From the NCBI RefSeq assembly GCF_044324875.1, contig NZ_CP172185.1: DNA of 64,000 nt. One strand, 5' to 3'. A program made the translations under genes and the position numbers. The notes below the pieces were generated by a model, which was given only the letters and a program-made list of their open reading frames with translations, was not told the origin of the DNA and ran no database searches. The stretch comes from Escherichia coli. Lineage in GTDB: Bacteria; Pseudomonadota; Gammaproteobacteria; Enterobacterales; Enterobacteriaceae. Below are positions 1-64,000 of this stretch, one piece after another. Positions within the stretch are counted from its first letter, which is position 1; the number at the start of each line of letters is the position of its first letter.

Positions 1-673
1 TGGCAACATCAACTACGTGTGCTGTTACGCCCGGAGGTGCAACCTGGGTGAGCAGTGTCTTACGAACGGTATCCGCAGCCACTTCATCACTAACAACAAT
101 AATACGGGAGACATTGGTTTCTTTGGTCCAGCGGGTGGCGACCTGACCGTGAATCAGACGGTCGTCGATACGCGCAAGGCCAATAACCATGTAGTCGTTT
201 GGTCCCATTGGTTTTGCCGGAGTTGGAGCCGCTTTTGGTGCTGCGGCAGCGGGTGCTGGCGCGGCTTTTTCAACCGGTTTGGCTTTCAGTGCTTTCACGC
301 CTTCACGGCCTGTTTCTACTGCCAGCGCCACCAGTTCATCAAAGCTTGGGTCATCATCACGGGCCATTAACGTTTCCACGAGCATTGGAATGTTAACGCC
401 TGCAATGACTTCATAATGCTCTTTGTCGACGACAATGCGGCTGGCAGCATTGAACGGGCTGCCTCCCCATGTATCAACGAGAAACAGCACGCCTTTAGTG
501 GTGTCGAGTTTTGCCAACTGAGCGTTGTACTTTTCAATCAGCGTTTCGGCATTTTCACCTGGAACGAAATCGATCCAGCCGACGTTTTCCTGCTCGCCTA
601 ACAGCATTTCTGCGGTTTTAAGCAACTGCTCTGCAGCCCAACCATGTGTGCCTATAACAATAGCAATGGTCAC
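1..673 (-). CDS. manX: PTS mannose transporter subunit EIIAB (ManX), N-terminal part; GTG start at 673-671, gene runs past the window start
   Basis: Reverse-strand translation from 673 reads MTIAIVIGTHGWAAEQLLKTAEMLLGEQENVGWIDFVPGENAETL..., recognised as ManX; RBS-like GGAGG upstream on the minus strand; no stop within the window. Confidence 0.9.
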   Translation of the reverse strand, partial: MTIAIVIGTHGWAAEQLLKTAEMLLGEQENVGWIDFVPGENAETLIEKYNAQLAKLDTTKGVLFLVDTWGGSPFNAASRIVVDKEHYEVIAGVNIPMLVETLMARDDDPSFDELVALAVETGREGVKALKAKPVEKAAPAPAAAAPKAAPTPAKPMGPNDYMVIGLARIDDRLIHGQVATRWTKETNVSRIIVVSDEVAADTVRKTLLTQVAPPGVTAHVVDVA

Positions 674-900
674 TTGCTACCTCCTTTATTATCGTTAACA
701 CCTCAACGTGCCAGATGTATTTTTGAATCGTCGTCCACAATCGAATCGATTCAGATAAGGGCTACAACCAAAAACCCCTGCGTTTCGCGATTTATTTTAG
801 ATATCGAAAAAATTATTTTATGTGATGAAGATCCGTAATTTAACTTTCGATTAGCAGAAATTTCGAAAGGTAAAATATCCTTGTCACATTCGTTTGCAAA
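674..900 (-). promoter_or_regulatory. manX promoter and leader region; AT-rich palindromic element with central CG (ttagatatcgaaaaaatt) resembling a NagC/Mlc-type operator
   Basis: Lies directly upstream of the manX start on the minus strand; AT-rich block at about 790-825 seen in sequence; manX is known to be Mlc- and CRP-controlled. Exact sites not verified. Confidence 0.4.
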
Positions 901-1135
901 GGAAGGTAAATCTTTGCCAAATCAGAGGCGTCTCTGATATGTTTAACTCCCGTTTAACAACCATGGAGTATAGGGCAGTAGCCCGCAGTATGGATCGTCA
1001 CCGACGTCATTTCAGCATCAGGCCTTTTAACGCCTGCCTTTCTGGCACTCTATGCCGCACCTTTCGTTTGCATTTTGTCGTTACGCCTGCATTATTTCTG
1101 GCGTCGAATAGCTATTCCTTAAGCAGGAGCTTGTC

Positions 1136-2692
1136 ATGGAATTCTTAATGGACCCCTCAATTTGGGCGGGGCTACTCACGCTTGTTGTTCTCGAAATTGT
1201 GCTGGGTATCGATAACCTGGTCTTCATCGCCATTCTTGCTGACAAACTGCCGCCAAAACAACGCGATAAAGCGCGTTTGCTGGGATTATCACTGGCGCTG
1301 ATTATGCGTCTGGGGCTGCTGTCGCTGATTTCATGGATGGTCACGCTGACCAAACCGCTATTTACCGTCATGGATTTCTCCTTCTCCGGACGCGACCTGA
1401 TTATGTTGTTCGGGGGGATATTCTTGCTGTTCAAAGCAACAACCGAACTGCATGAACGGCTGGAAAACCGCGATCATGATTCCGGCCACGGTAAAGGCTA
1501 CGCCAGTTTCTGGGTGGTCGTCACACAGATTGTCATCCTTGACGCCGTCTTCTCATTGGATGCGGTAATTACGGCAGTAGGGATGGTTAACCATCTGCCA
1601 GTGATGATGGCGGCGGTAGTGATTGCGATGGCGGTTATGCTGCTGGCATCGAAACCGCTGACGCGATTTGTTAACCAGCATCCCACGGTGGTGGTGCTCT
1701 GTCTGAGCTTCCTGTTAATGATAGGTCTGAGTCTGGTGGCAGAAGGTTTCGGTTTCCACATTCCGAAAGGTTACCTGTATGCCGCGATTGGCTTCTCGAT
1801 CATCATCGAAGTGTTTAACCAGATTGCGCGTCGCAACTTTATTCGTCACCAGTCGACTTTGCCGCTGCGAGCGCGTACTGCCGATGCCATCCTGCGTTTG
1901 ATGGGCGGGAAACGTCAGGCCAATGTTCAGCACGATGCCGATAACCCGATGCCGATGCCGATCCCGGAAGGTGCGTTTGCCGAAGAAGAACGTTACATGA
2001 TTAACGGCGTACTCACGCTGGCGTCGCGTTCTCTGCGCGGGATCATGACGCCGCGCGGTGAAATAAGCTGGGTTGACGCTAATCTCGGGGTCGATGAAAT
2101 CCGCGAGCAGCTGCTCTCCTCACCGCACAGCCTGTTCCCGGTATGTCGCGGTGAACTGGATGAAATCATCGGAATCGTACGTGCTAAAGAACTGCTGGTG
2201 GCGCTGGAAGAGGGCGTTGATGTGGCGGCGATTGCTTCGGCGTCTCCGGCGATTATCGTCCCTGAAACCCTCGATCCGATCAACCTGCTGGGCGTGCTGC
2301 GTCGTGCTCGCGGGAGCTTTGTTATCGTGACCAACGAGTTTGGTGTGGTACAAGGCTTGGTCACGCCGCTGGATGTGCTGGAAGCCATTGCGGGTGAATT
2401 CCCGGACGCTGACGAAACGCCGGAAATCATTACTGATGGTGACGGCTGGCTGGTAAAAGGCGGTACAGATTTGCATGCCTTGCAGCAGGCGCTTGATGTT
2501 GAGCACCTTGCCGATGACGATGATATCGCGACGGTCGCGGGCCTCGTGATCTCGGCAAATGGTCACATTCCCCGTGTGGGCGATGTGATTGATGTAGGGC
2601 CACTGCATATCACCATCATTGAAGCCAATGATTATCGTGTTGATCTGGTTCGCATTGTTAAAGAGCAACCGGTGCACGATGAAGATGAGTAA
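1136..2692 (+). CDS. yoaE: TerC-family membrane protein with C-terminal CBS/CorC domains (YoaE)
   Basis: 518-aa [35 protein letters not shown]..., hydrophobic N-terminal half and soluble C-terminal half; divergent from manX as in K-12. Confidence 0.92.
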
Positions 2693-2695
2693 GCG

Positions 2696-4294
2696 TTAAC
2701 GTAACGGCATAATGGGTGTGATATGTCCATTATGCCGGGCGGGCGGCGGTTGGCTGCCCGCCAGCCATTTGGGAAAATCACATAGTGGCATCGGCTGTGC
2801 GTACAAATACCCTTGCAAAATATGGACGCCATGACGGCGCAAATATTTCGCCTGTTCTTGCGTTTCCACACCCTCCGCCACCAGTTCAATATTCAGTCTT
2901 TGCCCCAGTGCGATGATGATATCGGTCACCGTCGAGTTAACCGCGTCAGAACCTATAGCTGCGGTAAATGACTTATCAATTTTCAGCACGTCAGGACGTA
3001 ATGTTTCAAGCCAGGAAAACGAGCTGTTGCCGGTGCCGAAGTCATCAATCGCCAGTTTGACGTTTTTACGATGCAGCTCGCGGGCAATCCGATAATCAAC
3101 ATCCAGTAAGGCATCGCGTTCGGTGATTTCGAGGATCAGTTGCTGAATCGGGTGAGCGCTAAACCAGTACTGATTGAGATCTTTTATCAGCACACCACGG
3201 CGAAAATGGCTGGGTGCGACGTTAATGCCAACATGAAACTGACTACTCATTGGGAAAACATGCCGCTGACGGATGGTTTCTGCCATCACATAGCGGGTCA
3301 GTGGCACAATTAAATGATGTTCTTCCGCGATAGGAATAAACACATCCGGTGAAATCCAGCCCTGACGTGGATTGTTCCAGCGCAGCAAAATCTCTACACC
3401 AATACATTGCTGGCTGCGCGCATTAAGCAAAGGCTGGCAGAACAATTCGAACTCATGTTGCGCCAGGCCCAGATTGATCTCGCGGGAAAAGCTCATTCGG
3501 TAAGCGGTCGCCAGCCAGGCGATGTAGCCCACCAGTAAACTTAGCAGTACCGCCAGCGGTAATTGTGTTGGAAGATAGTGCCATGCCAGCGCCGTAGCCC
3601 CCGGGCCATTAACGTTAATGGTAAAAGGAAAGCGTTGCGAAGAAACCTGATAGTTTTCATTGTTTTCAGGTTGCGGAAGGGAATCTACCAGCCCATTACC
3701 ATAGAGCAAATGCCGACTGTCCACCGTCAGGCTGGCGCTACTGATTTGCGGCAGTTGTGGCTCAAGCAGCATTGCCGTCAGTAAGTCGATGTTAATCATC
3801 TCCATGACCCCAGCATTGCTACTGCTCGCTGCAGGCGTCCATTGAATCAAAACCGGACTGCCTTTAATCAGGACACGGTCGATCGTCAGGCGTAAAAGTG
3901 GTTGCGGTGCAGGAAGTTCAGCCAGAATGTCCACGACGGGCACATTGCGATAACCAAAAATGCTGGAGCAATAAAGTGTGCCGTCTTGCACCAGGCCAAT
4001 GGATCGCACAGTTTGGAGTTTTGCCGCCTGTTTACGTAATGGCAAATGGGCGACAGAGCAGGGCAGACCAATCAGCGGAAGCAAGACTTCGCTACCTGCC
4101 TGTAGGGGAAGCAGTACTTTATCTAATTCCTCTACAGCGTGATTAGCGAATTGTACTACCCGTTGTTGATTTAAGTTACGCTGTGAAATAAATCGCACGC
4201 TCAGGGTCGAAGCGAGCGTAACGAGTGCGCAAATCGTACAAACAATCATTCGATTACGGCGATAGGTTTTAATGATCCGTTGTGCTTTTTGCAT
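2696..4294 (-). CDS. pdeD: c-di-GMP phosphodiesterase PdeD (YoaD), CSS-motif periplasmic domain plus EAL domain
   Basis: ORF 2696-4324; start placed at the internal Met (MQKAQRIIK...) to give 532 aa; CSS motif (LYCSSIFGY) and EAL-domain region visible in translation. Confidence 0.88.
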   Translation of the reverse strand: MQKAQRIIKTYRRNRMIVCTICALVTLASTLSVRFISQRNLNQQRVVQFANHAVEELDKVLLPLQAGSEVLLPLIGLPCSVAHLPLRKQAAKLQTVRSIGLVQDGTLYCSSIFGYRNVPVVDILAELPAPQPLLRLTIDRVLIKGSPVLIQWTPAASSSNAGVMEMINIDLLTAMLLEPQLPQISSASLTVDSRHLLYGNGLVDSLPQPENNENYQVSSQRFPFTINVNGPGATALAWHYLPTQLPLAVLLSLLVGYIAWLATAYRMSFSREINLGLAQHEFELFCQPLLNARSQQCIGVEILLRWNNPRQGWISPDVFIPIAEEHHLIVPLTRYVMAETIRQRHVFPMSSQFHVGINVAPSHFRRGVLIKDLNQYWFSAHPIQQLILEITERDALLDVDYRIARELHRKNVKLAIDDFGTGNSSFSWLETLRPDVLKIDKSFTAAIGSDAVNSTVTDIIIALGQRLNIELVAEGVETQEQAKYLRRHGVHILQGYLYAQPMPLCDFPKWLAGSQPPPARHNGHITPIMPLR

Positions 4295-4424
4295 GCGGGC
4301 CACCCTGTAAGCGTATGGCGACAAACGCCTGACGCAACAGTGGAAGTGTAGTGGGGAAAATTACAGCAGACGAGAAAGCGGGGATAAATTCGCCCATCCG
4401 TTGCAGATGGGCGAGTAAGAAGTA

Positions 4425-5789
4425 TTAGTCACACTGGACTTTGATTGCCAGACCACCGCGTGAGGTTTCGCGGTATTTGGCGTTCATGTCCTTACCGGTT
4501 TCGTACATCGTTTCGATGACCTTATCCAGCGAGACGCGCGGTGCACTGGTGCGGCGCAGAGCCATCCGTGCGGCGTTAATCGCCTTCACAGAGGCAATGG
4601 CATTACGCTCAATGCACGGCACCTGAACCTGCCCTGCAACCGGGTCGCAGGTTAAACCAAGGTTGTGTTCCATGCCAATTTCCGCCGCCACGCAAACCTG
4701 TTCCGGGCTACCGCCCAGCAGTTCTGCAAGACCCGCAGCAGCCATTGAACAGGCAACACCCACTTCGCCCTGGCAACCAACTTCCGCACCGGAAATAGAG
4801 GCGTTCATTTTATACAATGCACCAATCGCGCCCGCTGCCATAACGTAACGGGTATAGATGTCCGGGCTGACCGATTCAATAAAGTGGTCATAGTAAGCCA
4901 GCACTGCCGGAACGATACCGCAGGCACCGTTGGTTGGCGCAGTTACCACACGACCACCGGCGGCGTTTTCTTCGTTAACTGCCAGCGCAAACATGTTTAC
5001 CCAGTCAATGACATTCATCGGATCGTTAGACAGTTTATCGCTGGAAACCAGCATCCGGCGCAGGGCAGACGCACGACGTGGCACGCGCAGCGGGCCTGGC
5101 AGTACACCTTCGGTGTTCATCCCGCGATCGATACATGCCTGCATGGTTTGCCAGACATGAGCGAAATACTCGTCGATCTCTTTCTTGCTGTGCAGCGCCA
5201 GTTCGTTCTGCATGGCGAGACCAGACAGCGAATAGCCGGTTTCATTACAGTACGCGAGCAGTTCGGTGGCAGATTTGAACGGATACGGCACGCTCACTTC
5301 GTTGGCGGCATCCTGACCAAAGTGTTCTTCATCGACGATAAAACCGCCGCCGATGGAATAATAAGTTTTGCTGTAGACGACTTCATCGCCATTATAGGCG
5401 TGGATTTGCATACCGTTTTCATGCAGCGGCAGGTTGCCGTTATGAAAACGCATCCCGTTGTCGCGCGGGAAATCCACTTCATGCCGTCCCTGTGCCAGCA
5501 GCAGACGTTCGCGCTCTTCTACGTCGCGAATAAAACCGGGAATACTGTCGATATCCACGGTGGCAGGTTCGTTACCTGCAAGACCCATAATAATGGCGAT
5601 ATCGGTGTGGTGGCCTTTACCCGTCAGCGACAGTGAACCATAAACGTCCACGGCAACGCGAGTAACGCTATCCAGTAAGCCTTTTTCGACCAGATCATCG
5701 ACGAACTGTTTACCCGCCTTCATAGGCCCTACGGTATGGGAAGATGAGGGACCAATCCCCACCTTAAACATGTCGAATAGACTAATCAC
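4425..5789 (-). CDS. sdaA: L-serine dehydratase 1 (iron-sulfur dependent)
   Basis: 454-aa [32 protein letters not shown]..., recognised as SdaA. Confidence 0.95.
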
Positions 5790-5972
5790 GATAATACTCC
5801 TGACAAGGTGACTGGACTTCCAGTAACGAACTAATAACAGCGCATAGTGTAAGAGGGAACGCGGCGACTGGCTTAACTATTCACATGAATTAAACTAATC
5901 AAAAACCGCGATTTAACTAATATTGCGATGATTGTCTCAAGTAGTGTTTTGTAGATGTAAAGATAAGTATAG

Positions 5973-6551
5973 TCAGGGTTTCACACCAATTTGCAGCGCC
6001 AGCTCACGAATTATGCCTGCGGTCATTCCCCATACAAAATACTGTTCGTACCAGGACAGCCATACCCGATGTGAATCGCCACGGCGGTAGATATCTAAAG
6101 GGTGATAACGACCCAGATGTAATGCCTGGGCGAGCGGCATTTCAAACACCGCCGAGACTTCATCTTCACTGGCGCGATACGGCAGATCGGGCGGGATAAT
6201 GCCGACCACTGGGGTTACCTGGTAGCCAGTTACGCTATCGACGGGCGGCAGCACGCCGATAACTTCAACGGCGGAAGGCGGTATAGCGACCTCTTCTTCA
6301 GCTTCGCGCAGCGCGGCGGCGATAACTGATGCATCCGTGTCATCGACTGCGCCTCCAGGGAATGCCACTTGTCCAGCGTGTTTACGCAGATGAATTGAAC
6401 GCTGAGTCAGCAACAACCCCGGTTGCGGTCGACGGACGATGGGGATTAACACGGCAGCCTGACGATGATTTAGGGTTTCCCGGTTAATTTGCGGGCGCAA
6501 AAGTTGAAAGCGCGATAAAAAATCATCAAGCGTCAGGCTACGGTATTCCAC
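5973..6551 (-). CDS. nudL: CoA pyrophosphatase, Nudix hydrolase NudL (YeaB)
   Basis: 192-aa ORF with Nudix box region ([22 protein letters not shown]); position between sdaA and pabB. Confidence 0.88.
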
Positions 6552-6554
6552 GTA

Positions 6555-7916
6555 TTACTTCTCCAGTTGGCGTAATATCTTATTAACTTTATCAAAAGTT
6601 TCCTGATATTCCGCTTCTTCCTGGCTATCGGCGACAATTCCACCGCCCGCAGAGCAGTATATTTGTCCGTTAATGGCAGTCAGAGTGCGGATAGTAATGC
6701 TGGTATCCATGTTGCCGCAAAAGCTCAAATAGCCAATGCTGCCGCACCAGGCATTGCGTCGCTGCGGTTCCAGTTCGTCGATAATTTCCATAGCCCGTAC
6801 TTTCGGAGCCCCGGTTATTGAGCCACCAGGAAAAGCTGCGCGCAGCAGATCGCTGGTGTGTAACTGTTCTGGTAGCCGCGCCGTTATGGTGCTGACCAGA
6901 TGATGCACGGCAGGGAAAGGTTCGACCACGAACAGCTCTGGTACTTTTACCGAACCGGCTACGGCAACGCGACCGATATCATTACGCATTAAATCGACAA
7001 TCATCAGATTTTCAGCGCGATCTTTGGGGGAGTTCGCCAGTTTCTCTGCTTGTTTGCTATCTTCCTGAGGATCGGGCAGGCGTGGTAGCGTGCCTTTAAT
7101 CGGGCGGGTCTGGATTTCACTATTATCACAAAGGATAAACCGCTCTGGCGAAAGGCTTAAAATCGCGCCCTGTTCAAGGCGTAAAAAAGCGCTAAACGGC
7201 GCGCGGTTGGCCTGATTAAGCTGAAGGAATGCCTGCCATTCATCGCCAGAATAGGCCGCTTGAAAACGCTGGGCGAGATTCACCTGATAGCAATCACCAC
7301 TGTGCAGATATTCCTGTACCTGGCGAAATTTTTCGCCGTACTGCTCGCGGGTCATATTGGATTGCCAGTCGGAAGTGAGCGCGAAATCTTCCTGAGGGGA
7401 GAATTGCTGGCTTTCCAGCCAGGCCAGACGGGTATTGACATCATTATGACTCAGCAAAGAAACTGTTTGACGCTGGTGGTCAACAACCAGCGCCCAGTCG
7501 TAGATACCCACTGCCATATCAGGCAGAACGATATCTTGCTGCGCAATTTCTGGCAGTGACTCAAAACGGCGGCCCAGATCGTAGCCAAACAACCCCAGTG
7601 CGCCGCCCTGAAATGGCAAATCTTCGTTATGCGTTGGGCGAATGTCTGCGCGATCCAGCACCTGCTGGAGCACCTGTAGCGGGTCATCAGTGGTCGTTGT
7701 GCGTTTTTCGCTTTCACTAACAACGGTTTCTTTACCGAAAGTGGTTAAAGTGCAAATCGGCTCGGCGACCACAATATCAAAGCGGCTATATGGATGATCG
7801 GCATAGCCGGAGTGTAAAAGCATCGCCCACGGCAGGTGGCTTAAGCGGGAGAAATAAAATTCAGCGGCGTCCTGACGCCAGGGTAAAGTAATCACAGCGG
7901 GAGATAACGTCTTCAT
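6555..7916 (-). CDS. pabB: Aminodeoxychorismate synthase component I
   Basis: 453-aa ORF with chorismate-binding enzyme motifs (SPERF, GSITGAPK). Confidence 0.93.
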   Translation of the reverse strand: MKTLSPAVITLPWRQDAAEFYFSRLSHLPWAMLLHSGYADHPYSRFDIVVAEPICTLTTFGKETVVSESEKRTTTTDDPLQVLQQVLDRADIRPTHNEDLPFQGGALGLFGYDLGRRFESLPEIAQQDIVLPDMAVGIYDWALVVDHQRQTVSLLSHNDVNTRLAWLESQQFSPQEDFALTSDWQSNMTREQYGEKFRQVQEYLHSGDCYQVNLAQRFQAAYSGDEWQAFLQLNQANRAPFSAFLRLEQGAILSLSPERFILCDNSEIQTRPIKGTLPRLPDPQEDSKQAEKLANSPKDRAENLMIVDLMRNDIGRVAVAGSVKVPELFVVEPFPAVHHLVSTITARLPEQLHTSDLLRAAFPGGSITGAPKVRAMEIIDELEPQRRNAWCGSIGYLSFCGNMDTSITIRTLTAINGQIYCSAGGGIVADSQEEAEYQETFDKVNKILRQLEK

Positions 7917-7989
7917 CAGTCCTGACTCTACTGGCTATGTGCCGGGTAGCATGAAATAATTAGCGCCAACAATTTAGCAGGAGTTAACA

Positions 7990-8169
7990 ATGTTTGCAGG
8001 TTTACCTTCACTCACCCATGAACAGCAGCAAAAAGCCGTCGAGCGGATCCAGGAACTGATGGCACAAGGGATGAGCAGCGGCCAGGCAATCGCGTTGGTG
8101 GCAGAAGAGCTGCGTGCCAACCATTCCGGCGAGCGAATCGTGGCGCGTTTTGAGGATGAAGACGAGTAA
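7990..8169 (+). CDS. yoaH: UPF0181 small protein YoaH (59 aa)
   Basis: ATG at 7990 preceded by AGGAG; translation [59 protein letters not shown]; below the 60-aa cutoff of the ORF track. Confidence 0.8.
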
Positions 8170-8288
8170 CACACTAACCCGTATCGCTTTCGTTATACAA
8201 GCCGATGGTTATTTGATTGTGAGAAAAAGGACGCTTTTCATATGTGATTAAAAGCGTCCTGACCCATTTATGCTGATGTAAATTTTAC

Positions 8289-8588
8289 TCAGACCAGTGC
8301 TTTTAGTTCTTCCTGCATATATGTTGAAAAGTATTCAGGATTTTTAATCACAGAGCGTTCACCAGACTCCATTTTTTTTGCCCATCCAACCATTTTTTCC
8401 GTGAATCCAGGGTTCCAGCCTTCCTGGTCAGCTCGCGCCGTAATATCAGCGGCACTCGCGGGTACTCCCAGTTCTTTTAAATATTTAAAGATTCCCTTCG
8501 CCGTGCTTTCATTCATCGAACTTGGTGTTGGCGCTGATACATCCATGGCACCAATGAAATCCAGGGCTTTATCTATTACAGCAGGCAT
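8289..8588 (-). CDS. yoaC: DUF1889 family protein YoaC
   Basis: ORF 8289-8648; start placed at internal Met (MPAVIDKALDF...) to give 99 aa as recalled for K-12; the upstream Met at 8648 is an alternative. Confidence 0.75.
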   Translation of the reverse strand: MPAVIDKALDFIGAMDVSAPTPSSMNESTAKGIFKYLKELGVPASAADITARADQEGWNPGFTEKMVGWAKKMESGERSVIKNPEYFSTYMQEELKALV

Positions 8589-9009
8589 ATTCTTATCCTT
8601 AAATTTAACCATGTTATCGATAAGGCTATATATGACCTTAATTTGCATCTAATATCAAAGGGATTATAACGATATGGCACGAGTTAACCTGTTGACATTC
8701 AGGTGTTTTAAAGGTAGCAGCTCATGGTGTGTTATCCAGTAAGAGGGAGAAAATTAACGGTCAGTCCGCACGCTATAACCAGATTGTTCAGCTAAGAAAG
8801 AAAACCAGAGTTGCTAATCAAAGGGCGAACACAACGGCATGGTTATGTTTATTTATATAGCTAGTTTTATAGATGAAATTGAAATTATAAAAATAAATAA
8901 TGAATTAGCAGGAGCATCAACAGTAATAACTTAATCTCTGGTCGATTTATGTAAAACCGACCAGTATTATCGATAAATTATCGTCTGACTTATTTTGCTT
9001 CGATAAAGC

Positions 9010-9354
9010 TTACACCGCAGCCACAATCTTAATTTCAACTTTATACTTCGGGTTCATCAAACCCGCTTGTACCGTGCAGCGCACCGGCGCATGACCCGCG
9101 ACAACCCAGGCATCCCACGCTTTATTCATCGCCGCGAAGTCGTTTTTATCGGCCAGGAAAATGGTGGCATCCAGAATGCTCGATTTATTGCTGCCCTGTT
9201 TTTCCAGCACGGCGTCAATCTGCGCCAGCGTGTTGGCAGTTTGCTCGAAAGCATCGGCGTCGAGGTTTTCCGGTACACCAGTGTAGTAGAGCGTGTTGTT
9301 GTGGATCACCACATCAGACCAGCGGGCTTCAGCATCGATACGAACGATAGTCAT
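9010..9354 (-). CDS. yoaB: RidA/YjgF-family protein YoaB
   Basis: ORF 9010-9402; start placed at MTIVRIDAEARW... to give 114 aa. Confidence 0.85.
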   Translation of the reverse strand: MTIVRIDAEARWSDVVIHNNTLYYTGVPENLDADAFEQTANTLAQIDAVLEKQGSNKSSILDATIFLADKNDFAAMNKAWDAWVVAGHAPVRCTVQAGLMNPKYKVEIKIVAAV

Positions 9355-9485
9355 CATTTTGTCCTCATTATACTTCCATTTTCGTGCTGCAAAGACTGCC
9401 ACAATGTGAGGTCGCCGTCATCACTTCAACTGGCGAAAGCGCCCTCATCCTGACATAATCCCTGTTCAAATCAACAGGGGGTAGT

Positions 9486-11396
9486 GTGACGGACGATTTT
9501 GCACCAGACGGTCAGCTGGCGAAAGCGATACCAGGCTTTAAGCCGCGAGAACCACAGCGACAGATGGCGGTAGCCGTCACCCAGGCGATAGAAAAAGGCC
9601 AGCCGCTGGTGGTGGAAGCCGGAACCGGTACGGGCAAAACCTACGCTTACCTGGCCCCTGCGCTGCGGGCGAAAAAGAAAGTTATTATCTCGACCGGTTC
9701 AAAAGCGTTGCAGGATCAGCTCTACAGCCGCGATTTGCCAACAGTCTCAAAGGCATTGAAATATACGGGCAACGTGGCGCTGCTGAAAGGGCGCTCAAAC
9801 TACCTCTGCCTCGAGCGTCTCGAACAGCAGGCGCTGGCGGGGGGCGATCTGCCGGTACAAATCTTAAGCGATGTGATCCTGCTGCGCTCCTGGTCTAATC
9901 AAACAGTCGATGGTGATATCAGCACCTGCGTCAGCGTGGCGGAAGATTCACAGGCGTGGCCGCTGGTCACCAGCACCAACGACAACTGTCTTGGCAGCGA
10001 CTGCCCGATGTATAAAGATTGCTTTGTGGTCAAAGCACGCAAAAAAGCGATGGACGCCGATGTGGTGGTGGTAAACCATCATCTCTTTCTGGCGGATATG
10101 GTGGTGAAAGAGAGTGGATTTGGCGAACTGATCCCGGAAGCTGACGTGATGATCTTCGACGAAGCCCACCAACTGCCCGACATTGCCAGCCAGTATTTTG
10201 GTCAGTCACTCTCCAGTCGACAACTGCTCGACCTGGCAAAAGACATCACCATCGCCTATCGCACCGAATTAAAAGATACTCAGCAGTTACAAAAGTGCGC
10301 CGACCGCCTTGCCCAGAGCGCGCAGGATTTTCGTCTGCAACTCGGTGAGCCTGGTTATCGTGGCAACCTGCGCGAACTGTTAGCTAATCCGCAAATTCAA
10401 CGGGCGTTTTTACTGCTCGATGACACCCTGGAACTTTGTTATGACGTGGCGAAACTGTCGCTGGGGCGTTCCGCCTTGCTGGATGCGGCATTTGAGCGCG
10501 CCACGTTGTATCGTACGCGGCTGAAACGGCTAAAAGAGATCAATCAGCCGGGCTACAGCTACTGGTACGAATGCACTTCGCGCCATTTTACTCTGGCACT
10601 CACGCCGCTCAGCGTGGCGGATAAATTCAAAGAGTTAATGGCGCAAAAGCCAGGTAGCTGGATTTTTACCTCGGCAACGCTGTCGGTGAATGACGATCTG
10701 CATCATTTCACCTCGCGGCTTGGCATTGAACAGGCAGAGTCGTTGCTGTTACCCAGCCCGTTTGATTACAGCCGCCAGGCGTTACTCTGTGTGCCGCGCA
10801 ACCTGCCGCAAACCAATCAACCGGGCTCCGCAAGGCAACTGGCGGCAATGTTGCGACCGATCATCGAGGCTAACAACGGTCGTTGTTTTATGCTTTGTAC
10901 CTCGCACGCCATGATGCGCGATCTGGCCGAGCAGTTCCGCGCTACCATGACGCTTCCCGTTTTGTTGCAGGGAGAAACCAGCAAAGGGCAACTGTTGCAG
11001 CAATTTGTCAGCGCCGGTAACGCGCTTCTTGTGGCAACCAGTAGTTTCTGGGAGGGGGTGGACGTGCGTGGCGATACATTGTCATTGGTGATTATCGACA
11101 AGTTGCCGTTTACCTCACCGGATGATCCACTATTAAAAGCGCGCATGGAAGATTGCCGTTTGCGTGGTGGTGACCCGTTCGATGAAGTACAGCTGCCGGA
11201 TGCGGTGATTACTCTCAAGCAGGGAGTAGGGCGACTGATTCGCGACGCCGACGATCGCGGCGTGCTGGTGATTTGCGATAATCGGCTGGTGATGCGCCCT
11301 TACGGCGCGACGTTTCTCGCCAGTCTGCCGCCAGCGCCGCGCACCCGTGACATTGCCCGTGCGGTTCGTTTCCTTGCGATACCATCCTCCAGGTAA
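9486..11396 (+). CDS. yoaA: DinG-family ATP-dependent DNA helicase YoaA
   Basis: 636-aa ORF with GTG start; Walker A (AGTGTGKT), DEAH-like box (FDEAHQL) and Fe-S cysteine cluster visible. Confidence 0.9.
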   Translation: MTDDFAPDGQLAKAIPGFKPREPQRQMAVAVTQAIEKGQPLVVEAGTGTGKTYAYLAPALRAKKKVIISTGSKALQDQLYSRDLPTVSKALKYTGNVALLKGRSNYLCLERLEQQALAGGDLPVQILSDVILLRSWSNQTVDGDISTCVSVAEDSQAWPLVTSTNDNCLGSDCPMYKDCFVVKARKKAMDADVVVVNHHLFLADMVVKESGFGELIPEADVMIFDEAHQLPDIASQYFGQSLSSRQLLDLAKDITIAYRTELKDTQQLQKCADRLAQSAQDFRLQLGEPGYRGNLRELLANPQIQRAFLLLDDTLELCYDVAKLSLGRSALLDAAFERATLYRTRLKRLKEINQPGYSYWYECTSRHFTLALTPLSVADKFKELMAQKPGSWIFTSATLSVNDDLHHFTSRLGIEQAESLLLPSPFDYSRQALLCVPRNLPQTNQPGSARQLAAMLRPIIEANNGRCFMLCTSHAMMRDLAEQFRATMTLPVLLQGETSKGQLLQQFVSAGNALLVATSSFWEGVDVRGDTLSLVIIDKLPFTSPDDPLLKARMEDCRLRGGDPFDEVQLPDAVITLKQGVGRLIRDADDRGVLVICDNRLVMRPYGATFLASLPPAPRTRDIARAVRFLAIPSSR

Positions 11397-11453
11397 TTTG
11401 TTACGGAGTATGGTATGATGCGCGCCTTTTTATTGATCTAAGCACGAAGACCC

Positions 11454-12149
11454 ATGCGAATTCTGGCTATCGATACCGCGACAGAGGCCTGCTCTGTCGC
11501 CCTGTGGAACGACGGTACTGTCAACGCTCATTTTGAGCTTTGCCCTCGTGAACATACTCAACGAATCTTACCGATGGTGCAGGATATCCTGACCACCAGC
11601 GGAACTTCCCTGACTGATATTAACGCTCTGGCTTACGGGCGCGGCCCTGGTAGCTTTACCGGCGTGCGCATTGGTATTGGTATTGCGCAGGGGCTGGCGC
11701 TTGGCGCGGATCTGCCGATGATTGGCGTTTCCACGCTCATGACCATGGCGCAAGGGGCGTGGCGCAAAAACGGCGTAACCCGCGTGCTGGCAGCCATTGA
11801 CGCGCGAATGGGGGAAGTTTACTGGGCCGAATATCAGCGCGATGAAAACGGCGTCTGGCACGGCGAAGAAACAGAAGCCGTACTGAAACCAGAACTCGTT
11901 CATGAACGGTTGCAACAGCTTTCCGGCGAATGGGTAACCGTGGGTACGGGCTGGCAAGCCTGGCCGGATCTCGGTAAAGAGAGCGGGTTGGCCCTGCGCG
12001 ATGGCGATGTGTTACTGCCTGCCGCCGAAGATATGCTGCCGATTGCCTGCCAGATGTTTGCCGAGGGAAAAACCGTCGCGGTAGAACATGCCGAACCGGT
12101 TTATTTACGTAACAACGTCGCGTGGAAGAAACTTCCTGGCAAAGAATGA
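11454..12149 (+). CDS. tsaB: tRNA threonylcarbamoyladenosine biosynthesis protein TsaB (YeaZ)
   Basis: 231-aa [21 protein letters not shown]..., recognised as TsaB. Confidence 0.93.
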
Positions 12150-12187
12150 ATCTTAAGAGTATGCCCTGAGAAAAAAGGAGTCGCATC

Positions 12188-12769
12188 ATGGCGGTTCAAA
12201 AGAATGTTATCAAAGGCATACTGGCAGGTACGTTTGCGCTAATGCTGAGCGGTTGTGTTACTGTGCCGGACGCCATTAAAGGCAGCAGTCCCACGCCGCA
12301 ACAAGATTTAGTTCGGGTGATGAGTGCGCCGCAGCTGTACGTTGGTCAGGAGGCTCGCTTTGGTGGCAAAGTGGTTGCGGTACAAAACCAGCAAGGGAAA
12401 ACCCGCCTGGAAATTGCCACCGTACCACTGGACAGCGGAGCCAGACCGACGCTGGGAGAACCTTCTCGCGGTCGCATTTATGCTGATGTGAACGGTTTTC
12501 TGGACCCGGTAGATTTCCGTGGACAACTGGTTACGGTAGTCGGGCCAATCACCGGTGCGATTGACGGCAAAATCGGCAACACGCCCTATAAATTTATGGT
12601 GATGCAGGTAACGGGTTACAAACGTTGGCATTTAACCCAGCAGGTGATTATGCCGCCTCAGCCGATTGATCCATGGTTTTATGGCGGTCGTGGCTGGCCC
12701 TATGGCTACGGCGGATGGGGCTGGTATAATCCCGGCCCCGCGAGAGTACAAACAGTTGTAACTGAATAA
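12188..12769 (+). CDS. yeaY: Slp-family outer-membrane lipoprotein YeaY
   Basis: 193-aa ORF with signal peptide and lipobox (LMLSGC). Confidence 0.88.
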
Positions 12770-12792
12770 TTGCTTGTTTTTAAAGAAAAAGA

Positions 12793-12818
12793 AACAGCGG
12801 CTGGTCCGCTGTTTCTGC
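12793..12818 (+). terminator. Hairpin after yeaY (aaacagcgg ctggt ccgctgttt), possibly doubling as a distal FadR-like box
   Basis: Perfect 9-bp inverted repeat seen in sequence immediately 3' of the yeaY stop. Confidence 0.45.
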
Positions 12819-12884
12819 ATTCTTACGGTAAAGATAAAAATAAATAGTGACGCGCTTCGCAACCTTTTCGTTGGGTAATTATCA

Positions 12885-12901
12885 AGCTGGTATGATGAGT
12901 T
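12885..12901 (+). promoter_or_regulatory. Putative FadR operator in the fadD promoter (AGCTGGTATGATGAGTT)
   Basis: About 12 of 17 matches to the FadR consensus AACTGGTCNGACCTGTT, about 75 bp upstream of the fadD TTG start; fadD is a known FadR target. Confidence 0.45.
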
Positions 12902-12973
12902 AATATTATGTTAACGGCATGTATATCATTTGGGGTTGCGATGACGACGAACACGCATTTTAGAGGTGAAGAA

Positions 12974-14659
12974 TTGAAGAAGGTTTGGCTTAACCGTTAT
13001 CCCGCGGACGTTCCGACGGAGATCAACCCTGACCGTTATCAATCTCTGGTAGATATGTTTGAGCAGTCGGTCGCGCGCTACGCCGATCAGCCTGCGTTTG
13101 TGAATATGGGGGAGGTGATGACCTTCCGCAAGCTGGAAGAACGCAGTCGCGCGTTTGCCGCTTATTTGCAACAAGGGTTGGGGCTGAAGAAAGGCGATCG
13201 CGTTGCGTTGATGATGCCTAATTTATTGCAATATCCGGTGGCGCTGTTTGGCATTTTGCGTGCCGGGATGATTGTCGTAAACGTTAACCCGTTGTATACC
13301 CCGCGTGAACTTGAGCATCAGCTTAACGATAGCGGCGCATCGGCGATTGTTATCGTGTCTAACTTTGCCCACACTCTGGAAAAAGTGGTTGATAAAACCG
13401 CCGTTCAGCACGTAATTCTGACCCGTATGGGCGATCAGCTATCTACGGCAAAAGGCACGGTAGTCAATTTCGTTGTTAAATACATCAAGCGTCTGGTGCC
13501 GAAATACCATCTGCCAGATGCCATTTCATTTCGTAGCGCCCTGCACAACGGCTACCGGATGCAGTACGTCAAACCCGAACTGGTGCCGGAAGATTTAGCT
13601 TTCCTGCAATACACCGGCGGCACCACAGGTGTGGCGAAAGGCGCGATGCTGACTCACCGCAATATGCTGGCGAACCTGGAACAGGTTAACGCGACCTATG
13701 GTCCGCTGTTGCATCCGGGCAAAGAGCTGGTGGTGACGGCGCTGCCGCTGTATCACATTTTTGCACTGACCATTAACTGCCTGCTGTTTATCGAACTGGG
13801 TGGGCAGAACCTGCTTATCACTAACCCGCGCGATATTCCAGGGTTGGTAAAAGAGTTAGCGAAATATCCGTTTACCGCTATCACTGGCGTTAACACCTTG
13901 TTCAATGCGTTGCTGAACAATAAAGAGTTCCAGCAGCTGGATTTCTCCAGTCTGCATCTTTCCGCAGGCGGAGGGATGCCTGTTCAGCAAGTGGTGGCAG
14001 AACGTTGGGTGAAACTGACTGGACAGTATCTGCTGGAAGGTTATGGCCTGACCGAGTGTGCGCCGCTGGTCAGCGTTAACCCGTATGATATTGATTATCA
14101 TAGTGGTAGCATCGGTTTGCCGGTGCCGTCGACGGAAGCCAAACTGGTGGATGACGACGACAACGAAGTACCACCGGGTCAACCGGGTGAGCTTTGTGTC
14201 AAAGGACCGCAGGTGATGCTGGGTTACTGGCAGCGTCCGGATGCTACCGATGAGATCATCAAAAATGGCTGGTTACACACCGGCGACATCGCGGTGATGG
14301 ATGAAGAAGGATTCCTGCGCATTGTCGATCGTAAAAAAGACATGATTCTGGTTTCCGGTTTTAACGTCTATCCCAACGAGATTGAAGATGTCGTCATGCA
14401 GCATCCTGGAGTACAGGAAGTCGCGGCTGTTGGCGTACCTTCCGGCTCCAGTGGTGAAGCGGTGAAAATCTTCGTAGTGAAAAAAGATCCATCGCTTACC
14501 GAAGAGTCACTGGTGACTTTTTGCCGCCGTCAGCTCACGGGCTACAAAGTACCGAAGCTGGTGGAGTTTCGTGATGAGTTACCGAAATCTAACGTCGGAA
14601 AAATTTTGCGACGAGAATTACGTGACGAAGCGCGCGGCAAAGTGGACAATAAAGCCTGA
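12974..14659 (+). CDS. fadD: Long-chain-fatty-acid--CoA ligase (acyl-CoA synthetase)
   Basis: ORF 12908-14659; start assigned to TTG at 12974 ([14 protein letters not shown]...) to give 561 aa; AMP-binding motif ([12 protein letters not shown]) present. Confidence 0.93.
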
Positions 14660-14679
14660 GCGTTAAGTCAGTCGTCAGA

Positions 14680-14704
14680 CGCCGGTTAATCCGGCGTTTT
14701 TTTT
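14680..14704 (+). terminator. Rho-independent terminator of fadD (cgccgg ttaat ccggcg followed by T8)
   Basis: GC stem-loop followed by a run of eight T seen in sequence 20 bp after the fadD stop. Confidence 0.7.
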
Positions 14705-14728
14705 GACGCCCACTAAAGAGAATACAAT

Positions 14729-15856
14729 TTGAATTACCAAATGATTACCACGGACGATGCGCTGGCTTCTTTGTGTGAAGCCGTCCGTGCCTTTCCGGCG
14801 ATAGCCCTGGATACTGAATTTGTTCGTACGCGCACCTATTACCCGCAACTGGGTCTAATTCAACTTTTTGATGGTGAGCATCTGGCGCTAATTGATCCTC
14901 TCGGGATCTCCGACTGGTCACCGCTGAAAGCGATCCTGCGCGATCCGTCCATCACAAAATTTCTCCATGCGGGCAGTGAAGATCTGGAAGTGTTCCTCAA
15001 TGTCTTTGGCGAATTACCACAACCCTTGATTGACACGCAAATCCTTGCTGCCTTCTGCGGACGCCCGATGTCATGGGGTTTCGCTTCCATGGTGGAAGAG
15101 TATTCCGGCGTTACGCTGGACAAGAGTGAATCGCGCACCGACTGGCTGGCCAGACCGCTGACCGAACGTCAGTGTGAATACGCAGCGGCGGATGTCTGGT
15201 ATCTGTTACCGATCACCGCAAAGCTTATGGTAGAAACGGAGGCCTCCGGCTGGCTACCTGCGGCGCTGGATGAATGCCGCCTGATGCAAATGCGTCGTCA
15301 GGAAGTCGTTGCACCGGAAGATGCCTGGCGTGATATCACCAATGCCTGGCAGTTACGCACACGCCAACTGGCCTGTCTGCAACTGTTAGCCGACTGGCGA
15401 CTGCGCAAGGCGCGGGAGCGCGATCTGGCGGTGAACTTTGTCGTGCGTGAAGAGCATTTGTGGTCGGTAGCGCGTTATATGCCGGGAAGTTTAGGCGAAC
15501 TGGACAGCCTGGGCTTATCCGGTAGCGAAATCCGCTTTCACGGTAAAACGCTGCTGGCGCTGGTGGAAAAAGCGCAGACATTGCCGGAAGAGGCCTTACC
15601 GCAGCCGATGCTTAACCTGATGGACATGCCGGGTTATCGTAAAGCGTTTAAAGCGATTAAGTCGCTGATTACTGACGTGAGCGAAACGCACAAGATCAGC
15701 GCCGAATTGCTGGCATCGCGTCGGCAAATCAACCAACTGCTGAACTGGCACTGGAAACTGAAACCGCAGAACAATTTGCCGGAGCTGATTTCCGGCTGGC
15801 GTGGTGAGCTGATGGCGGAAGCATTACACAATTTATTGCAGGAATATCCGCAGTAA
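14729..15856 (+). CDS. rnd: Ribonuclease D
   Basis: 375-aa ORF beginning at TTG 14729 (MNYQMITTDDALASL...); 3'-5' exonuclease and HRDC regions. Confidence 0.92.
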   Translation: MNYQMITTDDALASLCEAVRAFPAIALDTEFVRTRTYYPQLGLIQLFDGEHLALIDPLGISDWSPLKAILRDPSITKFLHAGSEDLEVFLNVFGELPQPLIDTQILAAFCGRPMSWGFASMVEEYSGVTLDKSESRTDWLARPLTERQCEYAAADVWYLLPITAKLMVETEASGWLPAALDECRLMQMRRQEVVAPEDAWRDITNAWQLRTRQLACLQLLADWRLRKARERDLAVNFVVREEHLWSVARYMPGSLGELDSLGLSGSEIRFHGKTLLALVEKAQTLPEEALPQPMLNLMDMPGYRKAFKAIKSLITDVSETHKISAELLASRRQINQLLNWHWKLKPQNNLPELISGWRGELMAEALHNLLQEYPQ

Positions 15857-15862
15857 AATCTT

Positions 15863-15898
15863 CCGAAGCCGGACTGGGCGTGCTCAGTCCGGCTTCGG
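15863..15898. terminator. Bidirectional-type hairpin between convergent rnd and yeaX (ccgaagccggactg / cagtccggcttcgg)
   Basis: 14-bp perfect inverted repeat seen in sequence. Confidence 0.6.
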
Positions 15899-15902
15899 CA
15901 AA

Positions 15903-16868
15903 CTACAAATCCAACACCAGGCGTTTACCTTTCGCACGCGAACAACAGATCAACATACTTTGCTGGCTGGCACGCTCTTCATCGCTAAAATACTGATCCC
16001 GATGGTCAGCTTCACCTTCCAGTATTGCCGTTTCGCAGGTTCCGCATACCCCTTCACGACATAAACATTCCACTTTCGCTGCTTTATTATTTTCAATAAC
16101 CTGCAAAATAGTCATCTCTTCCGGCACCACAAACTCTTTACCGGAACGGGCAAGCACCAGGGTAAATGCATCGCCGGTTTTGTCTTCGATAGCAAATTGC
16201 TCAAAGTGCAGCGTATCGGCGGCGATGTCCAGACGCGCAGCTTCACTTCTTACCGCTTCATTTAGCGCCTCGGGGCCACAGGTATAAACATGTGTGCCAG
16301 GTTCGATATCCGCCAATAATCGCGCTAATTCCAGTCGTGTTCCGGTTGATGAATGATGCAAATGGACTTTCTCAGCCTGCGGATGCTGGACTAGCTCATC
16401 ACGAAATGCGCAACTTTCTGGATTTCGCGTGCAGTAATGTAGCTGCCAGTCGACGTCGCTGTGTTGCAACTCTGCCATGTGCGACAGGAAAGGGGTGATA
16501 CCAATGCCGCCCGCGATAAACAGATGCTTTCTGGCCGAGGGAATTAGCGCAAACAGGTTATTAGGCGTTGAAATCGTTAACCGATCGCCCACTTTTACCT
16601 GCTGATGTAAAAAGCGTGAACCGCCGCGCGAGTTTTCTTCCAGCCGAACGGCAATCTGATAACTAGAGGTGTCATGCGGCGAGCTCAGGAGTGAATAAGC
16701 ATTGCTGTACTGGTTATCACCATCGCTCATCTGCACAATGATGTGACTTCCTCCGGTAAACGCAGGTAATGGTTTGCCATCGGTTGCCACCAGCGTGAAG
16801 CGTTTCACCTGTTCGGTAAGCGGTTCAACCTGGCTCACCTGTACTTCAAACATTTGATAGTCTGACAT
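15903..16868 (-). CDS. yeaX: Carnitine monooxygenase reductase subunit (ferredoxin-NAD reductase with 2Fe-2S domain), YeaX
   Basis: 321-aa ORF; flavin/NAD-binding region plus C-terminal 2Fe-2S ferredoxin cysteines (CREGVCGTCE). Confidence 0.9.
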   Translation of the reverse strand: MSDYQMFEVQVSQVEPLTEQVKRFTLVATDGKPLPAFTGGSHIIVQMSDGDNQYSNAYSLLSSPHDTSSYQIAVRLEENSRGGSRFLHQQVKVGDRLTISTPNNLFALIPSARKHLFIAGGIGITPFLSHMAELQHSDVDWQLHYCTRNPESCAFRDELVQHPQAEKVHLHHSSTGTRLELARLLADIEPGTHVYTCGPEALNEAVRSEAARLDIAADTLHFEQFAIEDKTGDAFTLVLARSGKEFVVPEEMTILQVIENNKAAKVECLCREGVCGTCETAILEGEADHRDQYFSDEERASQQSMLICCSRAKGKRLVLDL

Positions 16869-16923
16869 TGCTGTACTCCATCAAAAATCAGCCCAGCGGC
16901 GGAAAATACCGCCGCCGATGTCA

Positions 16924-18048
16924 TTAGTCCTTAAACACCTGCGCCAGCAGATTATGGAAATGGGCGATACCATGTTCGGAAATTCCGCTACCGCTACTGT
17001 CGGCCATGATGCGCCCCTGACCACGATAGCCACGCGATTTCAGCCCTTTCTGTACGCTTTCAACCAGACGTAAATCTTCCGGACGGAACACATCGCGATA
17101 CCATTCAATCAGCGATTTTTGCTCGTCGGTTAACTCTTCATTGGTGAAGTAAATATCGTAGTTTTGCAGGGTAGTTTCAGAATCCACCGGGAATTCATAA
17201 ATGACCGTCATCATCCCTTTGATTGGGGTGACGTTCAGCATCGTGCACGGCCACAGCCAGAAACCGTGGAATGCCGCATCCGTGCCCTCTTCGAATTTGA
17301 AAGACTGTTCTGACGGTTTGGCGAAACCGTATTGCAGCGTCCAGTTACCGTGCATGGTGTGCCAGTAACGATCAACCTGAACGGAGTCGGAGAAACCTGG
17401 ATGCGCCGGACCACAGTGATAGCACTCGAGATAGTTATCGACAATGTTCTTCCAGTTGGCAGGCGTGCGGGTGGTAAAGCGGGCCGCCAGTTTCAGATCG
17501 TGGACTTCCGGGCAGGCTTCCAGCACTTTCGCGCCCAGACCGGGTAACTGATCTTCTACGCTGGTGGCGTTAGGGTCCATGTTGATGAAGACGAATCCGG
17601 CATATTCTTCCAGACGCACCGGAACCAGTTGCGCTTTGTCGCTATCGAAATTGGCGACGTTTTCGCAGTTACGTGCATGGGCCAGGTTGCCATCGAGTTT
17701 GAATGCCCATGCGTGATACGGGCAGGTAATCACATTTTTCGCTTTCCCTTCGCCGCTCAACAACTGATGACCACGGTGCGGACACACGTTATAGAACGCG
17801 CGCAAAACCTTATCACGACCGCGTACCAGCACAATGCTTTCGCCAATGATCTCACGCGTCACATAATCATTGGCATTCGCCAGTTCGCTGCTGTGAGCGA
17901 CGCAAATCCAGCTTTTGGCGAAGACGTTCTCTTTTTCGTGTTCAAAGGCGTTCTGATCGGTATAAAAACGGGCAGGAATGGTCCACGCCTCTTGCGGGTT
18001 AGCGCAAAAATTTTCGGGTAGTACAAAGTCAGGGCTCAGATTGCTCAT
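16924..18048 (-). CDS. yeaW: Carnitine monooxygenase oxygenase subunit (Rieske 2Fe-2S), YeaW
   Basis: ORF 16924-18168; start placed at MSNLSPDFVLPEN... to give 374 aa and avoid overlap with yeaV; Rieske motif CPHRGHQ...CPYHAW present. Confidence 0.9.
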   Translation of the reverse strand: MSNLSPDFVLPENFCANPQEAWTIPARFYTDQNAFEHEKENVFAKSWICVAHSSELANANDYVTREIIGESIVLVRGRDKVLRAFYNVCPHRGHQLLSGEGKAKNVITCPYHAWAFKLDGNLAHARNCENVANFDSDKAQLVPVRLEEYAGFVFINMDPNATSVEDQLPGLGAKVLEACPEVHDLKLAARFTTRTPANWKNIVDNYLECYHCGPAHPGFSDSVQVDRYWHTMHGNWTLQYGFAKPSEQSFKFEEGTDAAFHGFWLWPCTMLNVTPIKGMMTVIYEFPVDSETTLQNYDIYFTNEELTDEQKSLIEWYRDVFRPEDLRLVESVQKGLKSRGYRGQGRIMADSSGSGISEHGIAHFHNLLAQVFKD

Positions 18049-18079
18049 AGGGATACCTTTATCGTTAGGATGATGGCGC

Positions 18080-19690
18080 TCAGTTGTCGCCTTTGAATAC
18101 GGTTCCCGCAGGGAGCACTGGCGTTTTTTCCAGGACTTCAACCGGTGTCTGCGGGAGATAATGTTCAACTTGATGAGCCGGAATGTCGGCGTAATCCTGT
18201 TTCAGCCAGCGAATAAATCCGCCGACTTTCACCAGTAAAATGACGAGGAACGGAAGGGCTGTGAGTACGACGGTGGTTTTCATCGTTTCCAGCGACGCGC
18301 CAGTGAAAAGAATTGAAAGCGGGATCAGGGTAATTACCACGCACCAGAAAAGACGCAGCCCACGGTCAGGATCGTCACCTTCCTGGAGATTACGCGTACT
18401 GGTTGCCGCCATGGTGTAGGCCACCGCATCCATATGCGAGGCAAGGAAAATAATCATCACGCCCAGGTATGCGGCGAGGAACAATTTACCGGCTGGCAAC
18501 GACATCAGAACTTGCTGCACAGCTGTCTCGCCGCCCAGTGTTTCCAGCACCTGTGGGACGTTGATTACACCATTGATAAACTGGTGAATGGCATAGCTTT
18601 CCATTACGCCGAAGAAGAACCAGCAACCGACGGTGCTGCCGAGGATCAGTCCCCAGATAACTTCTTTAATCTTACGACCGCGGGAAACGCGGGTGACAAA
18701 CATTGCTACGCCAGGCGTGTATGAGATCCACCACAGCCAGTAGAAAACGGTCCAGTTGCGGGTAAATGAACCATCGCCAAGCGGATCGGTGAATAAGCTC
18801 ATTTGCAGGAAGTTTTGCGTGGTCAGGCCGATGGCATTGATGATGCTGTTGGTAATAAATTCGGTTGGACCGACAATCAGCACCAGTAATGGCAGCAGGA
18901 ACGCGCCCCAGCCAACCATTTTGCTCAGACGTTGCAAACCGTTGTTGATACCAATCCACGAGCTTAGGCAAAAAATGCCGCCGGAAAGCAGTATCACAAA
19001 TGCCTGCACGGTGAAGTTATCGGGTAAACCGGTCAGCGCGGAAAGCCCACGAGTAAAGGTTGCTGCGGTAACAACAAGGGAAATGGTCAGCGCACCGACA
19101 GTGGCGATCAGGAACATCAAATCGACCAGTTTTCCCCACGGGCCTTGCGGGCGAACGCCGGTAATCGCGGCAATAATGCCGGAAAGGCTCAGACCTTTGT
19201 TTTTCCGCACATGAAAGTGATAAGCCATGATTAATGAGGCCAGCGTATAAGTTGCCCAGGCGCTGATGCCCCAGTGGAAGAAGGAGTAAGGGACGCTAAA
19301 TTCGAGTGCCTGTTGTGAACGCGGTGCGATATTTAATCCAGGTGTTTGATAATAATAGGCCCATTCAGCAACCCCCCAATAAAGCGTAGAAGAACCTAAA
19401 CCGGCACAAATAAACATAAACAGCCAGGAGAGCGTGCTGTATTCCGGTTTTCCTTCGCCAAGACGAATATTGCCGTATTTACTGGTGGCTAAATAAATCA
19501 CCAGTCCCATTGCCAGCAAAACCAATACCTGTACGGCGGAACCTAACGTACGCGTAACAAAAGTGTATATAGCGTTGGCCGCGTCGGCCGATTGTTGTGG
19601 GAAAAGGCTTAATGCAGCTGCGATGAAAAGAATGGCCACCAGGCTGATGCTTATCAACGGCACATCTTTTTTCTTAACATTGCTCATCAT
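18080..19690 (-). CDS. yeaV: BCCT-family transporter YeaV (betaine/carnitine/choline type)
   Basis: 536-aa ORF, multi-pass membrane protein; the N-terminal region resembles the CaiT N-terminus so the long ORF is kept; a shorter TTG-initiated form (481 aa) is possible. Confidence 0.85.
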
Positions 19691-19892
19691 GAGTCATCTC
19701 CTGGGCATAAAAGCCCGTCTCTGGCTTTTGCCAGTTGTAATTATTTGCAGGGTATGAGTTGTATGTTGTGTTTAACAAATTTATTATTTACATGTTACAT
19801 AAATTAAACAATTAAGAATACGGAAAGCCATAAAACACGAAACGGAAACAATAAAAGGTGAAATGACGCAGGTTATTTACTGCAAAGAACGA

Positions 19893-19920
19893 ATAAAAAA
19901 ACCGCGTCAGTGACGCGGTT
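19893..19920 (-). terminator. Rho-independent terminator of dmlA (hairpin accgcgtcagtgacgcggt with T-run on the minus strand)
   Basis: Stem-loop with flanking A7 on the plus strand, directly 3' of the dmlA stop. Confidence 0.6.
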
Positions 19921-19939
19921 CAAATAAACTGGTTTGACC

Positions 19940-21025
19940 TTAACGCAAAATAATTTTGCAAATCGCGTCGGCAACCTGTGGCGTGGTGGCATTGCCTTTC
20001 ATATCAGGTGTTTTCGGCCCGTGAGCAATCACTTCTTCAATCGCGGCCAGAATACCGTTATGCGCTTGCTGGAAACGCTCATCGCCATTGCCGAGAAAAT
20101 CGAGCATCATTGCACCAGCCCAAATTGTGGCGATAGGGTTAGCAATGTTTTTCCCGTAGATATCCGGCGCGGAACCGTGGACTGGCTCGAAGAGCGACGG
20201 GAAAGTGCGTTCCGGATTCAGGTTGGCGGATGGGGCAATGCCAATGGTGCCGGTGCAGGCCGGGCCAAGATCGGAAAGGATATCGCCAAACAAATTGGAC
20301 GCCACTACCACATCGAAGCGTTCCGGCTGCATCACAAAACGTGCGCAAAGAATGTCAATATGCTGCTTGTCCCAGCGGATCTCCGGGTAATTCTCAGCCA
20401 TTGCTTCCACTCGCTCATCCCAGTACGGCATGCTGATGGCTAAACCGTTCGATTTAGTGGCAGAAGTTAGCGTCTTACGTGGGCGGCTTTGCGCAAGTTC
20501 AAAGGCATAGCGCAAAATGCGATCGACACCACGACGCGTAAATACCGATTCCTGAATGACGACTTCATGCTCTGTACCTTCATTCACTCTGCCGCCGAGC
20601 GAGGAATATTCGCCTTCGGTGTTTTCCCTGACCACGTAAAAATCGATGTCGCCAGGCTGTTTTCCCGCCAGCGGGCAGGGAACGCCAGGAAAGAGACGAA
20701 CCGGGCGCAGGTTGACGTACTGGTCGAATTCACGACGAAATTTCAGCAGCGAACCCCACAACGAAATATGGTCCGGAACGGTATCCGGCCAGCCGACGGC
20801 ACCAAAATAGATGGCGTCGAAACGGCTAAGTTGCTCATGCCAGTCGTCCGGCATCATTTTACCGTGATGGCTGTAATACTCGCAGCTCGCCCACTCCACT
20901 TGCTCAAAACTCAAGGCGAAGCCCCAGCGCTCAGCGGCAGCCTGTAACACGCGAATCCCTTCAGGAAGGACTTCTTTGCCAATCCCGTCTCCCGGGATCG
21001 CAGCAATACGCATCGTTTTCATCAT
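19940..21025 (-). CDS. dmlA: D-malate dehydrogenase (decarboxylating)
   Basis: 361-aa ORF of the isocitrate/isopropylmalate dehydrogenase family (MMKTMRIAAIPGDGIGKEV...). Confidence 0.93.
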   Translation of the reverse strand: MMKTMRIAAIPGDGIGKEVLPEGIRVLQAAAERWGFALSFEQVEWASCEYYSHHGKMMPDDWHEQLSRFDAIYFGAVGWPDTVPDHISLWGSLLKFRREFDQYVNLRPVRLFPGVPCPLAGKQPGDIDFYVVRENTEGEYSSLGGRVNEGTEHEVVIQESVFTRRGVDRILRYAFELAQSRPRKTLTSATKSNGLAISMPYWDERVEAMAENYPEIRWDKQHIDILCARFVMQPERFDVVVASNLFGDILSDLGPACTGTIGIAPSANLNPERTFPSLFEPVHGSAPDIYGKNIANPIATIWAGAMMLDFLGNGDERFQQAHNGILAAIEEVIAHGPKTPDMKGNATTPQVADAICKIILR

Positions 21026-21127
21026 TGGGTTCTCACTTCCTGACCATCAAAATTGACAATACCCTCATCCTATAATTGACTGAAAAGGAATTAATCCCCG
21101 TAACTGGTGAAACATAAAACACGAATC

Positions 21128-22051
21128 ATGAATAATTTACCGCTGCTGAACGATTTGCGCGTCTTTATGCTGGTAGCTCGCCGGGCTGGTTTTGCCGCCG
21201 TGGCGGAAGAACTGGGCGTTTCACCGGCGTTCGTCAGCAAGCGCATCGCCTTGCTGGAGCAAACGCTAAACGTGGTGTTGTTACACCGCACCACCCGCCG
21301 CGTCACCATTACCGAAGAAGGAGAGCGGATTTATGAATGGGCGCAGCGGATTTTGCAGGATGTCGGTCAAATGATGGACGAACTTTCTGACGTGCGTCAG
21401 GTGCCGCAGGGGATGCTGCGTATTATCAGCAGCTTTGGTTTTGGACGACAGGTAGTGGCTCCGGCGTTATCAGCGCTGGTGAAGGCGTATCCGCAACTGG
21501 AATTACGTTTTGATGTGGAAGACCGGTTGGTCGATTTGGTCAATGAAGGTGTCGATCTCGATATTCGCATTGGCGATGATATCGCCCCTAATTTAATCGC
21601 CCGCAAACTGGCGACTAATTACCGCATTCTCTGCGCGTCGCCGGAATTTATTGCGCAACATGGCGCGCCGAAACATTTAACCGATCTTTCTGCATTGCCG
21701 TGCCTGGTCATTAAAGAGCGCGATCATCCTTTTGGTGTCTGGCAATTACGCAATAAAGAAGGCCACCATGCGATTAAAGTTACCGGCCCACTGTCGTCTA
21801 ATCATGGAGAAATTGTCCATCAGTGGTGTCTCGATGGGCAGGGGATTGCTCTGCGCTCCTGGTGGGATGTTAGCGAAAACATTGCCAGTGGTCATTTAGT
21901 ACAAGTGCTACCGGAATATTACCAGCCAGCGAACGTCTGGGCCGTTTATGTTTCAAGGCTGGCGACGTCAGCGAAAGTGCGGATAACGGTAGAATTTTTA
22001 CGCCAGTATTTTGCCGAGCACTACCCGAATTTTTCACTGGAGCATGCCTGA
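21128..22051 (+). CDS. dmlR: LysR-family transcriptional regulator DmlR (YeaT)
   Basis: ORF 21107-22051; start placed at MNNLPLLNDLRVF... to give 307 aa; LysR HTH N-terminus; divergent from dmlA. Confidence 0.9.
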   Translation: MNNLPLLNDLRVFMLVARRAGFAAVAEELGVSPAFVSKRIALLEQTLNVVLLHRTTRRVTITEEGERIYEWAQRILQDVGQMMDELSDVRQVPQGMLRIISSFGFGRQVVAPALSALVKAYPQLELRFDVEDRLVDLVNEGVDLDIRIGDDIAPNLIARKLATNYRILCASPEFIAQHGAPKHLTDLSALPCLVIKERDHPFGVWQLRNKEGHHAIKVTGPLSSNHGEIVHQWCLDGQGIALRSWWDVSENIASGHLVQVLPEYYQPANVWAVYVSRLATSAKVRITVEFLRQYFAEHYPNFSLEHA

Positions 22052-22108
22052 TTAATGATTCAATTATCGGGTTGATATCGGGTTAAAACCTGATTTTCTC
22101 CTTTCTAA

Positions 22109-22816
<708 letters not shown>

Positions 22817-22823
22817 TACTTTC

Positions 22824-22843
22824 AGCCCGCGTTGTCGCGGGCT
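22824..22843 (+). terminator. Possible terminator hairpin after leuE (agcccgcg ttgt cgcgggct)
   Basis: 8-bp inverted repeat seen in sequence; weak T tract. Confidence 0.35.
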
Positions 22844-22898
22844 TCCCATCTGTAATCCTCCCTGATTCTTCTCTGATATGGTGCTAAAAAGTAACCAA

Positions 22899-22922
22899 TA
22901 AATGGTATTTAAAATGCAAATT
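22899..22922 (+). promoter_or_regulatory. yeaR-yoaG promoter region with putative NsrR operator (aaatggtatttaaaatgcaaatta)
   Basis: AT-rich imperfect palindrome about 70 bp upstream of the yeaR ATG; yeaR-yoaG is a known NsrR/NarL-regulated operon; site assignment is an inference. Confidence 0.4.
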
Positions 22923-22988
22923 ATCAGGCGTACCCTGAAACGGCTGGAATAAACCATTTTCAGCGCATTCACCGAAGGAGGGAAAAGG

Positions 22989-23046
22989 ATGCTGCAAATC
23001 CCACAGAATTATATTCATACGCGCTCAACGCCTTTCTGGAATAAAC
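22989..23046 (+). pseudogene. yeaR: yeaR 5' fragment (codons 1-19), interrupted by the IS66-family insertion
   Basis: ATG 22989 with GGAGG RBS; MLQIPQNYIHTRSTPFWNK then the frame runs into the IS; the remainder of yeaR resumes in frame at 25496. Confidence 0.85.
23039..23046. repeat. Target-site duplication GAATAAAC (left copy) of the IS66-family insertion
   Basis: Identical 8-mer flanks both IS ends (23039-23046 and 25489-25496). Confidence 0.85.
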
Positions 23047-23083
23047 GTAAGCGTACAGCGAGGGCCGTATTGACGGGGATGTG

Positions 23084-24622
23084 TTATTCAGCTGGCAGTG
23101 CTATGCGCCACGGAAGCAGTTCGCTGACCCGGTTGACCGGCCAGTCTGCTATGACGCCAAGCACATGGCGAAGGTAGCTTTCTGGATCCACGTCATTCAG
23201 TTTGCACGTCCCTATCAGGCTGTACAGTAGCGCTCCCCGCTCACCACCATGGCCAGAGCCGAAGAACAGGAAGTTTTTACGACCCAGACTTACCGCCCGC
23301 AGGGCATTTTCAGCGATGTTGTTGTCGATTTCCACCCAGCCATCGTTCGCATAGTACGTCAGTGCCGGCCACTGGTTAAGTGCGTACGCGAACGCCTTCG
23401 CCAACTCTGAGTGTCGCGACAGGGTCTTCATCTTTTCACGCAACCAGCTTTCCAGGGATTTCAACAGCGGTTTCGTTTTTCGCTGACGTTCAGCAAGCCG
23501 CTGCTCTGCCGGCATTCCCCTTATATCCGCCTCTATGGCGTACAACTGACCGATCTGCTCCAGGGCTTCTTCCGTCAGTGCTGACGGGATGCGGACGTGC
23601 ACATCGTGGATCTTTCGGCGGGCATGAGCCCAGCAGGCAGCTTCCGTTATCCCACCATTGCGATACAGCTCGTTGAACCCGGCGTACGCATCCGCTTGCA
23701 GCACACCGCTGAAGCAAGCAAGATGAGTCTGCGGATGGATGCCTTTTCTGTCCGGGCTGTAAGCGAACCACACTGCAGGTGCCAACGCTGACCCGGCATT
23801 GCGGTCATCACGAACATACGCCCACAACCGCCCGGTCTTCGTCTTCTTATTACCCGGCATCAGTACCTGGACCGGGGTATCATCGGCATGGAGTTTGCCG
23901 TCAGTCATGACATAGCCATGAAGCGCCTCTTCCAGCGGAGACAGCAGCCGGCAGCATGCATCCACCCAGCCCGACAGCAGTGAACGGCTCAGCTCCACAC
24001 CTTGCCGGCCGTATATTTCTGACTGGCGATACAGCGGGGTGTGCTCTGCATACTTCGAGGTCAGCACGCGGGCCAGCAGCCCCGGTCCGGCGATACCCCG
24101 CTCGATGGGCCGCGAAGGTGCAGGTGCCTGCACGATGGCATCGCACTGAGTACAGGCATGTTTTTCCCGTACCGTCCGGATAACCCGGAAGGCGCTACGC
24201 ATCAACTCCAGCTGTTCGGCGGTATCCTCGCCCAGATAGCTCAGTGAACCGCCGCAGTTCGGGCAGCACGGCGCCGCAGGCAACAGTCGCTTTTCGTCAC
24301 GGGGTAGTGATTCAGGGAACGGCTTACGGATGCGGGTCTGACGCAACGGACGCTGTACTGCCGGGTCATACACCCTACCAGTCAGCGTATCGCTCTCTTT
24401 CTGAAGCTGGTTCAGATCGGCTTCCATTTGTGCGATACGGCGGGAGACTTTTTCGGAACGACTGCCGAAGTTCATCCGGCGGAGTTTATCCAGCTGCGCC
24501 TGCAGATGGTCTATTTCGCGCTCCCGGTTGCTCAGCTTTTCCTGCAGGGCGTGGATCAGCGCTTCCTGTTCGGCCAGGCGCTGTTTCAGCAGGAAGATGT
24601 CGTCAGAAGAGATGTCGTTCAT
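23084..24622 (-). CDS. IS66-family transposase TnpC (orf3)
   Basis: 512-aa ORF with N-terminal coiled-coil/leucine zipper, zinc-finger-like CxxC pair and DDE region typical of IS66 TnpC. Confidence 0.9.
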
Positions 24623-24671
24623 AAGCCCGTATTTTACCGGGCTTATTCTGTGACAACCAGGATAAAGAGAT

Positions 24672-25019
24672 TTACAGCATGGTCAGGGAGGTCAGCAGCC
24701 GCTTAGGCTGTCGCCAGTCGATACCTTCCAGCAGCATCGCCAGCTGCGCCTGTGTAAGGAACACTTTGCCATCACGGGCTGACGGCCAGGCGAAGCGCCC
24801 ACGCTCCAGCCGTTTGGTCAGGAGGCACAGTCCGTCACCGGTGGACCACAGCAGTTTAACCTGACTGCCGCTGCGGCCCCGGAAAATGAAAACATGGCCG
24901 GACATGGGATCGTCTTTCAGCGCCGTCTGTACTTTCGCAGCCAGGCCGTTGAAGCCATTTCTCATATCGGTGATACCGGCAACCAGCCAAATTTTGGTCC
25001 CGGAAGGTAAAGGGATCAT
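24672..25019 (-). CDS. IS66-family accessory protein TnpB (orf2)
   Basis: 115-aa [30 protein letters not shown]...; start overlaps the tnpA stop (ATGA) as is typical. Confidence 0.88.
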
Positions 25020-25417
25020 CGCTTCAGTTCCTGTATCAGCAGAGTCAGGAGCTTTTCGCTGACATTGCCATTGAAGCGGAGCGTCCCGTGCCGGAACGTT
25101 ACCTCACAGCTGATACTGAGGGTTTCCGGGTCCTCTGCGAGCGATTCTGGCTGTTCGGCAGCTGCATCGAGAGTCACAGGAAGTAGCTGGGGGCTCTCTG
25201 AAGAAGGTAATAGCAGCTTTCCCTCGCGCCATTGTTGTCGCCATTTGAACAACAGATTGGCGTTAATGCCATTTTCAAGAGCAAGTTTTGAGATGGATAT
25301 CCCGGGTTCACAGGAGGCAGCAACGAGCTGCTGTTTAAATTCGGGAGGATAATTAGGGCAGCCTTTTCGCCTGCCGGGAGTCACATTTTTCTGCATATCT
25401 GACACTTTGGTTCCCAC
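25016..25417 (-). CDS. IS66-family accessory protein TnpA (orf1)
   Basis: 133-aa ORF upstream of tnpB within the same element. Confidence 0.85.
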   Translation of the reverse strand: MGTKVSDMQKNVTPGRRKGCPNYPPEFKQQLVAASCEPGISISKLALENGINANLLFKWRQQWREGKLLLPSSESPQLLPVTLDAAAEQPESLAEDPETLSISCEVTFRHGTLRFNGNVSEKLLTLLIQELKR

Positions 25418-25488
25418 TACTTATTTGGTGGACACCACTTTGTCTAATTCGTCAGATTCTGACCAGACGGTTCAGGCTGTACGCTTAC

Positions 25489-25496
25489 GAATAAAC
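25489..25496. repeat. Target-site duplication GAATAAAC (right copy) of the IS66-family insertion
   Basis: Identical to 23039-23046. Confidence 0.85.
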
Positions 25497-25798
25497 AAAC
25501 TGCGCCTGCCGGAATATTCGAACGTCATCTTGATAAAGGAACGCGCCCGGGAGTTTACCCACGCCTTTCCGTTATGCATGGGGCGGTCAAATATCTCGGC
25601 TACCCTGATGAACACAGTGCAGAGCCTGATCAAGTGATCCTTATCGAAGCGGGGCAGTTTGCGGTGTTCCCTCCAGAAAAGTGGCACAACATTGAAGCCA
25701 TGACTGACGATACTTATTTCAACATTGACTTCTTCGTTGCTCCTGAAGTCCTGATGGAAGGCGCGCAACAACGGAAAGTCATTCATAACGGGAAATGA
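25496..25798 (+). pseudogene. yeaR: yeaR 3' fragment (codons 20-119, DUF1971 protein), separated from its promoter and start by the IS
   Basis: In frame with the 5' fragment once one TSD copy and the IS are removed; translation QTAPAGIFERHLDKGTRPGVYPRLSVMHGAVKYLGYPDEH...HNGK; reconstituted length 119 aa. Confidence 0.85.
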
Positions 25799-25801
25799 AT
25801 C

Positions 25802-25984
25802 ATGGGCAAAGCAACGTATACCGTGACCGTCACCAATAACAGCAATGGCGTTTCTGTCGATTATGAAACAGAGACGCCGATGACTTTGCTGGTGCCAGAA
25901 GTGGCGGCTGAAGTGATAAAAGATCTGGTGAATACCGTGCGTTCTTATGACACGGAAAACGAACATGATGTTTGTGGTTGGTAA
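25802..25984 (+). CDS. yoaG: DUF1869 small protein YoaG (60 aa)
   Basis: ORF MGKATYTVTVTNNSNGVSVDYETETPMTLLVPEVAAEVIKDLVNTVRSYDTENEHDVCGW starting 4 bp after the yeaR stop. Confidence 0.85.
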   Translation: MGKATYTVTVTNNSNGVSVDYETETPMTLLVPEVAAEVIKDLVNTVRSYDTENEHDVCGW

Positions 25985-26131
25985 TTATCTCTGATCGTTG
26001 ATGGCGCAATTTCTGCGCCATCGCAAAAAAATCCTCCGTGATGCTCGTCACAAATCTTGCCCTCCCGATGTTGTGCTATGCTTTTTATCAGCGACTAACC
26101 CGCTAATGCAAAACAGATAAGTGAGGAAACA

Positions 26132-26380
26132 ATGGGCATTCTGTCATGGATTATTTTTGGGCTTATTGCCGGTATTCTGGCGAAGTGGATCATGCCAGGT
26201 AAAGATGGTGGTGGATTCTTTATGACTATCCTGCTGGGGATAGTCGGTGCCGTAGTCGGCGGATGGATCAGCACGCTGTTTGGCTTTGGTAAAGTCGATG
26301 GCTTCAATTTTGGCAGCTTCGTGGTTGCCGTTATTGGCGCGATTGTCGTGCTGTTTATCTACAGAAAGATTAAAAGTTAA
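26132..26380 (+). CDS. yeaQ: GlsB/YeaQ/YmgE-family small membrane stress protein
   Basis: 82-aa ORF with two hydrophobic helices (MGILSWIIFGLIAGILAKWIMPG...). Confidence 0.9.
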   Translation: MGILSWIIFGLIAGILAKWIMPGKDGGGFFMTILLGIVGAVVGGWISTLFGFGKVDGFNFGSFVVAVIGAIVVLFIYRKIKS

Positions 26381-26394
26381 CGCGTAAATTGCAC

Positions 26395-26426
26395 AAAGGC
26401 TGCACACAGGCAGCCTTTGCTATTTT
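26395..26426. terminator. Hairpin terminator between convergent yeaQ and yoaJ (aaaggctgc acacag gcagccttt, then T-rich)
   Basis: 9-bp inverted repeat plus T-rich tail seen in sequence. Confidence 0.5.
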
Positions 26427-26438
26427 CTAGATGTGACG

Positions 26439-26513
26439 TTACCACCATCCCAGCTCAGTGCCGAGTACGACAATAATAGCCACACCCATCATAATAATCG
26501 TTGTTTTTTTCAT
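26439..26513 (-). CDS. yoaJ: Small membrane protein YoaJ (24 aa)
   Basis: Minus-strand ORF MKKTTIIMMGVAIIVVLGTELGWW; start codon 2 nt after the yoaK stop. Confidence 0.75.
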   Translation of the reverse strand: MKKTTIIMMGVAIIVVLGTELGWW

Positions 26514-26515
26514 CT

Positions 26516-26614
26516 TTATGCTCCCGGGGCAGCATAGCCGCCAATAAAAAACCATGCTAAAAATACGACCGCTGTAATAAAGATTACAACCGGAAAAATA
26601 ATACCGATTCGCAT
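26516..26614 (-). CDS. yoaK: Small membrane protein YoaK (32 aa)
   Basis: Minus-strand ORF MRIGIIFPVVIFITAVVFLAWFFIGGYAAPGA. Confidence 0.75.
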   Translation of the reverse strand: MRIGIIFPVVIFITAVVFLAWFFIGGYAAPGA

Positions 26615-26646
26615 GTTATCACCAATCAAAAGGATGTGAATACGCC

Positions 26647-27672
26647 TCAGGAATGTAGCGCTGGATGCGCGACAAAAGGTGTTTTCTGTTTGTGTTTTTT
26701 CTCCTGATACATCGCGATATCGGCAGCATGCAGGGCACTGTCTGCATCGGTCGTTTCAGGATCGACTTCTACTATGCCAAGACTGGCACCGGGATAATAC
26801 AAATCAACATCACCTAAGTGATATTCTCCGCGTATTTGCTGCTGAATACGTTCTCGCAGAGACGAAATATCCGCATTCTCGTTGTTCAGTGAAACAACCA
26901 AAAACTCATCACCGCCGAGACGACCAATAACTTCGCCATTTTGCTGGAGCGTATTAAGGCGCTCGCCAACCTGAATGAGGAACAAATCACCACTATTATG
27001 ACCAAAACGATCGTTGATTAATTTGAAGTTATCCAGATCGATAAACGCGATCATTATCTTATGGTTAAGATGTCGGGCGAGAGAAAACAGCGTCGTCAGG
27101 TTTTCAAAAATCGCCCGCCGATTCGGTAGCCCGGTTAACGAGTCGGTATACGATTGCGCAATCAGCGCAGCATTGGCTTCGCGCAGCTGTTCAACCAGTG
27201 CCTCTTTTTGAATATATTGTGCAATCAGTCCGGCGAATAACTGTAAAACCTGTTCCGCGCGTTCACTCCACTGGCGCTTCTCACTACTGGCGGCGCAAAG
27301 CGTGCCATAGAATGATCCATCCGGTAAGTGAATTGGCGTGCTCAGAAATGTGGTGATGCCAAGATTGCGTGCCGCAATACAGTCGCCCCAACGGTCAGGG
27401 ACTTCATCGCTGAAAAAGCAGTTTTCATCAATGGCGCGTTTGCATAACGAGTAATCCCACGAGACGGTAAAATTCTCCGGGATGTGCATTTTCTGGCTGT
27501 TACGGGCAAACATAATATGCTGCAGGCGCGCTTCGACATCCACTTTGGTCAGGTAGGTTGATTCCATATCAGTGACCATTTCCAGCATCTCCAGAAGCTG
27601 TCGGACCAGACTTTCCAGTGACTGTTCTTTGGCAAGGGATTGTGAGACGCGGGCGATAATCTGATCTGACAC
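26647..27672 (-). CDS. dgcP: Diguanylate cyclase DgcP (YeaP), GAF plus GGDEF domains
   Basis: ORF 26647-27801; start assigned to GTG at 27672 (MSDQIIARVSQ...) to give 341 aa; GGDEF motif (RLGGDEFLVV) present. Confidence 0.88.
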   Translation of the reverse strand: MSDQIIARVSQSLAKEQSLESLVRQLLEMLEMVTDMESTYLTKVDVEARLQHIMFARNSQKMHIPENFTVSWDYSLCKRAIDENCFFSDEVPDRWGDCIAARNLGITTFLSTPIHLPDGSFYGTLCAASSEKRQWSERAEQVLQLFAGLIAQYIQKEALVEQLREANAALIAQSYTDSLTGLPNRRAIFENLTTLFSLARHLNHKIMIAFIDLDNFKLINDRFGHNSGDLFLIQVGERLNTLQQNGEVIGRLGGDEFLVVSLNNENADISSLRERIQQQIRGEYHLGDVDLYYPGASLGIVEVDPETTDADSALHAADIAMYQEKKHKQKTPFVAHPALHS

Positions 27673-27854
27673 GAAACAACTCCAGGATACGGCGGGTAAA
27701 TGCTGATTATTTAATCTTTGCAGGCATGATAAAACATCATCAACAAAGATGAAACAAGGCGTAATATGATTTGAGTGAATGTAATAAAAATAGTGCTGCA
27801 AAACAAAACGATACCGCGATACTCTAAGTCTGGATAAATATGTGAGATCAATAA

Positions 27855-28109
27855 ATGAAAATTATCAGTTTTGTTCTGCCTTGCTTGCTGGTCCTGGCTG
27901 GTTGTTCAACCCCTTCTCAGCCAGAAGCACCCAAACCGCCGCAGATTGGTATGGCAAATCCGGCGTCGGTCTATTGCCAGCAGAAGGGCGGGACGCTCAT
28001 TCCAGTGCAGACAGCGCAAGGGGTCAGCAACAATTGCAAATTACCGGGCGGTGAAACGATTGATGAATGGGCATTGTGGCGACGGGACCATCCGGCTGGT
28101 GAAAAATAA
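27855..28109 (+). CDS. yoaF: DUF333 lipoprotein YoaF
   Basis: 84-aa ORF with signal peptide and lipobox (LVLAGCSTP). Confidence 0.88.
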   Translation: MKIISFVLPCLLVLAGCSTPSQPEAPKPPQIGMANPASVYCQQKGGTLIPVQTAQGVSNNCKLPGGETIDEWALWRRDHPAGEK

Positions 28110-28130
28110 CCGCCGGATGCTGTACTAAAA

Positions 28131-28478
28131 TCATAAGCTACGTAGCCAGTCGGCCAGCACCAGCGCATGGTTCTGCGTGGTGTTTTTGGCTGAGTAGAGC
28201 AGGGTCAGCGGCTGTTTTTTGGCGATGTCCGCCAGCCGCTTTCCTTCTTGCTCGTGTTGCGCCAGTTCTGCAAGATATTGCTCGCGAAAGGTTGCAAAAT
28301 CGACGACTTCGCCGTGAAAGGCTTTGCGCAGTTCCGTTGACGGCGTGATTTCTTTATCCCACTCATCAAGGGCTAAATCGGTTTTTTTGATACCGCGCGG
28401 CCAGAGGCGGTCGACCAGTACGCGATATCCATCGCTCTGTTCAGCCGGATCATAAACGCGTTTGCACTGAATATTCAT
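28131..28478 (-). CDS. yeaO: DUF488 family protein YeaO
   Basis: ORF 28131-28499; start placed at MNIQCKRVYDP... to give 115 aa. Confidence 0.85.
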   Translation of the reverse strand: MNIQCKRVYDPAEQSDGYRVLVDRLWPRGIKKTDLALDEWDKEITPSTELRKAFHGEVVDFATFREQYLAELAQHEQEGKRLADIAKKQPLTLLYSAKNTTQNHALVLADWLRSL

Positions 28479-28532
28479 CGTGTTTGTTCTCCCTTCCACG
28501 CATGATTGGTCACGTCACTATAGCACCGGATA

Positions 28533-29714
28533 TTAGCGAATTTCTTTGTCTCTCCCGGCGCAAAGTCCGAAAATCGCCATCAGTAGTGAAAGTATGGCAA
28601 CACCCATCAATGGTATGGACCAGTCACCGTTAGTATCGTGTATTTTACCCATCAGCGGCGGCCCACAGGCTGCCAGCAAATACCCGACGGATTGTGCCAT
28701 CCCCGAGAGTGCCGCCGCCTGATGCGCAGAACTTGCCCGAAGACCAATGAACGTCAATCCCAGTATCATTGTTGCGCCGGAACCAAAGCCGAAAAGCAGA
28801 GTCCAGGTGATCGCGTGCGCTGGCATAAAGCAGAGCCCAACCGCGCCCACTGCGCACATCAAGGCAACGAACGCTGCAATACCACGCTGATCTTTCACAT
28901 GATGTAAGAAAAGTGGGATCAGCAAACCGGGAGCTGCTGTGGCTAGTTGCAGCAAACCATGCAGTGAACCCGCCTGTGCTTCGCTATAGCCGTGACTGAT
29001 GAGGATCGCCGGAAGCCAGCCAATAATCACGTAATAGACCAGTGAGTTGATCCCAAGAAACAATGTTACCTGCCAGGCAAGCGGAGAACGCCAGATACCC
29101 CGAGTATGTAAGGCGCGTGAGGTACTCAAATTTTCATGTTGTTGACTTCGCCACTGTGGCAGCCATAAAAAAAGAGCCAGCAGAGGAAAACACATCAGCA
29201 TGAGCAACGCGCCTTGCCAGCCAAAACCGTTCAAAGCCAGCGGCACGACCATAGCCGATCCCAGTGCCGCTGCAGCTCCCATTGTCAGGGAATATGCGCC
29301 GGTAAGTCTGGCGACGGAATGAGGGAAATCGCTTTTAATTAATCCTGGCAGTAAGACATTGCCTAATGCAATCCCACCGCCAATGACCGCTGTACCGCCA
29401 AATAAGAAGTAAGGCGAAGGGAGAGAGCGAATTGCGATGCCAGCACAGATCAAAAGTAACGCGGCAAACAGGCTACGTTCCATACCAAAACGTCGCGCCA
29501 CCGGGGCAGCCAGAGGTGAGATTAGCGCAAAGGCTAATAATGGCAGGGTGGTCAATAAGCCGGTTTGCGCCGTCGTCAGCGAGTAAGCGGAACGAATCGT
29601 ATCCAGTAACGGTGCTGCGCCGGTAAAGGTGACGCGTAATGTTGTGGCAATCATCAGAATACCAGCGATAAGGACAATCCTGTTTTTGCCGCTTAATGAA
29701 GTTGAACAGGTCAT
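28533..29714 (-). CDS. nimT: MFS transporter NimT (YeaN), 2-nitroimidazole exporter
   Basis: 393-aa 12-TM ORF; divergent from the AraC-type regulator gene nimR. Confidence 0.88.
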   Translation of the reverse strand: MTCSTSLSGKNRIVLIAGILMIATTLRVTFTGAAPLLDTIRSAYSLTTAQTGLLTTLPLLAFALISPLAAPVARRFGMERSLFAALLLICAGIAIRSLPSPYFLFGGTAVIGGGIALGNVLLPGLIKSDFPHSVARLTGAYSLTMGAAAALGSAMVVPLALNGFGWQGALLMLMCFPLLALFLWLPQWRSQQHENLSTSRALHTRGIWRSPLAWQVTLFLGINSLVYYVIIGWLPAILISHGYSEAQAGSLHGLLQLATAAPGLLIPLFLHHVKDQRGIAAFVALMCAVGAVGLCFMPAHAITWTLLFGFGSGATMILGLTFIGLRASSAHQAAALSGMAQSVGYLLAACGPPLMGKIHDTNGDWSIPLMGVAILSLLMAIFGLCAGRDKEIR

Positions 29715-29810
29715 ATGCTTCTCATTGTTACAAACGAGGCTGTACCTTACCGTTTTTATTGTTATGTTGAATCAAGCTAAAATGACAAATTATCGCTAAA
29801 TTCGGACAAA

Positions 29811-30632
29811 ATGATGCACAGGTTGAATCTCAATGGCTATGAACCCGACCGACACCATGAAGCCGCGGTCGCATTTTGTATTCACGCCGGAACGGATGAG
29901 TTAACCAGTCCTGTACATCAGCACCGCAAAGGACAGCTGATACTGGCGCTACATGGTGCAATTACCTGTACGGTGGAAAATGCTTTGTGGATGGTGCCAC
30001 CGCAATATGCGGTTTGGATACCGGGCGGGGTGGAACATAGCAATCAAGTGACAGCTAACGCTGAACTCTGTTTTCTGTTTATCGAACCCAGCGCAGTGAC
30101 AATGCCGACAACCTGTTGCACATTGAAAATATCGCCCTTATGCCGGGAATTAATTTTAACCCTGGCAAACAGAACGTCGACTCAGCGTGCTGAGCCGATG
30201 ACCCGCAGATTAATTCAGGTCCTGTTTGATGAACTCCCTCAGCAGCCACAACAACAGCTGCACCTACCCGTTTCTTCTCATCCTAAAATTCGCGCGATGG
30301 TGGAGATGATGGCGAAAGAGCCCGTCGAGTGGGGGTCATTGGGGCAATGGGCTCGCTTTTTTGCGATGAGTGAACGCAATCTTGCCCGACTGATAGTGAA
30401 AGAGACGGGGTTGAGTTTTCGCCAGTGGCGTCAGCAGTTACAGCTGATTATGGCGCTTCAGGGATTAGTGAAAGGCGATACTGTACAGAAAGTTGCTCAT
30501 ACGCTGGGGTATGATTCAACAACGGCCTTTATTACTATGTTTAAGAAAGGCCTGGGGCAAACGCCAGGCCGATATATTGCGGGATTAACTACTGTTTCCC
30601 CACAATCAGCGAAACCAGACCCGCGGCAATAA
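29811..30632 (+). CDS. nimR: AraC-family transcriptional regulator NimR (YeaM)
   Basis: 273-aa ORF with cupin-like N-terminus and C-terminal AraC HTH. Confidence 0.88.
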
Positions 30633-31035
30633 GCGGGCCAACCGGTACGCCGCGAAACAGCGCCACGCCCAAAACAGTGCCCACCAGCAGCCCGGCGACC
30701 AGTTGCGGCTGGCTGCCCATTAACGTCACGCCGCGCCCACCTAGCCAGGAGACAATAACGCCTACTGCAATTGCCACCAGCGATTTCCAGTTCAGAAACG
30801 AGTGAATCAGGGTTGAGGGCGGTAGCGTGCCGCTGGCGATGGGGGCCATAACGCCAATCGTCAGAATGATTATCCCGATACTTAGCCCCTGTTTTTCAAT
30901 CCACGGGAAAAAGGTGCTTAACGGTGTGACGCGGACAATGATTAACACCAGAATTGAAACGGCGACAGTGGTGTTATGACTGATAAAGCCCAGCGCAGCT
31001 AACCCGAGCAGGATCAGCAAAGTGACATCAAACAT
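30589..31035 (-). CDS. yeaL: DUF441/UPF0756 inner-membrane protein YeaL
   Basis: 148-aa hydrophobic ORF; its 3' end overlaps the 3' end of nimR by 44 bp (convergent). Confidence 0.88.
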
Positions 31036-31204
31036 CGTGGTTTCCTTGCCAAAAAATAATAAGCCTGCTTACTTTACGCTTGCTGCAGGAAGGAAGTAGA
31101 AAATCTTTACGTTTTTTGCATAAAAAATCAGGCGAACTGTCATCAAACTGCAATTTGTGCACGCTAACAATAACGTGAAAACAGCTATCTCCCGGGGGCA
31201 TACT

Positions 31205-31309
31205 ATGAACGATCAAATGTTCGTCGAGACACTGATTATCACGTCATCGTTTTTTGCCATTGCTGTTGTGCTGGTTTTGTCCGTTCTTCTTATCGAACGG
31301 ACAGGCTAG
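31205..31309 (+). CDS. yoaI: Small membrane protein YoaI (34 aa)
   Basis: [37 protein letters not shown]; its stop codon abuts the stop of convergent yeaK. Confidence 0.75.
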
Positions 31310-31813
31310 TTACGCAGTGCGGCGGAAATTGACCAGTTCTGGTTGCGCAATGCGCAAATAATCCGCGGTTTTCAAAATAACGGATTTATCCAGCATGCCT
31401 GCATTGAAGGCGATTTCATCAAATCGTTCGAAGAGTAGGGGATCGGCAACCAGTTTGAGTTTTGGATGGAAGCTGAAAGGGGTGATCGCGCCGAAGACAC
31501 AGCCTGTGAGTTCATCGACTTCCGCCGGGCTGGCCAACGAAGCGCGTAATCCGCCTATATGGCTGGCGAGTTGGCTCAGATCGGCCTGTTGATCGGCCGC
31601 GAGGATCGCCAGAACATGTTGATTTACACCATTGCCTTTGACTTTACATACCAGTGCCTTAGCCCCCTGGCCTAAAGCGGTGCCACGAATTTCTGACACC
31701 GCTTCACATTTACCTACCGCTTCATGGGTAACGACGCGGAAGTCAGCACCTTCTTGTGATAATAAAGCGATTAACCGCTGATGCGTCACGCTTCCTTTAG
31801 CCATTTCAGTCAT
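31310..31813 (-). CDS. yeaK: YbaK/ProX-type aminoacyl-tRNA deacylase YeaK
   Basis: 167-aa ORF MTEMAKGSVTHQRLIALLSQEGADFRVVTHEAVGKCEAV.... Confidence 0.88.
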   Translation of the reverse strand: MTEMAKGSVTHQRLIALLSQEGADFRVVTHEAVGKCEAVSEIRGTALGQGAKALVCKVKGNGVNQHVLAILAADQQADLSQLASHIGGLRASLASPAEVDELTGCVFGAITPFSFHPKLKLVADPLLFERFDEIAFNAGMLDKSVILKTADYLRIAQPELVNFRRTA

Positions 31814-31855
31814 TTCATGCTCCTGAGATTACAAGCAAACAACCACAGAAGGTTA

Positions 31856-33346
31856 TCATGAACGGCTGTTTTTGTTCTGCTTATTGACATATAAACGCTC
31901 ATCGGAAGCTTTATACGCATCATGTAACGTATCGTTTTCTTTCATCGCGTAAATACCGGAAGAGAAGCCGATCTCTTTCTGCGGCGCGATATGTTGCAGA
32001 CGTTTTTCGATACGTTCAGGCAGTTGTGCTGCAATTTGCGGCGTCGAATCGACTAGAATGATGCAGAATTCATCGCCACCGAGTCGGATGGCATAATCAC
32101 TTTTACGAATCGACTGTTTAATCGCCTGAGCTAATAACGTAATCGCTAAATCCCCCTCCTGATGACCGAGGGTGTCATTTATTTGCTTTAACTTGTCCAT
32201 GTCAATTGCAATAAACATCACCGAAGAACCGGATTGCACCAGTTTTTGCAACCGCTGCTCCAGTTCAGGGGTTAAAATTTTGCGATTATACAGTCCTGTC
32301 ATCGCATCACTAATATTTTCTCGCGACACATTTTGGTATAAACGGAAGTGCATCCGCACCATATTCAGCAAAATTAACGCCGTCAAAATCCAGAACAGAA
32401 CGCTTTTCCACGAAGACGTGATAAAGTAAAGAATATCAATGGATAACGAGACACGAATACCGCCCGGTAAGTCATGGACGTAACTGACATACTGGAACAG
32501 ATTATCTTCGCTCTGGTTGATGATAATGTCGCGCCCCGAATCGGTATCGGTTAGCGTGACATTGAGAAAACGCCAGAGGAGAGGGCGGTCATGAGTGTAA
32601 AAGATATTCCGCAGATTGTTTTTGTTAATATCCAGCAGCACAATCCCTTTTAGCTGCCCTGCGACATATACCGGCGTCAGCAAACTCATCACGTTCTGTT
32701 TAGTACGCTGATCCTGGTAAATGCTCGATAAAACGGTACGCCCGGTAAATACCTTTTCAATATCTTTGCGATCGATGCCAATACTTCCTGACTGCAGGAA
32801 AGACCAGTTATTCATCGCAAAGTATTCAACATTAACCGGCTCATAAAAATAGACATAGCGGTCATTGAGATCGAGATAATAGTGAAATTTCTCTTCGGCC
32901 ATCCCAAGACCTGAACCGTAATCATCCTGGTGGCGGTTGCCTTCCACTGCCTGATCAAAAGCGGGTAATAGTGCTGCAGCTTCCACAATTGTGTCGCAGT
33001 CAGTGGATGCGGTTTGTAGTGTGCCGCGTAAGCCAGGGTATTTATGGGCAGTCAGGTTTAAGCCATGGGTATTATTGGCAGACTCAAAAGCCTCGCAGAT
33101 GGCGCGCCGCTGTTCTGGCGACACTTCCGACTGCTCAGCAGCGAGAGCGCGCATCACATGCGCGGCAATACTCTGATTCTGATACTTATCATAAAGAAAG
33201 GAGGAGTCTGCTCTCTGCACGATATAGCGCAGATAGGCACTCATTGCTCTGTCACTGGCGACAAGTTCAAAAATAAGGAAGGAAGATGTCAGCACAATGA
33301 CACTTGCGGCGATAAAATGCCGGAGCATTCTATGGTGCAATTTCAT
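31856..33346 (-). CDS. dgcJ: Diguanylate cyclase DgcJ (YeaJ), membrane-anchored periplasmic sensor plus GGDEF
   Basis: ORF 31856-33526; start placed at MKLHHRMLRHF... to give 496 aa; GGDEF motif (RLGGDEFCII) present. Confidence 0.88.
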   Translation of the reverse strand: MKLHHRMLRHFIAASVIVLTSSFLIFELVASDRAMSAYLRYIVQRADSSFLYDKYQNQSIAAHVMRALAAEQSEVSPEQRRAICEAFESANNTHGLNLTAHKYPGLRGTLQTASTDCDTIVEAAALLPAFDQAVEGNRHQDDYGSGLGMAEEKFHYYLDLNDRYVYFYEPVNVEYFAMNNWSFLQSGSIGIDRKDIEKVFTGRTVLSSIYQDQRTKQNVMSLLTPVYVAGQLKGIVLLDINKNNLRNIFYTHDRPLLWRFLNVTLTDTDSGRDIIINQSEDNLFQYVSYVHDLPGGIRVSLSIDILYFITSSWKSVLFWILTALILLNMVRMHFRLYQNVSRENISDAMTGLYNRKILTPELEQRLQKLVQSGSSVMFIAIDMDKLKQINDTLGHQEGDLAITLLAQAIKQSIRKSDYAIRLGGDEFCIILVDSTPQIAAQLPERIEKRLQHIAPQKEIGFSSGIYAMKENDTLHDAYKASDERLYVNKQNKNSRS

Positions 33347-33526
33347 GATAAATGGCACTCCTTCGGTTAGTGAAACGAGAAAACCAGATAAAGTTCGATT
33401 GCGGCCTGGCACAGGGGCGCTAATTATACTCATCTCTGCGCCGCTGGGGAGGGGAAATTTAGGGGTAATAGTAATAAATTGTATGCAAAAGCCACGCAAA
33501 AAGCATGGCTCTGAATATTTTTGCAC

Positions 33527-35002
33527 TTAAATATGATGAATAATCACTTTGTTGCCCCCCTCGCTTTTCGCTTCGCGTAAGGCTTTATCTGCTTCCGTCA
33601 TGACAAGCGAGATATTACGTGTGTCACCCGTTGAAAAAACCGTGCCAATACTGATGGTCATTTGCTCAGGAACATCATATCTGTTACTAAAGCCGGTCAG
33701 GAGTTCGACATTTTTACGCATACGTTCCGCAATGATTTTTGCCTGGGCACTATTCAGTTCGGTAAATAGCAAGCCAAACACCTCACCCTCCAGTCGCGCT
33801 AAAATATCATCGGGGCGGATGCTTTGCTGGATAATATCGACAATTGAAACCAGCACTTTATCACCCACACGATGTCCCCATTGGGCATTGATGCGTTTGA
33901 ACTGATTAATATCAACCAGCATGACACAGAAGTCCTTAACAACAGGTCGCGACAATAATGACTCTACGCTGTTGAAAAAGTAGCGCCGATTATAAATATT
34001 GGTCAGCACATCATGAACTGCCAGTTTGCTGGAGAGTTGCAGTTCCTGAAAAATGTTATAAATCAGAAAAGACACAACAAACAGTTTACTGGAGACTTCA
34101 ATCCCGCGACTGATATACCAGATGGTGTAATTATACTCATCCAGAGTTAGTAGAAGTAAGTTGCAGCATAGCGATGCCAGACATAATAATGCTATTAACG
34201 GCCATAGTTCGCTGGCTAATCGTGTACGCATGATAATAAAGAACAGTAAAAATGCCCACAGACAAACCAATATTTTTGTATAGTTGATTCCCCAGGTCGC
34301 AGTATGGTTGTCCGGACAGTAATCGACGACATACAAAGAATAGTCAGCGTTATAACTGCTCAGATTGTGTGCCAGAAGGGGAAAAACTAAAAAAGGAATC
34401 AGCGCCAGTAACAGAATGCCAGTTTTTTTCTTATTGTTGTCAAGGATGTTGTCTTTCCCATAACAAAAGAGCGCCAGCGAGGTTAAACAAATGAAACTGA
34501 GTTGGCGGAAAATATAGAAAATAGAAACATCATTCGACTTTGTCTGGATCAGTGTACTGCCGTTGATTGGTTTATGGATAATTACAATGGTTTCAACTAA
34601 ATAGATAAGGCCACTTAAAAATGCAAGGCTTAAAATGAGTGTTGGTAAAATTTGTTTGTTAGTGAAATACTTCATTAACATGAAAAGAAAAATGACGGCG
34701 TTAAGGAAAAACAAAGCCACAACAACCATCAGGTAATTCATCTGTGGGATGAGTTTTACATTCGTGTTTTCGTTATATAAGGTAGTAATGCAAAATAAAA
34801 TTAACGTCAGCAATAAGCTGAAAATAAAAAAGCCTTGAGCTTTTAATTTTTGTGTACCCATAGAAGCCATAAAAAGGAGAGCAATGTGAGTGCTGGATTT
34901 TATTGATGGCAGAGATATATAGTTTTGACCAGGATCAATTTTCGTTAACGATAAAAAATATTTAAAGAATAACCCCAGGGAAACACGTGTTGACCGAATC
35001 AT
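33527..35002 (-). CDS. dgcI: GGDEF-domain membrane protein DgcI (YeaI) with degenerate active-site motif EGEVF
   Basis: 491-aa ORF, multiple TM segments, C-terminal GGDEF domain with EGEVF in place of GG(D/E)EF (ARLEGEVFGLLF); very AT-rich coding sequence. Confidence 0.88.
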   Translation of the reverse strand: MIRSTRVSLGLFFKYFLSLTKIDPGQNYISLPSIKSSTHIALLFMASMGTQKLKAQGFFIFSLLLTLILFCITTLYNENTNVKLIPQMNYLMVVVALFFLNAVIFLFMLMKYFTNKQILPTLILSLAFLSGLIYLVETIVIIHKPINGSTLIQTKSNDVSIFYIFRQLSFICLTSLALFCYGKDNILDNNKKKTGILLLALIPFLVFPLLAHNLSSYNADYSLYVVDYCPDNHTATWGINYTKILVCLWAFLLFFIIMRTRLASELWPLIALLCLASLCCNLLLLTLDEYNYTIWYISRGIEVSSKLFVVSFLIYNIFQELQLSSKLAVHDVLTNIYNRRYFFNSVESLLSRPVVKDFCVMLVDINQFKRINAQWGHRVGDKVLVSIVDIIQQSIRPDDILARLEGEVFGLLFTELNSAQAKIIAERMRKNVELLTGFSNRYDVPEQMTISIGTVFSTGDTRNISLVMTEADKALREAKSEGGNKVIIHHI

Positions 35003-35148
35003 TTTTCCGAATGATTGTTTTCTGGAACTAAATTGTGTAAAGGTTATGCTGTCATATTTAAAGCGATTGTAAGCTAATGTATGTAATAAATGAGATAATT
35101 TACAGTGAGCTAAAAATCAGCCAGGCGATAATGACCCGGCTGATAGTT

Positions 35149-36444
<1,296 letters not shown>

Positions 36445-36544
36445 CTACATTTGCCAACTGTATGCTACGCCTGTGTTGCCGCTTCTCTGGCCCACGGTTC
36501 GCTGTCGTTGTAGGCCCGGTAGCATGTGTACCGGGCCAGGGTTG

Positions 36545-38479
36545 TTAAGACGATTTACGTACGCGCAAATACCATTCGCACAGTAAACGCACCTGTTTAC
36601 GGGTGTAGCCTTTTTCCATCATACGGTCGACAAAATCGTCGTGTTTCTTCTGCTCGTCGGTTGACGTTTTGGCGTTAAACGAAATAACCGGCAACAGCTC
36701 CTCGGTATTGGAGAACATTTTCTTCTCAATAACCGTGCGCAGTTTTTCATAGCTGGTCCAGTTAGGATTGCGTCCGCTGTTATTCGCTCTGGCGCGCAGT
36801 ACGAAGTTAACAATCTCGTTGCGGAAATCTTTTGGATTACTGATCCCCGCCGGTTTCTCGATTTTCTCCAGCTCGGCGTTAAGAGACTCGCGGTCAAACA
36901 ACTGCCCGGTATCCGGATCGCGATACTCCTGATCCTGAATCCAGAAATCCGCGTAGGTAACATAACGGTCGAAAATGTTTTGCCCATATTCGGAATAGGA
37001 TTCAAGGTAGGCCGTCTGGATCTCTTTGCCGATAAACTCGGCATATTTCGGGATCAGATAACCTTTCAGGAACTCCAGATAGCGTTCTGCCTGCTCTTGC
37101 GGGAACTGCTCGCGCTCGATCTGCTGTTCCAGGACGTAGAACAGATGGACCGGGTTTGCCGCCACTTCTACATGATCGAAGTTGAACACGCGGGAGAGGA
37201 TCTTAAACGCAAAACGCGTCGACAGACCGTTCATCCCTTCATCGACACCGGCGTAGTCACGATATTCCTGATACGACTTGGCTTTGGGATCTGTGTCTTT
37301 CAGACTTTCGCCATCATAAACCCGCATCTTTGAATAAATGCTGGAGTTTTCTGGCTCTTTAAGGCGCGAAAGAATGGAAAAACGTGACAGCGTTTCCAGC
37401 GTGCCAGGGGCGCAGGGGGCGTGAGTCAATTCACTGTGATTAAGCAATTTCTCGTAGATTTTGATCTCTTCGGAAATGCGCAAGCAATACGGCACCTTCA
37501 CGATGTATACACGATCGAGGAAGGCTTCGTTGTTTTTGTTATTACGGAAAGTGACCCATTCGGATTCGTTCGAGTGGGCGAGAATAATCCCGTTGAACGG
37601 CAGGGCGGAGATACCTTCCGTCCCGTTGTAGTTACCTTCCTGAGTGGCGGTTAGCAAGGGATGCAGCACTTTAATCGGTGCTTTAAACATCTCAACGAAT
37701 TCCATGATCCCCTGATTGGCGCGGCACAGCGCACCGGAATAGCCGTAGGCGTCCGGGTCATTCTGCGCGTAGTGTTCGAGTTTACGAATATCGACTTTCC
37801 CAACCAGCGCGGAGATGTCCTGGTTGTTCTCATCACCGGGTTCCGTTTTGGCGATAGCAATTTGTTGCAGAATTGACGGCCAGACCTTCACTACCCGGAA
37901 CTTAGTGATATCGCCACCAAATTCATGCAGGCGTTTTGCCGCCCACGGCGACATGATGGTGCCGAGATAACGGCGAGGAATGCCATACTCTTTTTCCAGA
38001 ATCTGCGCATCTTCCTGCGGATTGAAAAGACAGAACGGATGATCGTTGACCGGGCTACGCTCACCGTTGGCGCTCAATACATAAATCGGTACGAGCTGCA
38101 TTAATGATTTCAGTCGCTCAGCAAGCGATGATTTACCCCCACCCACAGGCCCCAGCAGATACAGGATTTGTTTCTTCTCTTCCAGCCCCTGAGCCGCGTG
38201 TTTCAGATAAGAGACAATCTGTTCAATCGCGTCTTCCATGCCGTAAAACTCTTCAAATGCCGGATAACGTGCAATGACCCGGTTAGAAAAGAGTCGAGAA
38301 AGTCTGGGTTCCTGGGCTGTATCGACCATGACAGGCTCACCGATAGCCATCAATAGCCGCTCAGCCGCGTTGGCATAAGCACTGCGATCTTGCCGACAAG
38401 TGGTAAGAAACTCCTGCAGTGTGAACTCTTCGTCCTTGGCAGCTTCATATCGCTGGCGATAGTGATCGAATATATTCAT
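36545..38479 (-). CDS. yeaG: PrkA-family serine protein kinase YeaG
   Basis: 644-aa ORF with Walker A (GPVGGGKSS) and PrkA-type kinase region. Confidence 0.92.
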   Translation of the reverse strand: MNIFDHYRQRYEAAKDEEFTLQEFLTTCRQDRSAYANAAERLLMAIGEPVMVDTAQEPRLSRLFSNRVIARYPAFEEFYGMEDAIEQIVSYLKHAAQGLEEKKQILYLLGPVGGGKSSLAERLKSLMQLVPIYVLSANGERSPVNDHPFCLFNPQEDAQILEKEYGIPRRYLGTIMSPWAAKRLHEFGGDITKFRVVKVWPSILQQIAIAKTEPGDENNQDISALVGKVDIRKLEHYAQNDPDAYGYSGALCRANQGIMEFVEMFKAPIKVLHPLLTATQEGNYNGTEGISALPFNGIILAHSNESEWVTFRNNKNNEAFLDRVYIVKVPYCLRISEEIKIYEKLLNHSELTHAPCAPGTLETLSRFSILSRLKEPENSSIYSKMRVYDGESLKDTDPKAKSYQEYRDYAGVDEGMNGLSTRFAFKILSRVFNFDHVEVAANPVHLFYVLEQQIEREQFPQEQAERYLEFLKGYLIPKYAEFIGKEIQTAYLESYSEYGQNIFDRYVTYADFWIQDQEYRDPDTGQLFDRESLNAELEKIEKPAGISNPKDFRNEIVNFVLRARANNSGRNPNWTSYEKLRTVIEKKMFSNTEELLPVISFNAKTSTDEQKKHDDFVDRMMEKGYTRKQVRLLCEWYLRVRKSS

Positions 38480-38582
38480 GGTATGCCGTCCTTTCGTTTT
38501 TTAGCACAGGTTAAGAGCCGTTCATATGAATAGTAGAGGCTCCCGGAAGAGGTAAACTGAACGACGTCTCTTGCTAAAACAC

Positions 38583-38598
38583 AGCAACTCTCATGCCA
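38583..38598 (-). promoter_or_regulatory. Putative sigma54 (-24/-12) promoter of yeaG-yeaH: minus-strand TGGCAT-N5-TTGCT
   Basis: Minus-strand sequence TGGCATGAGAGTTGCT matches TGGCAC-N5-TTGCW spacing and core GG/GC, about 105 bp upstream of the yeaG start; yeaGH is reported to be NtrC/nitrogen-starvation induced. Confidence 0.5.
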
Positions 38599-38914
38599 TT
38601 TTATCGACGATGAGAACAACGTGCCCGGTGATACACCTTCAAAATTAAGCGTAGATGGCAAATGGAAAACTTGCCTGCACGGCTTTCTTAATTTCAATGG
38701 CATATCAACAACTCATCCATAAATTTTGCATAATTAATGTAAAGACCAGGGTCGCCAGTAACGCTAAATTCATTTGGCTGTAAGCGCGGTGTCATCCGCG
38801 TCAGGAAAATTAAACAGTTACTTTAAAAAATGAAAACGTAAAAAGGTTGGGTTTCGATGTATTGACGGGTAAACTTTGTCGCCCGCTAAACATTTGTTTA
38901 AGGAATGATTAATT

Positions 38915-39661
38915 GTGACCAAACTCAAACTTCTGGCACTTGGAGTGCTTATCGCAACGTCTGCAGGCGTAGCGCACGCTGAAGGTAAATTTTCCCTGGG
39001 CGCAGGCGTAGGTGTCGTTGAACACCCATATAAAGATTACGATACCGATGTTTACCCAGTACCGGTAATCAACTATGAAGGCGATAACTTCTGGTTCCGT
39101 GGCTTAGGTGGTGGTTACTACCTGTGGAATGACGCAACGGACAAACTTTCAATTACCGCTTACTGGTCGCCGCTTTACTTCAAAGCTAAAGACAGTGGCG
39201 ATCACCAAATGCGTCACCTGGATGACCGTAAGAGCACCATGATGGCTGGTCTGTCTTATGCTCACTTTACCCAGTACGGTTACCTGCGTACCACCCTGGC
39301 TGGCGATACCCTGGATAACAGCAACGGCATTGTCTGGGATATGGCCTGGTTGTATCGTTACACCAACGGCGGCCTGACCGTGACTCCGGGTATTGGTGTG
39401 CAGTGGAACAGCGAAAACCAGAACGAATACTATTATGGCGTATCGCGCAAAGAGTCCGCTCGCAGCGGTCTGCGTGGCTATAACCCGAACGACAGCTGGA
39501 GCCCTTACCTGGAGCTGAGCGCCAGCTACAACTTCCTCGGCGACTGGAGTGTTTACGGTACCGCGCGCTACACCCGTCTGTCTGATGAAGTTACTGACAG
39601 CCCGATGGTGGATAAATCCTGGACTGGCCTGATTTCTACCGGGATCACCTACAAATTCTGA
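38915..39661 (+). CDS. mipA: MltA-interacting outer-membrane protein MipA
   Basis: 248-aa ORF with signal peptide (MTKLKLLALGVLIATSAGVAHA) and C-terminal aromatic residue typical of outer-membrane beta-barrels. Confidence 0.9.
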   Translation: MTKLKLLALGVLIATSAGVAHAEGKFSLGAGVGVVEHPYKDYDTDVYPVPVINYEGDNFWFRGLGGGYYLWNDATDKLSITAYWSPLYFKAKDSGDHQMRHLDDRKSTMMAGLSYAHFTQYGYLRTTLAGDTLDNSNGIVWDMAWLYRYTNGGLTVTPGIGVQWNSENQNEYYYGVSRKESARSGLRGYNPNDSWSPYLELSASYNFLGDWSVYGTARYTRLSDEVTDSPMVDKSWTGLISTGITYKF

Positions 39662-39692
39662 TAATGCATCTTTCCAGGGCATTTTGTGCATA

Positions 39693-39718
39693 AAAACAGG
39701 GCGTCACGCCCTGTTTTG
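39693..39718 (+). terminator. Rho-independent terminator of mipA (aaaacagggcgtcacgccctgtttt)
   Basis: Perfect GC-rich hairpin flanked by A and T runs. Confidence 0.6.
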
Positions 39719-39750
39719 CATTACGGTGGTGCAATACCTGGGAGGAAACA

Positions 39751-40039
39751 ATGCAACAAAAAATGATTCAATTTAGTGGCGATGTCTCACTGCCAGCCAT
39801 AGGGCAGGGAACATGGTATATGGGCGAAGATGCCAGTCAGCGCAAAACAGAAGTAGCTGCACTACGCGCGGGCATTGAACTCGGTTTAACCCTCATTGAT
39901 ACCGCCGAAATGTATGCCGATGGTGGTGCCGAAAAGGTGGTTGGGGAAGCATTAACCGGTCTGCGAGAGAAGGTCTTTCTCGTCTCTAAAGTCTATCCGT
40001 GGAATGCTGGCGGGCAAAAAGCGATAAATGCATGCGAAG
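39751..40039 (+). pseudogene. yeaE: yeaE 5' fragment (aldo-keto reductase, codons 1-96), interrupted by the IS21-family insertion
   Basis: ATG 39751 (MQQKMIQFSGDVSLPAIGQGTWYMGED...NAGGQKAINACE) then IS sequence; the reading frame resumes at 42683 with ASLRRLNTDYLDLYLLHW.... Confidence 0.85.
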
Positions 40040-40165
40040 TGCAAAATGGCATCTGAATCGATCGCAGTTTGGCATTCGAATCGATCATGATTTGGCATCC
40101 ATCTCCGATCACAGTTTGGCATCACAATCGATCACGATTTGGCATGCTTCCGATCATTGATTGGC
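40040..40165 (+). repeat. Left-end multiple terminal repeats of the IS21-family element (5-6 tandem copies of about 22 bp, each with a GATC)
   Basis: Tandem units gatcgcagtttggcattc / gatcatgatttggcatcc / gatcacagtttggcatca / gatcacgatttggcatgc / gatcattgattggcatcc seen in sequence. Confidence 0.65.
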
Positions 40166-40241
40166 ATCCTGCCAGTCACTCCGGGAATTAACTCTTTTCA
40201 CCACAGTCTCCATTGCCGTGTTTAAACCAGTGGAGACGTCA

Positions 40242-41807
40242 ATGTCCAGAAAGAGAAAATCCAGGAGCACTATGGAAACCTGTTTTAAGATCCTTCAGCT
40301 CAAGTTCGACAAGAAGCTGACTAACCGTTGTATCGGACTGACGTTACACATCAGCGCCTCAACCGTTTTTGAGGTTCTTGCCCGCTTCAAAGCCTCTTCT
40401 CTGTCATGGCCATTACCTGCTGATATATCCCATGACACGCTGGAGAAACTCATTTTTCCGCCCAAAGACACCTTTGCATCAGAGCTTGTAATGCCTGACA
40501 TGTTGTACTTCGATACGGAAATGAGAAAACCAGGTGTGACGCGGCAACTGTTGTGGATGGAATACAAGGCACAGGCGGGTAACAAAGCGATGGGATACTC
40601 GCACTTCTGCCGTTGCTACCGGGAGTGGAAAAAAACGCGACGTCTCTCCATGCGCCAGGAGCATCGTGCCGGCGAAAAGCTTTTTATCGACTTCTGTGGT
40701 CCTACGGTTCCTGTTATTAATCCGGACACCGGTGAGATACGCCGCGTGGCAATCTTCGTGGCCGTAATGGGGGCGTCCAACTATACCTACGTTGAAGCGT
40801 GCGAAGGTCAGGACATGATGTCATGGTTAAATGCCCACAGCCGTTGCCTGACCTTCCTGGGCGGCGTACCGAAGCTGCTCATCCCCGATAACCTCAGAAG
40901 CGCAGTGAAAAAGGCCGATCGATATGAGCCTGTCATCAACGACAGTTATCAGGCACTGGCTGAGCACTATGGCACGGTTATCATCCCGGCCCGACCACGC
41001 AAACCTAAAGATAAACCAAAAGCAGAAAACGGCGTCCTCATCGTTGAACGATGGCTTCTTGCCCGCATCCGTAATGAAACCTTCCACACGCTCAGGGCGC
41101 TGAATGCGCGCCTTAGGGAGTTACTGACAGACATGAATAACCGGCCAATGAAGGGGTACGGCAATCAAACCCGTGCAGAACGCTTCCGCATACTGGATGC
41201 GCCAGCACTCTCTCCGCTGCCTCTGGCACCTTATGAATACACGGAATACAAAGCTGTGAAGGTTGGCCCTGACTACCACGTTGAATATGCCCGTCACTGG
41301 TACTCCGTTCCACACGAACTGGTCGGTCAGCGTCTGTCACTGAAGGCGGGGCAGTCGGTGGTACAGCTCTGGCACAAGGGGCAGTGTGTGGCGCAACATC
41401 CGCGCAGCACACATGAATATAAACACACAACCAATCCGCTTCACATGCCAGAGCGCCACCGGCAGCACGGGACATGGACACCGGAACGCCTGATCGAGCA
41501 GGGAAAACGTACGGGCCCGTCCACAGGCCGGGTGGTTGAATCCATGCTGAAGGCAAAACCCCATCCGGAACTGGCTTATCGTGCAGTTCTGGGGCTGCTG
41601 GCACTTCAGAAAAAATACGGCCCGGAACGGCTGGAAAAGGCCTGTTACGTTGCCCTGCACTATAACGCCCCTGACAGACGCTTTATCGACAATCTGCTGC
41701 GTCACCATCGGGAGAACCTGGAGCTTCCATTATCCCGCCAGGGCGAACAACATCCGGCATATGCTTCAGAGCATGAAAACCTGCGTGGTCCGGGCTACTA
41801 CCACTGA
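40242..41807 (+). CDS. istA: IS21-family transposase IstA
   Basis: ORF 40161-41807; start placed at MSRKRKSRSTMETCFKILQLK... (HTH N-terminus followed by a DDE integrase core). Confidence 0.88.
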   Translation: MSRKRKSRSTMETCFKILQLKFDKKLTNRCIGLTLHISASTVFEVLARFKASSLSWPLPADISHDTLEKLIFPPKDTFASELVMPDMLYFDTEMRKPGVTRQLLWMEYKAQAGNKAMGYSHFCRCYREWKKTRRLSMRQEHRAGEKLFIDFCGPTVPVINPDTGEIRRVAIFVAVMGASNYTYVEACEGQDMMSWLNAHSRCLTFLGGVPKLLIPDNLRSAVKKADRYEPVINDSYQALAEHYGTVIIPARPRKPKDKPKAENGVLIVERWLLARIRNETFHTLRALNARLRELLTDMNNRPMKGYGNQTRAERFRILDAPALSPLPLAPYEYTEYKAVKVGPDYHVEYARHWYSVPHELVGQRLSLKAGQSVVQLWHKGQCVAQHPRSTHEYKHTTNPLHMPERHRQHGTWTPERLIEQGKRTGPSTGRVVESMLKAKPHPELAYRAVLGLLALQKKYGPERLEKACYVALHYNAPDRRFIDNLLRHHRENLELPLSRQGEQHPAYASEHENLRGPGYYH

Positions 41808-41823
41808 CAGAAGGAACAACAGT

Positions 41824-42579
41824 ATGAGTGATAACCTGTTAAACAAACTGACCCAACTGAAACTCCCGGCGATGGCCGGGAGCCTGATACGGCAGCGGGA
41901 AACGCCTCAGACCTACGACGAACTGTCGTTCGAGGAAAGGCTGACGCTGCTGGTTGATGACGAGCTTCTGAGCAGGGAAAACAGCCGTGTGGCACGGTTG
42001 AGAAAAAATGCCGGCCTGAAATACCAGGCAACACCGGAAGGGCTGCGCTATCCGGCCTCAAGAGGTCTGCGGGCTGAACAGATGAGAGAACTGCTGAACG
42101 GCCACTACATAACCCACAGGAAAAACCTGCTGATAACCGGTCCGACAGGATGTGGCAAGAGCTGGATAGCCAATGCGCTGGGCGAACAGGCATGTCGACA
42201 GAAACACAGCGTCCGGTACTGTAGAACCGGGCGATTACTGGAACAACTGGCTCAGGGACGTGTTGATGGCAGCTGGCTGAAATATCTGAAACAGTTGCAA
42301 AAAATACAGGTTCTAATCCTGGACGATCTGGGGCTGGAACAGTTAAGTAACGCCCAGTGTAATGACCTTCTGGAGCTCATAGAGGATCGTTACGGACAAA
42401 GCAGCACGATAGTGGTAAGCCAGTTCCCGGTAGATAAATGGCATGGTCTGATGGAGAACCCAACAACAGCAGATGCCATCCTGGACAGACTGGTACATAA
42501 CTCACACCGAGTGGTCCTTCAGGGAGAGTCACTGAGGAAAAATCCCCCGGTAGTGGAAAGCAGCGAAAAAACGCGTTAA
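41824..42579 (+). CDS. istB: IS21-family ATP-binding helper protein IstB
   Basis: Start ATG 41824 (MSDNLLNKLTQLKLPAM...) after an AGGAA-type RBS; Walker A (GPTGCGKS) and Walker B (LILDDLG). Confidence 0.88.
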   Translation: MSDNLLNKLTQLKLPAMAGSLIRQRETPQTYDELSFEERLTLLVDDELLSRENSRVARLRKNAGLKYQATPEGLRYPASRGLRAEQMRELLNGHYITHRKNLLITGPTGCGKSWIANALGEQACRQKHSVRYCRTGRLLEQLAQGRVDGSWLKYLKQLQKIQVLILDDLGLEQLSNAQCNDLLELIEDRYGQSSTIVVSQFPVDKWHGLMENPTTADAILDRLVHNSHRVVLQGESLRKNPPVVESSEKTR

Positions 42580-42678
42580 AAAGCGGTAGAAAAAGTTAAG
42601 TTCCCGGTTGATCGAATGGATGCGAATCGCTGATCGGACTTCGATGCCAATCCGTGATCGAATAGAGCGGAATACGCA

Positions 42679-43249
42679 CGAAGCCAGTTTACGCCGTCTC
42701 AATACTGATTATCTCGATCTCTACTTATTACACTGGTCTGGCAGTTTCGCTCTCGAAGAGACTGTCGCAGCGATGGAAAAATTGATCGCCCAGGGCAAAA
42801 TCCGCCGCTGGGGCGTTTCTAACCTTGATTATGCCGATATGCAGGAACTCTGGCAGCTGCCGGGGGGGAATCAGTGTGCCACTAATCAGGTGCTTTACCA
42901 TCTCGGTTCACGAGGGATTGAGTACGATCTACTTCCCTGGTGCCAGAAACAGCAGATGCCGGTGATGGCTTACAGTCCGTTAGCTCAGGCCGGGCGGTTG
43001 CGCAATGGGCTGCTAAAAAACGCAGTAGTCAACGAAATTGCACATGCTCACAATATCAGCGCGGCACAAGTATTGTTAGCGTGGGTAATCAGCCATCAGG
43101 GTGTGATGGCGATTCCAAAAGCGGCCACGATTGCCCATGTCCAACAAAATGCGGCTGTGCTTGAGGTTGAATTTTCGTCAGCGGAATTAGCTATGCTGGA
43201 TAAGGCATATCCGGCACCAAAAGGAAAAACTGCGCTGGATATGGTGTGA
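42679..43249 (+). pseudogene. yeaE: yeaE 3' fragment (aldo-keto reductase C-terminal part)
   Basis: In-frame continuation ASLRRLNTDYLDLYLLHWSGSFALEETVAAMEKLIAQGKIRRWGVSNL... ending at 43249. Confidence 0.85.
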
Positions 43250-43299
43250 TATTGATACGTGCCGGATGCATCGCACCCGGCACACAACATTAACGCAAA

Positions 43300-44184
43300 T
43301 TAACGTTTCGCAACGCGAATGGATTGCGCCAGATGTGCAGGTTTTTCTTTGGTCACTTTTTGCGTTTCTGAAGCGTAAGCCGTTTCTACACAAACAAAGG
43401 TTTTGTAGCCATCGTCCGGCATATCGCCCATGCTAACTGAAAGCGCCGGTCCTGGGTTCCAGCCAACGACGTTCAGATGATGCTGGTGGCCTACGGCGAT
43501 AATACGATTCAACGCTTCGTCATTAATCACGCTGCAATCTTGCGGATTCAGATACACGCGATCGGTACGGTCAGGGAAGGTCTGAATACCGTCGGTCAGT
43601 ACATCTTCTTTCGCGTCATTCACTTTATCAATGAAGCGATCGCCCAGTCCACTGACGCTTACCTTAGTGATATCACCCACGTTAAAGTAGGTATGCAGGG
43701 CAGAGGTGGTTTCAAATTCGCCGTGTGCTTCAAGATCGATTTCACAGGCTTTACCCACGCGGAAATGCGCTAATAGCGTAAAGTCGTGCGGCCAGAATTT
43801 TTTCGTCTCTTCGCTTTGTGTCAATTCAAAAGTCAGCGCTACGCCATCAGCATCTTCACGATGTGATTTCAGCGTCCACGGCAGGTTGCGGGCAAAACCG
43901 TGCGCAGGCAGACCTTGTTGTGCAGCCGGACCAAACCACGGCCAGCAAACCGGTACGCCACCGCGAATAGCGACGCCATTTTTGAACGGTGTGTTATTGC
44001 TCAACCACAGAACTTCTTCTTCACCTGCAGGTTTCCATGAGAGAAGGTGTGCGCCCTGTAATGCAAAAGAGGCTTTTACCTGGGGATGATCGACCACAAT
44101 GAGGTCCAGTTCATCCAGTTTACGACGGGAGAGGACAGGGGAGATTTGTTCGATGACCGGAAGGGCAAAAATTTTCTTAATCAT
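43300..44184 (-). CDS. yeaD: Putative glucose-6-phosphate 1-epimerase (aldose 1-epimerase family) YeaD
   Basis: ORF 43300-44205; start placed at MIKKIFALPVIEQ... to give 294 aa. Confidence 0.9.
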   Translation of the reverse strand: MIKKIFALPVIEQISPVLSRRKLDELDLIVVDHPQVKASFALQGAHLLSWKPAGEEEVLWLSNNTPFKNGVAIRGGVPVCWPWFGPAAQQGLPAHGFARNLPWTLKSHREDADGVALTFELTQSEETKKFWPHDFTLLAHFRVGKACEIDLEAHGEFETTSALHTYFNVGDITKVSVSGLGDRFIDKVNDAKEDVLTDGIQTFPDRTDRVYLNPQDCSVINDEALNRIIAVGHQHHLNVVGWNPGPALSVSMGDMPDDGYKTFVCVETAYASETQKVTKEKPAHLAQSIRVAKR

Positions 44185-44235
44185 GACGCAGTCCTTTAAC
44201 TTCATTTTATCAGGTAAAAAAAAGAGCGACCGAAG

Positions 44236-44267
44236 TCGCTCTTTTTAGATCACAGTGTCATCTCAAC
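44236..44267 (-). terminator. Rho-independent terminator of gapA (agagcgac cgaa gtcgctct flanked by A8/T5)
   Basis: Perfect 8-bp stem with U-tract on the minus strand, directly after the gapA stop. Confidence 0.65.
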
Positions 44268-45275
<1,008 letters not shown>

Positions 45276-45604
45276 CTATTTGTTAGTGAATAAAAGGTTG
45301 CCTGTAAAATTACAAAAACCTTACGCAGCGTCAAGCGGAATCGTGTCAATCATTGCGACAAATCAATCCTGTGCCTAAGCATTACGCGACTGACTCGCCT
45401 CACTCTTCCTTTGGGCTTGAGACCACATGGGGTCGGCGTCCCGAATTTTAAAGGGCAATTACGATAAAAATGTGACTTTCATCACGATTTAGGTGCAGCC
45501 ATTTCGTCGAGATCAAGTTTAGGACAAAATTTTGCCAGTTGGTGTTAATGTTTTGTTAGAATCAGTCACGTAATGTGAGCACGATTAAAGTGAGATGTGA
45601 GCAA

Positions 45605-46018
45605 ATGGCTAATAAACCTTCGGCAGAAGAACTGAAAAAAAATTTGTCCGAGATGCAGTTCTACGTGACGCAGAATCATGGGACAGAGCCGCCATTTACG
45701 GGTCGTTTACTGCATAACAAGCGTGACGGCGTATATCACTGTTTGATCTGCGATGCCCCGCTGTTTCATTCCCAAACCAAGTATGATTCCGGCTGTGGCT
45801 GGCCCAGTTTCTACGAACCGGTGAGTGAAGAATCCATTCGTTATATCAAAGACTTGTCACATGGAATGCAGCGCATAGAAATTCGTTGCGGTAACTGTGA
45901 TGCCCATCTGGGGCATGTCTTCCCCGACGGGCCGCAGCCAACGGGTGAACGTTATTGTGTTAACTCTGCCTCTTTACGCTTTGCCGATGGCGAAAACGGC
46001 GAAGAAATCAACGGTTGA
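45605..46018 (+). CDS. msrB: Peptide methionine (R)-S-oxide reductase MsrB
   Basis: ORF 45575-46018; start at [12 protein letters not shown]... to give 137 aa; two CxxC zinc motifs and the catalytic Cys region present. Confidence 0.9.
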
Positions 46019-46059
46019 AAAAACGATTCAGCAACTTATTCCACAGGAGCGGAAAAATT

Positions 46060-46332
46060 ATGAATCTTGATGACATTATCAACAGCATGACGCCTGAGGT
46101 ATACCAGCGTTTGTCGACCGCCGTTGAATTGGGGAAATGGCCTGATGGCGTTGCGTTGACCGAGGAACAAAAAGAGAACTGCCTGCAACTGGTGATGCTG
46201 TGGCAAGCCCGCAATAATACCGAAGCACAGCATATGACAATTGACACAAATGGTCAGATGGTCATGAAGAGCAAACAACAGTTAAAAGAAGACTTTGGTA
46301 TCTCAGCAAAGCCTATTGCCATGTTTAAGTAA
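46060..46332 (+). CDS. yeaC: DUF1315 family protein YeaC
   Basis: ORF 46015-46332; start at MNLDDIINSMTPEVYQRL... to give 90 aa. Confidence 0.85.
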   Translation: MNLDDIINSMTPEVYQRLSTAVELGKWPDGVALTEEQKENCLQLVMLWQARNNTEAQHMTIDTNGQMVMKSKQQLKEDFGISAKPIAMFK

Positions 46333-46700
46333 GTGGTTTGTCCCCTTTTTGCCGCGGTTATAAAGGGGATAGCCAACAATAACCCACGACTCATCTCAAT
46401 TATCTCGTCACGACCAGGCTAAGTCCCAGCCCGGTCTCTTGCAGTCGCGTTCACGCCTGAATGACTTCTCCTGAACTTAAGTCTCAGACCTATTTGGCCG
46501 GTAATCCCTCTCAAATTTGCTCATTTTGCGTTCCGCCTTCCATCAACCTGTAACAGATCCAGCCATTTTCTGCGTAATTGTGATCTGAGTTGTAAAACGC
46601 AGATCATTATCTGTGTTCTACAGATTTAATGTTGACCTCAAAAATCATGTGGGTAAGTATGATGACCATCTAAGCAAAACAAAACACAGAGGATGACGCA

Positions 46701-47777
46701 ATGAAAGCACTGGCTCGGTTTGGCAAAGCCTTTGGCGGCTACAAGATGATCGATGTCCCACAACCCATTTGTGGCCCGGAAGATGTAGTGATTGAAATTA
46801 AAGCCGCGGCAATCTGCGGCGCAGACATGAAGCACTACAATGTCGATAGCGGTTCTGATGAGTTTAACTCTATCCGCGGCCATGAGTTCGCAGGTTGTAT
46901 TGCGCAGGTTGGTGAAAAAGTCAAAGACTGGAAAGTGGGGCAACGCGTCGTGTCGGATAACAGCGGTCACGTCTGCGGCGTTTGTCCGGCCTGTGAACAA
47001 GGTGATTTTCTGTGTTGTACAGAAAAAGTAAACCTTGGTCTGGATAACAATACCTGGGGCGGTGGTTTTTCCAAATATTGTCTTGTTCCTGGTGAAATTC
47101 TCAAAATTCATCGTCATGCGTTGTGGGAAATCCCTGATGGTGTTGATTATGAGGACGCAGCCGTACTTGACCCTATCTGTAATGCCTACAAATCCATCGC
47201 GCAGCAATCGAAATTCCTTCCTGGTCAGGATGTGGTCGTCATCGGCACTGGCCCACTCGGGCTGTTCTCCGTACAAATGGCGCGGATTATGGGGGCGGTA
47301 AATATCGTCGTCGTTGGTCTGCAAGAAGATGTGGCGGTCAGCTTTCCGGTTGCAAAAGAACTGGGTGCGACGACTGTAGTAAATGGTTCTACCGAAGATG
47401 TGGTGGCGCGCTGCCAGCAAATTTGTGGCAAAGACAATCTGGGACTGGTGATTGAATGCTCCGGTGCCAATATCGCACTGAAACAAGCCATCGAAATGCT
47501 CCGTCCGAACGGGGAAGTGGTACGCGTTGGAATGGGCTTCAAACCTCTTGATTTCTCGATTAATGACATTACCGCCTGGAACAAAAGCATCATTGGGCAT
47601 ATGGCCTATGACTCCACCTCATGGCGTAACGCTCTCCGGCTATTAGCCAGCGGCGCTATCAACGTCAAACCGATGATCACGCATCGTATCGGCCTGTCGC
47701 AATGGCGCGAAGGGTTTGATGCGATGGTCGATAAAACCGCAATCAAAGTGATCATGACTTACGACTTTGATGAATAA
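46701..47777 (+). CDS. ydjL: Zinc-dependent alcohol/polyol dehydrogenase YdjL (MDR family)
   Basis: 358-aa ORF with zinc-binding Cys/His pattern (GHEFAG; CGVCPACEQGD) and Rossmann GxGxxG. Confidence 0.88.
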   Translation: MKALARFGKAFGGYKMIDVPQPICGPEDVVIEIKAAAICGADMKHYNVDSGSDEFNSIRGHEFAGCIAQVGEKVKDWKVGQRVVSDNSGHVCGVCPACEQGDFLCCTEKVNLGLDNNTWGGGFSKYCLVPGEILKIHRHALWEIPDGVDYEDAAVLDPICNAYKSIAQQSKFLPGQDVVVIGTGPLGLFSVQMARIMGAVNIVVVGLQEDVAVSFPVAKELGATTVVNGSTEDVVARCQQICGKDNLGLVIECSGANIALKQAIEMLRPNGEVVRVGMGFKPLDFSINDITAWNKSIIGHMAYDSTSWRNALRLLASGAINVKPMITHRIGLSQWREGFDAMVDKTAIKVIMTYDFDE

Positions 47778-47803
47778 CTACTCTCCTGAAGGAACGTTAT
47801 CGC

Positions 47804-49183
47804 ATGGAACAGATAACAAAACCGCATTGTGGTGCACGGCTGGATCGCTTACCGGATTGCCGCTGGCATTCGTCAATGTTTGCCATCGTCGCGTTTGGCT
47901 TGCTTGTCTGCTGGAGTAATGCCGTTGGTGGCTTGATCCTCGCGCAGCTGAAAGAGTTGGGCTGGACAGATAATTCCACCACTGCCACATTCTCAGCAAT
48001 CACGACCGCCGGAATGTTTCTCGGTGCGCTGGTTGGCGGCATCATCGGTGACAAAACCGGTCGCAGAAATGCGTTCATCCTCTATGAGGCCATTCATATT
48101 GCCTCGATGGTGGTCGGTGCTTTTTCACCGAATATGGATTTCCTTATTGCCTGCCGTTTTGTGATGGGCGTTGGGCTGGGAGCTTTACTGGTGACGCTGT
48201 TTGCTGGTTTCACCGAATATATGCCCGGTAGAAATCGCGGAACGTGGTCCAGTCGGGTTTCTTTTATTGGCAACTGGTCATATCCGCTCTGTTCATTGAT
48301 TGCGATGGGACTCACGCCGCTGATTAGTGCAGAGTGGAACTGGCGGGTACAACTGCTTATCCCTGCAATATTGTCGCTTATCGCTACGGCGCTGGCCTGG
48401 CGCTACTTTCCTGAATCCCCGCGCTGGCTGGAATCGCGCGGACGGTATCAGGAAGCCGAGAAAGTCATGCGGAGTATAGAAGAAGGCGTCATACGCCAGA
48501 CGGGAAAACCTTTGCCGCCCGTGGTTATTGCTGATGACGGTAAAGCGCCACAAGCGGTGCCGTATTCAGCCTTACTGACAGGAGTATTACTGAAACGCGT
48601 GATATTAGGTTCTTGTGTGCTGATTGCCATGAACGTTGTGCAGTACACACTAATTAACTGGTTGCCAACAATATTCATGACCCAGGGGATTAATTTAAAA
48701 GACTCGATTGTTTTAAATACCATGAGTATGTTTGGTGCGCCATTTGGTATTTTTATTGCCATGCTGGTGATGGATAAAATTCCGCGTAAAACAATGGGTG
48801 TGGGGCTATTAATCCTGATTGCGGTGCTCGGATATATCTATTCACTGCAAACCAGTATGTTGCTCATAACGCTGATTGGTTTCTTCCTGATTACTTTCGT
48901 CTATATGTACGTTTGCTATGCCTCGGCAGTGTATGTCCCTGAGATCTGGCCGACAGAGGCCAAATTACGTGGCTCCGGTCTGGCGAATGCGGTAGGGCGA
49001 ATCAGTGGTATTGCCGCACCTTATGCCGTTGCAGTGCTGCTCAGTAGTTATGGCGTAACGGGAGTCTTTATTCTTCTGGGGGCTGTTTCAATTATTGTCG
49101 CAATTGCTATCGCCACCATTGGAATTGAAACTAAAGGTGTCTCCGTTGAAAGTTTAAGTATTGATGCAGTAGTCAATAAATAA
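47804..49183 (+). CDS. ydjK: MFS transporter YdjK
   Basis: 459-aa 12-TM ORF with MFS signature (GDKTGRR). Confidence 0.88.
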   Translation: MEQITKPHCGARLDRLPDCRWHSSMFAIVAFGLLVCWSNAVGGLILAQLKELGWTDNSTTATFSAITTAGMFLGALVGGIIGDKTGRRNAFILYEAIHIASMVVGAFSPNMDFLIACRFVMGVGLGALLVTLFAGFTEYMPGRNRGTWSSRVSFIGNWSYPLCSLIAMGLTPLISAEWNWRVQLLIPAILSLIATALAWRYFPESPRWLESRGRYQEAEKVMRSIEEGVIRQTGKPLPPVVIADDGKAPQAVPYSALLTGVLLKRVILGSCVLIAMNVVQYTLINWLPTIFMTQGINLKDSIVLNTMSMFGAPFGIFIAMLVMDKIPRKTMGVGLLILIAVLGYIYSLQTSMLLITLIGFFLITFVYMYVCYASAVYVPEIWPTEAKLRGSGLANAVGRISGIAAPYAVAVLLSSYGVTGVFILLGAVSIIVAIAIATIGIETKGVSVESLSIDAVVNK

Positions 49184-49199
49184 TACTGGTGGATTCAAA

Positions 49200-50243
49200 A
49201 TGAAAAATTCAAAAGCAATATTGCAGGTGCCGGGCATAATGAAAATTATTTCAGCAGAAATACCTGTGCCTAAAGAAGATGAAGTTTTGATTAAAGTGGA
49301 ATATGTCGGTATTTGTGGTTCAGATGTACATGGTTTTGAATCAGGCCCGTTTATTCCGCCTAAAGACCCAAATCAAGAAATTGGCCTGGGACATGAATGC
49401 GCCGGGACGGTTGTGGCTGTGGGAAGCCGTGTGCGCAAATTTAAAGCGGGGGATCGGGTAAATATCGAACCTGGCGTTCCTTGCGGTCACTGTCGTTACT
49501 GTCTGGAAGGCAAATATAACATCTGCCCGGACGTTGATTTTATGGCGACACAACCTAACTACCGCGGCGCATTAACGCACTATCTGTGTCATCCGGAGAG
49601 CTTTACTTACAAACTGCCCGACAATATGGACACGATGGAAGGGGCGCTGGTGGAGCCTGCCGCAGTCGGGATGCATGCCGCGATGCTGGCAGATGTTAAA
49701 CCGGGTAAGAAGATAATTATTCTGGGAGCGGGTTGTATTGGTTTGATGACGTTGCAAGCGTGCAAATGCCTGGGAGCTACGGATATTGCCGTCGTTGATG
49801 TACTGGAAAAACGTCTGACAATGGCGGAACAGCTCGGCGCGACAGTGGTTATTAACGGCGCAAAAGAAGACACTATTGCACGCTGTCAGCAATTTACCGA
49901 AGAAATGGGCGCAGATATTGTTTTCGAAACAGCGGGTTCTGCGGTCACCGTTAAACAGGCACCTTATCTGGTAATGCGCGGCGGTAAAATTATGATTGTT
50001 GGTACTGTACCGGGCGATTCGGCAATCAATTTCCTCAAAATCAATCGCGAAGTCACTATTCAGACAGTATTCCGCTATGCCAATCGTTATCCGGTCACGA
50101 TTGAAGCTATTTCCTCAGGGCGATTCGATGTGAAATCGATGGTGACACATATTTACGATTATCAGGATGTACAACAGGCATTTGAAGAGTCGGTTAACAA
50201 CAAACGCGACATTATTAAAGGCGTTATTAAAATTAGCGATTAA
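49200..50243 (+). CDS. ydjJ: Zinc-dependent alcohol/polyol dehydrogenase YdjJ (MDR family)
   Basis: 347-aa ORF with zinc ligands (GHECAG; CGHCRYCLEG) and GAGCIG nucleotide-binding motif. Confidence 0.88.
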   Translation: MKNSKAILQVPGIMKIISAEIPVPKEDEVLIKVEYVGICGSDVHGFESGPFIPPKDPNQEIGLGHECAGTVVAVGSRVRKFKAGDRVNIEPGVPCGHCRYCLEGKYNICPDVDFMATQPNYRGALTHYLCHPESFTYKLPDNMDTMEGALVEPAAVGMHAAMLADVKPGKKIIILGAGCIGLMTLQACKCLGATDIAVVDVLEKRLTMAEQLGATVVINGAKEDTIARCQQFTEEMGADIVFETAGSAVTVKQAPYLVMRGGKIMIVGTVPGDSAINFLKINREVTIQTVFRYANRYPVTIEAISSGRFDVKSMVTHIYDYQDVQQAFEESVNNKRDIIKGVIKISD

Positions 50244-50263
50244 TTAATACGGGAGAACAGAAT

Positions 50264-51100
50264 ATGCTCGCAGATATCAGATATTGGGAAAACGATGCTA
50301 CAAATAAACATTATGCAATTGCCCATTTTAACGTATGGAATGCAGAAATGTTGATGGGCGTTATCGACGCAGCCGAAGAAGCGAAATCACCGGTTATTAT
50401 TTCTTTTGGTACAGGTTTTGTCGGGAACACCTCATTTGAAGATTTCTCTCACATGATGGTATCAATGGCAAAAAAAGCAACGGTGCCGGTAATAACTCAT
50501 TGGGATCATGGTCGGAGTATGGAAATTATTCATAACGCCTGGACTCATGGTATGAATTCATTAATGCGTGATGCTTCCGCATTTGATTTCGAAGAAAATA
50601 TTCGTTTAACCAAAGAGGCTGTTGATTTCTTCCATCCGCTGGGTATTCCGGTAGAGGCAGAATTAGGGCATGTCGGCAATGAAACCGTTTATGAAGAAGC
50701 GCTGGCGGGCTATCACTATACCGATCCTGACCAGGCGGCTGAATTTGTTGAACGTACGGGCTGTGACTCATTGGCTGTCGCCATCGGCAACCAGCATGGG
50801 GTTTATACGTCAGAGCCACAATTGAACTTTGAGGTCGTCAAACGCGTACGCGATGCTGTTTCTGTTCCGCTGGTTTTGCACGGCGCATCGGGGATCAGTG
50901 ATACCGACATTAAAACTGCAATTTCGTTGGGTATCGCGAAAATCAACATTCATACGGAGCTCTGTCAGGCCGCAATGGTAGCAGTGAAAGAAAACCAGGA
51001 TCAGCCTTTCCTGCATTTAGAACGTGAAGTACGTAAAGCTGTAAAAGAACGGGCATTGGAAAAAATTAAACTGTTCGGTTCTGATGGCAAAGCGGAATAA
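50264..51100 (+). CDS. ydjI: Class II (zinc) ketose-bisphosphate aldolase YdjI
   Basis: 278-aa ORF of the FbaA/GatY/KbaY-like aldolase family. Confidence 0.9.
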   Translation: MLADIRYWENDATNKHYAIAHFNVWNAEMLMGVIDAAEEAKSPVIISFGTGFVGNTSFEDFSHMMVSMAKKATVPVITHWDHGRSMEIIHNAWTHGMNSLMRDASAFDFEENIRLTKEAVDFFHPLGIPVEAELGHVGNETVYEEALAGYHYTDPDQAAEFVERTGCDSLAVAIGNQHGVYTSEPQLNFEVVKRVRDAVSVPLVLHGASGISDTDIKTAISLGIAKINIHTELCQAAMVAVKENQDQPFLHLEREVRKAVKERALEKIKLFGSDGKAE

Positions 51101-51104
51101 TGAT

Positions 51105-52052
51105 ATGGATAATCTCGACGTTATTTGTATAGGTGCCGCTATTGTTGATATTCCATTGCAACCGGTCAGTAAAAATATCTTTGATGTGGATTCTTATCCT
51201 CTTGAAAGAATCGCAATGACCACCGGGGGTGATGCAATAAATGAAGCAACAATTATTTCTCGTCTGGGCCATCGCACAGCATTAATGAGTCGTGTTGGTA
51301 AAGATGCCGCAGGACAATTTATTCTCGACCATTGCCGCAAAGAGAATATTGATATTCAAAGCCTGAAGCAGGACGTCAGCATAGATACCTCTATTAACGT
51401 TGGACTGGTGACGGAGGATGGCGAGCGGACGTTTGTCACAAACCGTAACGGCAGTCTGTGGAAATTGAATATTGACGATGTTGATTTTGCGCGGTTTTCT
51501 CAGGCGAAATTATTATCACTGGCCAGTATTTTCAACAGTCCTCTATTGGATGGTAAAGCGCTAACAGAAATTTTTACGCAAGCTAAAGCCCGGCAGATGA
51601 TTATCTGTGCCGATATGATCAAACCACGGTTGAATGAAACGCTGGATGATATTTGCGAAGCATTGAGTTTTGTCGATTATCTATTTCCTAATTTTGCCGA
51701 GGCAAAATTACTCACCGGGAAAGAGACACTGGATGAAATTGCTGACTGCTTTCTTGCGTGCGGCGTAAAAACGGTGGTGATTAAAACGGGTAAAGACGGC
51801 TGCTTTATCAAGCGTGGTGACATGACGATGAAGGTGCCGGCGGTCGCAGGAATAACCGCCATCGACACCATTGGCGCGGGCGATAACTTTGCTTCAGGTT
51901 TTATTGCGGCACTGTTAGAAGGCAAAAATCTGCGTGAATGCGCACGCTTTGCCAATGCAACGGCGGCTATCTCGGTTCTAAGCGTCGGTGCCACCACCGG
52001 CGTAAAAAACAGAAAGCTGGTCGAACAATTGCTGGAAGAATACGAAGGATAA
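51105..52052 (+). CDS. ydjH: PfkB-family sugar kinase YdjH
   Basis: ORF 51084-52052; start at MDNLDVICIGAAIVD... to give 315 aa; ribokinase-like GAGD motif near the C-terminus. Confidence 0.88.
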   Translation: MDNLDVICIGAAIVDIPLQPVSKNIFDVDSYPLERIAMTTGGDAINEATIISRLGHRTALMSRVGKDAAGQFILDHCRKENIDIQSLKQDVSIDTSINVGLVTEDGERTFVTNRNGSLWKLNIDDVDFARFSQAKLLSLASIFNSPLLDGKALTEIFTQAKARQMIICADMIKPRLNETLDDICEALSFVDYLFPNFAEAKLLTGKETLDEIADCFLACGVKTVVIKTGKDGCFIKRGDMTMKVPAVAGITAIDTIGAGDNFASGFIAALLEGKNLRECARFANATAAISVLSVGATTGVKNRKLVEQLLEEYEG

Positions 52053-52061
52053 TGAAGGCAA

Positions 52062-53042
52062 ATGAAAAAGATACCTTTAGGCACAACGGATATTACGCTT
52101 TCGCGAATGGGGTTGGGGACATGGGCCATTGGCGGCGGTCCTGCATGGAATGGCGATCTCGATCAGCAAATATGTATTGATACGATTCTTGAAGCCCATC
52201 GTTGTGGCATTAATCTGATTGATACTGCGCCAGGATATAACTTTGGCAATAGTGAAGTTATCGTCGGTCAGGCGTTAAAAAAACTGCCCCGTGAACAGGT
52301 TGTAGTAGAAACCAAATGCGGCATTGTCTGGGAACGAAAAGGAAGTTTATTCAACAAAGTTGGCGATCGGCAGTTGTATAAAAACCTTTCCCCGGAATCT
52401 ATCCGCGAAGAGGTAGAAGCCAGCTTGCAACGTCTGGGTATTGATTACATCGATATCTACATGACGCACTGGCAGTCGGTGCCGCCATTTTTTACGCCGA
52501 TCGCTGAAACTGTCGCAGTGCTCAATGAGTTAAAGGCCGAAGGGAAAATTCGCGCTATAGGCGCTGCTAACGTCGATGCTGACCATATCCGCGAGTATCT
52601 GCAATATGGTGAACTGGATATTATTCAGGCGAAATACAGTATCCTCGACCGGGCAATGGAAAGCGAACTGCTGCCGCTATGTCGTGATAATGGCATTGTG
52701 GTACAGGTTTATTCCCCGTTAGAGCAGGGATTGTTGACCGGTACCATCACTCGTGATTACGTCCCGGGCGGCGCTCGGGCAAATAAAGTCTGGTTCCAGC
52801 GTGAAAACATGCTGAAAGTGATTGATATGCTTGAACAGTGGCAGCCACTCTGTGCTCGTTATCAGTGCACAATTCCCACTCTGGCACTGGCGTGGATATT
52901 AAAACAGAGTGATTTAATCTCCATTCTTAGTGGGGCTACTGCACCGGAACAGGTACGCGAAAATGTCGCGGCATTGAATATCAACTTATCGGATGCAGAC
53001 GCAACATTGATGAGGGAAATGGCAGAGGCCCTGGAGCGTTAA
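52062..53042 (+). CDS. ydjG: Aldo-keto reductase YdjG
   Basis: 326-aa ORF MKKIPLGTTDITLSRMGLGTWAIGG... with AKR catalytic tetrad context. Confidence 0.9.
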   Translation: MKKIPLGTTDITLSRMGLGTWAIGGGPAWNGDLDQQICIDTILEAHRCGINLIDTAPGYNFGNSEVIVGQALKKLPREQVVVETKCGIVWERKGSLFNKVGDRQLYKNLSPESIREEVEASLQRLGIDYIDIYMTHWQSVPPFFTPIAETVAVLNELKAEGKIRAIGAANVDADHIREYLQYGELDIIQAKYSILDRAMESELLPLCRDNGIVVQVYSPLEQGLLTGTITRDYVPGGARANKVWFQRENMLKVIDMLEQWQPLCARYQCTIPTLALAWILKQSDLISILSGATAPEQVRENVAALNINLSDADATLMREMAEALER

Positions 53043-53178
53043 ATACTCAACACGATTCACCTCTGTTTCTGTGAAAACTGTGATGAAAATCTGTGATTCA
53101 AACAGGTTATTTTGAAAGTAAACATCAATTATGCGATAATCGCGCTAATGTGATGTAAAAAGATACAGGGGTGTAATC

Positions 53179-53937
53179 GTGGCGGCAAAAGACAGGATTC
53201 AGGCAATTAAGCAAATGGTTGCCAACGATAAAAAGGTGACAGTCTCAAATTTGAGTGGGATTTTTCAGGTAACCGAAGAAACCATTCGCCGCGATCTTGA
53301 GAAGCTGGAAGATGAAGGCTTTTTGACCAGAACCTATGGTGGTGCTGTTTTAAATACAGCGATGTTGACGGAGAATATCCATTTTTATAAGCGCGCTTCA
53401 TCGTTTTATGAAGAGAAGCAGCTTATTGCACGCAAGGCACTACCCTTTATCGACAATAAAACCACCATGGCAGCCGATTCCAGTAGTACCGTAATGGAAT
53501 TGCTCAAATTGTTACAGGACCGTAGTGACCTGACGTTGCTAACCAACTCGGCGGAAGCGATTCATGTTCTGGCTCAGTCAGAAATTAAAGTCGTTTCAAC
53601 GGGTGGGGAACTAAACAAAAATACACTTTCCCTGCAAGGAAGAATTACTAAAGAGATCATCAGCCGCTACCATGTCGATATCATGGTAATGAGTTGTAAA
53701 GGTCTAGATATTAACAGTGGCGCGCTGGACTCTAACGAAGCGGAAGCTGAAATCAAAAAGACAATGATCCGTCAGGCGACAGAGGTTGCGTTATTGGTTG
53801 ATCACTCTAAGTTTGATCGCAAAGCTTTTGTCCAGTTAGCTGACTTTAGTCATATTAATTACATAATAACTGATAAATCACCGGGTGCAGAGTGGATAGC
53901 ATTTTGCAAAGACAATAATATCCAGCTGGTGTGGTAA
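53179..53937 (+). CDS. ydjF: DeoR-family transcriptional regulator YdjF
   Basis: 252-aa ORF with GTG start; N-terminal HTH and C-terminal sugar-phosphate-binding (DeoR C) domain. Confidence 0.88.
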   Translation: MAAKDRIQAIKQMVANDKKVTVSNLSGIFQVTEETIRRDLEKLEDEGFLTRTYGGAVLNTAMLTENIHFYKRASSFYEEKQLIARKALPFIDNKTTMAADSSSTVMELLKLLQDRSDLTLLTNSAEAIHVLAQSEIKVVSTGGELNKNTLSLQGRITKEIISRYHVDIMVMSCKGLDINSGALDSNEAEAEIKKTMIRQATEVALLVDHSKFDRKAFVQLADFSHINYIITDKSPGAEWIAFCKDNNIQLVW

Positions 53938-54054
53938 TTTAAGCACACGTTGTCAATATTATTTGTTCCTGCGCCTGGAAAATAAAATGATGGTAAAGAT
54001 GCGGCAAGTGAATTTGCCGCAATTGCTACCTTTTTAGCAAATCCGAGGCACCTA

Positions 54055-55413
54055 ATGGAACAATATGATCAAATTGGCGCAAGACTGGACCGCTTGCCTT
54101 TGGCCCGGTTTCATTATCGTATATTTGGTATTATAAGCTTTAGTCTGTTATTAACGGGTTTTTTGAGTTATTCAGGCAATGTTGTTTTAGCAAAGCTGGT
54201 AAGCAATGGATGGTCAAATAATTTCCTCAATGCCGCCTTTACCTCGGCATTAATGTTTGGTTATTTCATCGGCTCTCTTACCGGTGGGTTCATCGGTGAT
54301 TATTTTGGGCGGCGCAGGGCTTTTCGCATAAATCTTCTCATCGTCGGTATTGCGGCAACAGGGGCCGCTTTTGTCCCTGATATGTACTGGTTCATCTTCT
54401 TTCGCTTCCTGATGGGCACAGGAATGGGGGCGCTGATTATGGTTGGCTATGCTTCGTTTACGGAGTTTATCCCCGCGACGGTGCGTGGAAAATGGTCCGC
54501 GCGACTCTCATTTGTCGGTAACTGGTCGCCCATGTTGTCTGCGGCGATAGGCGTGGTGGTTATCGCTTTTTTTAGTTGGCGGATAATGTTTCTGCTGGGT
54601 GGTATTGGCATACTGTTAGCCTGGTTTCTCTCAGGTAAATACTTTATTGAGTCGCCTCGATGGTTGGCGGGGAAAGGACAAATCGCAGGTGCAGAAAGCC
54701 AACTTCGTGAAGTAGAGCAGCAAATTGAAAGAGAGAAGAGTGTTCGTTTACCCCCGCTTACTTTGAATCAGAGCAACAGCAAGGCTAACGTAATCAATGG
54801 TACTTTCTGGCTGCTGTTTAAAGGGGAAATGTTACGACGTACATTAGTCGCGATTACTGTTTTAATTGCAATGAATATTTCACTTTATACCATCACCGTA
54901 TGGATACCGACCATATTTGTTAACTCCGGCATTGATGTCGATAAATCAATATTAATGACTGCTGTTATTATGATTGGCGCTCCGGTAGGAATATTTATTG
55001 CGGCATTAATTATTGATCATTTTCCTCGTCGATTATTTGGCTCCGCCTTACTTATTATTATTGCCGTGTTAGGCTATATCTATTCAATTCAGACTACAGA
55101 GTGGGCGATTTTAATCTATGGCCTGGTGATGATCTTCTTTTTATACATGTATGTTTGCTTCGCGTCGGCGGTTTATATCCCGGAGCTCTGGCCAACGCAT
55201 TTACGCTTGCGCGGTTCGGGTTTCGTTAATGCCGTCGGACGGATCGTCGCGGTCTTCACGCCTTATGGCGTTGCGGCACTATTAACGCATTATGGGTCAA
55301 TTACGGTGTTTATAGTGCTTGGCGTGATGTTAGTGCTCTGTGCGCTGGTTCTCTCCATTTTTGGCATCGAAACGCGGAAGGTGTCATTGGAAGAGATTTC
55401 TGAGGTGAATTAA
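54055..55413 (+). CDS. ydjE: MFS transporter YdjE
   Basis: 452-aa 12-TM ORF with MFS signature (GDYFGRRR); paralogous to YdjK. Confidence 0.88.
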   Translation: MEQYDQIGARLDRLPLARFHYRIFGIISFSLLLTGFLSYSGNVVLAKLVSNGWSNNFLNAAFTSALMFGYFIGSLTGGFIGDYFGRRRAFRINLLIVGIAATGAAFVPDMYWFIFFRFLMGTGMGALIMVGYASFTEFIPATVRGKWSARLSFVGNWSPMLSAAIGVVVIAFFSWRIMFLLGGIGILLAWFLSGKYFIESPRWLAGKGQIAGAESQLREVEQQIEREKSVRLPPLTLNQSNSKANVINGTFWLLFKGEMLRRTLVAITVLIAMNISLYTITVWIPTIFVNSGIDVDKSILMTAVIMIGAPVGIFIAALIIDHFPRRLFGSALLIIIAVLGYIYSIQTTEWAILIYGLVMIFFLYMYVCFASAVYIPELWPTHLRLRGSGFVNAVGRIVAVFTPYGVAALLTHYGSITVFIVLGVMLVLCALVLSIFGIETRKVSLEEISEVN

Positions 55414-55464
55414 ATCTTTCGTTGATGGCGTCAATTGCCAGATGTACCACTGACGTGTTTTATC

Positions 55465-55498
55465 TGGCCTACAATGGCAGTACAGAATTGTAGGCCAG
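55465..55498. terminator. Hairpin between convergent ydjE and pncA (ctggcctacaat ... attgtaggccag)
   Basis: 12-bp inverted repeat seen in sequence. Confidence 0.4.
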
Positions 55499-55505
55499 CA
55501 TAAAA

Positions 55506-56147
55506 TTACTCCTGCGTCTCTTCCCAGTCTGCCAGCGTATATAGCGTTGCCCCAGCTGCTGACATCTCCATAAACGCGTGCGCACTGTCCTGTGGCTGGA
55601 TATTCACACCACGACAACCATCGGTAATCACATTAACCTTATAACCTAACTGTAACGCGTCCAGTACGGTAAACTTCACGCAATAGTCAGTAGCCAGGCC
55701 CATAATGATCAATTCATCGATTTCATGATCGCGTAACCAGTCATCGAGCGTGGTTTTCTGCCGACGGCCGTTATCAAAAAAGGCACTGTAACTGTCAACT
55801 AAAGGATTTTCGCCTTTATGGAACACCGCTGCGATCGCTTTTTGGTTCAGTAACGGATGTAATTGTGCGCCTTCACTGTTCTGCACACAGTGATCTGGCC
55901 AGAAGGTTTGTGGCAAACCGTCGAGTTGGCCTGGCGTATAAGGCTCTACACCGTGCTGACTGGCAAAACTGCCGTGATTCGCCGGGTGCCAGTCCTGACT
56001 GGCGATAACCGCTTCTCCGCGCGACTGGCACCAGTCAATCAGGCGGTTAGCGACATCCACCGTACTGTCACCTTCCGGCACGGCGAGCGCGCCACCAGCA
56101 CAGAAATCATTTTGTAAATCGACCAGTAACAGGGCGCGAGGGGGCAT
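55506..56147 (-). CDS. pncA: Nicotinamidase/pyrazinamidase PncA
   Basis: ORF 55506-56165; start at MPPRALLLVDLQNDFCAGG... to give 213 aa. Confidence 0.9.
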   Translation of the reverse strand: MPPRALLLVDLQNDFCAGGALAVPEGDSTVDVANRLIDWCQSRGEAVIASQDWHPANHGSFASQHGVEPYTPGQLDGLPQTFWPDHCVQNSEGAQLHPLLNQKAIAAVFHKGENPLVDSYSAFFDNGRRQKTTLDDWLRDHEIDELIIMGLATDYCVKFTVLDALQLGYKVNVITDGCRGVNIQPQDSAHAFMEMSAAGATLYTLADWEETQE

Positions 56148-56157
56148 TGCAGTCTCC

Positions 56158-57174
56158 TTAATCATCCGGCGTCAGTTCGCCGCGCAGGTTTTGGCTCATG
56201 GCCTTGCGAATGGTTTCAGTATCCAGTTCCTGGCTAAGCAGGTAATGCAGTTTGGTTAGTGTGGCTTCTACAGTCATATCTGCACCGCCAATAACGCCGG
56301 CATGGGCGAGGGCGTTACCGGTGGCATAACCACCCATGTTCACTTTACCGGACATACATTGTGTCAGGTTGACCACCACAATACCGCGATCGCTGGCTTC
56401 TTGTAATTCCTGCAGGAAGGCTTTGTTTTGTGGCGCATTACCCACGCCATAGGAGCGCAGAATCAATGCTTTCACCGGTTGGCGCAGAAAATTGCGCACG
56501 ACGTCAGCAGAAATCCCTGGATAAATCGTCACTACGCCAATCGGTTGTGGGGTGATTGGATGAACGATCAATTCCCCTTCACCGTGCGGGGCGGGTGGCG
56601 TATTCAAACGACGAATATGGATACCTGCTTCCAGTAACGGAGGAAGGTTTGGAGAGGCAAACGCATCAAAACCATCGGCATGGGCTTTGGTGGTACGGTT
56701 GCCACGATAAAGTCGATTATTAAAAAAGAGAGTTACTTCGTTGATAGGATAATTCGCCGCAACGTACAACGCATTCAGCAGATTAATTTGTCCGTCAGAG
56801 CGTAACTCAGCTAGCGGGATTTGTGACCCTGTCACAATAACCGGTTTACCGAGATTCTCGAGCATGAACGACAGCGCAGAGGCGGTATACGCCATCGTGT
56901 CGGTACCGTGCAGAATGACAAAACCATCATAGTCGTCATAATGCACTTTAATATCTTCAGCAATATGCTGCCAGTCTTCTGGCGTCATATCTGAAGAGTC
57001 CATCAGCGGCGTATATTCATGAATGGTGAAATCTGGCATCTCCGGGCGATGGAATTCCGGCATCAGCGCCAGTTGGCGCTGTAGATGACCTGACACCGGA
57101 ATATAACCCTGCTCGGAACGCTGCATCCCGATGGTCCCGCCCGTGTAGGCGACGTAAATTGATTTCTTTTGCAT
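56158..57174 (-). CDS. ansA: Cytoplasmic L-asparaginase 1
   Basis: ORF 56158-57327; start at MQKKSIYVAYTGGTIGM... to give 338 aa; asparaginase threonine motif TGGTIG present. Confidence 0.93.
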   Translation of the reverse strand: MQKKSIYVAYTGGTIGMQRSEQGYIPVSGHLQRQLALMPEFHRPEMPDFTIHEYTPLMDSSDMTPEDWQHIAEDIKVHYDDYDGFVILHGTDTMAYTASALSFMLENLGKPVIVTGSQIPLAELRSDGQINLLNALYVAANYPINEVTLFFNNRLYRGNRTTKAHADGFDAFASPNLPPLLEAGIHIRRLNTPPAPHGEGELIVHPITPQPIGVVTIYPGISADVVRNFLRQPVKALILRSYGVGNAPQNKAFLQELQEASDRGIVVVNLTQCMSGKVNMGGYATGNALAHAGVIGGADMTVEATLTKLHYLLSQELDTETIRKAMSQNLRGELTPDD

Positions 57175-57339
57175 GATATTGATATGAATGATATCGAAAG
57201 AGCAAAAGTATATACGTGAGGCAGGGGGAGCGCACCTGATACTATGCGGATAAGGAAATATGGGGCGAGACAGCGGGAAGAGGATTCGTCGAGGTAAAAA
57301 AAATGTGGCCGACGATCTGTCGGCCACTCAGTACAAGAC

Positions 57340-59196
57340 TTAACGCACGTTGGCGCAGGTCAGGCAAAACGCATAACGGTTTTGTGGGTCGTTAAACGCT
57401 GCCAGCTTGTCGCTTTCACTTTTAACGGTAGAGGCTACCGAGGCCAGCGGTGCAGGTAACATGGCCTGGAACGCATCTGGCAACATTGCCCGGACAGAAC
57501 CAGACATGTTGTCCATCACTTTGTCGAAGAAGGTCGGTTCATCAACGTAGTATTCCAGATGCCACTGTTTCACTTTTGCCAGCTCTGCTGCTTTGGCGAC
57601 CGCATCATCGAAATCACCGAGACTATCGACCAGCCCGTTAGCTTTTGCATCCTGACCGGTCCAGACGTGGCCCTGGGCGATTTTATCAATCTGCTCCGGC
57701 GTCGAATGACGCGCATCAGCAACCAGCGTGATAAAGCGTTTATAGCCATTCTCAATGCTTAACTGCATCATCTGCTGCGCTTCCGGCGGCAGTGCCCTGG
57801 TGATGGAAATATCTGCCAGCGGTGAAGTTGAGACGCCATCGGTATGAACACCAATCGAATCCAGACTATTTTCTACGGTAGTGATCACGCCGAAGATACC
57901 GATAGAACCGGTCAGGGTGCTGGGGTTAGCCACAATGTAATTAGCTGGTGTGGAAATCCAGTAACCACCAGATGCCGCCATGCCGCCCATCGATACAACC
58001 ACAGGCTTACCCGCTGCCCGGGCTGCTGCCAGTTCAGCGCGAATCACTTCAGACGCGGTAACGCTGCCGCCTGGGCTATTAACACGCAGGACAATCGCTT
58101 TCACTTTCGGGTCAAGGCGAGCGTCGCGGATTTGTGCCGCAGTGGTATCACCGCCAACATTCCCCTGAGTTTCCTCGCCATCCATAATTGCGCCATTAGC
58201 GAAGACGACACCGATGCTGTCACCGGTATCTGCCGGCGTTTTCAATGCGTAATCGTAATAACTGATGGCGCGATAATTTTTATCAGTCTTGCTCCAGCCG
58301 AACTCTTTGGTCAGAGTTTTTTCGATTTCCGCACTCGATGCCAGTGCATCGACCAGCTTGTTTTCCAGCGCATATTTCGCGGTATCGCCACCGGTTTTGG
58401 TTAAACCCTCAAGCACCCCTTGCGCGCCAGGGAATACCTGCTGAGCAGGGATCTGCCGGTTAGCGGCAACAGTATTCAGATAGTTTTGCCACAGCTCACC
58501 AATCCAGCGGCTGTCAGCTTCGCGGGCTGCCGGTGACATATCATCACGAATAAACGGTTCAACGGCAGATTTATACGTACCCACGCGGAACACATGGGTG
58601 GAAACTTTCAGCTTATCCAGTAACGATTTGTAGTACAGACCGTTGGTGGCAAAGCCGTGCAGATCAACCACGCCTTGCGGAGACAGCCAAATTTTATTGG
58701 CGAAACTGGCGAGATAATATTGCCCCTGGCTGTAGTTCTCGCCTATGGCATAAACTGGTTTCCCGCTGTCACGAAACTCTTTCAGGGCTTTGCCGATGTA
58801 CTGCATAGACGGCTGGTCGCCGCCTGCGAAGTTTTTCAGATCCATCACGATACCGGTGATATTGCGGTCGTCCTTCGCCTGGCGAATGGTGTTGACGATA
58901 TCAAACAGTGAGTTTTCCTGCAGACGATCGGAACTGGCACCAAGTAGTTGGCGGCTTAATTTACTAAACCGCTGAGAACTTTCGGGTTTATCGACGATCA
59001 CACCAGATATGTCCAGCAGCAGCGCGCCACGACTGGCCGTTTCTTTCGAATCACCACCACTGACCTGCATCCAGATCCCCACACCAACCAGCACGAGAAA
59101 AATAAAGAACAGGTTAAGTACCATTTCACGGACGAAATTCAGCAGACGCCACGTCCATTTAAAAAATCCGGCAATAAATCGCCAAAGGGTTCGCAT
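57340..59196 (-). CDS. sppA: Signal peptide peptidase A (protease IV)
   Basis: ORF 57340-59340; start at [14 protein letters not shown]... to give 618 aa; tandem ClpP/crotonase-like S49 domains. Confidence 0.92.
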
Positions 59197-59356
59197 GTAT
59201 TCTCCCAACTTAAGGTCACACCTGTCACAGGCGCAATAGATGTGGTTATCGTAATGACCCAACCGGCACTTGTCAGCAGGAATTGCGGACTGTGCTGTAA
59301 CAAAATCCACTCTCGTGTTAATTTTGTGAATAAATATCATGACAGGAGTTAATCAA

Positions 59357-59908
59357 ATGGATGCACTCGAACTATTGATCAATCGCCGTAGCGCCTCCCG
59401 CCTGGCTGAACCTGCGCCAACGGGTGAACAACTGCAAAACATACTGCGAGCGGGTATGCGTGCGCCGGACCATAAGTCCATGCAACCGTGGCATTTTTTT
59501 GTGATTGAAGGGGAAGGACGCGAGCGTTTCAGCGCATTATTGGAACAGGGGGCCATTGCTGCCGGTAGTGATGACAAAGCTATCGACAAAGCGCGTAATG
59601 CGCCGTTCCGCGCACCGCTCATCATAACGGTGGTGGCAAAATGCGAAGAAAATCATAAAGTCCCGCGCTGGGAACAGGAAATGTCTGCGGGATGCGCGGT
59701 CATGGCGATGCAAATGGCAGCCGTTGCCCAGGGATTTGGCGGCATCTGGCGCAGTGGCGCATTAACTGAAAGTCCGGTAGTGCGTGAAGCATTCGGTTGC
59801 CGTGAGCAGGATAAAATTGTCGGTTTTCTCTACCTTGGTACGCCGCAGCTGAAAGCATCTACGTCGATAAACGTCCCGGACCCGACGCCGTTTGTCACTT
59901 ATTTCTGA
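59357..59908 (+). CDS. ydjA: Nitroreductase-family protein YdjA
   Basis: ORF 59339-59908; start at [19 protein letters not shown]... to give 183 aa. Confidence 0.9.
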
Positions 59909-60024
59909 TAATTGTCGCGAAACTGTCTGGATTGTGAGCAAAGGCGCAGGAATTCAGACACTCTCACTTATCACTTCACGGAATGAGGGTTACCATACCC
60001 GGATTGCATTGACAGGAGATGTCC

Positions 60025-61068
60025 ATGAGCGAGAACTCGATTCGTTTGACCCAATACAGCCACGGAGCTGGTTGCGGCTGTAAAATTTCCCCAAAAGTGT
60101 TGGAAACCATCCTGCACAGTGAGCAGGCGAAGTTTGTTGATCCGAATTTGCTTGTGGGTAATGAAACCCGCGACGATGCGGCGGTGTACGATCTGGGCAA
60201 TGGCACCAGCGTTATCAGTACCACCGACTTCTTTATGCCGATCGTTGATAATCCTTTCGATTTTGGCCGCATTGCGGCGACTAACGCCATCAGTGATATC
60301 TTCGCGATGGGTGGCAAACCGATTATGGCGATTGCGATCCTCGGCTGGCCTATTAACAAACTATCCCCTGAAATTGCCCGCGAAGTAACCGAAGGTGGAC
60401 GCTATGCATGCCGTCAGGCGGGTATTGCGCTGGCTGGCGGTCACTCCATCGATGCGCCGGAGCCGATTTTTGGTCTGGCGGTAACGGGGATCGTACCGAC
60501 CGAGCGGGTGAAGAAAAACAGTACCGCACAAGCCGGATGCAAACTGTTCCTGACGAAACCGCTGGGGATCGGCGTTCTTACCACGGCTGAGAAAAAATCA
60601 CTGCTGAAACCAGAACATCAGGGACTGGCGACGGAAGTGATGTGCCGGATGAACATCGCAGGCGCGTCCTTTGCCAACATCGAAGGCGTAAAAGCGATGA
60701 CCGACGTTACGGGCTTTGGTCTGCTGGGGCATTTAAGCGAAATGTGTCAGGGTGCTGGTGTGCAGGCGCGCGTCGACTATGAAGCGATCCCGAAACTGCC
60801 GGGGGTTGAAGAGTACATTAAGTTGGGCGCAGTGCCTGGCGGCACCGAACGTAACTTTGCCAGCTACGGTCATCTGATGGGTGAAATGCCGCGTGAAGTG
60901 CGCGATCTGCTGTGCGATCCGCAAACTTCTGGCGGTTTGCTGCTTGCGGTCATGCCGGAAGCAGAAAATGAGGTCAAAGCTACAGCCGCCGAGTTTGGCA
61001 TTGAACTGACGGCGATTGGCGAACTGGTGCCAGCGCGCGGCGGTCGTGCCATGGTTGAGATCCGTTAA
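60025..61068 (+). CDS. selD: Selenide, water dikinase (selenophosphate synthetase), Cys-type
   Basis: ORF 60019-61068; start at [24 protein letters not shown]... to give 347 aa; the active site is encoded by a Cys codon, not an in-frame TGA. Confidence 0.93.
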
Positions 61069-61072
61069 TTCA

Positions 61073-63028
61073 ATGCGGTTGTTTATTGCCGAAAAACCGA
61101 GTCTGGCGCGCGCCATTGCTGATGTCCTGCCCAAACCGCACCGGAAAGGCGATGGCTTTATCGAGTGCGGTAATGGTCAGGTGGTGACCTGGTGTATCGG
61201 TCACCTGCTTGAGCAGGCGCAGCCAGACGCCTACGACAGCCGCTATGCGCGCTGGAATCTTGCTGATTTGCCGATTGTCCCGGAAAAGTGGCAATTACAG
61301 CCCCGACCCTCCGTGACCAAACAACTTAATGTCATCAAACGCTTCCTGCATGAAGCCAGCGAAATCGTTCACGCCGGTGACCCGGATCGCGAAGGGCAAT
61401 TACTGGTGGATGAAGTGCTGGACTATCTGCAACTGGCACCGGAAAAGCGCCAGCAGGTGCAGCGTTGCTTGATAAACGACCTGAACCCGCAGGCGGTTGA
61501 GCGGGCGATCGACCGTCTTCGTTCCAACAGTGAGTTTGTGCCGTTGTGCGTTTCTGCACTGGCGCGAGCCCGAGCCGACTGGCTGTACGGCATCAATATG
61601 ACCCGTGCGTATACTATTCTCGGTCGCAATGCCGGTTATCAGGGCGTACTTTCCGTGGGACGCGTGCAGACGCCCGTGCTCGGGCTGGTAGTGCGCCGCG
61701 ACGAAGAGATTGAAAACTTCGTGGCGAAAGATTTCTTTGAAGTCAAAGCGCATATCGTGACACCTGCCGATGAGCGGTTTACCGCTATCTGGCAACCGAG
61801 CGAAGCGTGTGAACCTTATCAGGATGAAGAAGGGCGCTTGTTACATCGTCCGCTGGCGGAGCATGTGGTCAACCGCATCAGCGGCCAACCGGCTATTGTC
61901 ACCAGCTATAACGATAAACGGGAATCAGAATCCGCACCGCTGCCGTTTTCGCTTTCGGCGTTGCAGATTGAAGCGGCAAAACGCTTTGGTCTGAGTGCGC
62001 AGAACGTGCTTGATATCTGCCAGAAGTTGTACGAAACGCACAAGCTAATCACTTATCCGCGTTCCGATTGTCGCTATCTGCCGGAAGAGCATTTTGCCGG
62101 ACGCCACGCAGTGATGAATGCCATCAGCGTTCATGCACCGGACTTGTTACCGCAGCCAGTGGTCGATCCAGATATACGCAACCGCTGCTGGGATGACAAA
62201 AAGGTCGATGCGCACCACGCCATCATCCCGACCGCACGGAGTTCTGCGATCAACCTGACGGAGAACGAAGCGAAGGTCTATAACCTGATTGCCCGTCAGT
62301 ATTTGATGCAGTTCTGCCCGGATGCGGTGTTCCGCAAGTGTGTTATCGAACTGGACATTGCCAAAGGCAAATTTGTCGCTAAAGCCCGTTTTCTTGCTGA
62401 AGCAGGCTGGCGCACACTGTTAGGCAGCAAAGAGCGCGATGAAGAAAACGACGGCACGCCGCTGCCTGTGGTGGCGAAAGGCGATGAGTTGCTGTGTGAA
62501 AAAGGTGAAGTGGTAGAGCGGCAAACCCAGCCGCCGCGCCATTTTACCGATGCAACACTGCTTTCGGCGATGACCGGGATCGCGCGCTTTGTGCAGGACA
62601 AAGATCTGAAAAAGATCCTTCGTGCGACCGATGGCCTGGGGACAGAAGCAACCCGTGCCGGGATTATTGAACTGCTGTTCAAGCGAGGCTTCCTGACCAA
62701 AAAAGGGCGCTATATCCACTCCACCGACGCCGGAAAAGCGCTATTCCATTCGCTGCCAGAAATGGCGACGCGACCGGACATGACCGCGCACTGGGAATCG
62801 GTGCTGACGCAAATCAGTGAAAAGCAGTGTCGCTATCAGGACTTTATGCAGCCGCTGGTGGGGACATTGTACCAGTTGATTGATCAGGCAAAGCGCACGT
62901 CGGTAAGGCAGTTTCGGGGAATAATGGCTCCCGGCGGTGGAGAAGGGAAGAAAAAGGATTCGCCACGCAAGAGAGCGCCGAAAAAAAGCCCGCCATCAGA
63001 AGAGGCGGGCAATGGAGTGATAACATAA
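61073..63028 (+). CDS. topB: DNA topoisomerase III
   Basis: ORF 61016-63028; start at [19 protein letters not shown]... 5 bp after the selD stop; Toprim and topoisomerase IA domains with a basic C-terminal tail. Confidence 0.93.
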
Positions 63029-63062
63029 AGGTTCTTTCAACCATCTGATACTGAAGATTTTT

Positions 63063-63081
63063 ATGGCCGGATAAGGCGTTT
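63063..63081. repeat. Half of a REP palindromic unit (GGCCGGATAAGGCGTT) interrupted by the IS3-family element
   Basis: The sequence immediately 5' of the IS end matches the reverse complement of the 3' half of the E. coli REP consensus (...GAACGCCTTATCCGGCC); the other half would lie beyond the window. Confidence 0.45.

Positions 63082-64000
<919 letters not shown>

Follow-up and report, generated by a model that had tools for sequence, protein, structure and literature searches.

The spacer between yoaB and yoaC most probably serves for regulation and insulation within an 840-bp segment of low GC content that also carries yoaC, a reading to which we give a probability of about 0.8. Three parts can be distinguished within the spacer: the end of the yoaB transcript, a stretch of filler, and a conserved promoter for yoaC. 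The region is otherwise ordinary, and published genome-scale datasets already showed its pieces; beyond annotation, its significance is small. It does illustrate the fitting of one acquired gene, whose function is unknown, into a core locus. Coordinates refer to the window, which is the whole 64-kb stretch of E. coli DNA that was analyzed. The locus is laid out as follows:

7990-8169, plus strand: yoaH, which flanks the segment, with pabB on the same side and yoaA on the opposite side.

8170-9009, 840 bp: Escherichia-specific segment between the stop codons of yoaH and yoaB, holding yoaC, its promoter, the AT-rich spacer and a hairpin.

8289-8588, minus strand: yoaC coding sequence (DUF1889, 99 aa; RefSeq annotation), with a start codon and Shine-Dalgarno sequence kept across genera.

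9010-9354, minus strand: yoaB coding sequence (RidA family; RefSeq annotation of identical loci and the list of open reading frames), the neighbor upstream of the spacer.

The original prediction had described an AT-rich spacer at 8650-9010, with yoaC beginning at ATG 8648, the start of a 119-codon open reading frame. This boundary is wrong: the yoaC start codon is ATG 8588 in all RefSeq records examined (13 E. coli loci, K-12 and CFT073 among them), and other Escherichia species do not conserve the codon at 8648. With the boundary corrected, the spacer spans 8589-9009 (421 bp, GC 0.337). Of 5426 complete E. coli genomes, 5411 contain it, with identities of 95.7-99.3%. Comparison with K-12 detects no indels in the spacer, and window position x thus corresponds to MG1655 coordinate 1893711 + (9010 - x).

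The marked AT-richness attributed to 8650-9010 was borne out. Its GC content is 0.346, compared with 0.447 in yoaC, 0.525 in yoaB and 0.499 in the window as a whole; only 0.8% of 361-bp intervals across the 64 kb have a GC content as low or lower. When AT-rich tracts of the window are ranked, the spacer comes second, behind 34262-35361. The A/T tract quoted as an example lies at 8877-8905.

Why the spacer is AT-rich becomes clear when the locus is compared with those of other genera, which were retrieved through their YoaH proteins. In Salmonella enterica, Citrobacter farmeri, Klebsiella and Enterobacter, the convergent genes yoaH and yoaB have stop codons that lie 0-7 bp apart. The spacer is AT-rich because it belongs to 840 bp of acquired DNA that is missing in these four genera. 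The whole segment has a GC content of 0.382, compared with 0.52-0.56 in the surrounding genes. Absence from the syntenic site in related genera, together with deviant composition, is what is expected of a horizontally acquired islet. We therefore read presence, absence and composition as indicating that an ancestor of Escherichia acquired the segment, probably by a horizontal route, at the precise point where the stop codons of the convergent genes yoaH and yoaB meet. In the literature consulted we did not meet the point that the spacer and yoaC together make up an 840-bp Escherichia-specific insertion between convergent stops, an ordinary type of event.

The segment carries no signature of mobility: neither an integrase nor a phage or plasmid relative was found, and the repeats at its ends are short and at chance level. 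An origin from a phage or plasmid was considered and discarded, as there were no phage matches and the plasmid matches turned out to be mislabelled chromosomes or, in Klebsiella, the yoaC coding sequence alone. Homologues of yoaC are present at unrelated loci in Buttiauxella (where the gene adjoins fis-dusB), Citrobacter and Lelliottia, yet about 100 bp of homologous upstream sequence are retained. We take this sharing of upstream sequence at unrelated loci to show that yoaC moves as an itinerant unit of one gene, along with its own leader and core promoter. The insert provides yoaC with a portable promoter and leader, yoaB with a new transcript end, and two resident LysR-type regulators with binding sites.

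Evidence that the spacer contains the yoaC promoter, as first proposed, comes from its yoaC-proximal part, where the following features are found:

8589-8656, minus strand: inferred yoaC 5' UTR of about 67 nt, which includes the conserved GGTTAAWTTTAAGGATAAGA and the Shine-Dalgarno sequence AAGGA (8600-8596).

8663-8668, minus strand: predicted yoaC -10 hexamer, a perfect TATAAT located 75 nt upstream of the ATG.

8683-8720, minus strand: conserved upstream box, CTGCTACCTTTAAAACACCTGAATGTCAACAGGTTAAC, which hardly varies among 13 E. coli genomes or across 6 of the 7 Escherichia lineages aligned.

The TATAAT hexamer is invariant across Escherichia, with the exception of GATAAT in E. whittamii. 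Judging from the position of this -10, yoaC transcription would begin near 8656; the promoter is placed on the basis of sequence and conservation. No hexamer close to TTGACA is found 16-18 bp upstream of the -10, the best match being 2 of 6. Because the -35 matches the consensus at 2 of 6 positions or fewer, a consensus scan missed this -10-only promoter and reported a single weak promoter-like site on the plus strand. A perfect -10 without a -35 is typical of activator-dependent promoters, and the conserved upstream box spans roughly -28 to -65 relative to the predicted start.

Downstream of the promoter, the AAGGA Shine-Dalgarno sequence lies 7 nt upstream of ATG 8588, and the leader is conserved in Buttiauxella, Citrobacter and Lelliottia even though yoaC occupies other loci in those genera. 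Conserved structure was not detected in the 5' UTR (consensus fold, -0.99 kcal/mol; zero covariation). The proximal 130 bp or so probably act as the yoaC promoter followed by an unstructured leader with a strong Shine-Dalgarno sequence. Published transcriptomes agree with separate transcription of the two genes: in a compendium of 3,376 RNA-seq sets, the probability of co-transcription of yoaB and yoaC is 0.175 (PMC10392735). Altogether, the near-invariant TATAAT block, the low probability of co-transcription and the published binding of YhaJ and YeiE described below support the existence of a yoaC promoter in the spacer, and transcription of yoaC from its own activator-dependent promoter is the most likely scenario. 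As for the gene itself, deletion of yoaC causes sensitivity to boric acid (PMC11502571).

Two LysR-type regulators occupy the region in vivo. ChIP-exo in K-12 finds YeiE bound upstream of RNA polymerase at yoaC, a gene chosen in that study to exemplify the upstream mode of binding, the one that more commonly activates the target (PMC6237786). ChIP-seq peaks of YhaJ at yoaC have been reported in EHEC (p = 8e-26 and 1.7e-99) and in UPEC (PMC6765310). When mapped from CFT073 coordinates, the centers of the YhaJ peaks fall at 8948 and 8930 of the window, at the hairpin; the yoaC start codon follows 340-360 bp further downstream. The motif published for this locus is found elsewhere:

8867-8882, plus strand: T-N11-A motif of YhaJ predicted by MEME, TTATAGATAAAATTGA in K-12, CFT073 and EHEC (PMC6765310, Tables S3 and S4).

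In the window, the ninth base of this motif is G. The motif lies 65-66 bp from the ChIP peak centers and has two mismatches to TCAA-N5-TTGA, which is no better than chance. A perfect copy of the YhaJ box, TCA-N7-TGA within T-N11-A, is absent from the spacer, and sites with two mismatches occur 4 times, compared with 3.5 expected by chance. A candidate LysR-type site, TTA-N7-TGA, is found at 8711-8699, inside the conserved upstream box. The corresponding TTAAAACACCTGAATG (8711-8696) has the T-N11-A geometry, and 13 of its 16 positions are identical to TCAAAATTCCTGAATG, the published autoregulatory motif of yhaJ (PMC6765310). Another candidate, TCAACAGTA at 8917-8925, shares 9 nt with the YhaJ motif of ybiJ; it was dropped because it is not conserved in CFT073. 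The YhaJ peak centers are distant from the conserved box near the promoter, and none of the spacer sequences fits the YhaJ box better than chance.

The probable picture is that LysR-type activators contact the conserved upstream box, with YeiE probably activating yoaC and YhaJ binding the spacer; any pairing of the box with a particular regulator would be inferential. The yoaC promoter resembles LysR-activated sigma-70 promoters such as the YhaJ targets yqjF, ybiJ and yhaK in its strong -10, its weak or absent -35, its conserved T-N11-A upstream box and its published in vivo occupancy by YhaJ and YeiE. It differs from those YhaJ targets, however, in that the spacer lacks a good TCA-N7-TGA box, the ChIP center sits about 350 bp ahead of the start codon and not near -65, and no regulator gene is divergently encoded beside yoaC.

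Conservation varies sharply along the spacer. Nucleotide diversity (pi) was calculated in 13 diverse E. coli genomes, and changes between species were examined in an alignment of seven Escherichia lineages:

9009-8934, yoaB 3' UTR with the hairpin: pi 0.026; between species, the hairpin is kept, with compensatory changes.

8933-8722, fast-evolving AT-rich core, which includes the published YhaJ motif and whose minus-strand RNA has more C than G: pi 0.050; between species, large indels, with spacer lengths of 271-470 bp.

8721-8657, proximal promoter: pi 0.007; almost no change between species.

8656-8589, yoaC 5' UTR: pi 0.015; almost no change between species.

Flanking coding sequences: pi 0.015-0.017 in the 13 E. 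coli genomes.

By this measure, the core changes about three times as fast as the flanking coding sequences, and large indels in the Escherichia alignment are restricted to it. In Escherichia sp. MOD1-EC7003, about 150 bp of the core are gone while yoaC and its promoter are kept. Across Escherichia, the hairpin and the yoaC-proximal block are conserved, and the AT-rich core is not. The core is best understood as filler of foreign composition under weak constraint, with possible binding of nucleoid and regulatory proteins in addition; the YhaJ peak centers are located at its edge nearest yoaB.

At the other end of the spacer, the yoaB transcript comes to its end. The relevant features are:

8934-9009, minus strand: yoaB 3' UTR of 76 nt, ending at an RNA 3' end mapped by Term-seq.

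8938-8964, minus strand: stem-loop capping the yoaB transcript, with an 11-bp stem and without a U-tract (supported by folding and by covariation in Escherichia).

8702, minus strand: peak of a published region of Rho-dependent termination (MG1655 1894019(+), Rho score 3.15, p = 2.4e-6), coarse as it was scored in 800-nt windows.

A short hairpin had been noticed in the original prediction. The structure exists and is bigger than first described, with arms at 8938-8948 and 8954-8964 separated by a loop of 5 nt. It lies approximately 45-57 nt past the yoaB stop codon and is kept in every Escherichia lineage. The 88-nt minus-strand segment that holds it (8925-9012) folds with -21.8 kcal/mol (z = -4.8 relative to shuffled sequences). 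Across eight Escherichia variants, pairing is preserved in 93% of cells, compared with 17-48% in slid controls. Two base pairs have changed on both sides (G-C to A-U and U-A to C-G), and the variation found within E. coli sits in the loop. Several G-U pairs are valid on the minus strand only; therefore, the constraint looks to act on the yoaB transcript. With a sample of eight sequences, this covariation supports a conserved RNA structure in a supportive, not conclusive, manner.

Since the stem is followed by AGAGAUUAAGUUAUU and not by a U-tract, the hairpin is not a classical intrinsic terminator, and the promoter and terminator consensus scan reported no terminator there. An RNA 3' end was detected by Term-seq at MG1655 1893787(+) under three growth conditions (Adams et al. 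2021; PMC7815308). This end maps to 8934 on the minus strand, 4 nt past the stem, and was classed as 'orphan' because it lies 76 nt beyond yoaB. The preferred reading is that a yoaB 3' UTR of 76 nt ends there. A Rho region sensitive to bicyclomycin, with its peak at 1894019(+), was also listed in that study (PMC7815308). In agreement with a Rho-dependent region, the minus-strand RNA from 8920 to 8650 has a C/G ratio of 1.2-2.5, with C exceeding G as in rut regions.

The model that most probably accounts for these observations is the following. RNA polymerase leaving yoaB would cross the hairpin (8964-8938), which has no U-tract, and Rho would halt transcription in the C-rich, G-poor RNA downstream of it, before the yoaC promoter. 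Exonucleases would then trim the RNA back to the hairpin, leaving the stable end at 8934; the trimming step is our inference. If Rho acts downstream of the yoaB hairpin in this manner, little yoaB transcription should reach yoaC. The arrangement is reminiscent of Rho terminators whose transcripts are trimmed back to a stem-loop: a stable hairpin without a U-tract, a 3' end a few nucleotides later, and a C-over-G, bicyclomycin-sensitive region downstream. It differs in that trimming is presumed here and the Rho signal is modest (3.15) and coarse. An additional caveat is that the 800-nt windows used for the Rho score include yoaC, and the score could reflect transcription of yoaC induced by bicyclomycin and not read-through from yoaB.

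A reproducible 'orphan' end at a hairpin, seen in three conditions, admits another explanation: the RNA might be a small RNA, derived from the 3' UTR or independent, with a regulatory role of its own. Conservation within Escherichia of the hairpin and the 30 nt that precede it, with compensatory changes, would fit such a role. We consider it improbable, however. No Rfam family matches, and a permissive scan of 7800-9800 returned only chance-level matches to streptococcal and eukaryotic families. The hairpin lacks a U-tract that might serve for Hfq binding or intrinsic termination, the element is missing outside Escherichia in the four genera compared, and the 3' end lies just 76 nt past the yoaB stop codon, as in a plain 3' UTR. 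Moreover, no novel transcript at the spacer coordinates appears among the RNA-seq compendium entries listed. Neither a described family nor a conserved sequence or structure with its own start and terminator was thus found, the single structured element being the hairpin that begins 46 nt past the yoaB stop codon. The suggestion that the spacer holds an unannotated small RNA is left without support, given that the AT-rich core evolves fast and is partly deleted in one Escherichia species and that the 8934 end is accounted for by the yoaB 3' UTR.

The idea of an unannotated small protein fares even worse. The absence of open reading frames of 60 codons or more in 8650-9010 was confirmed, and the longest internal ones have 43 codons (8729-8860, plus strand) and 31 codons (8839-8934, plus strand). 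Both are present in the window, yet they are broken in 4 of 13 and 6 of 13 E. coli genomes, respectively, and K-12 is among those that break the 31-codon frame; overall, each small frame of the AT-rich core is broken in 2-6 of the 13 genomes. The region cannot be aligned in frame across Escherichia species. Furthermore, both frames are on the plus strand, where the Term-seq tables showed no RNA 3' end within the spacer, and none of 40 E. coli records has a RefSeq feature inside the spacer, among the matches listed. A small protein is therefore a very remote prospect, close to refuted. A caution for genome scans follows: here, DNA that is AT-rich and devoid of open reading frames is acquired regulatory DNA and not a hidden gene. 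Two points can be carried over to annotation, namely that yoaC starts at ATG 8588 and not at 8648, and that yoaB has a 3' UTR of 76 nt that extends to a conserved hairpin.

Binding of H-NS to the spacer, also proposed at the outset, is plausible from the sequence. The following site is found next to the hairpin:

8970-8979, plus strand: exact match to the high-affinity H-NS motif, TCGATAAATT, overlapping the palindrome TTATCGATAA (8967-8976) and adjoining the hairpin.

The motif derives from the published tCGATAAATT (PMC2094087). Searched as TCGWTWAATT, it has its sole match in the 64 kb at 8970-8979; 0.72 matches are expected by chance, and at least one was found in 54 of 100 shuffled sequences. 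The spacer combines AT-rich DNA (GC 0.30-0.35) with a high-affinity motif whose occurrence is compatible with chance.

Rho signals revealed by bicyclomycin often coincide with H-NS-bound DNA. One may conceive that an H-NS filament nucleated by the AT-rich core and TCGATAAATT represses yoaC as an acquired gene, and that YhaJ, YeiE or both serve chiefly as counter-silencers. We regard this as a possible reading of the sequence, with the odds somewhat against it. A GC content of 0.30-0.35 in acquired DNA, an exact consensus with no other match in the window, the presence of a Rho/bicyclomycin signal, and YhaJ peak centers (8930-8948) that adjoin the H-NS site and not the promoter all speak for silencing. 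So does the fast evolution of the core, as H-NS-bound intergenic regions are known to evolve faster (PMC4720273). On the other hand, one motif match per 64 kb is what chance would give, the AT-rich tract is short (about 250 bp), and in one Escherichia species yoaC and its promoter persist although most of the core is lost. The spacer does not figure among the 703 intergenic regions of Higashi 2016, among the matches listed. In its low GC content, its presence in a single genus, its location between core genes, its fast-evolving intergenic DNA and its H-NS consensus, the segment resembles acquired AT-rich islets silenced by H-NS; it differs from them in being only 840 bp long, with one gene and neither mobility genes nor repeats, and in that H-NS binding is putative.

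A more elaborate speculation, which we consider unlikely, is that the spacer works as a far-upstream switch: H-NS would nucleate by the yoaB stop codon, spread over the core and silence yoaC, and YhaJ, bound some 350 bp upstream, would relieve silencing upon exposure to quinone-like compounds. Such a switch would consist of the H-NS consensus (8970-8979), the DNA of the hairpin and the YhaJ peak (8930-8948), an assignment that we hold to be just as doubtful. In a weaker variant, the conserved, hairpin-ended yoaB 3' UTR might also be a trans-acting RNA. If the switch existed, it would exemplify, in compact form, how a core LysR regulator can bring an orphan acquired gene under control. The palindrome TTATCGATAA that overlaps the H-NS motif was found twice in the repeat search of the 840-bp insert.

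Judged from locus comparison, positions 8170-9009 of the window are an 840-bp insertion that holds the whole yoaC unit and fits precisely between the stop codons of the convergent genes yoaH and yoaB. The unit is made of the following parts:
8170-9009: terminator, yoaC gene, promoter, AT-rich spacer and hairpin
The gap between the yoaH and yoaB stop codons is 0-7 bp in Salmonella, Citrobacter farmeri, Klebsiella and Enterobacter. A search of the insertion for terminal repeats, an integrase and phage or plasmid relatives found no signature of mobility.

Homologues of yoaC are also found in Buttiauxella, Citrobacter and Lelliottia (loci L008-L021), where they occupy unrelated neighbourhoods: the Buttiauxella gene adjoins fis-dusB, and the Citrobacter gene comes after a gene of ~628 aa. 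In these three genera ~100 bp of the leader and promoter remain homologous, including an invariant GGTTAA..TTAAGGA..AGA..ATGCC that surrounds the yoaC start. The conservation extends past the Shine-Dalgarno sequence and might mark a site of translational control.

The yoaC frame stays open for 20 codons 5' of the annotated start (8586-8648), giving a 119-codon ORF if translation began at ATG 8648. Because that codon is not kept in other Escherichia species and would be separated by only ~8 nt from the point where yoaC transcription is predicted to begin, the 99-aa annotation looks right.

The spacer between yoaB and yoaC is wholly absent from 15 of the 5426 complete E. coli genomes, and a few others match only a small fraction of the query (coverage of 12% and 19% in matches H30 and H70 of the spacer-region search). 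Therefore, yoaC and its spacer are occasionally deleted or interrupted in E. coli. In Escherichia sp. MOD1-EC7003 the spacer is only 271 bp long (L003:2729-3000, the yoaC locus of this strain). Around 150 bp of the AT-rich core are missing, the published YhaJ motif included, and the upstream box has diverged; the TATAAT and the leader are retained, as is the hairpin, whose stem carries compensatory changes.

At the opposite end of the unit, the gap between the convergent genes yoaH and yoaC contains a strong inverted repeat, AGGACGCTTTTCAT / ATTAAAAGCGTCCT (8228-8260). This repeat is a bidirectional terminator, because published Term-seq 3' ends map there on both strands (MG1655 positions 1894498, plus strand, and 1894457, minus strand; PMC7815308). 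At its 3' end, the yoaH transcript reaches antisense into the end of yoaC.

The spacer is bracketed by two copies, 353 bp apart, of a perfect 10-bp palindrome, TTATCGATAA, a pairing to be read with the caveat that short repeats in two copies frequently arise by chance:
8614-8623: first copy, inside the yoaC 5' UTR
8967-8976: second copy, immediately ahead of the yoaB hairpin and overlapping the H-NS consensus

The AT-richest stretch of the window lies elsewhere, at 34262-35361, with GC as low as 0.31. It spans most of an ORF for a 491-aa membrane GGDEF-like protein (33527-35002, minus strand) as well as the gap separating it from its neighbour. The ORF occupies the yeaI position, and the neighbouring gene is presumably yeaH. 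In a published table of H-NS-related intergenic regions (PMC4720273 S3 Table), a column of unchecked meaning carries a TRUE flag for the yeaH-yeaI intergenic region.

Follow-up and report, generated by a model that had tools for sequence, protein, structure and literature searches.

The stretch of Escherichia coli DNA analyzed here (64,000 nucleotides, referred to below as the window) carries on its plus strand the genes yoaA, tsaB, yeaY, fadD, and rnd in this order, according to the RefSeq annotations of the matching strain 120899 and of K-12 MG1655, and within this stretch a window position w is converted to the MG1655 coordinate as 1902720 - w. A segment of 401 bases spanning the region under study matches complete E. 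coli genomes with 100% identity and was found in 5425 of 5426. The yeaY gene (12188-12769) encodes a Slp-family lipoprotein, as indicated by the open reading frame list, by the annotations of 120899 and K-12, and by a Pfam Slp match (E = 3.5e-45). The fadD gene, which serves in fatty-acid activation (12974-14659; Pfam AMP-binding, E = 4.7e-101), starts at a TTG codon and codes for 561 amino acids in the K-12 and PGAP annotations, and rnd (14729-15856), which encodes RNase D (375 amino acids; Pfam 3'-5' exonuclease and HRDC domains), also starts at a TTG in the curated K-12 annotation. The 3' end of fadD corresponds to the sroD RNA (14618-14703, plus strand), which matches Rfam RF00370 over its full length (1-86) with 115.2 bits against a threshold of 50 and includes a terminator hairpin at 14677-14699 together with eight consecutive T. 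This hairpin was also recovered by the terminator scan, and the Term-seq tables list 3' ends at K-12 positions 1888017 and 1888020 (window positions 14703 and 14700), at the end of fadD/sroD. According to the same tables, this 3' end lies 29 nt upstream of the rnd start, within the 70-nt gap that separates fadD from rnd.

The locus was compared in a set of one genome per species, comprising 80 Enterobacterales loci that range from Escherichia to Yersinia, Serratia, Pectobacterium, and Edwardsiella. The rnd gene lies downstream of fadD in all 80 loci and yeaY lies upstream in 79, the sole locus without yeaY having a flank of only 250 bp, which is too short to tell. When the yeaY-fadD spacers of the 80 species were aligned, four strongly conserved blocks were observed, i.e. 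the CRP site, the strong FadR site together with the -10 element and the start region (AACTGGTACGCTGAGTTAATATTATGTTAAC), a block within the fadD leader (GGGGTTGCGATGACGAC), and the Shine-Dalgarno sequence plus the TTG codon. Taking the evidence as a whole, we have little doubt that the interval is the yeaY-fadD intergenic region and represents the classical fadD promoter of E. coli.

The transcription start of fadD is located 60 bp upstream of the start codon according to Feng and Cronan (2012; PMC3460868), who cite Black et al., and counting back 60 from position 12974 places it at an A at position 12914 of the plus strand. With this start and a 16-bp spacer, we infer a probable -10 element, TAATAT (12901-12906), which overlaps the last base of the strong FadR site and lies in a block, GAGTTAATATTATGTTAAC, that is nearly invariant across species, and a probable but weak -35 element, TTATCA (12879-12884), with 4 of 6 matches. 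The pattern scan called neither the mapped promoter nor the -35 element, the core hexamers being too weak for such a scan. Upstream of these elements, the core aGTGA-N6-TCgCA of a class I CRP-cAMP site (12846-12861, plus strand) is centered at about -60.5, as calculated here from the transcription start, and belongs to a block, AGTGAnnnnnnTCGCAACCT, conserved across Enterobacterales. Binding of CRP to this site in gel shift assays and its assignment to class I have been published (PMC3460868, PMC4259882), and the probe used corresponds to positions 12828-12875. The promoter fits the CRP class I type dependent on sigma-70, given that its start is mapped, its core elements are weak, and CRP binds close to -61.5.

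Some additional candidate elements in this region were discarded. The 5' leader of fadD (12914-12990) folds no better than shuffled versions of it (z = +1.6). An 8-nt inverted repeat formed by TCGCAACC (12857-12864) and GGTTGCGA (12934-12941), which joins two conserved blocks and might suggest a long-range pairing, was considered a coincidence and ruled out, as no consistent compensation was observed among the species and the transcription start lies between the two arms. A second CRP site in the leader was rejected as well; where E. coli has TGCGA, TGTGA is found in many species, with the other half-site absent.

The FadR sites of fadD reportedly extend from -29 to -13 and from -115 to -99, as said in the 1992 abstract of Black et al. 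Counted from the start at 12914, the first of these positions is that of the strong operator OD1, or site 1 (AGCTGGTATGATGAGTT; 12885-12901, plus strand), and the second that of the weak operator OD2, or site 2 (GGCTGGTCCGCTGTTTC; 12799-12815, plus strand). Synthetic probes named "fadD FadR site 1," "site 2," and "fadD CRP site" have been used in gel shift assays (Feng & Cronan 2012, PMC3460868; Zhang et al. 2014, PMC4259882), and these probes coincide base for base with window positions 12875-12910, 12791-12823, and 12828-12875, respectively. In the same papers, the affinity of FadR for site 1 is similar to that for the fadL sites, its affinity for site 2 is more than 10-fold lower, and oleoyl-CoA frees FadR from both sites; the authors also describe their gel shifts as consistent with the DNase I footprints published by Black et al. 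in 1992. Both boxes that the first-pass annotation had proposed in the fadD promoter are thus the published operators, with the same sequences, positions, and spacing to the transcription start and no difference in E. coli; its call of FadR sites holds, and only the qualifier "putative" has to be dropped, since binding to the two sites is already established experimentally.

To score both sites by sequence, a FadR weight matrix was used that derives from five sites outside fadD (two of fadL and one each of fadBA, fabA, and fabB) taken from published primer tables. OD1 reached 13.6 bits and ranked third among the 127,968 positions of the 64-kb window, with about one such match expected in shuffled sequence, and OD2 ranked 115th. 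The matrix and the tighter published binding agree with the earlier claim that the site at 12885-12901 is the better of the two. The top match in the window (42628-42644) lies inside an open reading frame, suggested to be ydjK by the K-12 coordinates, and was treated as a chance match. The OD1 17-mer, AACTGGTACGCTGAGTT, occurs unchanged in 55 of the 80 species, and 77 have a site of the CTGGT type. OD1 is placed to block the promoter, and since it takes up the spacer that separates the -35 element from the -10 element, FadR bound to it is expected to exclude RNA polymerase. The arrangement resembles that of the fadL promoter, which also has two FadR sites, activation by CRP, and repression by ArcA. 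However, the fadL sites lie 8 bp apart and have equal affinity, whereas those of fadD are separated by about 69 bp and differ more than 10-fold in affinity, and the weak site of fadD, unlike those of fadL, sits on a terminator hairpin.

OD2 is made of the loop and the 3' arm of this hairpin and does not overlap the promoter. The hairpin core GCTGGTCCGCTGTT, present at 12800-12813, had been likened to a FadR half-site. The likeness is borne out by the published gel shifts but not by the sequence score, which is no better than chance (4.9 bits in the weight matrix, with about 148 equal or better matches expected in the 64-kb window), so that the status of OD2 as an operator derives from published binding rather than from its sequence. 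The OD2 core, CTGGT, is at the same time the loop of the hairpin; among 52 species, 19 different loop sequences were found, and CTGGT is kept in 8. The equivalent 17-mer of the relatives has a median weight matrix score of -2 bits, and the site is polymorphic even within E. coli, two divergent strains showing a CCGGT loop on an unchanged stem. Both fadD FadR sites have been called "largely conserved" in Citrobacter, Klebsiella, and Enterobacter in a published remark; given the variable OD2 core across species and within E. coli, this remark is true for site 1 only. OD2 looks like an overlay of the Escherichia lineage on a conserved terminator rather than a conserved operator, as judged from the sequence comparison. 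One E. coli strain carries an ISApl1 insertion that separates the hairpin from the CRP site.

The hairpin itself spans positions 12790-12816 of the plus strand, beginning 20 nt past the yeaY stop codon, and consists of an 11-bp stem with 6 GC pairs (arms 12790-12800 and 12806-12816) closed by the loop CTGGT (12801-12805). The first-pass annotation was right in describing it as perfect, since the inverted repeat was found as such, and the span that it gave (12793-12818) was 2-3 nt off. On the plus strand, the element folds with -21.6 kcal/mol (z = -3.4) and on the minus strand with -20 kcal/mol (z = -5.0), and none of 200 shuffles folded as well. Fifty-two Enterobacteriaceae, which contribute 40 distinct sequences, have this hairpin after the stop codon of yeaY; in these sequences, 98.2% of the stem-pair cells are paired, and compensatory double changes were observed at 4 of the 11 stem pairs (24 cells). 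No shuffle out of 500 performed as well, and controls slid along the sequence were at most 68% paired. At the equivalent place, more distant genera carry GC hairpins that are unrelated to this one and are accompanied by T runs. The plus strand tail after the stem contains a median of 9 T in 12 in the relatives (range, 6 to 10), and the tail of E. coli, UGCAUUCUU, with 7 T in 12, is among the weakest of the 52. In E. coli, UUUCU lies inside the stem and is followed by GCAUUCUU, and the downstream U tract is interrupted. Directly upstream of the stem, 8 of 9 bases are A in E. coli, the relatives having 2 to 8 A in 9. This combination of a weak T tail and a strong upstream A tract accounts for the result of the pattern scan, which called no plus strand terminator at the hairpin and detected it on the minus strand only, with the tail TTTTTCTTT.

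The position past the stop codon, the covariation in 52 Enterobacteriaceae, and the T-rich tail bear out the initial reading of the hairpin as a yeaY terminator. In E. coli, we consider that it is most likely a conserved but leaky intrinsic terminator of yeaY, both its function and its leakiness being deduced from the features above and from published expression data. In this respect, overproduction of sigma-E increases the expression of yeaY 2.8-fold, that of fadD 2.2-fold, and that of rnd 1.5-fold (Bury-Mone et al. 2009). The Term-seq tables consulted (Adams et al. 2021, PMC7815308) list no 3' end between K-12 positions 1888020 and 1893787, so termination at the hairpin is a deduction rather than an observation; yeaY may be poorly expressed under the conditions of those experiments. 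Compared with intrinsic terminators, including the bidirectional ones with an upstream A tract, the yeaY element shares the GC-cored stem-loop past a stop codon, the A/T flanks, and the covariation. It differs from a typical Rho-independent terminator in that its U tract is interrupted and the downstream genes respond to an upstream sigma-E promoter, and it can be regarded as a partial one at best.

Other roles for the hairpin were weighed against that of a leaky yeaY terminator. The inverted repeat might be a DNA palindrome recognized by a protein such as FadR and not an RNA element, as could be argued from its overlap with OD2, from the partly palindromic nature of FadR sites themselves, and from the lack of a 3' end at the hairpin in the Term-seq tables. 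However, the symmetry center of the repeat (12803) lies 4 bp away from that of the FadR 17-mer (12807), the loop that holds the FadR core is free to vary, as seen in its 19 versions, and the distant genera have unrelated GC hairpins and T runs at this place. Moreover, the covariation of the stem passes through G.U intermediates, in which pairing is possible in plus strand RNA only; 12 G.U wobble cells were counted on the plus strand, and of the eight unpaired cells none would be a G.U on the minus strand. This asymmetry indicates that the structure is selected in the yeaY transcript, and a DNA palindrome appears highly improbable. A better case, still an unlikely one, can be made for an element working mainly on the minus strand, or in both directions, that stops antisense RNA coming from the fadD promoter region toward yeaY. 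The pattern scan calls this strand only, its z-score is the better one (-5.0), and the stem of E. coli is preceded by the tract with 8 A in 9, but no minus strand gene or promoter in need of termination is evident, the A tract (2-8 of 9) is far less conserved than the plus strand T tail (6-10 of 12), and the G.U wobbles favor plus strand RNA. This alternative is compatible with a leaky terminator of yeaY and does not replace it, and the hairpin possibly acts in both directions.

A more elaborate proposal concerns OD2, which would not be a promoter operator but a recent exaptation, in the Escherichia lineage, of the yeaY terminator loop; FadR bound there would act as a roadblock that reinforces the leaky terminator and would permit sigma-E read-through into fadD and rnd only when fatty acids release FadR. 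The location of OD2 too far upstream (-115 to -99) to occlude the promoter, its coincidence with the hairpin, the weak U tract of E. coli, and the extension of the sigma-E induction to fadD and rnd are facts compatible with such a roadblock. Across species, CTGGT loops are not linked to weaker T tails, a result that provides no positive support for the proposal, and we consider it very unlikely.

Concerning translation, every string quoted in the first-pass annotation lies where it had been placed, including the ATG at 12908 and the two TTG codons (12974 and 14729), and its assignment of the fadD start to a TTG, that at 12974, is in agreement with the K-12 and PGAP annotations and with the N-terminally sequenced EcoGene set. 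This codon is TTG in 75 of the 80 species and GTG in the other 5, and ATG was found in none. It is preceded, at a distance of 4 nt, by the Shine-Dalgarno sequence GAGGTGA (12963-12969, plus strand), with an anti-Shine-Dalgarno pairing of -7.1 kcal/mol, in which positions -11 and -8 are invariant in the 80 species and position -7 is 97% conserved. The sequenced N terminus of FadD, reportedly Met-Lys-Lys-Val-Trp, could not arise by processing of a longer protein, because such a protein would have a Leu at the position of the Met. The ATG at 12908-12910, which lies in frame with the TTG and 22 codons before it, precedes the transcription start by 6 nt, and the pairing at its Shine-Dalgarno position (-2.8 kcal/mol) amounts to none. 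Given the start at 12914, this ATG falls outside the mRNA made from the fadD promoter, and it owes its conservation to lying within the block of the -10 element and transcription start. Both the mapped transcription start and the lack of a Shine-Dalgarno sequence are thus in agreement with initiation at the TTG rather than at 12908.

The upstream ATG that deserves attention is that at 12941, and not that at 12908. It forms part of the motif GGGG-TTGCG-ATG (12932-12943, plus strand), in which the GGGG at 5-nt spacing gives a pairing of -5.4 kcal/mol, and it lies in frame 33 nt, or 11 codons, upstream of the TTG, so as to constitute a candidate secondary start, indicated by conservation and ribosome profiling, for a FadD of 572 amino acids. 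An ATG is found exactly at -33 in 70 of the 80 species, and in 67 of these 70 it shows an anti-Shine-Dalgarno pairing of -4 kcal/mol or better. The six codons between this ATG and the Shine-Dalgarno sequence have a pN/pS of 0.54 in frame, compared with 1.24 and 0.74 in the shifted frames, 0.11 in the true fadD coding sequence, and about 0.95 in the upstream leader; the region being short and the pairs not independent, the in-frame value is a weak, suggestive signal of constraint. Hon-yaku (2007) counted its own fadD prediction, 11 codons longer than the EcoGene-verified start, among its errors and proposed the ATG at 12941 as a second fadD start, and tetracycline-based ribosome profiling lists "alt-N'(new) fadD -33'," of 572 amino acids, with a low signal of 4.04 (Nakahigashi et al. 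2016). A literature search for fadD with retapamulin profiling returned nothing relevant. Like clpB and lambda S, which are named in PMC4909307 among the genes with two in-frame starts, fadD has a conserved in-frame upstream AUG that has its own ribosome-binding motif, but the second start of fadD is only a candidate and its profiling signal is weak. A minor longer FadD is plausible and already partly published, and we tentatively regard the ATG at 12941 as a possible minor second start, the chances being somewhat against it.

Downstream of fadD, the TTG at 14729 is the curated K-12 start of rnd, so that two neighboring genes do use the rare UUG codon, as had been pointed out. The codon is TTG in 76 of the 80 species and GTG in 3, no species having an ATG there, and conservation does not extend to the Met at codon 5 in the same 80 species. 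The Shine-Dalgarno sequence of rnd is weak (-2.9 kcal/mol). In many E. coli strains, the NCBI automatic annotation starts rnd at the ATG located four codons downstream of the TTG. Zhang and Deutscher are said to have described the rnd UUG and its translational role. The work on UUG initiation of rnd and on the U-rich hairpin that precedes it (Zhang & Deutscher 1988-1992) concerns the same gene and the same codon, and no difference was found; the 1989 paper of these authors is reference 19 in PMC3592434. K-12 has 81 annotated UUG starts in about 4,300 genes, from which chance alone would yield about 1.5 adjacent UUG-UUG pairs per genome, and the adjacency in fadD and rnd needs no special explanation and is most likely a coincidence. 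The long retention of each UUG codon suggests selection for weak initiation, a reason that we deduce from the sequences compared.

Two alternatives to these assignments have to be considered. One of them is that fadD initiates solely at an upstream in-frame ATG (12908 or 12941), the TTG being an internal Leu codon. The reading frame is indeed open back to 12908, and the ATG at 12941 has its conserved G-rich motif, its presence in 70 of 80 species, a pN/pS of 0.54, and the support of profiling and of a start predictor. Nevertheless, 12908 precedes the mapped transcription start and is not accompanied by a Shine-Dalgarno sequence, and the TTG start belongs to the N-terminally sequenced EcoGene set, no other candidate having a Shine-Dalgarno sequence as strong or as well conserved. 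Moreover, profiling gave a low value (4.04) at -33, the protein sequence of the extension shows little conservation (pN of 0.33 versus 0.07 in the coding sequence), and some Yersiniaceae either do not have the ATG or have it out of frame; a sole upstream start can hardly be maintained. The other alternative, that the two UUG starts share one mechanism, e.g. a coupled translational control of fadD and rnd, would agree with the maintenance of both codons in the 80-species set while the genes stay adjacent, with the spread of the sigma-E induction from yeaY to fadD and rnd, and with the location of the fadD terminator and its U run 26-29 nt before the rnd UUG. However, that terminator shows strong Term-seq 3' ends between the genes, the initiation regions are unrelated (-7.1 kcal/mol for the Shine-Dalgarno sequence of fadD versus -2.9 for that of rnd), the functions of fadD and rnd are unrelated too, and about 1.5 such pairs per genome would occur by chance, which makes a shared mechanism improbable and leaves coincidence as the preferred explanation.

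Taken together, these observations can be accommodated in the following scheme. Transcripts of yeaY would end incompletely at the hairpin at 12790-12816, and OD2, formed by its loop and 3' arm, would probably add little repression. As in the textbook mechanism, the fadD gene is transcribed from the weak sigma-70 promoter with its start at 12914, which depends on CRP-cAMP bound in class I position to recruit RNA polymerase. When long-chain acyl-CoA is absent, a FadR dimer on OD1 excludes the polymerase, and acyl-CoA releases FadR. Translation of fadD then starts mainly at the UUG at 12974, behind the strong GAGGUGA sequence, and rnd, past the fadD/sroD terminator, also initiates at UUG. Both UUG codons would be held by selection across Enterobacterales, most simply to keep the translation of each protein low.

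The earlier observations on the hairpin, the FadR sites, and the UUG starts are correct and are all already in the literature, and the comparative points added here are incremental. The fadD promoter is among the best characterized of the E. coli fad regulon, and the locus has little discovery value in itself. As a lineage-specific site, OD2 is a poor guide to the prediction of the FadR regulon in other genera, and automatic annotation makes rnd four codons too short in many E. coli genomes. At a distance of 11 codons before its UUG, fadD may have a conserved AUG that serves as a minor start, and the upkeep of the UUG codons of fadD and rnd across Enterobacterales argues that a low translation of both proteins has been selected.

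The region between the fadD promoter and the TTG start codon of fadD at position 12974 contains an ATG at 12941 that is in frame with the TTG and precedes it by 11 codons; together with the conserved GGGG motif before it, which resembles a ribosome-binding site, this ATG lies in the segment 12932-12973. The ATG is kept in 70 of the 80 Enterobacterales species compared (one genome per species), and the coding-like constraint on the segment is mild (pN/pS 0.54). Published tetracycline ribosome profiling lists ATG 12941 among the alternative starts of fadD, and the Hon-yaku start-site predictor likewise gives it as an alternative fadD start. A FadD protein of 572 amino acids may be made from this codon.

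The same leader also holds an out-of-frame ORF of 14 codons at 12919-12963 (ATG at 12919, TAG at 12961-12963), which starts 5 nt past the transcription start and whose stop codon adjoins the Shine-Dalgarno sequence of fadD. This stop codon is not conserved, because TTTCAG replaces TTTTAG in many species. In addition, the leader sequence GGTTGCGA (12934-12941), whose last base is the A of ATG 12941, makes up a perfect 8-nt inverted repeat with TCGCAACC (12857-12864), which is the CRP site's right half. Both arms are located within conserved blocks, and when compensation between them was sought in species with changes, it was not consistent. Given this inconsistent compensation, and because the transcription start lies between the two arms, the repeat is probably a coincidence rather than a real pairing.

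As to the rnd gene, there are at least two E. coli strains (L001, position 4542; L088, strain PEC301, position 4403) in which the NCBI automatic annotation places its start at ATG 14741 (371 aa, WP_001303529.1), whereas the curated K-12 record gives TTG 14729 (375 aa; start region 14729-14743). The TTG is kept in 76 of the 80 species, and the methionine at codon 5 is not conserved. The automatic annotation probably misses the first four codons of rnd. Upstream of rnd, a full-length Rfam match to sroD (14618-14703, 115 bits) spans the 3' end of fadD, a terminator hairpin (14677-14699) and eight consecutive T residues, and published Term-seq 3' ends fall at 14700 and 14703, i.e. 26-29 nt upstream of the rnd UUG.

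At the other end of the locus, the 3' end of tsaB, shortly upstream of yeaY, contains the sequence GAAACTT-16 nt-TCTTA (12128-12155), a candidate promoter that resembles the sigma-E consensus. This candidate agrees with published data in which sigma-E induces yeaY 2.8-fold and the induction extends to fadD (2.2-fold) and rnd (1.5-fold).

The top FadR weight-matrix match of the whole window, CGCTGATCGGACTTCGA at 42628-42644 (15.7 bits), lies within an ORF, suggested to be ydjK by K-12 coordinate transfer, and probably arose by chance. In two divergent E. coli strains (L085 and L086), C replaces T at position 12802 in the loop of the yeaY hairpin (CTGGT to CCGGT), a substitution that disrupts the weak FadR site at its core but does not touch the stem; in one of these strains, a T in the centre of the strong FadR site (12885-12901) is also changed to A. 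In strain PEC301, an IS30-like ISApl1 element (L088 1440-2414) is inserted at the equivalent of about 12838/12839, downstream of the yeaY hairpin, which carries the weak FadR site, and upstream of the CRP site in the fadD promoter. This strain provides a natural variant in which the weak operator lies about 1 kb away from the fadD promoter.

Follow-up and report, generated by a model that had tools for sequence, protein, structure and literature searches.

The yeaX-dmlR region of Escherichia coli raises the questions of where the gene for the transporter YeaV begins, and of whether the carnitine oxygenase genes yeaXWV and the neighbouring D-malate genes dmlR and dmlA are two modules or one. 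Carnitine-derived trimethylamine is linked to cardiovascular disease. In the human gut cntA/yeaW is reported to be carried mainly by E. coli, and about 98% of cntA amplicons are closest to E. coli sequences (PMC5433236). The region was analysed within a 64,000-nucleotide stretch of E. coli DNA, here called the window, of which it occupies positions 15903-22051.

Genes of the locus

The five genes yeaX, yeaW, yeaV, dmlA and dmlR were all found with full-length open reading frames, each of the length of its RefSeq counterpart. RefSeq gene names agree with those assigned in the original prediction, whose end coordinate of 22051 is the dmlR stop. The whole 6149 bp finds matches in 5423 of 5426 complete E. 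coli genomes, the best having 99.3% identity over 100% of the length. The genes and chemistry of the carnitine/D-malate cluster are already known, and the locus itself adds nothing new to them; it is very probably the E. coli version of a conserved aerobic carnitine catabolic cluster, with the ancestral full-length allele of the transporter.

The NADH-dependent reductase of carnitine monooxygenase, of the phthalate-dioxygenase-reductase type, is encoded by yeaX (cntB; 15903-16868, minus strand, 321 aa), as identified from the reading frame, Pfam, PDB 2PIA and the RefSeq name. Pfam detects FAD_binding_6 (residues 9-103), NAD_binding_1 (117-207) and a C-terminal Fer2 domain (240-313), the last of which bears out the 2Fe-2S domain originally noted, and residues 9-321 match phthalate dioxygenase reductase (PDB 2PIA) with E = 7.6e-57. 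YeaX carries flavin, NAD and C-terminal plant-type 2Fe-2S domains on one chain, and its gene lies 55 bp downstream of that of the oxygenase, both of which are features of a CntB/YeaX reductase.

The Rieske-type oxygenase subunit is encoded by yeaW (cntA; 16924-18048, minus strand, 374 aa); a 414-aa reading frame from a TTG, produced by a mechanical call, is an over-extension. YeaW matches Pfam Rieske (E = 9.7e-24) and Ring_hydroxyl_A, and aligns with Acinetobacter baumannii CntA (PDB 6Y8J) with E = 9e-197 and with all metal ligands conserved. The Rieske motif that had been read from the sequence (CPHRGHQ...CPYHAW) is present, and its ligands C89, H91, C109 and H112 align to CntA C86, H88, C106 and H109; the mononuclear iron ligands H211, H216 and D325 align to H208, H213 and D323; and E208, the bridging Glu where Asp is usual, aligns to E205 (CntA numbers are from the literature, and from the 20-residue tag offset in 6Y8J). 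With CxH...CxxH, a 2-His-1-carboxylate site and the bridging Glu, YeaW has the sequence features of the CntA/YeaW oxygenase subunits (Rieske group V), and the carnitine-to-trimethylamine assignment is upheld.

The start of yeaV

The transporter gene yeaV lies at 18080-19690 on the minus strand, where Pfam (BCCT), orthologue alignment and RefSeq point to a full-length BCCT-family protein of 536 aa starting at the ATG at 19690. The protein matches the Pfam BCCT model over positions 3-485 of 485 (E = 1.9e-121) and is 100% identical to a protein cluster of 10327 member sequences bearing the NCBI name YeaV, and RefSeq gives an identical 1611-bp CDS in strain AF40. The alignment with orthologues (532-548 aa) begins at residue 1, and that with solved BCCT structures at query residues 9-33. 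A Shine-Dalgarno sequence, AGGAG (19698-19702, minus strand), stands 7 nt upstream of the ATG, and in a cross-genus alignment the ATG and (A/G)GGAG remain aligned in seven genera (E. coli, Klebsiella, Citrobacter, E. lignolyticus, Serratia, Shimwellia and Pseudomonas). Of the first 55 residues, 39-47 are identical in Klebsiella, Citrobacter and E. lignolyticus, and this N-terminal stretch is still alignable in Pseudomonas, Aeromonas, Cupriavidus and Helicobacter. Pairwise comparison of codons 2-55 with other genera gave dN/dS values of 0.05-0.19 at dS 1.1-2.2, by which measure these codons are under purifying selection. By hydropathy, TM1 spans residues ~11-31 and TM2 residues ~48-70, so that codons 2-55 would specify TM1 and the start of TM2. 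The 536-aa form also has the Trp-rich TM8 signature and the invariant Trp residues; the full 12-TM BCCT core including TM1 is predicted for this form only, the 481-aa form being without TM1.

The in-frame TTG proposed as the start of a 481-aa form does exist, at codon 56 (19525-19523, minus strand), inside predicted TM2, and is the annotated K-12 start. If YeaV were made here from this internal TTG, the upstream 165 nt would be an untranslated leader. Such a reading can appeal to the K-12 reference annotation and to the status of TTG as a legal start codon, but the choice in K-12 was forced by a deletion; the TTG has no usable Shine-Dalgarno sequence before it, the sole AGG lying 1-2 nt ahead; the product would begin within TM2; and the 55 upstream codons are conserved as protein across orders, at the low dN/dS already given. 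NCBI's PGAP pipeline, moreover, treats the truncated form as a pseudogene. The TTG start deserves almost no credence, and the comparative data effectively refute it. The yeaV start, which the original prediction had left ambiguous, is on this evidence not really so: we place it at the ATG at 19690 and take the 536-aa form as the gene, because the bases missing in K-12 are present here, are conserved across genera and are under purifying selection.

The K-12 deletion allele

Alignment shows that a 224-bp segment (19563-19786, minus strand) is absent from K-12 MG1655 and BL21(DE3). With it go 96 bp of leader or promoter, together with the ribosome-binding site, the ATG and some 43 codons at the 5' end of yeaV. 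In the K-12 allele the deletion junction is closely preceded by an in-frame TAA, and TTG is used as the start because it is the first start codon left past the junction. The K-12 gene (b1801, 481 aa) occupies the same locus and is identical in sequence downstream of window position 19562, but its CDS begins inside TM2 and is without the leader, ribosome-binding site, ATG and ~43 codons. PGAP marks this allele as a pseudogene, 'missing N-terminus', in strain 720632 and in BL21(DE3). The 481-aa YeaV is best understood as the annotators' reading of the deleted K-12 allele, and not as an alternative product of the window sequence.

A survey of 5426 complete E. coli genomes found the full-length yeaV segment in 2930, the K-12-type deletion junction in 1438, and loss of the whole cluster in about 1057. 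The cluster is therefore damaged or lost in ~46% of these genomes, which suggests weak selection in E. coli. The locus exists in three states: full-length; with the 224-bp deletion, which takes the yeaV leader, the start and possibly the -10 region; and lost as a whole cluster.

Comparison with CaiT

The N-terminus of the 536-aa form had been described as CaiT-like, which is true of its topology and not of its sequence. CaiT, the L-carnitine/gamma-butyrobetaine antiporter (PDB 2WSX, 3HFX), shares the BCCT fold family with YeaV (E = 8e-70), and the Trp residues of its quaternary-ammonium box (W142, W147, W323, W324) are conserved in YeaV; identity is 27% overall, and 8/55 in the N-terminus. CaiT R262 and M331, which we take to be the residues that make CaiT ion-independent by replacing ion sites, correspond to Val in YeaV and in each of its 11 aligned orthologues. 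YeaV hence lacks the sequence marks of a CaiT-type substrate/product antiporter, and for the same reason a coupled importer resembling A. baumannii Aci01347 seems more likely.

A single conserved cluster

The gene dmlA (19940-21025, minus strand) encodes a decarboxylating D-malate/tartrate/3-isopropylmalate dehydrogenase of 361 aa (Pfam Iso_dh), which matches tartrate dehydrogenase/decarboxylase (PDB 3FLK) with E = 1.5e-194. Divergent from it is dmlR (21128-22051, plus strand; RefSeq CDS 924 bp), for a LysR-type transcriptional regulator of 307 aa with an N-terminal HTH_1 and a LysR substrate-binding domain (Pfam HTH_1, LysR_substrate). These are the genes of the E. coli DmlR/DmlA D-malate system, with no sequence difference; what changes is their context, D-malate being a carnitine breakdown product in the homologous Acinetobacter pathway.

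The order LysR / Iso_dh-BCCT-Rieske-Aldedh-reductase was found in Klebsiella, Citrobacter, Serratia, E. lignolyticus and Pseudomonas, among unrelated flanking genes, and in Shimwellia without Aldedh. The A. baumannii operon is arranged as carR / mdh-bcct(Aci01347)-hyd-cntA-msadh-cntB, and the order and orientation of the five shared genes are as in E. coli: in the window, too, a LysR gene diverges from dmlA, whose product is a decarboxylating D-malate dehydrogenase, and BCCT, cntA and cntB come after dmlA. Published work describes the A. baumannii route from carnitine through malic semialdehyde and D-malate to pyruvate and treats the five E. coli genes as orthologues, with identities of 45% for the regulator (DmlR/CarR), 72% for D-malate dehydrogenase, 56% for BCCT, 72% for CntA and 52% for CntB (PMC11353897). 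Both hyd (acylcarnitine hydrolase) and msadh (malic semialdehyde dehydrogenase) are missing from E. coli; the enterobacterial and Pseudomonas clusters keep msadh and, unlike A. baumannii, have no hyd-like gene between BCCT and Rieske. In the window no malic semialdehyde dehydrogenase gene lies between cntA and cntB, where there is only the 55-bp yeaW-yeaX spacer, and in it a terminator-like hit, a G+C-rich hairpin then a T-run (16893-16918, minus strand). This spacer marks the place of the missing gene, since it aligns as a homologue of the Klebsiella aldh-cntB spacer. The absence of the aldehyde dehydrogenase from the E. coli cluster was already published in 2024 (PMC11353897). The locus, described as intact, is so by the standard of other E. 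coli, and is incomplete against the ancestral six-gene cluster.

The sequence TTCGTGTTTTATG occurs twice only in the 64-kb window as an exact 13-mer: in the dmlA-yeaV spacer (19829-19841, minus strand), where from its repetition and conservation it is a candidate operator at which DmlR (LysR-type) would act on a yeaVWX promoter, and in the promoter region between the divergent dmlR and dmlA, directly against the dmlR start codon (21113-21125, minus strand). YGTGTTTTAT stands at the aligned position of the Iso_dh-BCCT spacer in six enterobacterial clusters, with one mismatch in Shimwellia. Just past the dmlA stop, a scan found a strong intrinsic-terminator-like hairpin and T-run (19899-19921, minus strand), kept in Citrobacter and E. 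lignolyticus. Because a simple sigma-70 scan of the dmlA-yeaV spacer found no promoter there, we infer the yeaV promoter and its DmlR dependence from conservation only.

In the proposed pathway YeaV, as a 12-TM BCCT protein, would import L-carnitine and related quaternary amines, by orthology to Aci01347. YeaX would draw electrons from NADH by way of its flavin and plant-type 2Fe-2S cluster, and YeaW would receive them at its Rieske cluster and mononuclear iron and oxygenate carnitine; the E. coli YeaW/YeaX enzymes cleave L-carnitine to trimethylamine and malic semialdehyde in vitro (PMC9508527). In relatives, the aldehyde dehydrogenase encoded between cntA and cntB would oxidise malic semialdehyde to D-malate; in E. 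coli, where its gene is lost, the step would fall to a paralogue such as GabD. DmlA would then convert D-malate to pyruvate and CO2, which is a known activity of this enzyme. DmlR would control dmlA and, to judge from the conserved shared box, probably also the promoter before yeaV.

Against such a link, dmlR-dmlA and yeaVWX might be functionally independent in E. coli and their adjacency an evolutionary relic, with dmlRA serving D-malate/tartrate use and as a back-up to the leucine pathway, and yeaVWX merely releasing trimethylamine. The lack of the linking aldehyde dehydrogenase, the terminator-like hairpin after dmlA and the description of DmlA as a generalist enzyme would fit this, as would the failure of BL21, B and K12 to grow on carnitine (PMC11353897), but those negative growth data come from truncated-yeaV strains only, and GabD has 62% identity with the enzyme that is lacking (PMC11353897). 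The gene order moreover recurs in six other genera, where the flanks differ; one 13-mer is shared by the two promoter regions and is retained across enterobacteria; and the dmlRA and yeaVWX halves have been lost together in about 1057 genomes, about a fifth of those surveyed. Independence is on balance unlikely, and dmlR/dmlA and yeaVWX, originally described as adjacent modules, are better regarded as one conserved cluster, homologous to the Acinetobacter carnitine operon with its D-malate intermediate.

It might also be supposed that in E. coli this cluster is decaying, a remnant of which even a full-length copy is neither expressed nor used. The 1438 genomes with the 5' deletion and those that have lost everything speak for decay, as does a 2024 study in which public expression data yielded no condition where cntA was substantially transcribed (PMC11353897). 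Set against this, all five reading frames in the window are full length, YeaV is identical to a database cluster of 10327 sequences, and cloned E. coli enzymes show high activity in vitro (PMC9508527); purifying selection is evident in comparison with other genera, a comparison that does not measure selection within E. coli. Decay to this extent is improbable, somewhat more so than independence of the two halves.

Implications for carnitine use in E. coli

BL21 extracts show no carnitine monooxygenase activity (PMC11353897), and the strains that tested negative for carnitine use (K-12, B and BL21) carry the yeaV deletion allele. It is possible, and we put it forward tentatively, that the state of the locus decides strain by strain whether carnitine is converted to trimethylamine in vivo, and that the published negatives for native activity, transcription and growth on carnitine are an artefact of using deletion-allele laboratory strains only; in full-length strains a DmlR-dependent promoter bearing the conserved TTCGTGTTTTATG box would drive yeaVWX, and the semialdehyde would pass by way of GabD/Sad and then DmlA to pyruvate. 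If this is true, gut surveys of cntA/yeaW inflate the number of functional E. coli by about one third of the carriers (1438/4368), on the assumption that gut populations share the allele frequencies of complete genomes.

The transporter gene is 5'-truncated in K-12, B and BL21, and in the K-12-derived Keio and ASKA collections, and the 481-aa "YeaV" of K-12-based databases is a remnant, not the protein. The sole yeaV substrate screen used this 481-aa remnant (PMC10971958). For work on the YeaV transporter or its pathway, a full-length allele such as that in the window is advised.

Gene content of the carnitine locus

The cluster at window positions 15903-22051 comprises five whole genes: on the minus strand yeaX (15903-16868, 321 aa), yeaW (16924-18048, 374 aa), yeaV (18080-19690, 536 aa) and dmlA (19940-21025, 361 aa); and on the plus strand dmlR (21128-22051, 307 aa). 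The original prediction of an intact yeaXWV beside dmlR/dmlA is borne out, and the RefSeq gene names agree with it. The 6149 bp of the cluster find a match in 5423 of 5426 complete E. coli genomes, the best identity being 99.3% over the full length. Pfam searches identified Rieske and Ring_hydroxyl_A domains in YeaW; FAD_binding_6, NAD_binding_1 and Fer2 domains in YeaX; a BCCT domain in YeaV, covering profile positions 3-485 of 485; an Iso_dh domain in DmlA; and HTH_1 and LysR_substrate domains in DmlR. YeaW matches the structure of Acinetobacter baumannii CntA (6Y8J) with E = 9e-197, and keeps all of the Rieske ligands (C89, H91, C109 and H112), the bridging glutamate E208, and the iron ligands H211, H216 and D325. 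The Rieske motif of YeaW, the 2Fe-2S domain of YeaX and the BCCT neighbour, all previously read from the sequence, are thereby upheld. YeaX is, by sequence match, a phthalate-dioxygenase-reductase-type protein, and DmlA matches tartrate dehydrogenase/decarboxylase 3FLK (E = 1.5e-194). The locus is correctly identified, and is well known.

Mechanical ORF calling gave overlong versions of two genes. A 414-aa TTG-initiated ORF for yeaW (16924-18168) runs into the 3' end of yeaV, the annotated start being the ATG at 18048; and a 314-aa GTG-initiated ORF for dmlR (21107-22051) begins 21 nt ahead of the annotated ATG at 21128.

The start of yeaV and the K-12 deletion

The start of yeaV had been regarded as ambiguous, with a TTG-initiated form of 481 aa as the alternative to the 536-aa reading. 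The shorter form can be traced to a deletion. In the K-12 reference yeaV is 1446 bp long (481 aa) with a TTG start; when aligned with the window and with strain AF40, K-12 proves to lack 224 bp (window 19563-19786). The missing segment takes in the 96 bp that immediately precede the start codon, including the AGGAG at 19702-19698, together with that codon itself (the ATG at 19690) and the opening ~43 codons of the gene. Immediately 5' of the junction K-12 has an in-frame TAA, and beyond the junction no possible start codon precedes the TTG. Since the ribosome-binding site, the ATG and some 43 codons have gone, and the TTG is the first start left, the 481-aa form is an annotator's rescue of a gene truncated at its 5' end, and not a second way of reading the intact one. 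The NCBI pipeline PGAP flags the same deletion allele in strain 720632 and in BL21(DE3) as a pseudogene with 'missing N-terminus'. The full N-terminus is present in all outgroups, so the K-12 state is the derived one. The ends of the deletion share one T at most, and no repeat-mediated mechanism is evident from this microhomology comparison.

Orthologues of YeaV from Klebsiella, Citrobacter/Salmonella, E. lignolyticus, Shimwellia, Serratia, Yersinia, Xenorhabdus, Pseudomonas, Aeromonas, Cupriavidus and Helicobacter have lengths of 532-548 aa and can be aligned from residue 1; in the nearest genera, 39-47 of the 55 N-terminal residues are identical. Pairwise dN/dS over codons 2-55 is 0.05-0.19 (dS 1.1-2.2), and 0.04-0.05 over the remainder of the gene. 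This conservation and the low dN/dS, together with the alignments and hydropathy given next, show that the 55 additional codons are translated as part of the gene in the window. The ATG and a Shine-Dalgarno sequence about 7 nt upstream of it align in all seven genera compared, while codon 2 varies (ATG, TTG, CAG or TCC), and the first ATG is therefore the start of yeaV. By hydropathy, TM1 spans about residues 11-31 and TM2 about 48-70, which puts the TTG, at codon 56, within TM2. In alignments with solved BCCT structures (DddT, CaiT, a TMA transporter, BetP and others) the match begins at YeaV residues 9-33. The question of the start is decided, and the 536-aa form is the right one.

The description of this N-terminus as CaiT-like holds for its topology but not for its sequence, only 8 of the 55 N-terminal residues being identical in CaiT. 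The two proteins have the Trp box in common, whereas YeaV and all of its orthologues have Val at the positions of CaiT R262 and M331. Given this pattern, YeaV would be expected to act as a coupled importer, like the orthologous Acinetobacter transporter, rather than as a CaiT-type antiporter.

Alleles of the locus across E. coli

Among the 5426 complete E. coli genomes, the 224-bp segment is present in 2930 (for example O157:H7 and KO11FL), and the exact K-12 junction is found in 1438, including MG1655, C600, DH1, a B strain and BL21(DE3). In about 1057 more, such as CREC7837, about a fifth of the total, one deletion has taken most of dmlR together with dmlA, yeaV, yeaW and yeaX, so that rnd and leuE are now separated only by remnants of dmlA and dmlR (~330 bp). 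The remnant in CREC7837 lies at positions 5001-5329 of the extracted locus (L005).

Strain HS-02 (NZ_CP172818.1) was considered as the site of a second, independent 5' deletion in yeaV, where PGAP again calls a pseudogene. This was rejected: the 5' region (2480-2720 of extracted locus L015) is garbled and carries long A and T runs, an alignment typical of assembly error, and it looks like the product of assembly or polishing rather than a second natural deletion.

Nearby, an IS66-family element occupies 23084-25417 on the minus strand, between leuE and the yeaR side. Its ORFs, all on that strand, encode a 512-aa transposase (23084-24622) and, upstream, small TnpB-like and TnpA-like proteins (24672-25019 and 25016-25417). 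The flanks of the element match leuE...dgcP at 99.7-99.8%, and the interval 22700-27700 is contiguous in none of the complete E. coli RefSeq genomes (0 records at 80% coverage). In BL21(DE3) an IS4-like IS421 element splits yeaR beside leuE (L016 23967-25675); the neighbourhood is that of the IS66 element, but the insertion sequence differs.

A single conserved carnitine cluster

The locus had been described as two adjacent modules, one for carnitine and one for D-malate. Comparison of the neighbourhoods of YeaV orthologues shows them instead to be a single conserved carnitine cluster. In Klebsiella pneumoniae, a Pseudomonas putida-group genome, Citrobacter/Salmonella, Serratia and E. lignolyticus the common order is a divergent LysR gene, then Iso_dh, BCCT, Rieske, Aldedh (482-483 aa) and reductase; and the flanking genes are unrelated among these five clusters. 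Aldedh is missing in Shimwellia, as in E. coli. In alignment, the 55-bp yeaW-yeaX spacer of E. coli corresponds first to the end of Klebsiella cntA and next to the Klebsiella spacer between aldh and cntB, with the hairpin and ribosome-binding site of the latter. The most parsimonious reading of this alignment is that the E. coli cluster has undergone a clean loss of the aldehyde dehydrogenase gene.

The Klebsiella Aldedh is matched about equally well by E. coli GabD (3JZ4) and by 8S33. The latter code occurs once in a 2024 study of the A. baumannii carnitine operon (PMC11353897), and the 12-chain entry fits as a candidate for the malic semialdehyde dehydrogenase crystal of that work. In A. baumannii, L-carnitine is converted into TMA and malic semialdehyde, then D-malate, and finally pyruvate and CO2, the last enzyme being orthologous to E. 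coli DmlA; the acylcarnitine hydrolase gene hyd and the malic semialdehyde dehydrogenase gene msadh are absent from E. coli, where GabD is 62% identical to the missing dehydrogenase (PMC11353897). Since the pathway, the orthology and the genes lacking in E. coli are all given there, the reinterpretation of the locus as one cluster is already published.

The dmlA-yeaV spacer and a candidate shared operator

The 249-bp spacer between dmlA and yeaV is conserved among enterobacteria, and a terminator-like hairpin lies 3' of dmlA at 19921-19899. Within the 64-kb window there are exactly two copies of the 13-mer TTCGTGTTTTATG, both on the minus strand: upstream of yeaV (19829-19841) and abutting the dmlR start codon (21113-21125). 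At least two matches were obtained in only 2 of 100 shuffles. The core YGTGTTTTAT is present at both sites in Klebsiella, Serratia and E. lignolyticus, with one mismatch at the lysR site in Citrobacter and one at the spacer site in Shimwellia. It is tempting to regard TTCGTGTTTTATG as a candidate operator shared by both genes and recognised by the LysR-type regulator DmlR, and a putative DmlR-dependent promoter would then precede yeaVWX. Expression of dmlA is induced by D-malate.

The yeaV promoter is proposed on the grounds of conservation, because a sigma-70 consensus scan found no site between dmlA and yeaV and gave a total below that of shuffled sequence. By eye, TTGTTT-N17-AATAAT at about 19812-19784 is a putative yeaV promoter, and the K-12 deletion starts inside its -10. 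The deletion leaves the TTCGTGTTTTATG box in place and takes away everything from about this putative -10 onward. An Rfam scan of 15800-22200 (E <= 1) revealed no known riboswitch, leader or other RNA element; its sole match, anti-hemB over the dmlA terminator, was rejected as sub-threshold (21.6 bits, against a gathering score of 49.5).

In Klebsiella pneumoniae the Iso_dh-BCCT spacer (L006 7497-8000) is ~250 bp longer than that of E. coli, the extra length consisting of tandem G+C-rich repeat units (GCCCGGGTAAGGCGCAGCCGCTACCCGGCAAAAAACGGCACAGCAAGTA...) after the Iso_dh stop codon; these look like inserted REP-type elements.

Laboratory strains and carnitine metabolism in vivo

The E. coli carnitine monooxygenase enzymes are active in vitro (PMC9508527). 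Native activity was not found in BL21 extracts, BL21, B and K12 did not grow on carnitine, and the authors asked whether the E. coli cluster serves another role (PMC11353897). All three of these strains, negative for carnitine use, carry the truncated yeaV. The sole substrate screen of yeaV likewise employed K-12 constructs from the Keio and ASKA collections, in which yeaV is the 481-aa remnant (PMC10971958). A review table lists K-12 as a producer of TMA from carnitine; this entry was rejected as in vivo evidence because the study cited used K-12 DNA purely as a qPCR standard. The polymorphism of the yeaV allele, and its likely effect on the conversion of carnitine into TMA in vivo, form the one lead of some value.

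Follow-up and report, generated by a model that had tools for sequence, protein, structure and literature searches.

Which mobile element has split yeaR in this Escherichia coli chromosome, how did it come to be there, and what is left of the operon for yoaG, the gene that follows? In the window, meaning the whole stretch of 64,000 nucleotides that was analysed, the ORF listing gives the order leuE (22178-22816), the 5′ start of yeaR, three minus-strand ORFs, the remainder of yeaR, yoaG and yeaQ (26132-26380), and leuE-yeaR-yoaG-yeaQ synteny is present. In strain CFT073 nitrate co-induces yeaR and yoaG approximately 160-fold, which is consistent with a single operon (PMC5320621), and that paper, as far as its account of the yeaR promoter goes, credits Lin et al. 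2007 for activation by NarL and control by NsrR. The best explanation overall, and one held here with high confidence, is that ISEc8 transposed into yeaR and generated a null allele, with yoaG being expected to lose its induction.

What is the element? It occupies 23047-25488 on the minus strand, is complete at 2442 bp, and is 100% identical to annotated copies of ISEc8, a member of the IS66 family. Such 100%-identical copies, on chromosomes and plasmids alike, have the RefSeq label “IS66-like element ISEc8 family transposase” together with tnpA and tnpB, and as copies at 0-1 mismatch carry the ISEc8 annotation, the assignment in an earlier note on this DNA, to an ISEc8-like element of the IS66 family, holds. 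That note also described three ORFs running opposite to yeaR-yoaG and perfect terminal inverted repeats of 13 bp, and the same arrangement is found here. The genes are intact and consecutive, and the ORF listing puts all of them on the minus strand: tnpC (23084-24622), encoding the 512 aa IS66-family transposase, tnpB (24672-25019) and tnpA (25016-25396), which encode IS66 accessory proteins of 115 aa and 126 aa, respectively. Scored against curated NCBIfam cut-offs, the three products are all above them, TnpC with 457 bits for NF033517 (cut-off 180), TnpB with 120 bits for NF033819 (cut-off 50) and TnpA with 97.7 bits for NF047595 (cut-off 74). TnpC has the same sequence as the copy annotated WP_000997962.1, the stop codon of tnpA and the start of tnpB share an ATGA, and the 126 aa given for TnpA follows the RefSeq annotation of identical copies, an alternative 133-aa ORF with a GTG start extending to 25417. 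At the tnpC-proximal end the terminal inverted repeat IRR is GTAAGCGTACAGC (23047-23059) and at the tnpA-proximal end IRL reads GCTGTACGCTTAC on the plus strand (25476-25488); the match is perfect at 13/13 positions and is 18/22 on extension. IS66-family terminal inverted repeats reportedly start with GTAA, and the presence of GTAAGCGTACAGC at both ends fits with this. The G+C content of the element is 56.6% vs 49% for its flanks.

ISEc8 is far from rare. Of the 5,426 complete E. coli genomes 4,229 have some match to the element, and 3,784 records contain one at 99% or more. The copies in other genomes, many of them identical, are at different sites, in up to 46 places per genome, and this, along with the intact ORFs, is indirect evidence that the element may be able to transpose. 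The copies in LH50-c, 135, TUM9803 and 2009C-3133 have 0-1 nt differences from that in the window. A copy from O157:H7 agrees with it in length and termini and is 99.4% identical (15 mismatches, zero gaps), its TnpA and TnpB being identical and its TnpC having five substitutions, Q72R, I98T, S212R, M255L and G457D. ISEc8 as it occurs in O157:H7 and in many APEC, ExPEC and plasmid backgrounds shares with the present copy the 2442 bp length, the GTAAGCGTACAGC termini, an 8-bp duplication and the tnpA-tnpB-tnpC layout with its ATGA overlap; what differs is the insertion site. Of eight other copies examined, every one is 2442 bp long and is bordered by a perfect 8-bp duplication, the duplicated sequences being unrelated, so that the footprint seen in the window is normal for ISEc8. 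Among the nine duplications now to hand no target-sequence preference is evident. Judged by its sequence, then, the element is ISEc8, a described IS66-family member, and its insertion is standard with just the site being new.

How precisely can the entry point be specified? The 8-mer GAATAAAC directly adjoins the element on both sides (left copy 23039-23046, right copy 25489-25496) and is in single copy at the empty site in K-12 MG1655 and 042; the probability of a matching 8-mer at exactly both flanking positions by chance is ~1.5e-5. The contention that the flanking 8-mers are a true target-site duplication is thus well founded. In-silico removal of the element and one copy of GAATAAAC gives a 360-nt yeaR of 119 codons; its product has exactly the sequence of 042 YeaR (WP_000939323.1) and is one residue apart from K-12 YeaR, at position 56 (P vs A). 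The flanks align to the uninterrupted K-12 yeaR-yoaG locus, the reconstituted frame matches that of intact yeaR, and, on comparison with the references, the yeaR fragments are without further lesions. With a perfect duplication and with excision restoring a 119-aa YeaR identical to that of 042, the description of the insertion as clean is borne out. Its placement after codon 19 needs a small adjustment: 19 complete codons do remain, but one more base, the first of codon 20, also precedes the break. The 5′ fragment, which aligns to yeaR of K-12 and 042, accordingly comprises codons 1-19 and that one base (22989-23046, plus strand), and the 3′ fragment codons 20-119 and the stop (25496-25798, plus strand), the latter having neither its own start codon nor its own promoter. 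The best explanation is that ISEc8 transposed into yeaR by way of cuts at GAATAAAC with an 8-bp stagger, the fill-in of which created the flanking duplication.

A separate repeat needs to be distinguished from that duplication. The 11-mer CTGGAATAAAC is natively present twice, in the yeaR leader at 22945-22955 and in codons 17-20 at 23036-23046, as is also the case in K-12 and 042, and because of this the duplicated 8-mer is seen three times in the region. Its first copy, in the leader, has no connection with transposition.

Could the whole arrangement be due to faulty assembly, a misjoin at a repeat having put a copy of the IS into yeaR? The junctions are found nowhere else, as a misjoin would have it, but a misjoin would not make a perfect 8-bp duplication abutting exact IS termini with collinear flanks, and there are eight independent copies of ISEc8 with the same footprint. 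An artefact is, in consequence, extremely improbable, and a genuine transposition of ISEc8 into yeaR is what is considered from here on.

When did it occur? Of the complete E. coli genomes, none (0/5,426) covers either of the two 200-bp junctions, and an exact 38-nt scan with the left junction gave no match in GTDB species representatives. The best matches to the flanks are 99.2-99.6% identical, e.g., 042 and an ST69 strain. The insertion is strain-specific. An exact match to known copies of the IS, a perfect duplication, undamaged yeaR fragments and yoaG, and unique junctions all fit with a recent strain-specific transposition, and the insertion is probably recent; the earlier note had the same opinion, and the absence of both junctions from 5,426 complete genomes, with gene fragments lacking further lesions, now speaks in its favour. 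Collinearity with E. coli 042 extends across the window except for two insertions and the right-hand end, and the IS is the only break at yeaR. A composite transposon or a larger rearrangement was also considered and is ruled out by the 042-collinear flanks and by there being no second ISEc8 copy within the window.

The window has other mobile elements which merit description in their own right. At 40040-42678 an IS21-family element of 2639 bp, with istA and istB, splits yeaE; it has a 5-bp duplication, CGAAG, and its in-silico excision gives a 284-aa YeaE. Near-identical copies of it (99.7-100% identity) are annotated as ISSso4 family, and those examined, using a query with only 10-bp flanks, are in other contexts. 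Just downstream of topB an IS3-family element, IS1397 in the annotation of relatives, extends from ~63058 to 64000, where it is cut by the window end; at this site 042 instead has an Hsp70/J-domain gene pair. Unlike the junctions of ISEc8, that of the IS3-family element is shared with other genomes, being common to a few complete ones, e.g., 23AR0806 with 99.0% identity over the junction. The 64 kb, core chromosome in other respects, has three IS elements from three families. Against the closest complete E. coli genomes the flanks reach only 98.3-99.6% identity, and this, together with the three IS families, points to an IS-rich lineage that is without a representative among the 5,426 complete RefSeq E. 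coli genomes. Of a different nature is the sroD sRNA at 14618-14703 (plus strand; 115 bits); no other Rfam family in the window reaches the gathering threshold.

What can still be made from the split gene? The yeaR allele is null. Traced back from the 3′ fragment, the yeaR frame runs into a stop just within the IS, and the earliest in-frame ATG of that fragment is Met46 at 25574, so neither a full-length nor a fused YeaR can be made. From the yeaR start there is a chimeric ORF of 62 aa (22989-23177, plus strand), in which 19 YeaR residues are followed by 43 that are IS-derived and antisense to tnpC; an exact look-up found no record of its product.

Very little separates the yeaR promoter region from that of K-12, and the stretch 22873-22955 (alignment columns 57-139) is fully identical. 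Within it is a predicted NsrR operator, the 11-1-11 inverted repeat AAATGGTATTTAAAATGCAAATT, and this 23-mer is exactly the predicted NsrR site of yeaR in CFT073 (Table 4 of PMC5320621). The putative operator that had been proposed from the letters alone is therefore sustained as to its identity, with its position being 22900-22922 on the plus strand instead of approximately 22899-22922. A search for the NarL 7-2-7 consensus TACYYMTNNAKRRGTA gave no match within 3 mismatches in 22840-22990; since 22873-22955 is identical to K-12, whichever NarL site K-12 uses there is kept.

With the yeaR promoter on one side of the element and yoaG on the other, what is the likely consequence for expression of the latter? 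The gene (25802-25984, plus strand) is intact with 60 codons specifying a protein identical to K-12 and 042 YoaG, and at the nucleotide level there are 0 differences from 042. The insertion has increased its distance from the yeaR promoter by 2.45 kb. Its start is 3 nt beyond the yeaR stop, and its translation is probably coupled to that of yeaR. The IS genes face the yeaR promoter from the other strand, so that transcripts starting at this NsrR-repressed, NarL-activated promoter would have to traverse antisense IS sequence in order to reach yoaG, crossing ~2.4 kb that would be untranslated past the chimeric ORF. Long untranslated RNA favours Rho-dependent termination. From the antisense untranslated 2.4 kb and the probable coupling to yeaR, it is to be expected that yoaG would lose most or all of its nitrate- and NO-induced expression, and a polar loss of this sort is, going by the layout, the likeliest outcome.

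It may be asked whether the insertion, though real, is non-polar, with yoaG, and perhaps a YeaR fragment initiated at Met46, still being expressed by read-through from the yeaR promoter or from a weak promoter at the tnpA-proximal IS end or the junction. Such an outcome would be helped by yoaG being undamaged with its own start codon retained, and by the plus strand having within the IS just a single weak terminator-like hairpin (25316-25332). Neither the surroundings of the tnpA-proximal end nor the yeaR 3′ fragment itself yielded a sigma-70-like outward promoter, and in a relaxed scan of 25250-25810 no candidate was better than 7/12 hexamer matches, but both the consensus and relaxed scans are crude and insensitive, as they likewise miss the native, activator-dependent yeaR promoter. 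Literature searches on ISEc8 outward promoters and IS66 mechanism gave nothing useful. Against non-polarity are not only the poor score of the best promoter candidate but also the ~2.3 kb of antisense IS past 23177 and the start-less yeaR 3′ fragment, which would go untranslated, and the disappearance of translational coupling with yeaR. Continued yoaG expression is on balance unlikely, and the polar loss of its induced expression is the reading retained.

Is yeaR-yoaG a locus whose loss is tolerated, or one whose loss is favoured? It is in one piece (at least 80% coverage) in 4,964 of the 5,419 E. coli genomes with a match, and, as a rough figure from a spread sample, the uninterrupted locus is missing in ~8% of complete E. 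coli genomes. Three of the other disruptions were looked at. In the E. coli B strain C3029 an IS421/IS186-type element of the IS4 family is at yeaR codon 41 in the motif GGGGTTTACCC. Like the ISEc8 allele, that of C3029 has yeaR split in leuE-yeaR-yoaG-yeaQ context with yoaG intact, but the element family and the site are other ones, and it is apparently present, on a rough estimate, in a few hundred complete genomes vs none for the ISEc8 allele. In STEC367 the same two-gene operon is hit with a different element family and mechanism, an IS200/IS605-TnpB element replacing the last ~11 codons of yoaG to give a 62-aa variant, and yeaR is spared and intact. The STEC367 type of break point is also present in other strains sampled, and perhaps a fifth of complete genomes carry the element at the yoaG end. 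ECO3183 has lost the DNA between yeaR and nimT in an IS4-associated deletion. Independent IS hits in several lineages are consistent with yeaR-yoaG being dispensable.

The repeated hits could be taken to mean that the insertion was selected rather than neutral, loss of YeaR-YoaG being advantageous in some niches, and the ~8% of complete genomes without an uninterrupted locus, the C3029 insertion, the element at the end of yoaG and the yeaR-nimT deletion all have some weight in that direction. Yet the events other than that studied here involve different elements at different sites, and most of the disruptions are probably one ancestral insertion inherited within a lineage. In addition, the IS186-type element has gone into a GGGG...CCCC motif, the usual target of IS186. 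Furthermore, CFT073 yeaR-yoaG mutants had no defect in NO scavenging activity in the single assay reported (PMC5320621), and this is consistent with simple dispensability. Selection for the insertion is accordingly quite unlikely, and the insertion of ISEc8 into yeaR would seem to have been selectively neutral or nearly so.

More radical is the notion of rewiring, in which the insertion alters regulation besides breaking a gene: the strongly nitrate- and NO-inducible yeaR promoter would drive antisense transcription across tnpC of the intact element, and transposase expression, and hence mobility of the IS, would be responsive to nitrosative stress. An alternative is that the repeated disruption of yeaR-yoaG across E. 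coli lineages reflects selection against this poorly understood NO-induced operon. Readings of this kind are very unlikely to be correct.

What does the insertion mean for those dealing with this and related strains? A known element made a standard insertion, and the result is an ordinary strain-specific gene knock-out, the element itself being of no new type. For annotation, yeaR should here be treated as a pseudogene, with yoaG flagged as probably silent under nitrate or NO induction. The ISEc8 allele could be used as a lineage marker, since not one of the 5,426 complete E. coli genomes has it. The lineages in which the operon is disrupted are natural mutants for studying the function of YeaR and YoaG.

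Follow-up and report, generated by a model that had tools for sequence, protein, structure and literature searches.

The interval 26439-26614 on the minus strand of the window, a stretch of 64,000 nt from the Escherichia coli contig NZ_CP172185.1, can be assigned with high confidence to two known genes of E. coli, yoaK and yoaJ, which close a dgcP-yoaK-yoaJ transcription unit. The genes are not new: both are already annotated, experimentally detected and conserved. When the minus strand is read directly, yoaK (26516..26614; 32 codons and TAA; MRIGIIFPVVIFITAVVFLAWFFIGGYAAPGA), which encodes a predicted single-pass small inner-membrane protein, opens with the ATG at 26614..26612 and closes with the TAA at 26518..26516. 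It is followed by yoaJ (26439..26513; 24 codons and TAA; MKKTTIIMMGVAIIVVLGTELGWW), also encoding a single-pass small inner-membrane protein, which runs from the ATG at 26513..26511 to the TAA at 26441..26439. The spacer between the yoaK stop and the yoaJ start (26514..26515, minus strand) is the dinucleotide AG. A first-pass annotation of this DNA had described ORFs of 32 and 24 codons lying head to tail on the minus strand with the yoaJ start 2 nt after the yoaK stop, and its coordinates, lengths, strand and spacing proved exact to the base.

The gene names given in that annotation are borne out by two NCBIfam models and by the annotation of K-12. YoaK scores 69.1 bits against NF033821 (‘YoaK family small membrane protein’; cutoff 32, E = 1.8e-19), with residues 1-32 aligning to positions 1-32, the full length of this 32-position model. 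YoaJ scores 60.4 bits against NF011343 (PRK14760, ‘protein YoaJ’; cutoff 54, E = 1.1e-16), with residues 1-24 aligning to all 24 positions (1-24) of the model. No Pfam model matched either peptide and no relative of either was found in the PDB. In K-12 MG1655, yoaK (b4676, 1878773-1878871) and yoaJ (b4675, 1878874-1878948) lie between dgcP (b1794) and the convergent yeaQ, and are separated by the same 2-nt gap. The window differs from K-12 at two positions within the genes, both synonymous: the 32 amino acids of YoaK, likewise encoded downstream of dgcP, are identical with one change at Phe12 (TTT/TTC), and the 24 amino acids of YoaJ are identical with one change at Ala12 (GCT in the window, GCG in K-12). 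The change in yoaJ codon 12, at window position 26478, is the sole difference within yoaJ from two aligned E. coli genomes, both of which carry GCG. The 176-nt two-gene stretch is present in 5,416 of 5,426 complete E. coli genomes, with coverage of at least 80% in 5,403 and identity that is always at least 95%; none of the 5,426 contains an exact match, the best identity being 99.4%. Both genes were annotated by PGAP in 29 of 30 rows sampled down the ranking of E. coli matches.

Beyond the species, a phmmer search with YoaK against 1.84 billion representative proteins returned 25 clusters at E <= 0.001, several of which are frameshifted or fused versions of the same locus, and the YoaK family is therefore narrow. 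A profile built from clean YoaK cores (A2) was scanned over one genome per species for 100,044 species and found 113 loci encoding relatives, of which 80 were kept. By record title these belong to the Enterobacteriaceae, save for two ‘Proteobacteria’ MAGs and one contig labelled Chryseobacterium. Of the 80 loci, 63 carry a homologue of yoaJ downstream of yoaK, the named genera with the pair being Escherichia, Salmonella, Citrobacter, Enterobacter, Lelliottia, Leclercia, Klebsiella, Raoultella, Kluyvera, Pseudocitrobacter, Huaxiibacter, Silvania and Pseudenterobacter. In the A2 alignment of 19 family members P8, A15, W21, F22 and A28 of YoaK are invariant and F7, G25, G26 and Y27 are at least 90% conserved; the YoaK of the window carries all of these residues, with the family motifs FP, WF and GGYA-P. 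The length of yoaJ is 24 codons in all 63 species, with M1, K3, T5, A12, G18, G22 and W24 invariant, and its product begins M-[KR]-K-T-T in every species, whatever its frame relative to yoaK; the G-W-W end is likewise conserved, with G22 and W24 fixed.

Conservation of both frames across the Enterobacteriaceae had been put forward as a check on the pair, and the 63 species provide it. Mean pairwise Nei-Gojobori values were computed for these species in each of the three frames. In the coding frame of yoaK pS was 0.67 and pN 0.09 (pN/pS 0.13), while frames +1 and +2 gave pS 0.13 and pN 0.26 (pN/pS 1.99) and pS 0.09 and pN 0.27 (pN/pS 3.15), respectively. For yoaJ the coding frame gave pS 0.62 and pN 0.19 (pN/pS 0.30), frame +1 pS 0.26 and pN 0.30 (pN/pS 1.15) and frame +2 pS 0.17 and pN 0.32 (pN/pS 1.85). 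Variable columns are concentrated at third codon positions, with 14, 9 and 29 at positions one, two and three of yoaK and 16, 11 and 22 in yoaJ. Both yoaK and yoaJ are real protein-coding genes under frame-specific purifying selection.

The ratio was used frame by frame because the openness of a frame does not by itself discriminate at this locus. The codons of yoaK mostly have T at the second position, so that the +2 frame cannot form stops, and all 63 species have this frame open, even though the frame of yoaJ relative to yoaK varies among them. A longer ORF of 38 aa in the yoaJ frame (26439..26555, minus strand), starting from an upstream in-frame ATG inside yoaK, was considered and rejected: its extension is open for the same compositional reason and is not conserved.

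The two peptides are strongly hydrophobic, with GRAVY values of 1.88 for YoaK and 1.22 for YoaJ. In both, a short basic N-terminus (M-R in YoaK, M-K-K in YoaJ) precedes a single hydrophobic stretch, for which the best 17-residue Kyte-Doolittle windows score 2.98 and 2.26, respectively; this agrees with the one predicted transmembrane helix per peptide of the first-pass annotation. The pair was reported by small-protein surveys (Hemm 2008, as described in papers that cite it), in which both proteins were detected by chromosomal tagging. YoaK-SPA has since served as a reference sample for immunoblots, the protein being uncharacterised and among the less well expressed of the small proteins originally identified (10.1101/511675). 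Ribosome profiling gives a measurable density on yoaK and points to an unverified effect of RyhB of about 2-fold (PMC4666370). A MALDI peak at m/z 2690.98 has been assigned to YoaJ (PMC6115441), for which we compute an average mass of 2691.4. Levels of YoaJ are stated to rise in cells treated with diamide (PMC12542507, citing Hemm 2010). The existence of the products is shown by published tagging, fractionation and ribosome-profiling data (10.1101/511675, PMC4597795, PMC4666370).

As regards the membrane, YoaJ is an integral protein whose association resists alkali (PMC4597795). It is predicted to be of type II (Nin-Cout), a topology which the same paper states was confirmed experimentally by Fontaine 2011 (PMC4597795), and its basic N-terminus MKK fits the positive-inside rule. 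YoaJ has been employed as a Nin-Cout anchor tag for periplasmic peptides, in a study that reports yields and makes no mention of toxicity (PMC7558204). YoaK is predicted to span the membrane once (PMC10470546) and, from Arg2 and the positive-inside rule, would be oriented like YoaJ (Nin-Cout). Both proteins have been connected with the site-2 protease RseP. YoaJ co-precipitates with RseP and is not cleaved as an HA-MBP fusion (PMC4597795). YoaJ and YoaK have been classed as ‘Class II’ RseP substrates; the purified protease cuts both in vitro, the assays in vivo do not agree with one another, and neither protein is cleaved by RseP expressed from the chromosome (PMC10470546). This intramembrane protease might contribute to the turnover of the two proteins. 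The functions of YoaK and YoaJ were described as unknown in 2022 (PMC9769844); the most likely role would be that of a small two-subunit membrane module acting under stress or in stationary phase.

The gene upstream of the pair, dgcP (yeaP; 26647..27672, minus strand), encodes a GAF-GGDEF diguanylate cyclase according to Pfam and is the first gene of the dgcP-yoaK-yoaJ unit. Its stop codon (26649..26647) lies 32 nt before the ATG of yoaK. The three genes have the features of an operon, being on the same strand with gaps of 32 and 2 nt and having a hairpin only after yoaJ, and a terminator scan found no terminator-like site on the minus strand between dgcP and yoaJ. Operon calling from RNA-seq likewise places yeaP(dgcP)-yoaK-yoaJ in one unit (PMC4620388). 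The hairpin (26394..26419), detected by the terminator scan on the plus strand, is GC-rich with a stem of 10-11 bp and lies between yoaJ and the convergent yeaQ (26132..26380, plus strand), which encodes a membrane protein of the GlsB/YeaQ/YmgE family (NCBIfam PRK10457, Pfam PF04226) and also adjoins yoaJ in Escherichia, Citrobacter, Salmonella and Enterobacter. The minus-strand fold has an energy of -20.5 kcal/mol, with a weak U-tract on the yoaJ side, and the hairpin is likely to be a shared bidirectional terminator of yoaJ and yeaQ. A separate promoter for yoaK in E. coli was considered and rejected: the lone minus-strand consensus match (26640..26613) would put its -10 element over the yoaK ATG, and promoter-like matches are overall fewer than chance would give (2 against an expected 3.8). 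In Enterobacter, Lelliottia and Leclercia the spacer between dgcP and yoaK contains a conserved hairpin-like motif, CCCGTACACTCTACGGG (L009-L040 etc., at about 3450-3470), that is absent from Escherichia.

The association with dgcP is common without being universal, and most of the 63 loci with yoaJ have dgcP directly before yoaK. In Salmonella enterica subsp. arizonae and diarizonae, C. amalonaticus and C. sedlakii the gene order is yoaF-yoaK-yoaJ-yeaQ without dgcP, and one further species (L056) keeps yoaK-yoaJ without it. Both frames are intact in these species except in C. sedlakii, in which yoaJ is frameshifted. Four of the dgcP-less loci (L028 and L034 of Salmonella, L014 and L011 of Citrobacter) retain a stub of the last 45-70 nt of dgcP (at about 3430-3500), with two conserved blocks, CCTTTTGTC and CCCTGYTATYCTKG, that can be read as TTGTCR-15 nt-TATYCT. 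The layout of these blocks is promoter-like, with a short spacer, and they may direct transcription of the pair in dgcP-less genomes; the E. coli position equivalent to the -10 of the stub is degenerate (ATTCCT; compare window 26615-26690). The persistence of the pair where dgcP has been lost suggests that YoaK and YoaJ do not depend on DgcP.

YoaK can also stand alone, since a clade in Kosakonia, Pluralibacter and allies has YoaK without yoaJ. In the 16 loci of this clade (L063-L078, match 3501-3599) a YoaK-type peptide of the form MRIGIAFP[VI]LVFIVAVAFLAWF..GGYA[TN]PGS, with the tail TPGS and Gly codons of the form GGY, has nothing yoaJ-like downstream. The neighbourhoods of these genes are unrelated to one another and include yejM-like genes with ecotin, a Gate-domain protein, GNAT and LysR; several of the loci lie between a yejM-like gene (DUF3413 and sulfatase) and ecotin. 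A link of the solitary YoaK to cyclic di-GMP enzymes was considered and dropped, GGDEF or EAL domains being found in just 2 of the 10 neighbours examined, both on the opposite strand. In this sample, which was gathered by a search seeded with YoaK, yoaJ was seen only after yoaK.

Three other readings of what the pair encodes were weighed against these data. Chance yields many ORFs of this size, 73 with 20 aa or more overlapping the 3.5 kb at 25000..28500, and an ORF of such a size therefore means nothing alone; the case for yoaK and yoaJ as genes rests for this reason on identity and conservation. The notion that the two are chance ORFs in an AT-rich 3' UTR of dgcP is nevertheless refuted by the per-frame selection in 63 species and by the published detection of both proteins (10.1101/511675, PMC4597795), to which the invariant length of yoaJ and the conserved Shine-Dalgarno (SD) sequences may be added, and its probability is negligible. 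Short, hydrophobic, single-helix peptides that were included in the same RseP cleavage panel as the Hok toxins (PMC10470546) invite comparison with membrane-damaging type I toxins of the Hok or Ldr kind. We consider this highly improbable: an Rfam scan of 25800-27900 at E <= 1 gave no family, and so no antisense RNA family, there is no convincing antisense promoter, promoter-like matches being at chance level, the genes form the 3' part of a housekeeping operon, belong to the chromosomal core and keep the same place across genera, and YoaJ is tolerated as an overproduced fusion tag (PMC7558204). A third reading takes YoaK and YoaJ to be accessory subunits that tether or regulate the soluble cyclase DgcP. 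The single transcription unit in E. coli (PMC4620388) and the position of dgcP directly upstream of yoaK in most loci speak for this, but the five dgcP-less cases described above (arizonae, diarizonae, C. amalonaticus, C. sedlakii and L056) and the mixed neighbours of the solitary YoaK genes (yejM-like genes with ecotin, a Gate-domain protein, GNAT) speak against it and make it unlikely.

The junction between the two genes is tightly constrained in distance and variable in sequence. Measured between the stop of yoaK and the start of yoaJ, the spacing is 0 nt in 30 of the 63 species, +2 in 21 (the frameshifted copy of C. sedlakii included), -4 in 8, +3 in 2 and -1 in 2, with no gap outside -4..+3 nt. 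The junction strings themselves vary (TAAATG, TAAGTG, TAAAGATG, TAACGATG, ATGA, GTGA, TAATG, TGATG), amounting to 16 different strings, one of them from the frameshifted copy, at five distances in about 12 named genera with a pS of about 0.65. With synonymous divergence near saturation, the tight junction appears to be kept by selection rather than by recent common descent. The start codon of yoaJ is GTG in 13 of the 63 species.

The SD sequence of yoaJ in the window, GGGAG (26521..26525, minus strand), is 7 nt before the ATG and within the yoaK codons for Pro30-Gly31-Ala32, and its duplex with the anti-SD has an energy of -6.6 kcal/mol. Preceding yoaK is an SD-like GGTGAT (26618..26623, minus strand), 3 nt before the ATG, which complements GAUCACC of the 16S 3' end and reaches -8.8 kcal/mol against the extended anti-SD, a value that applies to those Escherichia loci whose final 32 nt upstream of the ATG are identical to the window's. 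As GGTGAT or GGTGRT the element is conserved among Escherichia, Citrobacter, Enterobacter, Lelliottia and Leclercia. Median SD energies over the species are -7.2 kcal/mol for yoaJ and -8.2 kcal/mol for yoaK, and -3.3 kcal/mol at random positions. The Gly codon in the tail of YoaK is GGR (GGG/GGA) in 56 of 62 yoaJ-bearing loci and GGY (GGC/GGT) in 15 of 16 loci that lack yoaJ. This bias is what selection for an SD inside the coding sequence would be expected to produce, and it supports, but does not prove, coupling. The comparative data fit either termination-reinitiation or tightly linked initiation.

From these sequence comparisons, we judge that translation of yoaJ is probably truly coupled to that of yoaK. 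It is also possible that the genes are adjacent without true coupling, yoaJ being initiated de novo from its own SD and the spacing reflecting compact packing of the operon. The GGGAG 7 nt upstream of the ATG would be adequate for this at -6.6 kcal/mol. The junction has no inhibitory structure: no RNA fold masking the yoaJ start was found, the predicted fold of the 121-nt junction being no more stable than those of shuffled sequences (z = -0.52); a fold of that kind would have enforced coupling. Enterobacterial operons, moreover, commonly have very short intercistronic distances. Against independent initiation, about 12 named genera keep the distance within -4..+3 nt despite turnover of the junction sequence, and GTG, the start in about a fifth of the species, is a weak codon for de novo initiation. 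Under coupling, a ribosome that finishes yoaK would stand 0-4 nt from the start codon of yoaJ, over an SD supplied by the final yoaK codons, and synthesis of YoaJ would keep pace with that of YoaK through termination-reinitiation or through local initiation driven by the SD. Both helices might then be inserted into the inner membrane jointly, oriented alike and at linked levels. A more elaborate proposal, which we offer tentatively, is that YoaK and YoaJ form an obligate coupled heteromer whose stoichiometry is fixed by reinitiation at a junction kept within 4 nt since the pair arose, with the GGR codon for Gly in the conserved Pro-Gly-Ala tail dual-coded as the SD of yoaJ and with a promoter in the dgcP stub taking over where dgcP is lost.

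Some loci depart from the usual form of the pair. Frameshifted versions were seen at L011 (3603-3625) and L015 (3501-3690) and among the proteins P0001, P0002 and P0016, which are frameshifted or fused, P0002 being a YoaK-YoaJ fusion product. In C. sedlakii NBRC 105722 a run of six A residues replaces the A7 that occupies codons 2-4 of yoaJ (26504-26510 in the window), which truncates yoaJ, and in one assembly of C. amalonaticus yoaK is frameshifted into an ORF of 62 aa. Such versions may have arisen from sequencing errors or from real slippage at the A7 and C4G3 runs. The locus labelled Chryseobacterium sp. 18061 (L076) carries YoaK of the Enterobacteriaceae type, and both its peptide and the position of its ecotin-like neighbour match those of L077, which comes from the same project and is labelled Citrobacter sp. 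18056. The Chryseobacterium label is probably wrong or the assembly contaminated.

On the far side of yeaQ the window contains a complete element of the IS66 family (23084-25488), inserted between leuE (22178-22816) and yeaR. Its three ORFs (23084-24622, 24672-25019 and 25016-25417, all on the minus strand) encode a transposase, TnpB and TnpA that score above the NCBIfam cutoffs. The insertion removes about the first 17 codons of yeaR together with its promoter, and colinearity with E. coli genomes resumes at about 25489. It is specific to this strain, possibly a Shigella-like or draft one, as no complete E. coli genome covers at least 80% of 23500-29500.

Both yoaK and yoaJ entered the K-12 annotation with the small-protein surveys of 2008-2011, and the NCBI pipeline routinely calls them. 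The pair is of use as a positive control, demonstrating that a first-pass annotation can recover genuine genes below a floor of 60 aa. What is added here is modest: the invariant 24 codons of yoaJ, the stop-to-start distance of -4..+3 nt and the codon bias of the SD inside the coding sequence, together with the retention of the pair in genomes that lack dgcP and the clade that has YoaK and no yoaJ.

Translational coupling by way of overlapping or abutting stop and start codons (ATGA, TAATG, TAAATG) is a general bacterial mechanism. With translationally coupled pairs in general yoaK and yoaJ share a stop-to-start distance of -4..+3 nt, an SD located in the upstream ORF and, in some species, a weak GTG start. 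A second comparison is with CydX (cydABX) and KdpF (kdpFABC), proteins of no more than 50 aa with a single transmembrane helix that are co-transcribed with a larger gene and have been missed by gene callers. Like YoaK and YoaJ these are small single-helix proteins encoded at the ends of E. coli operons. CydX and KdpF are, however, subunits of a complex encoded by their own operon, whereas YoaK and YoaJ persist in genomes without dgcP.
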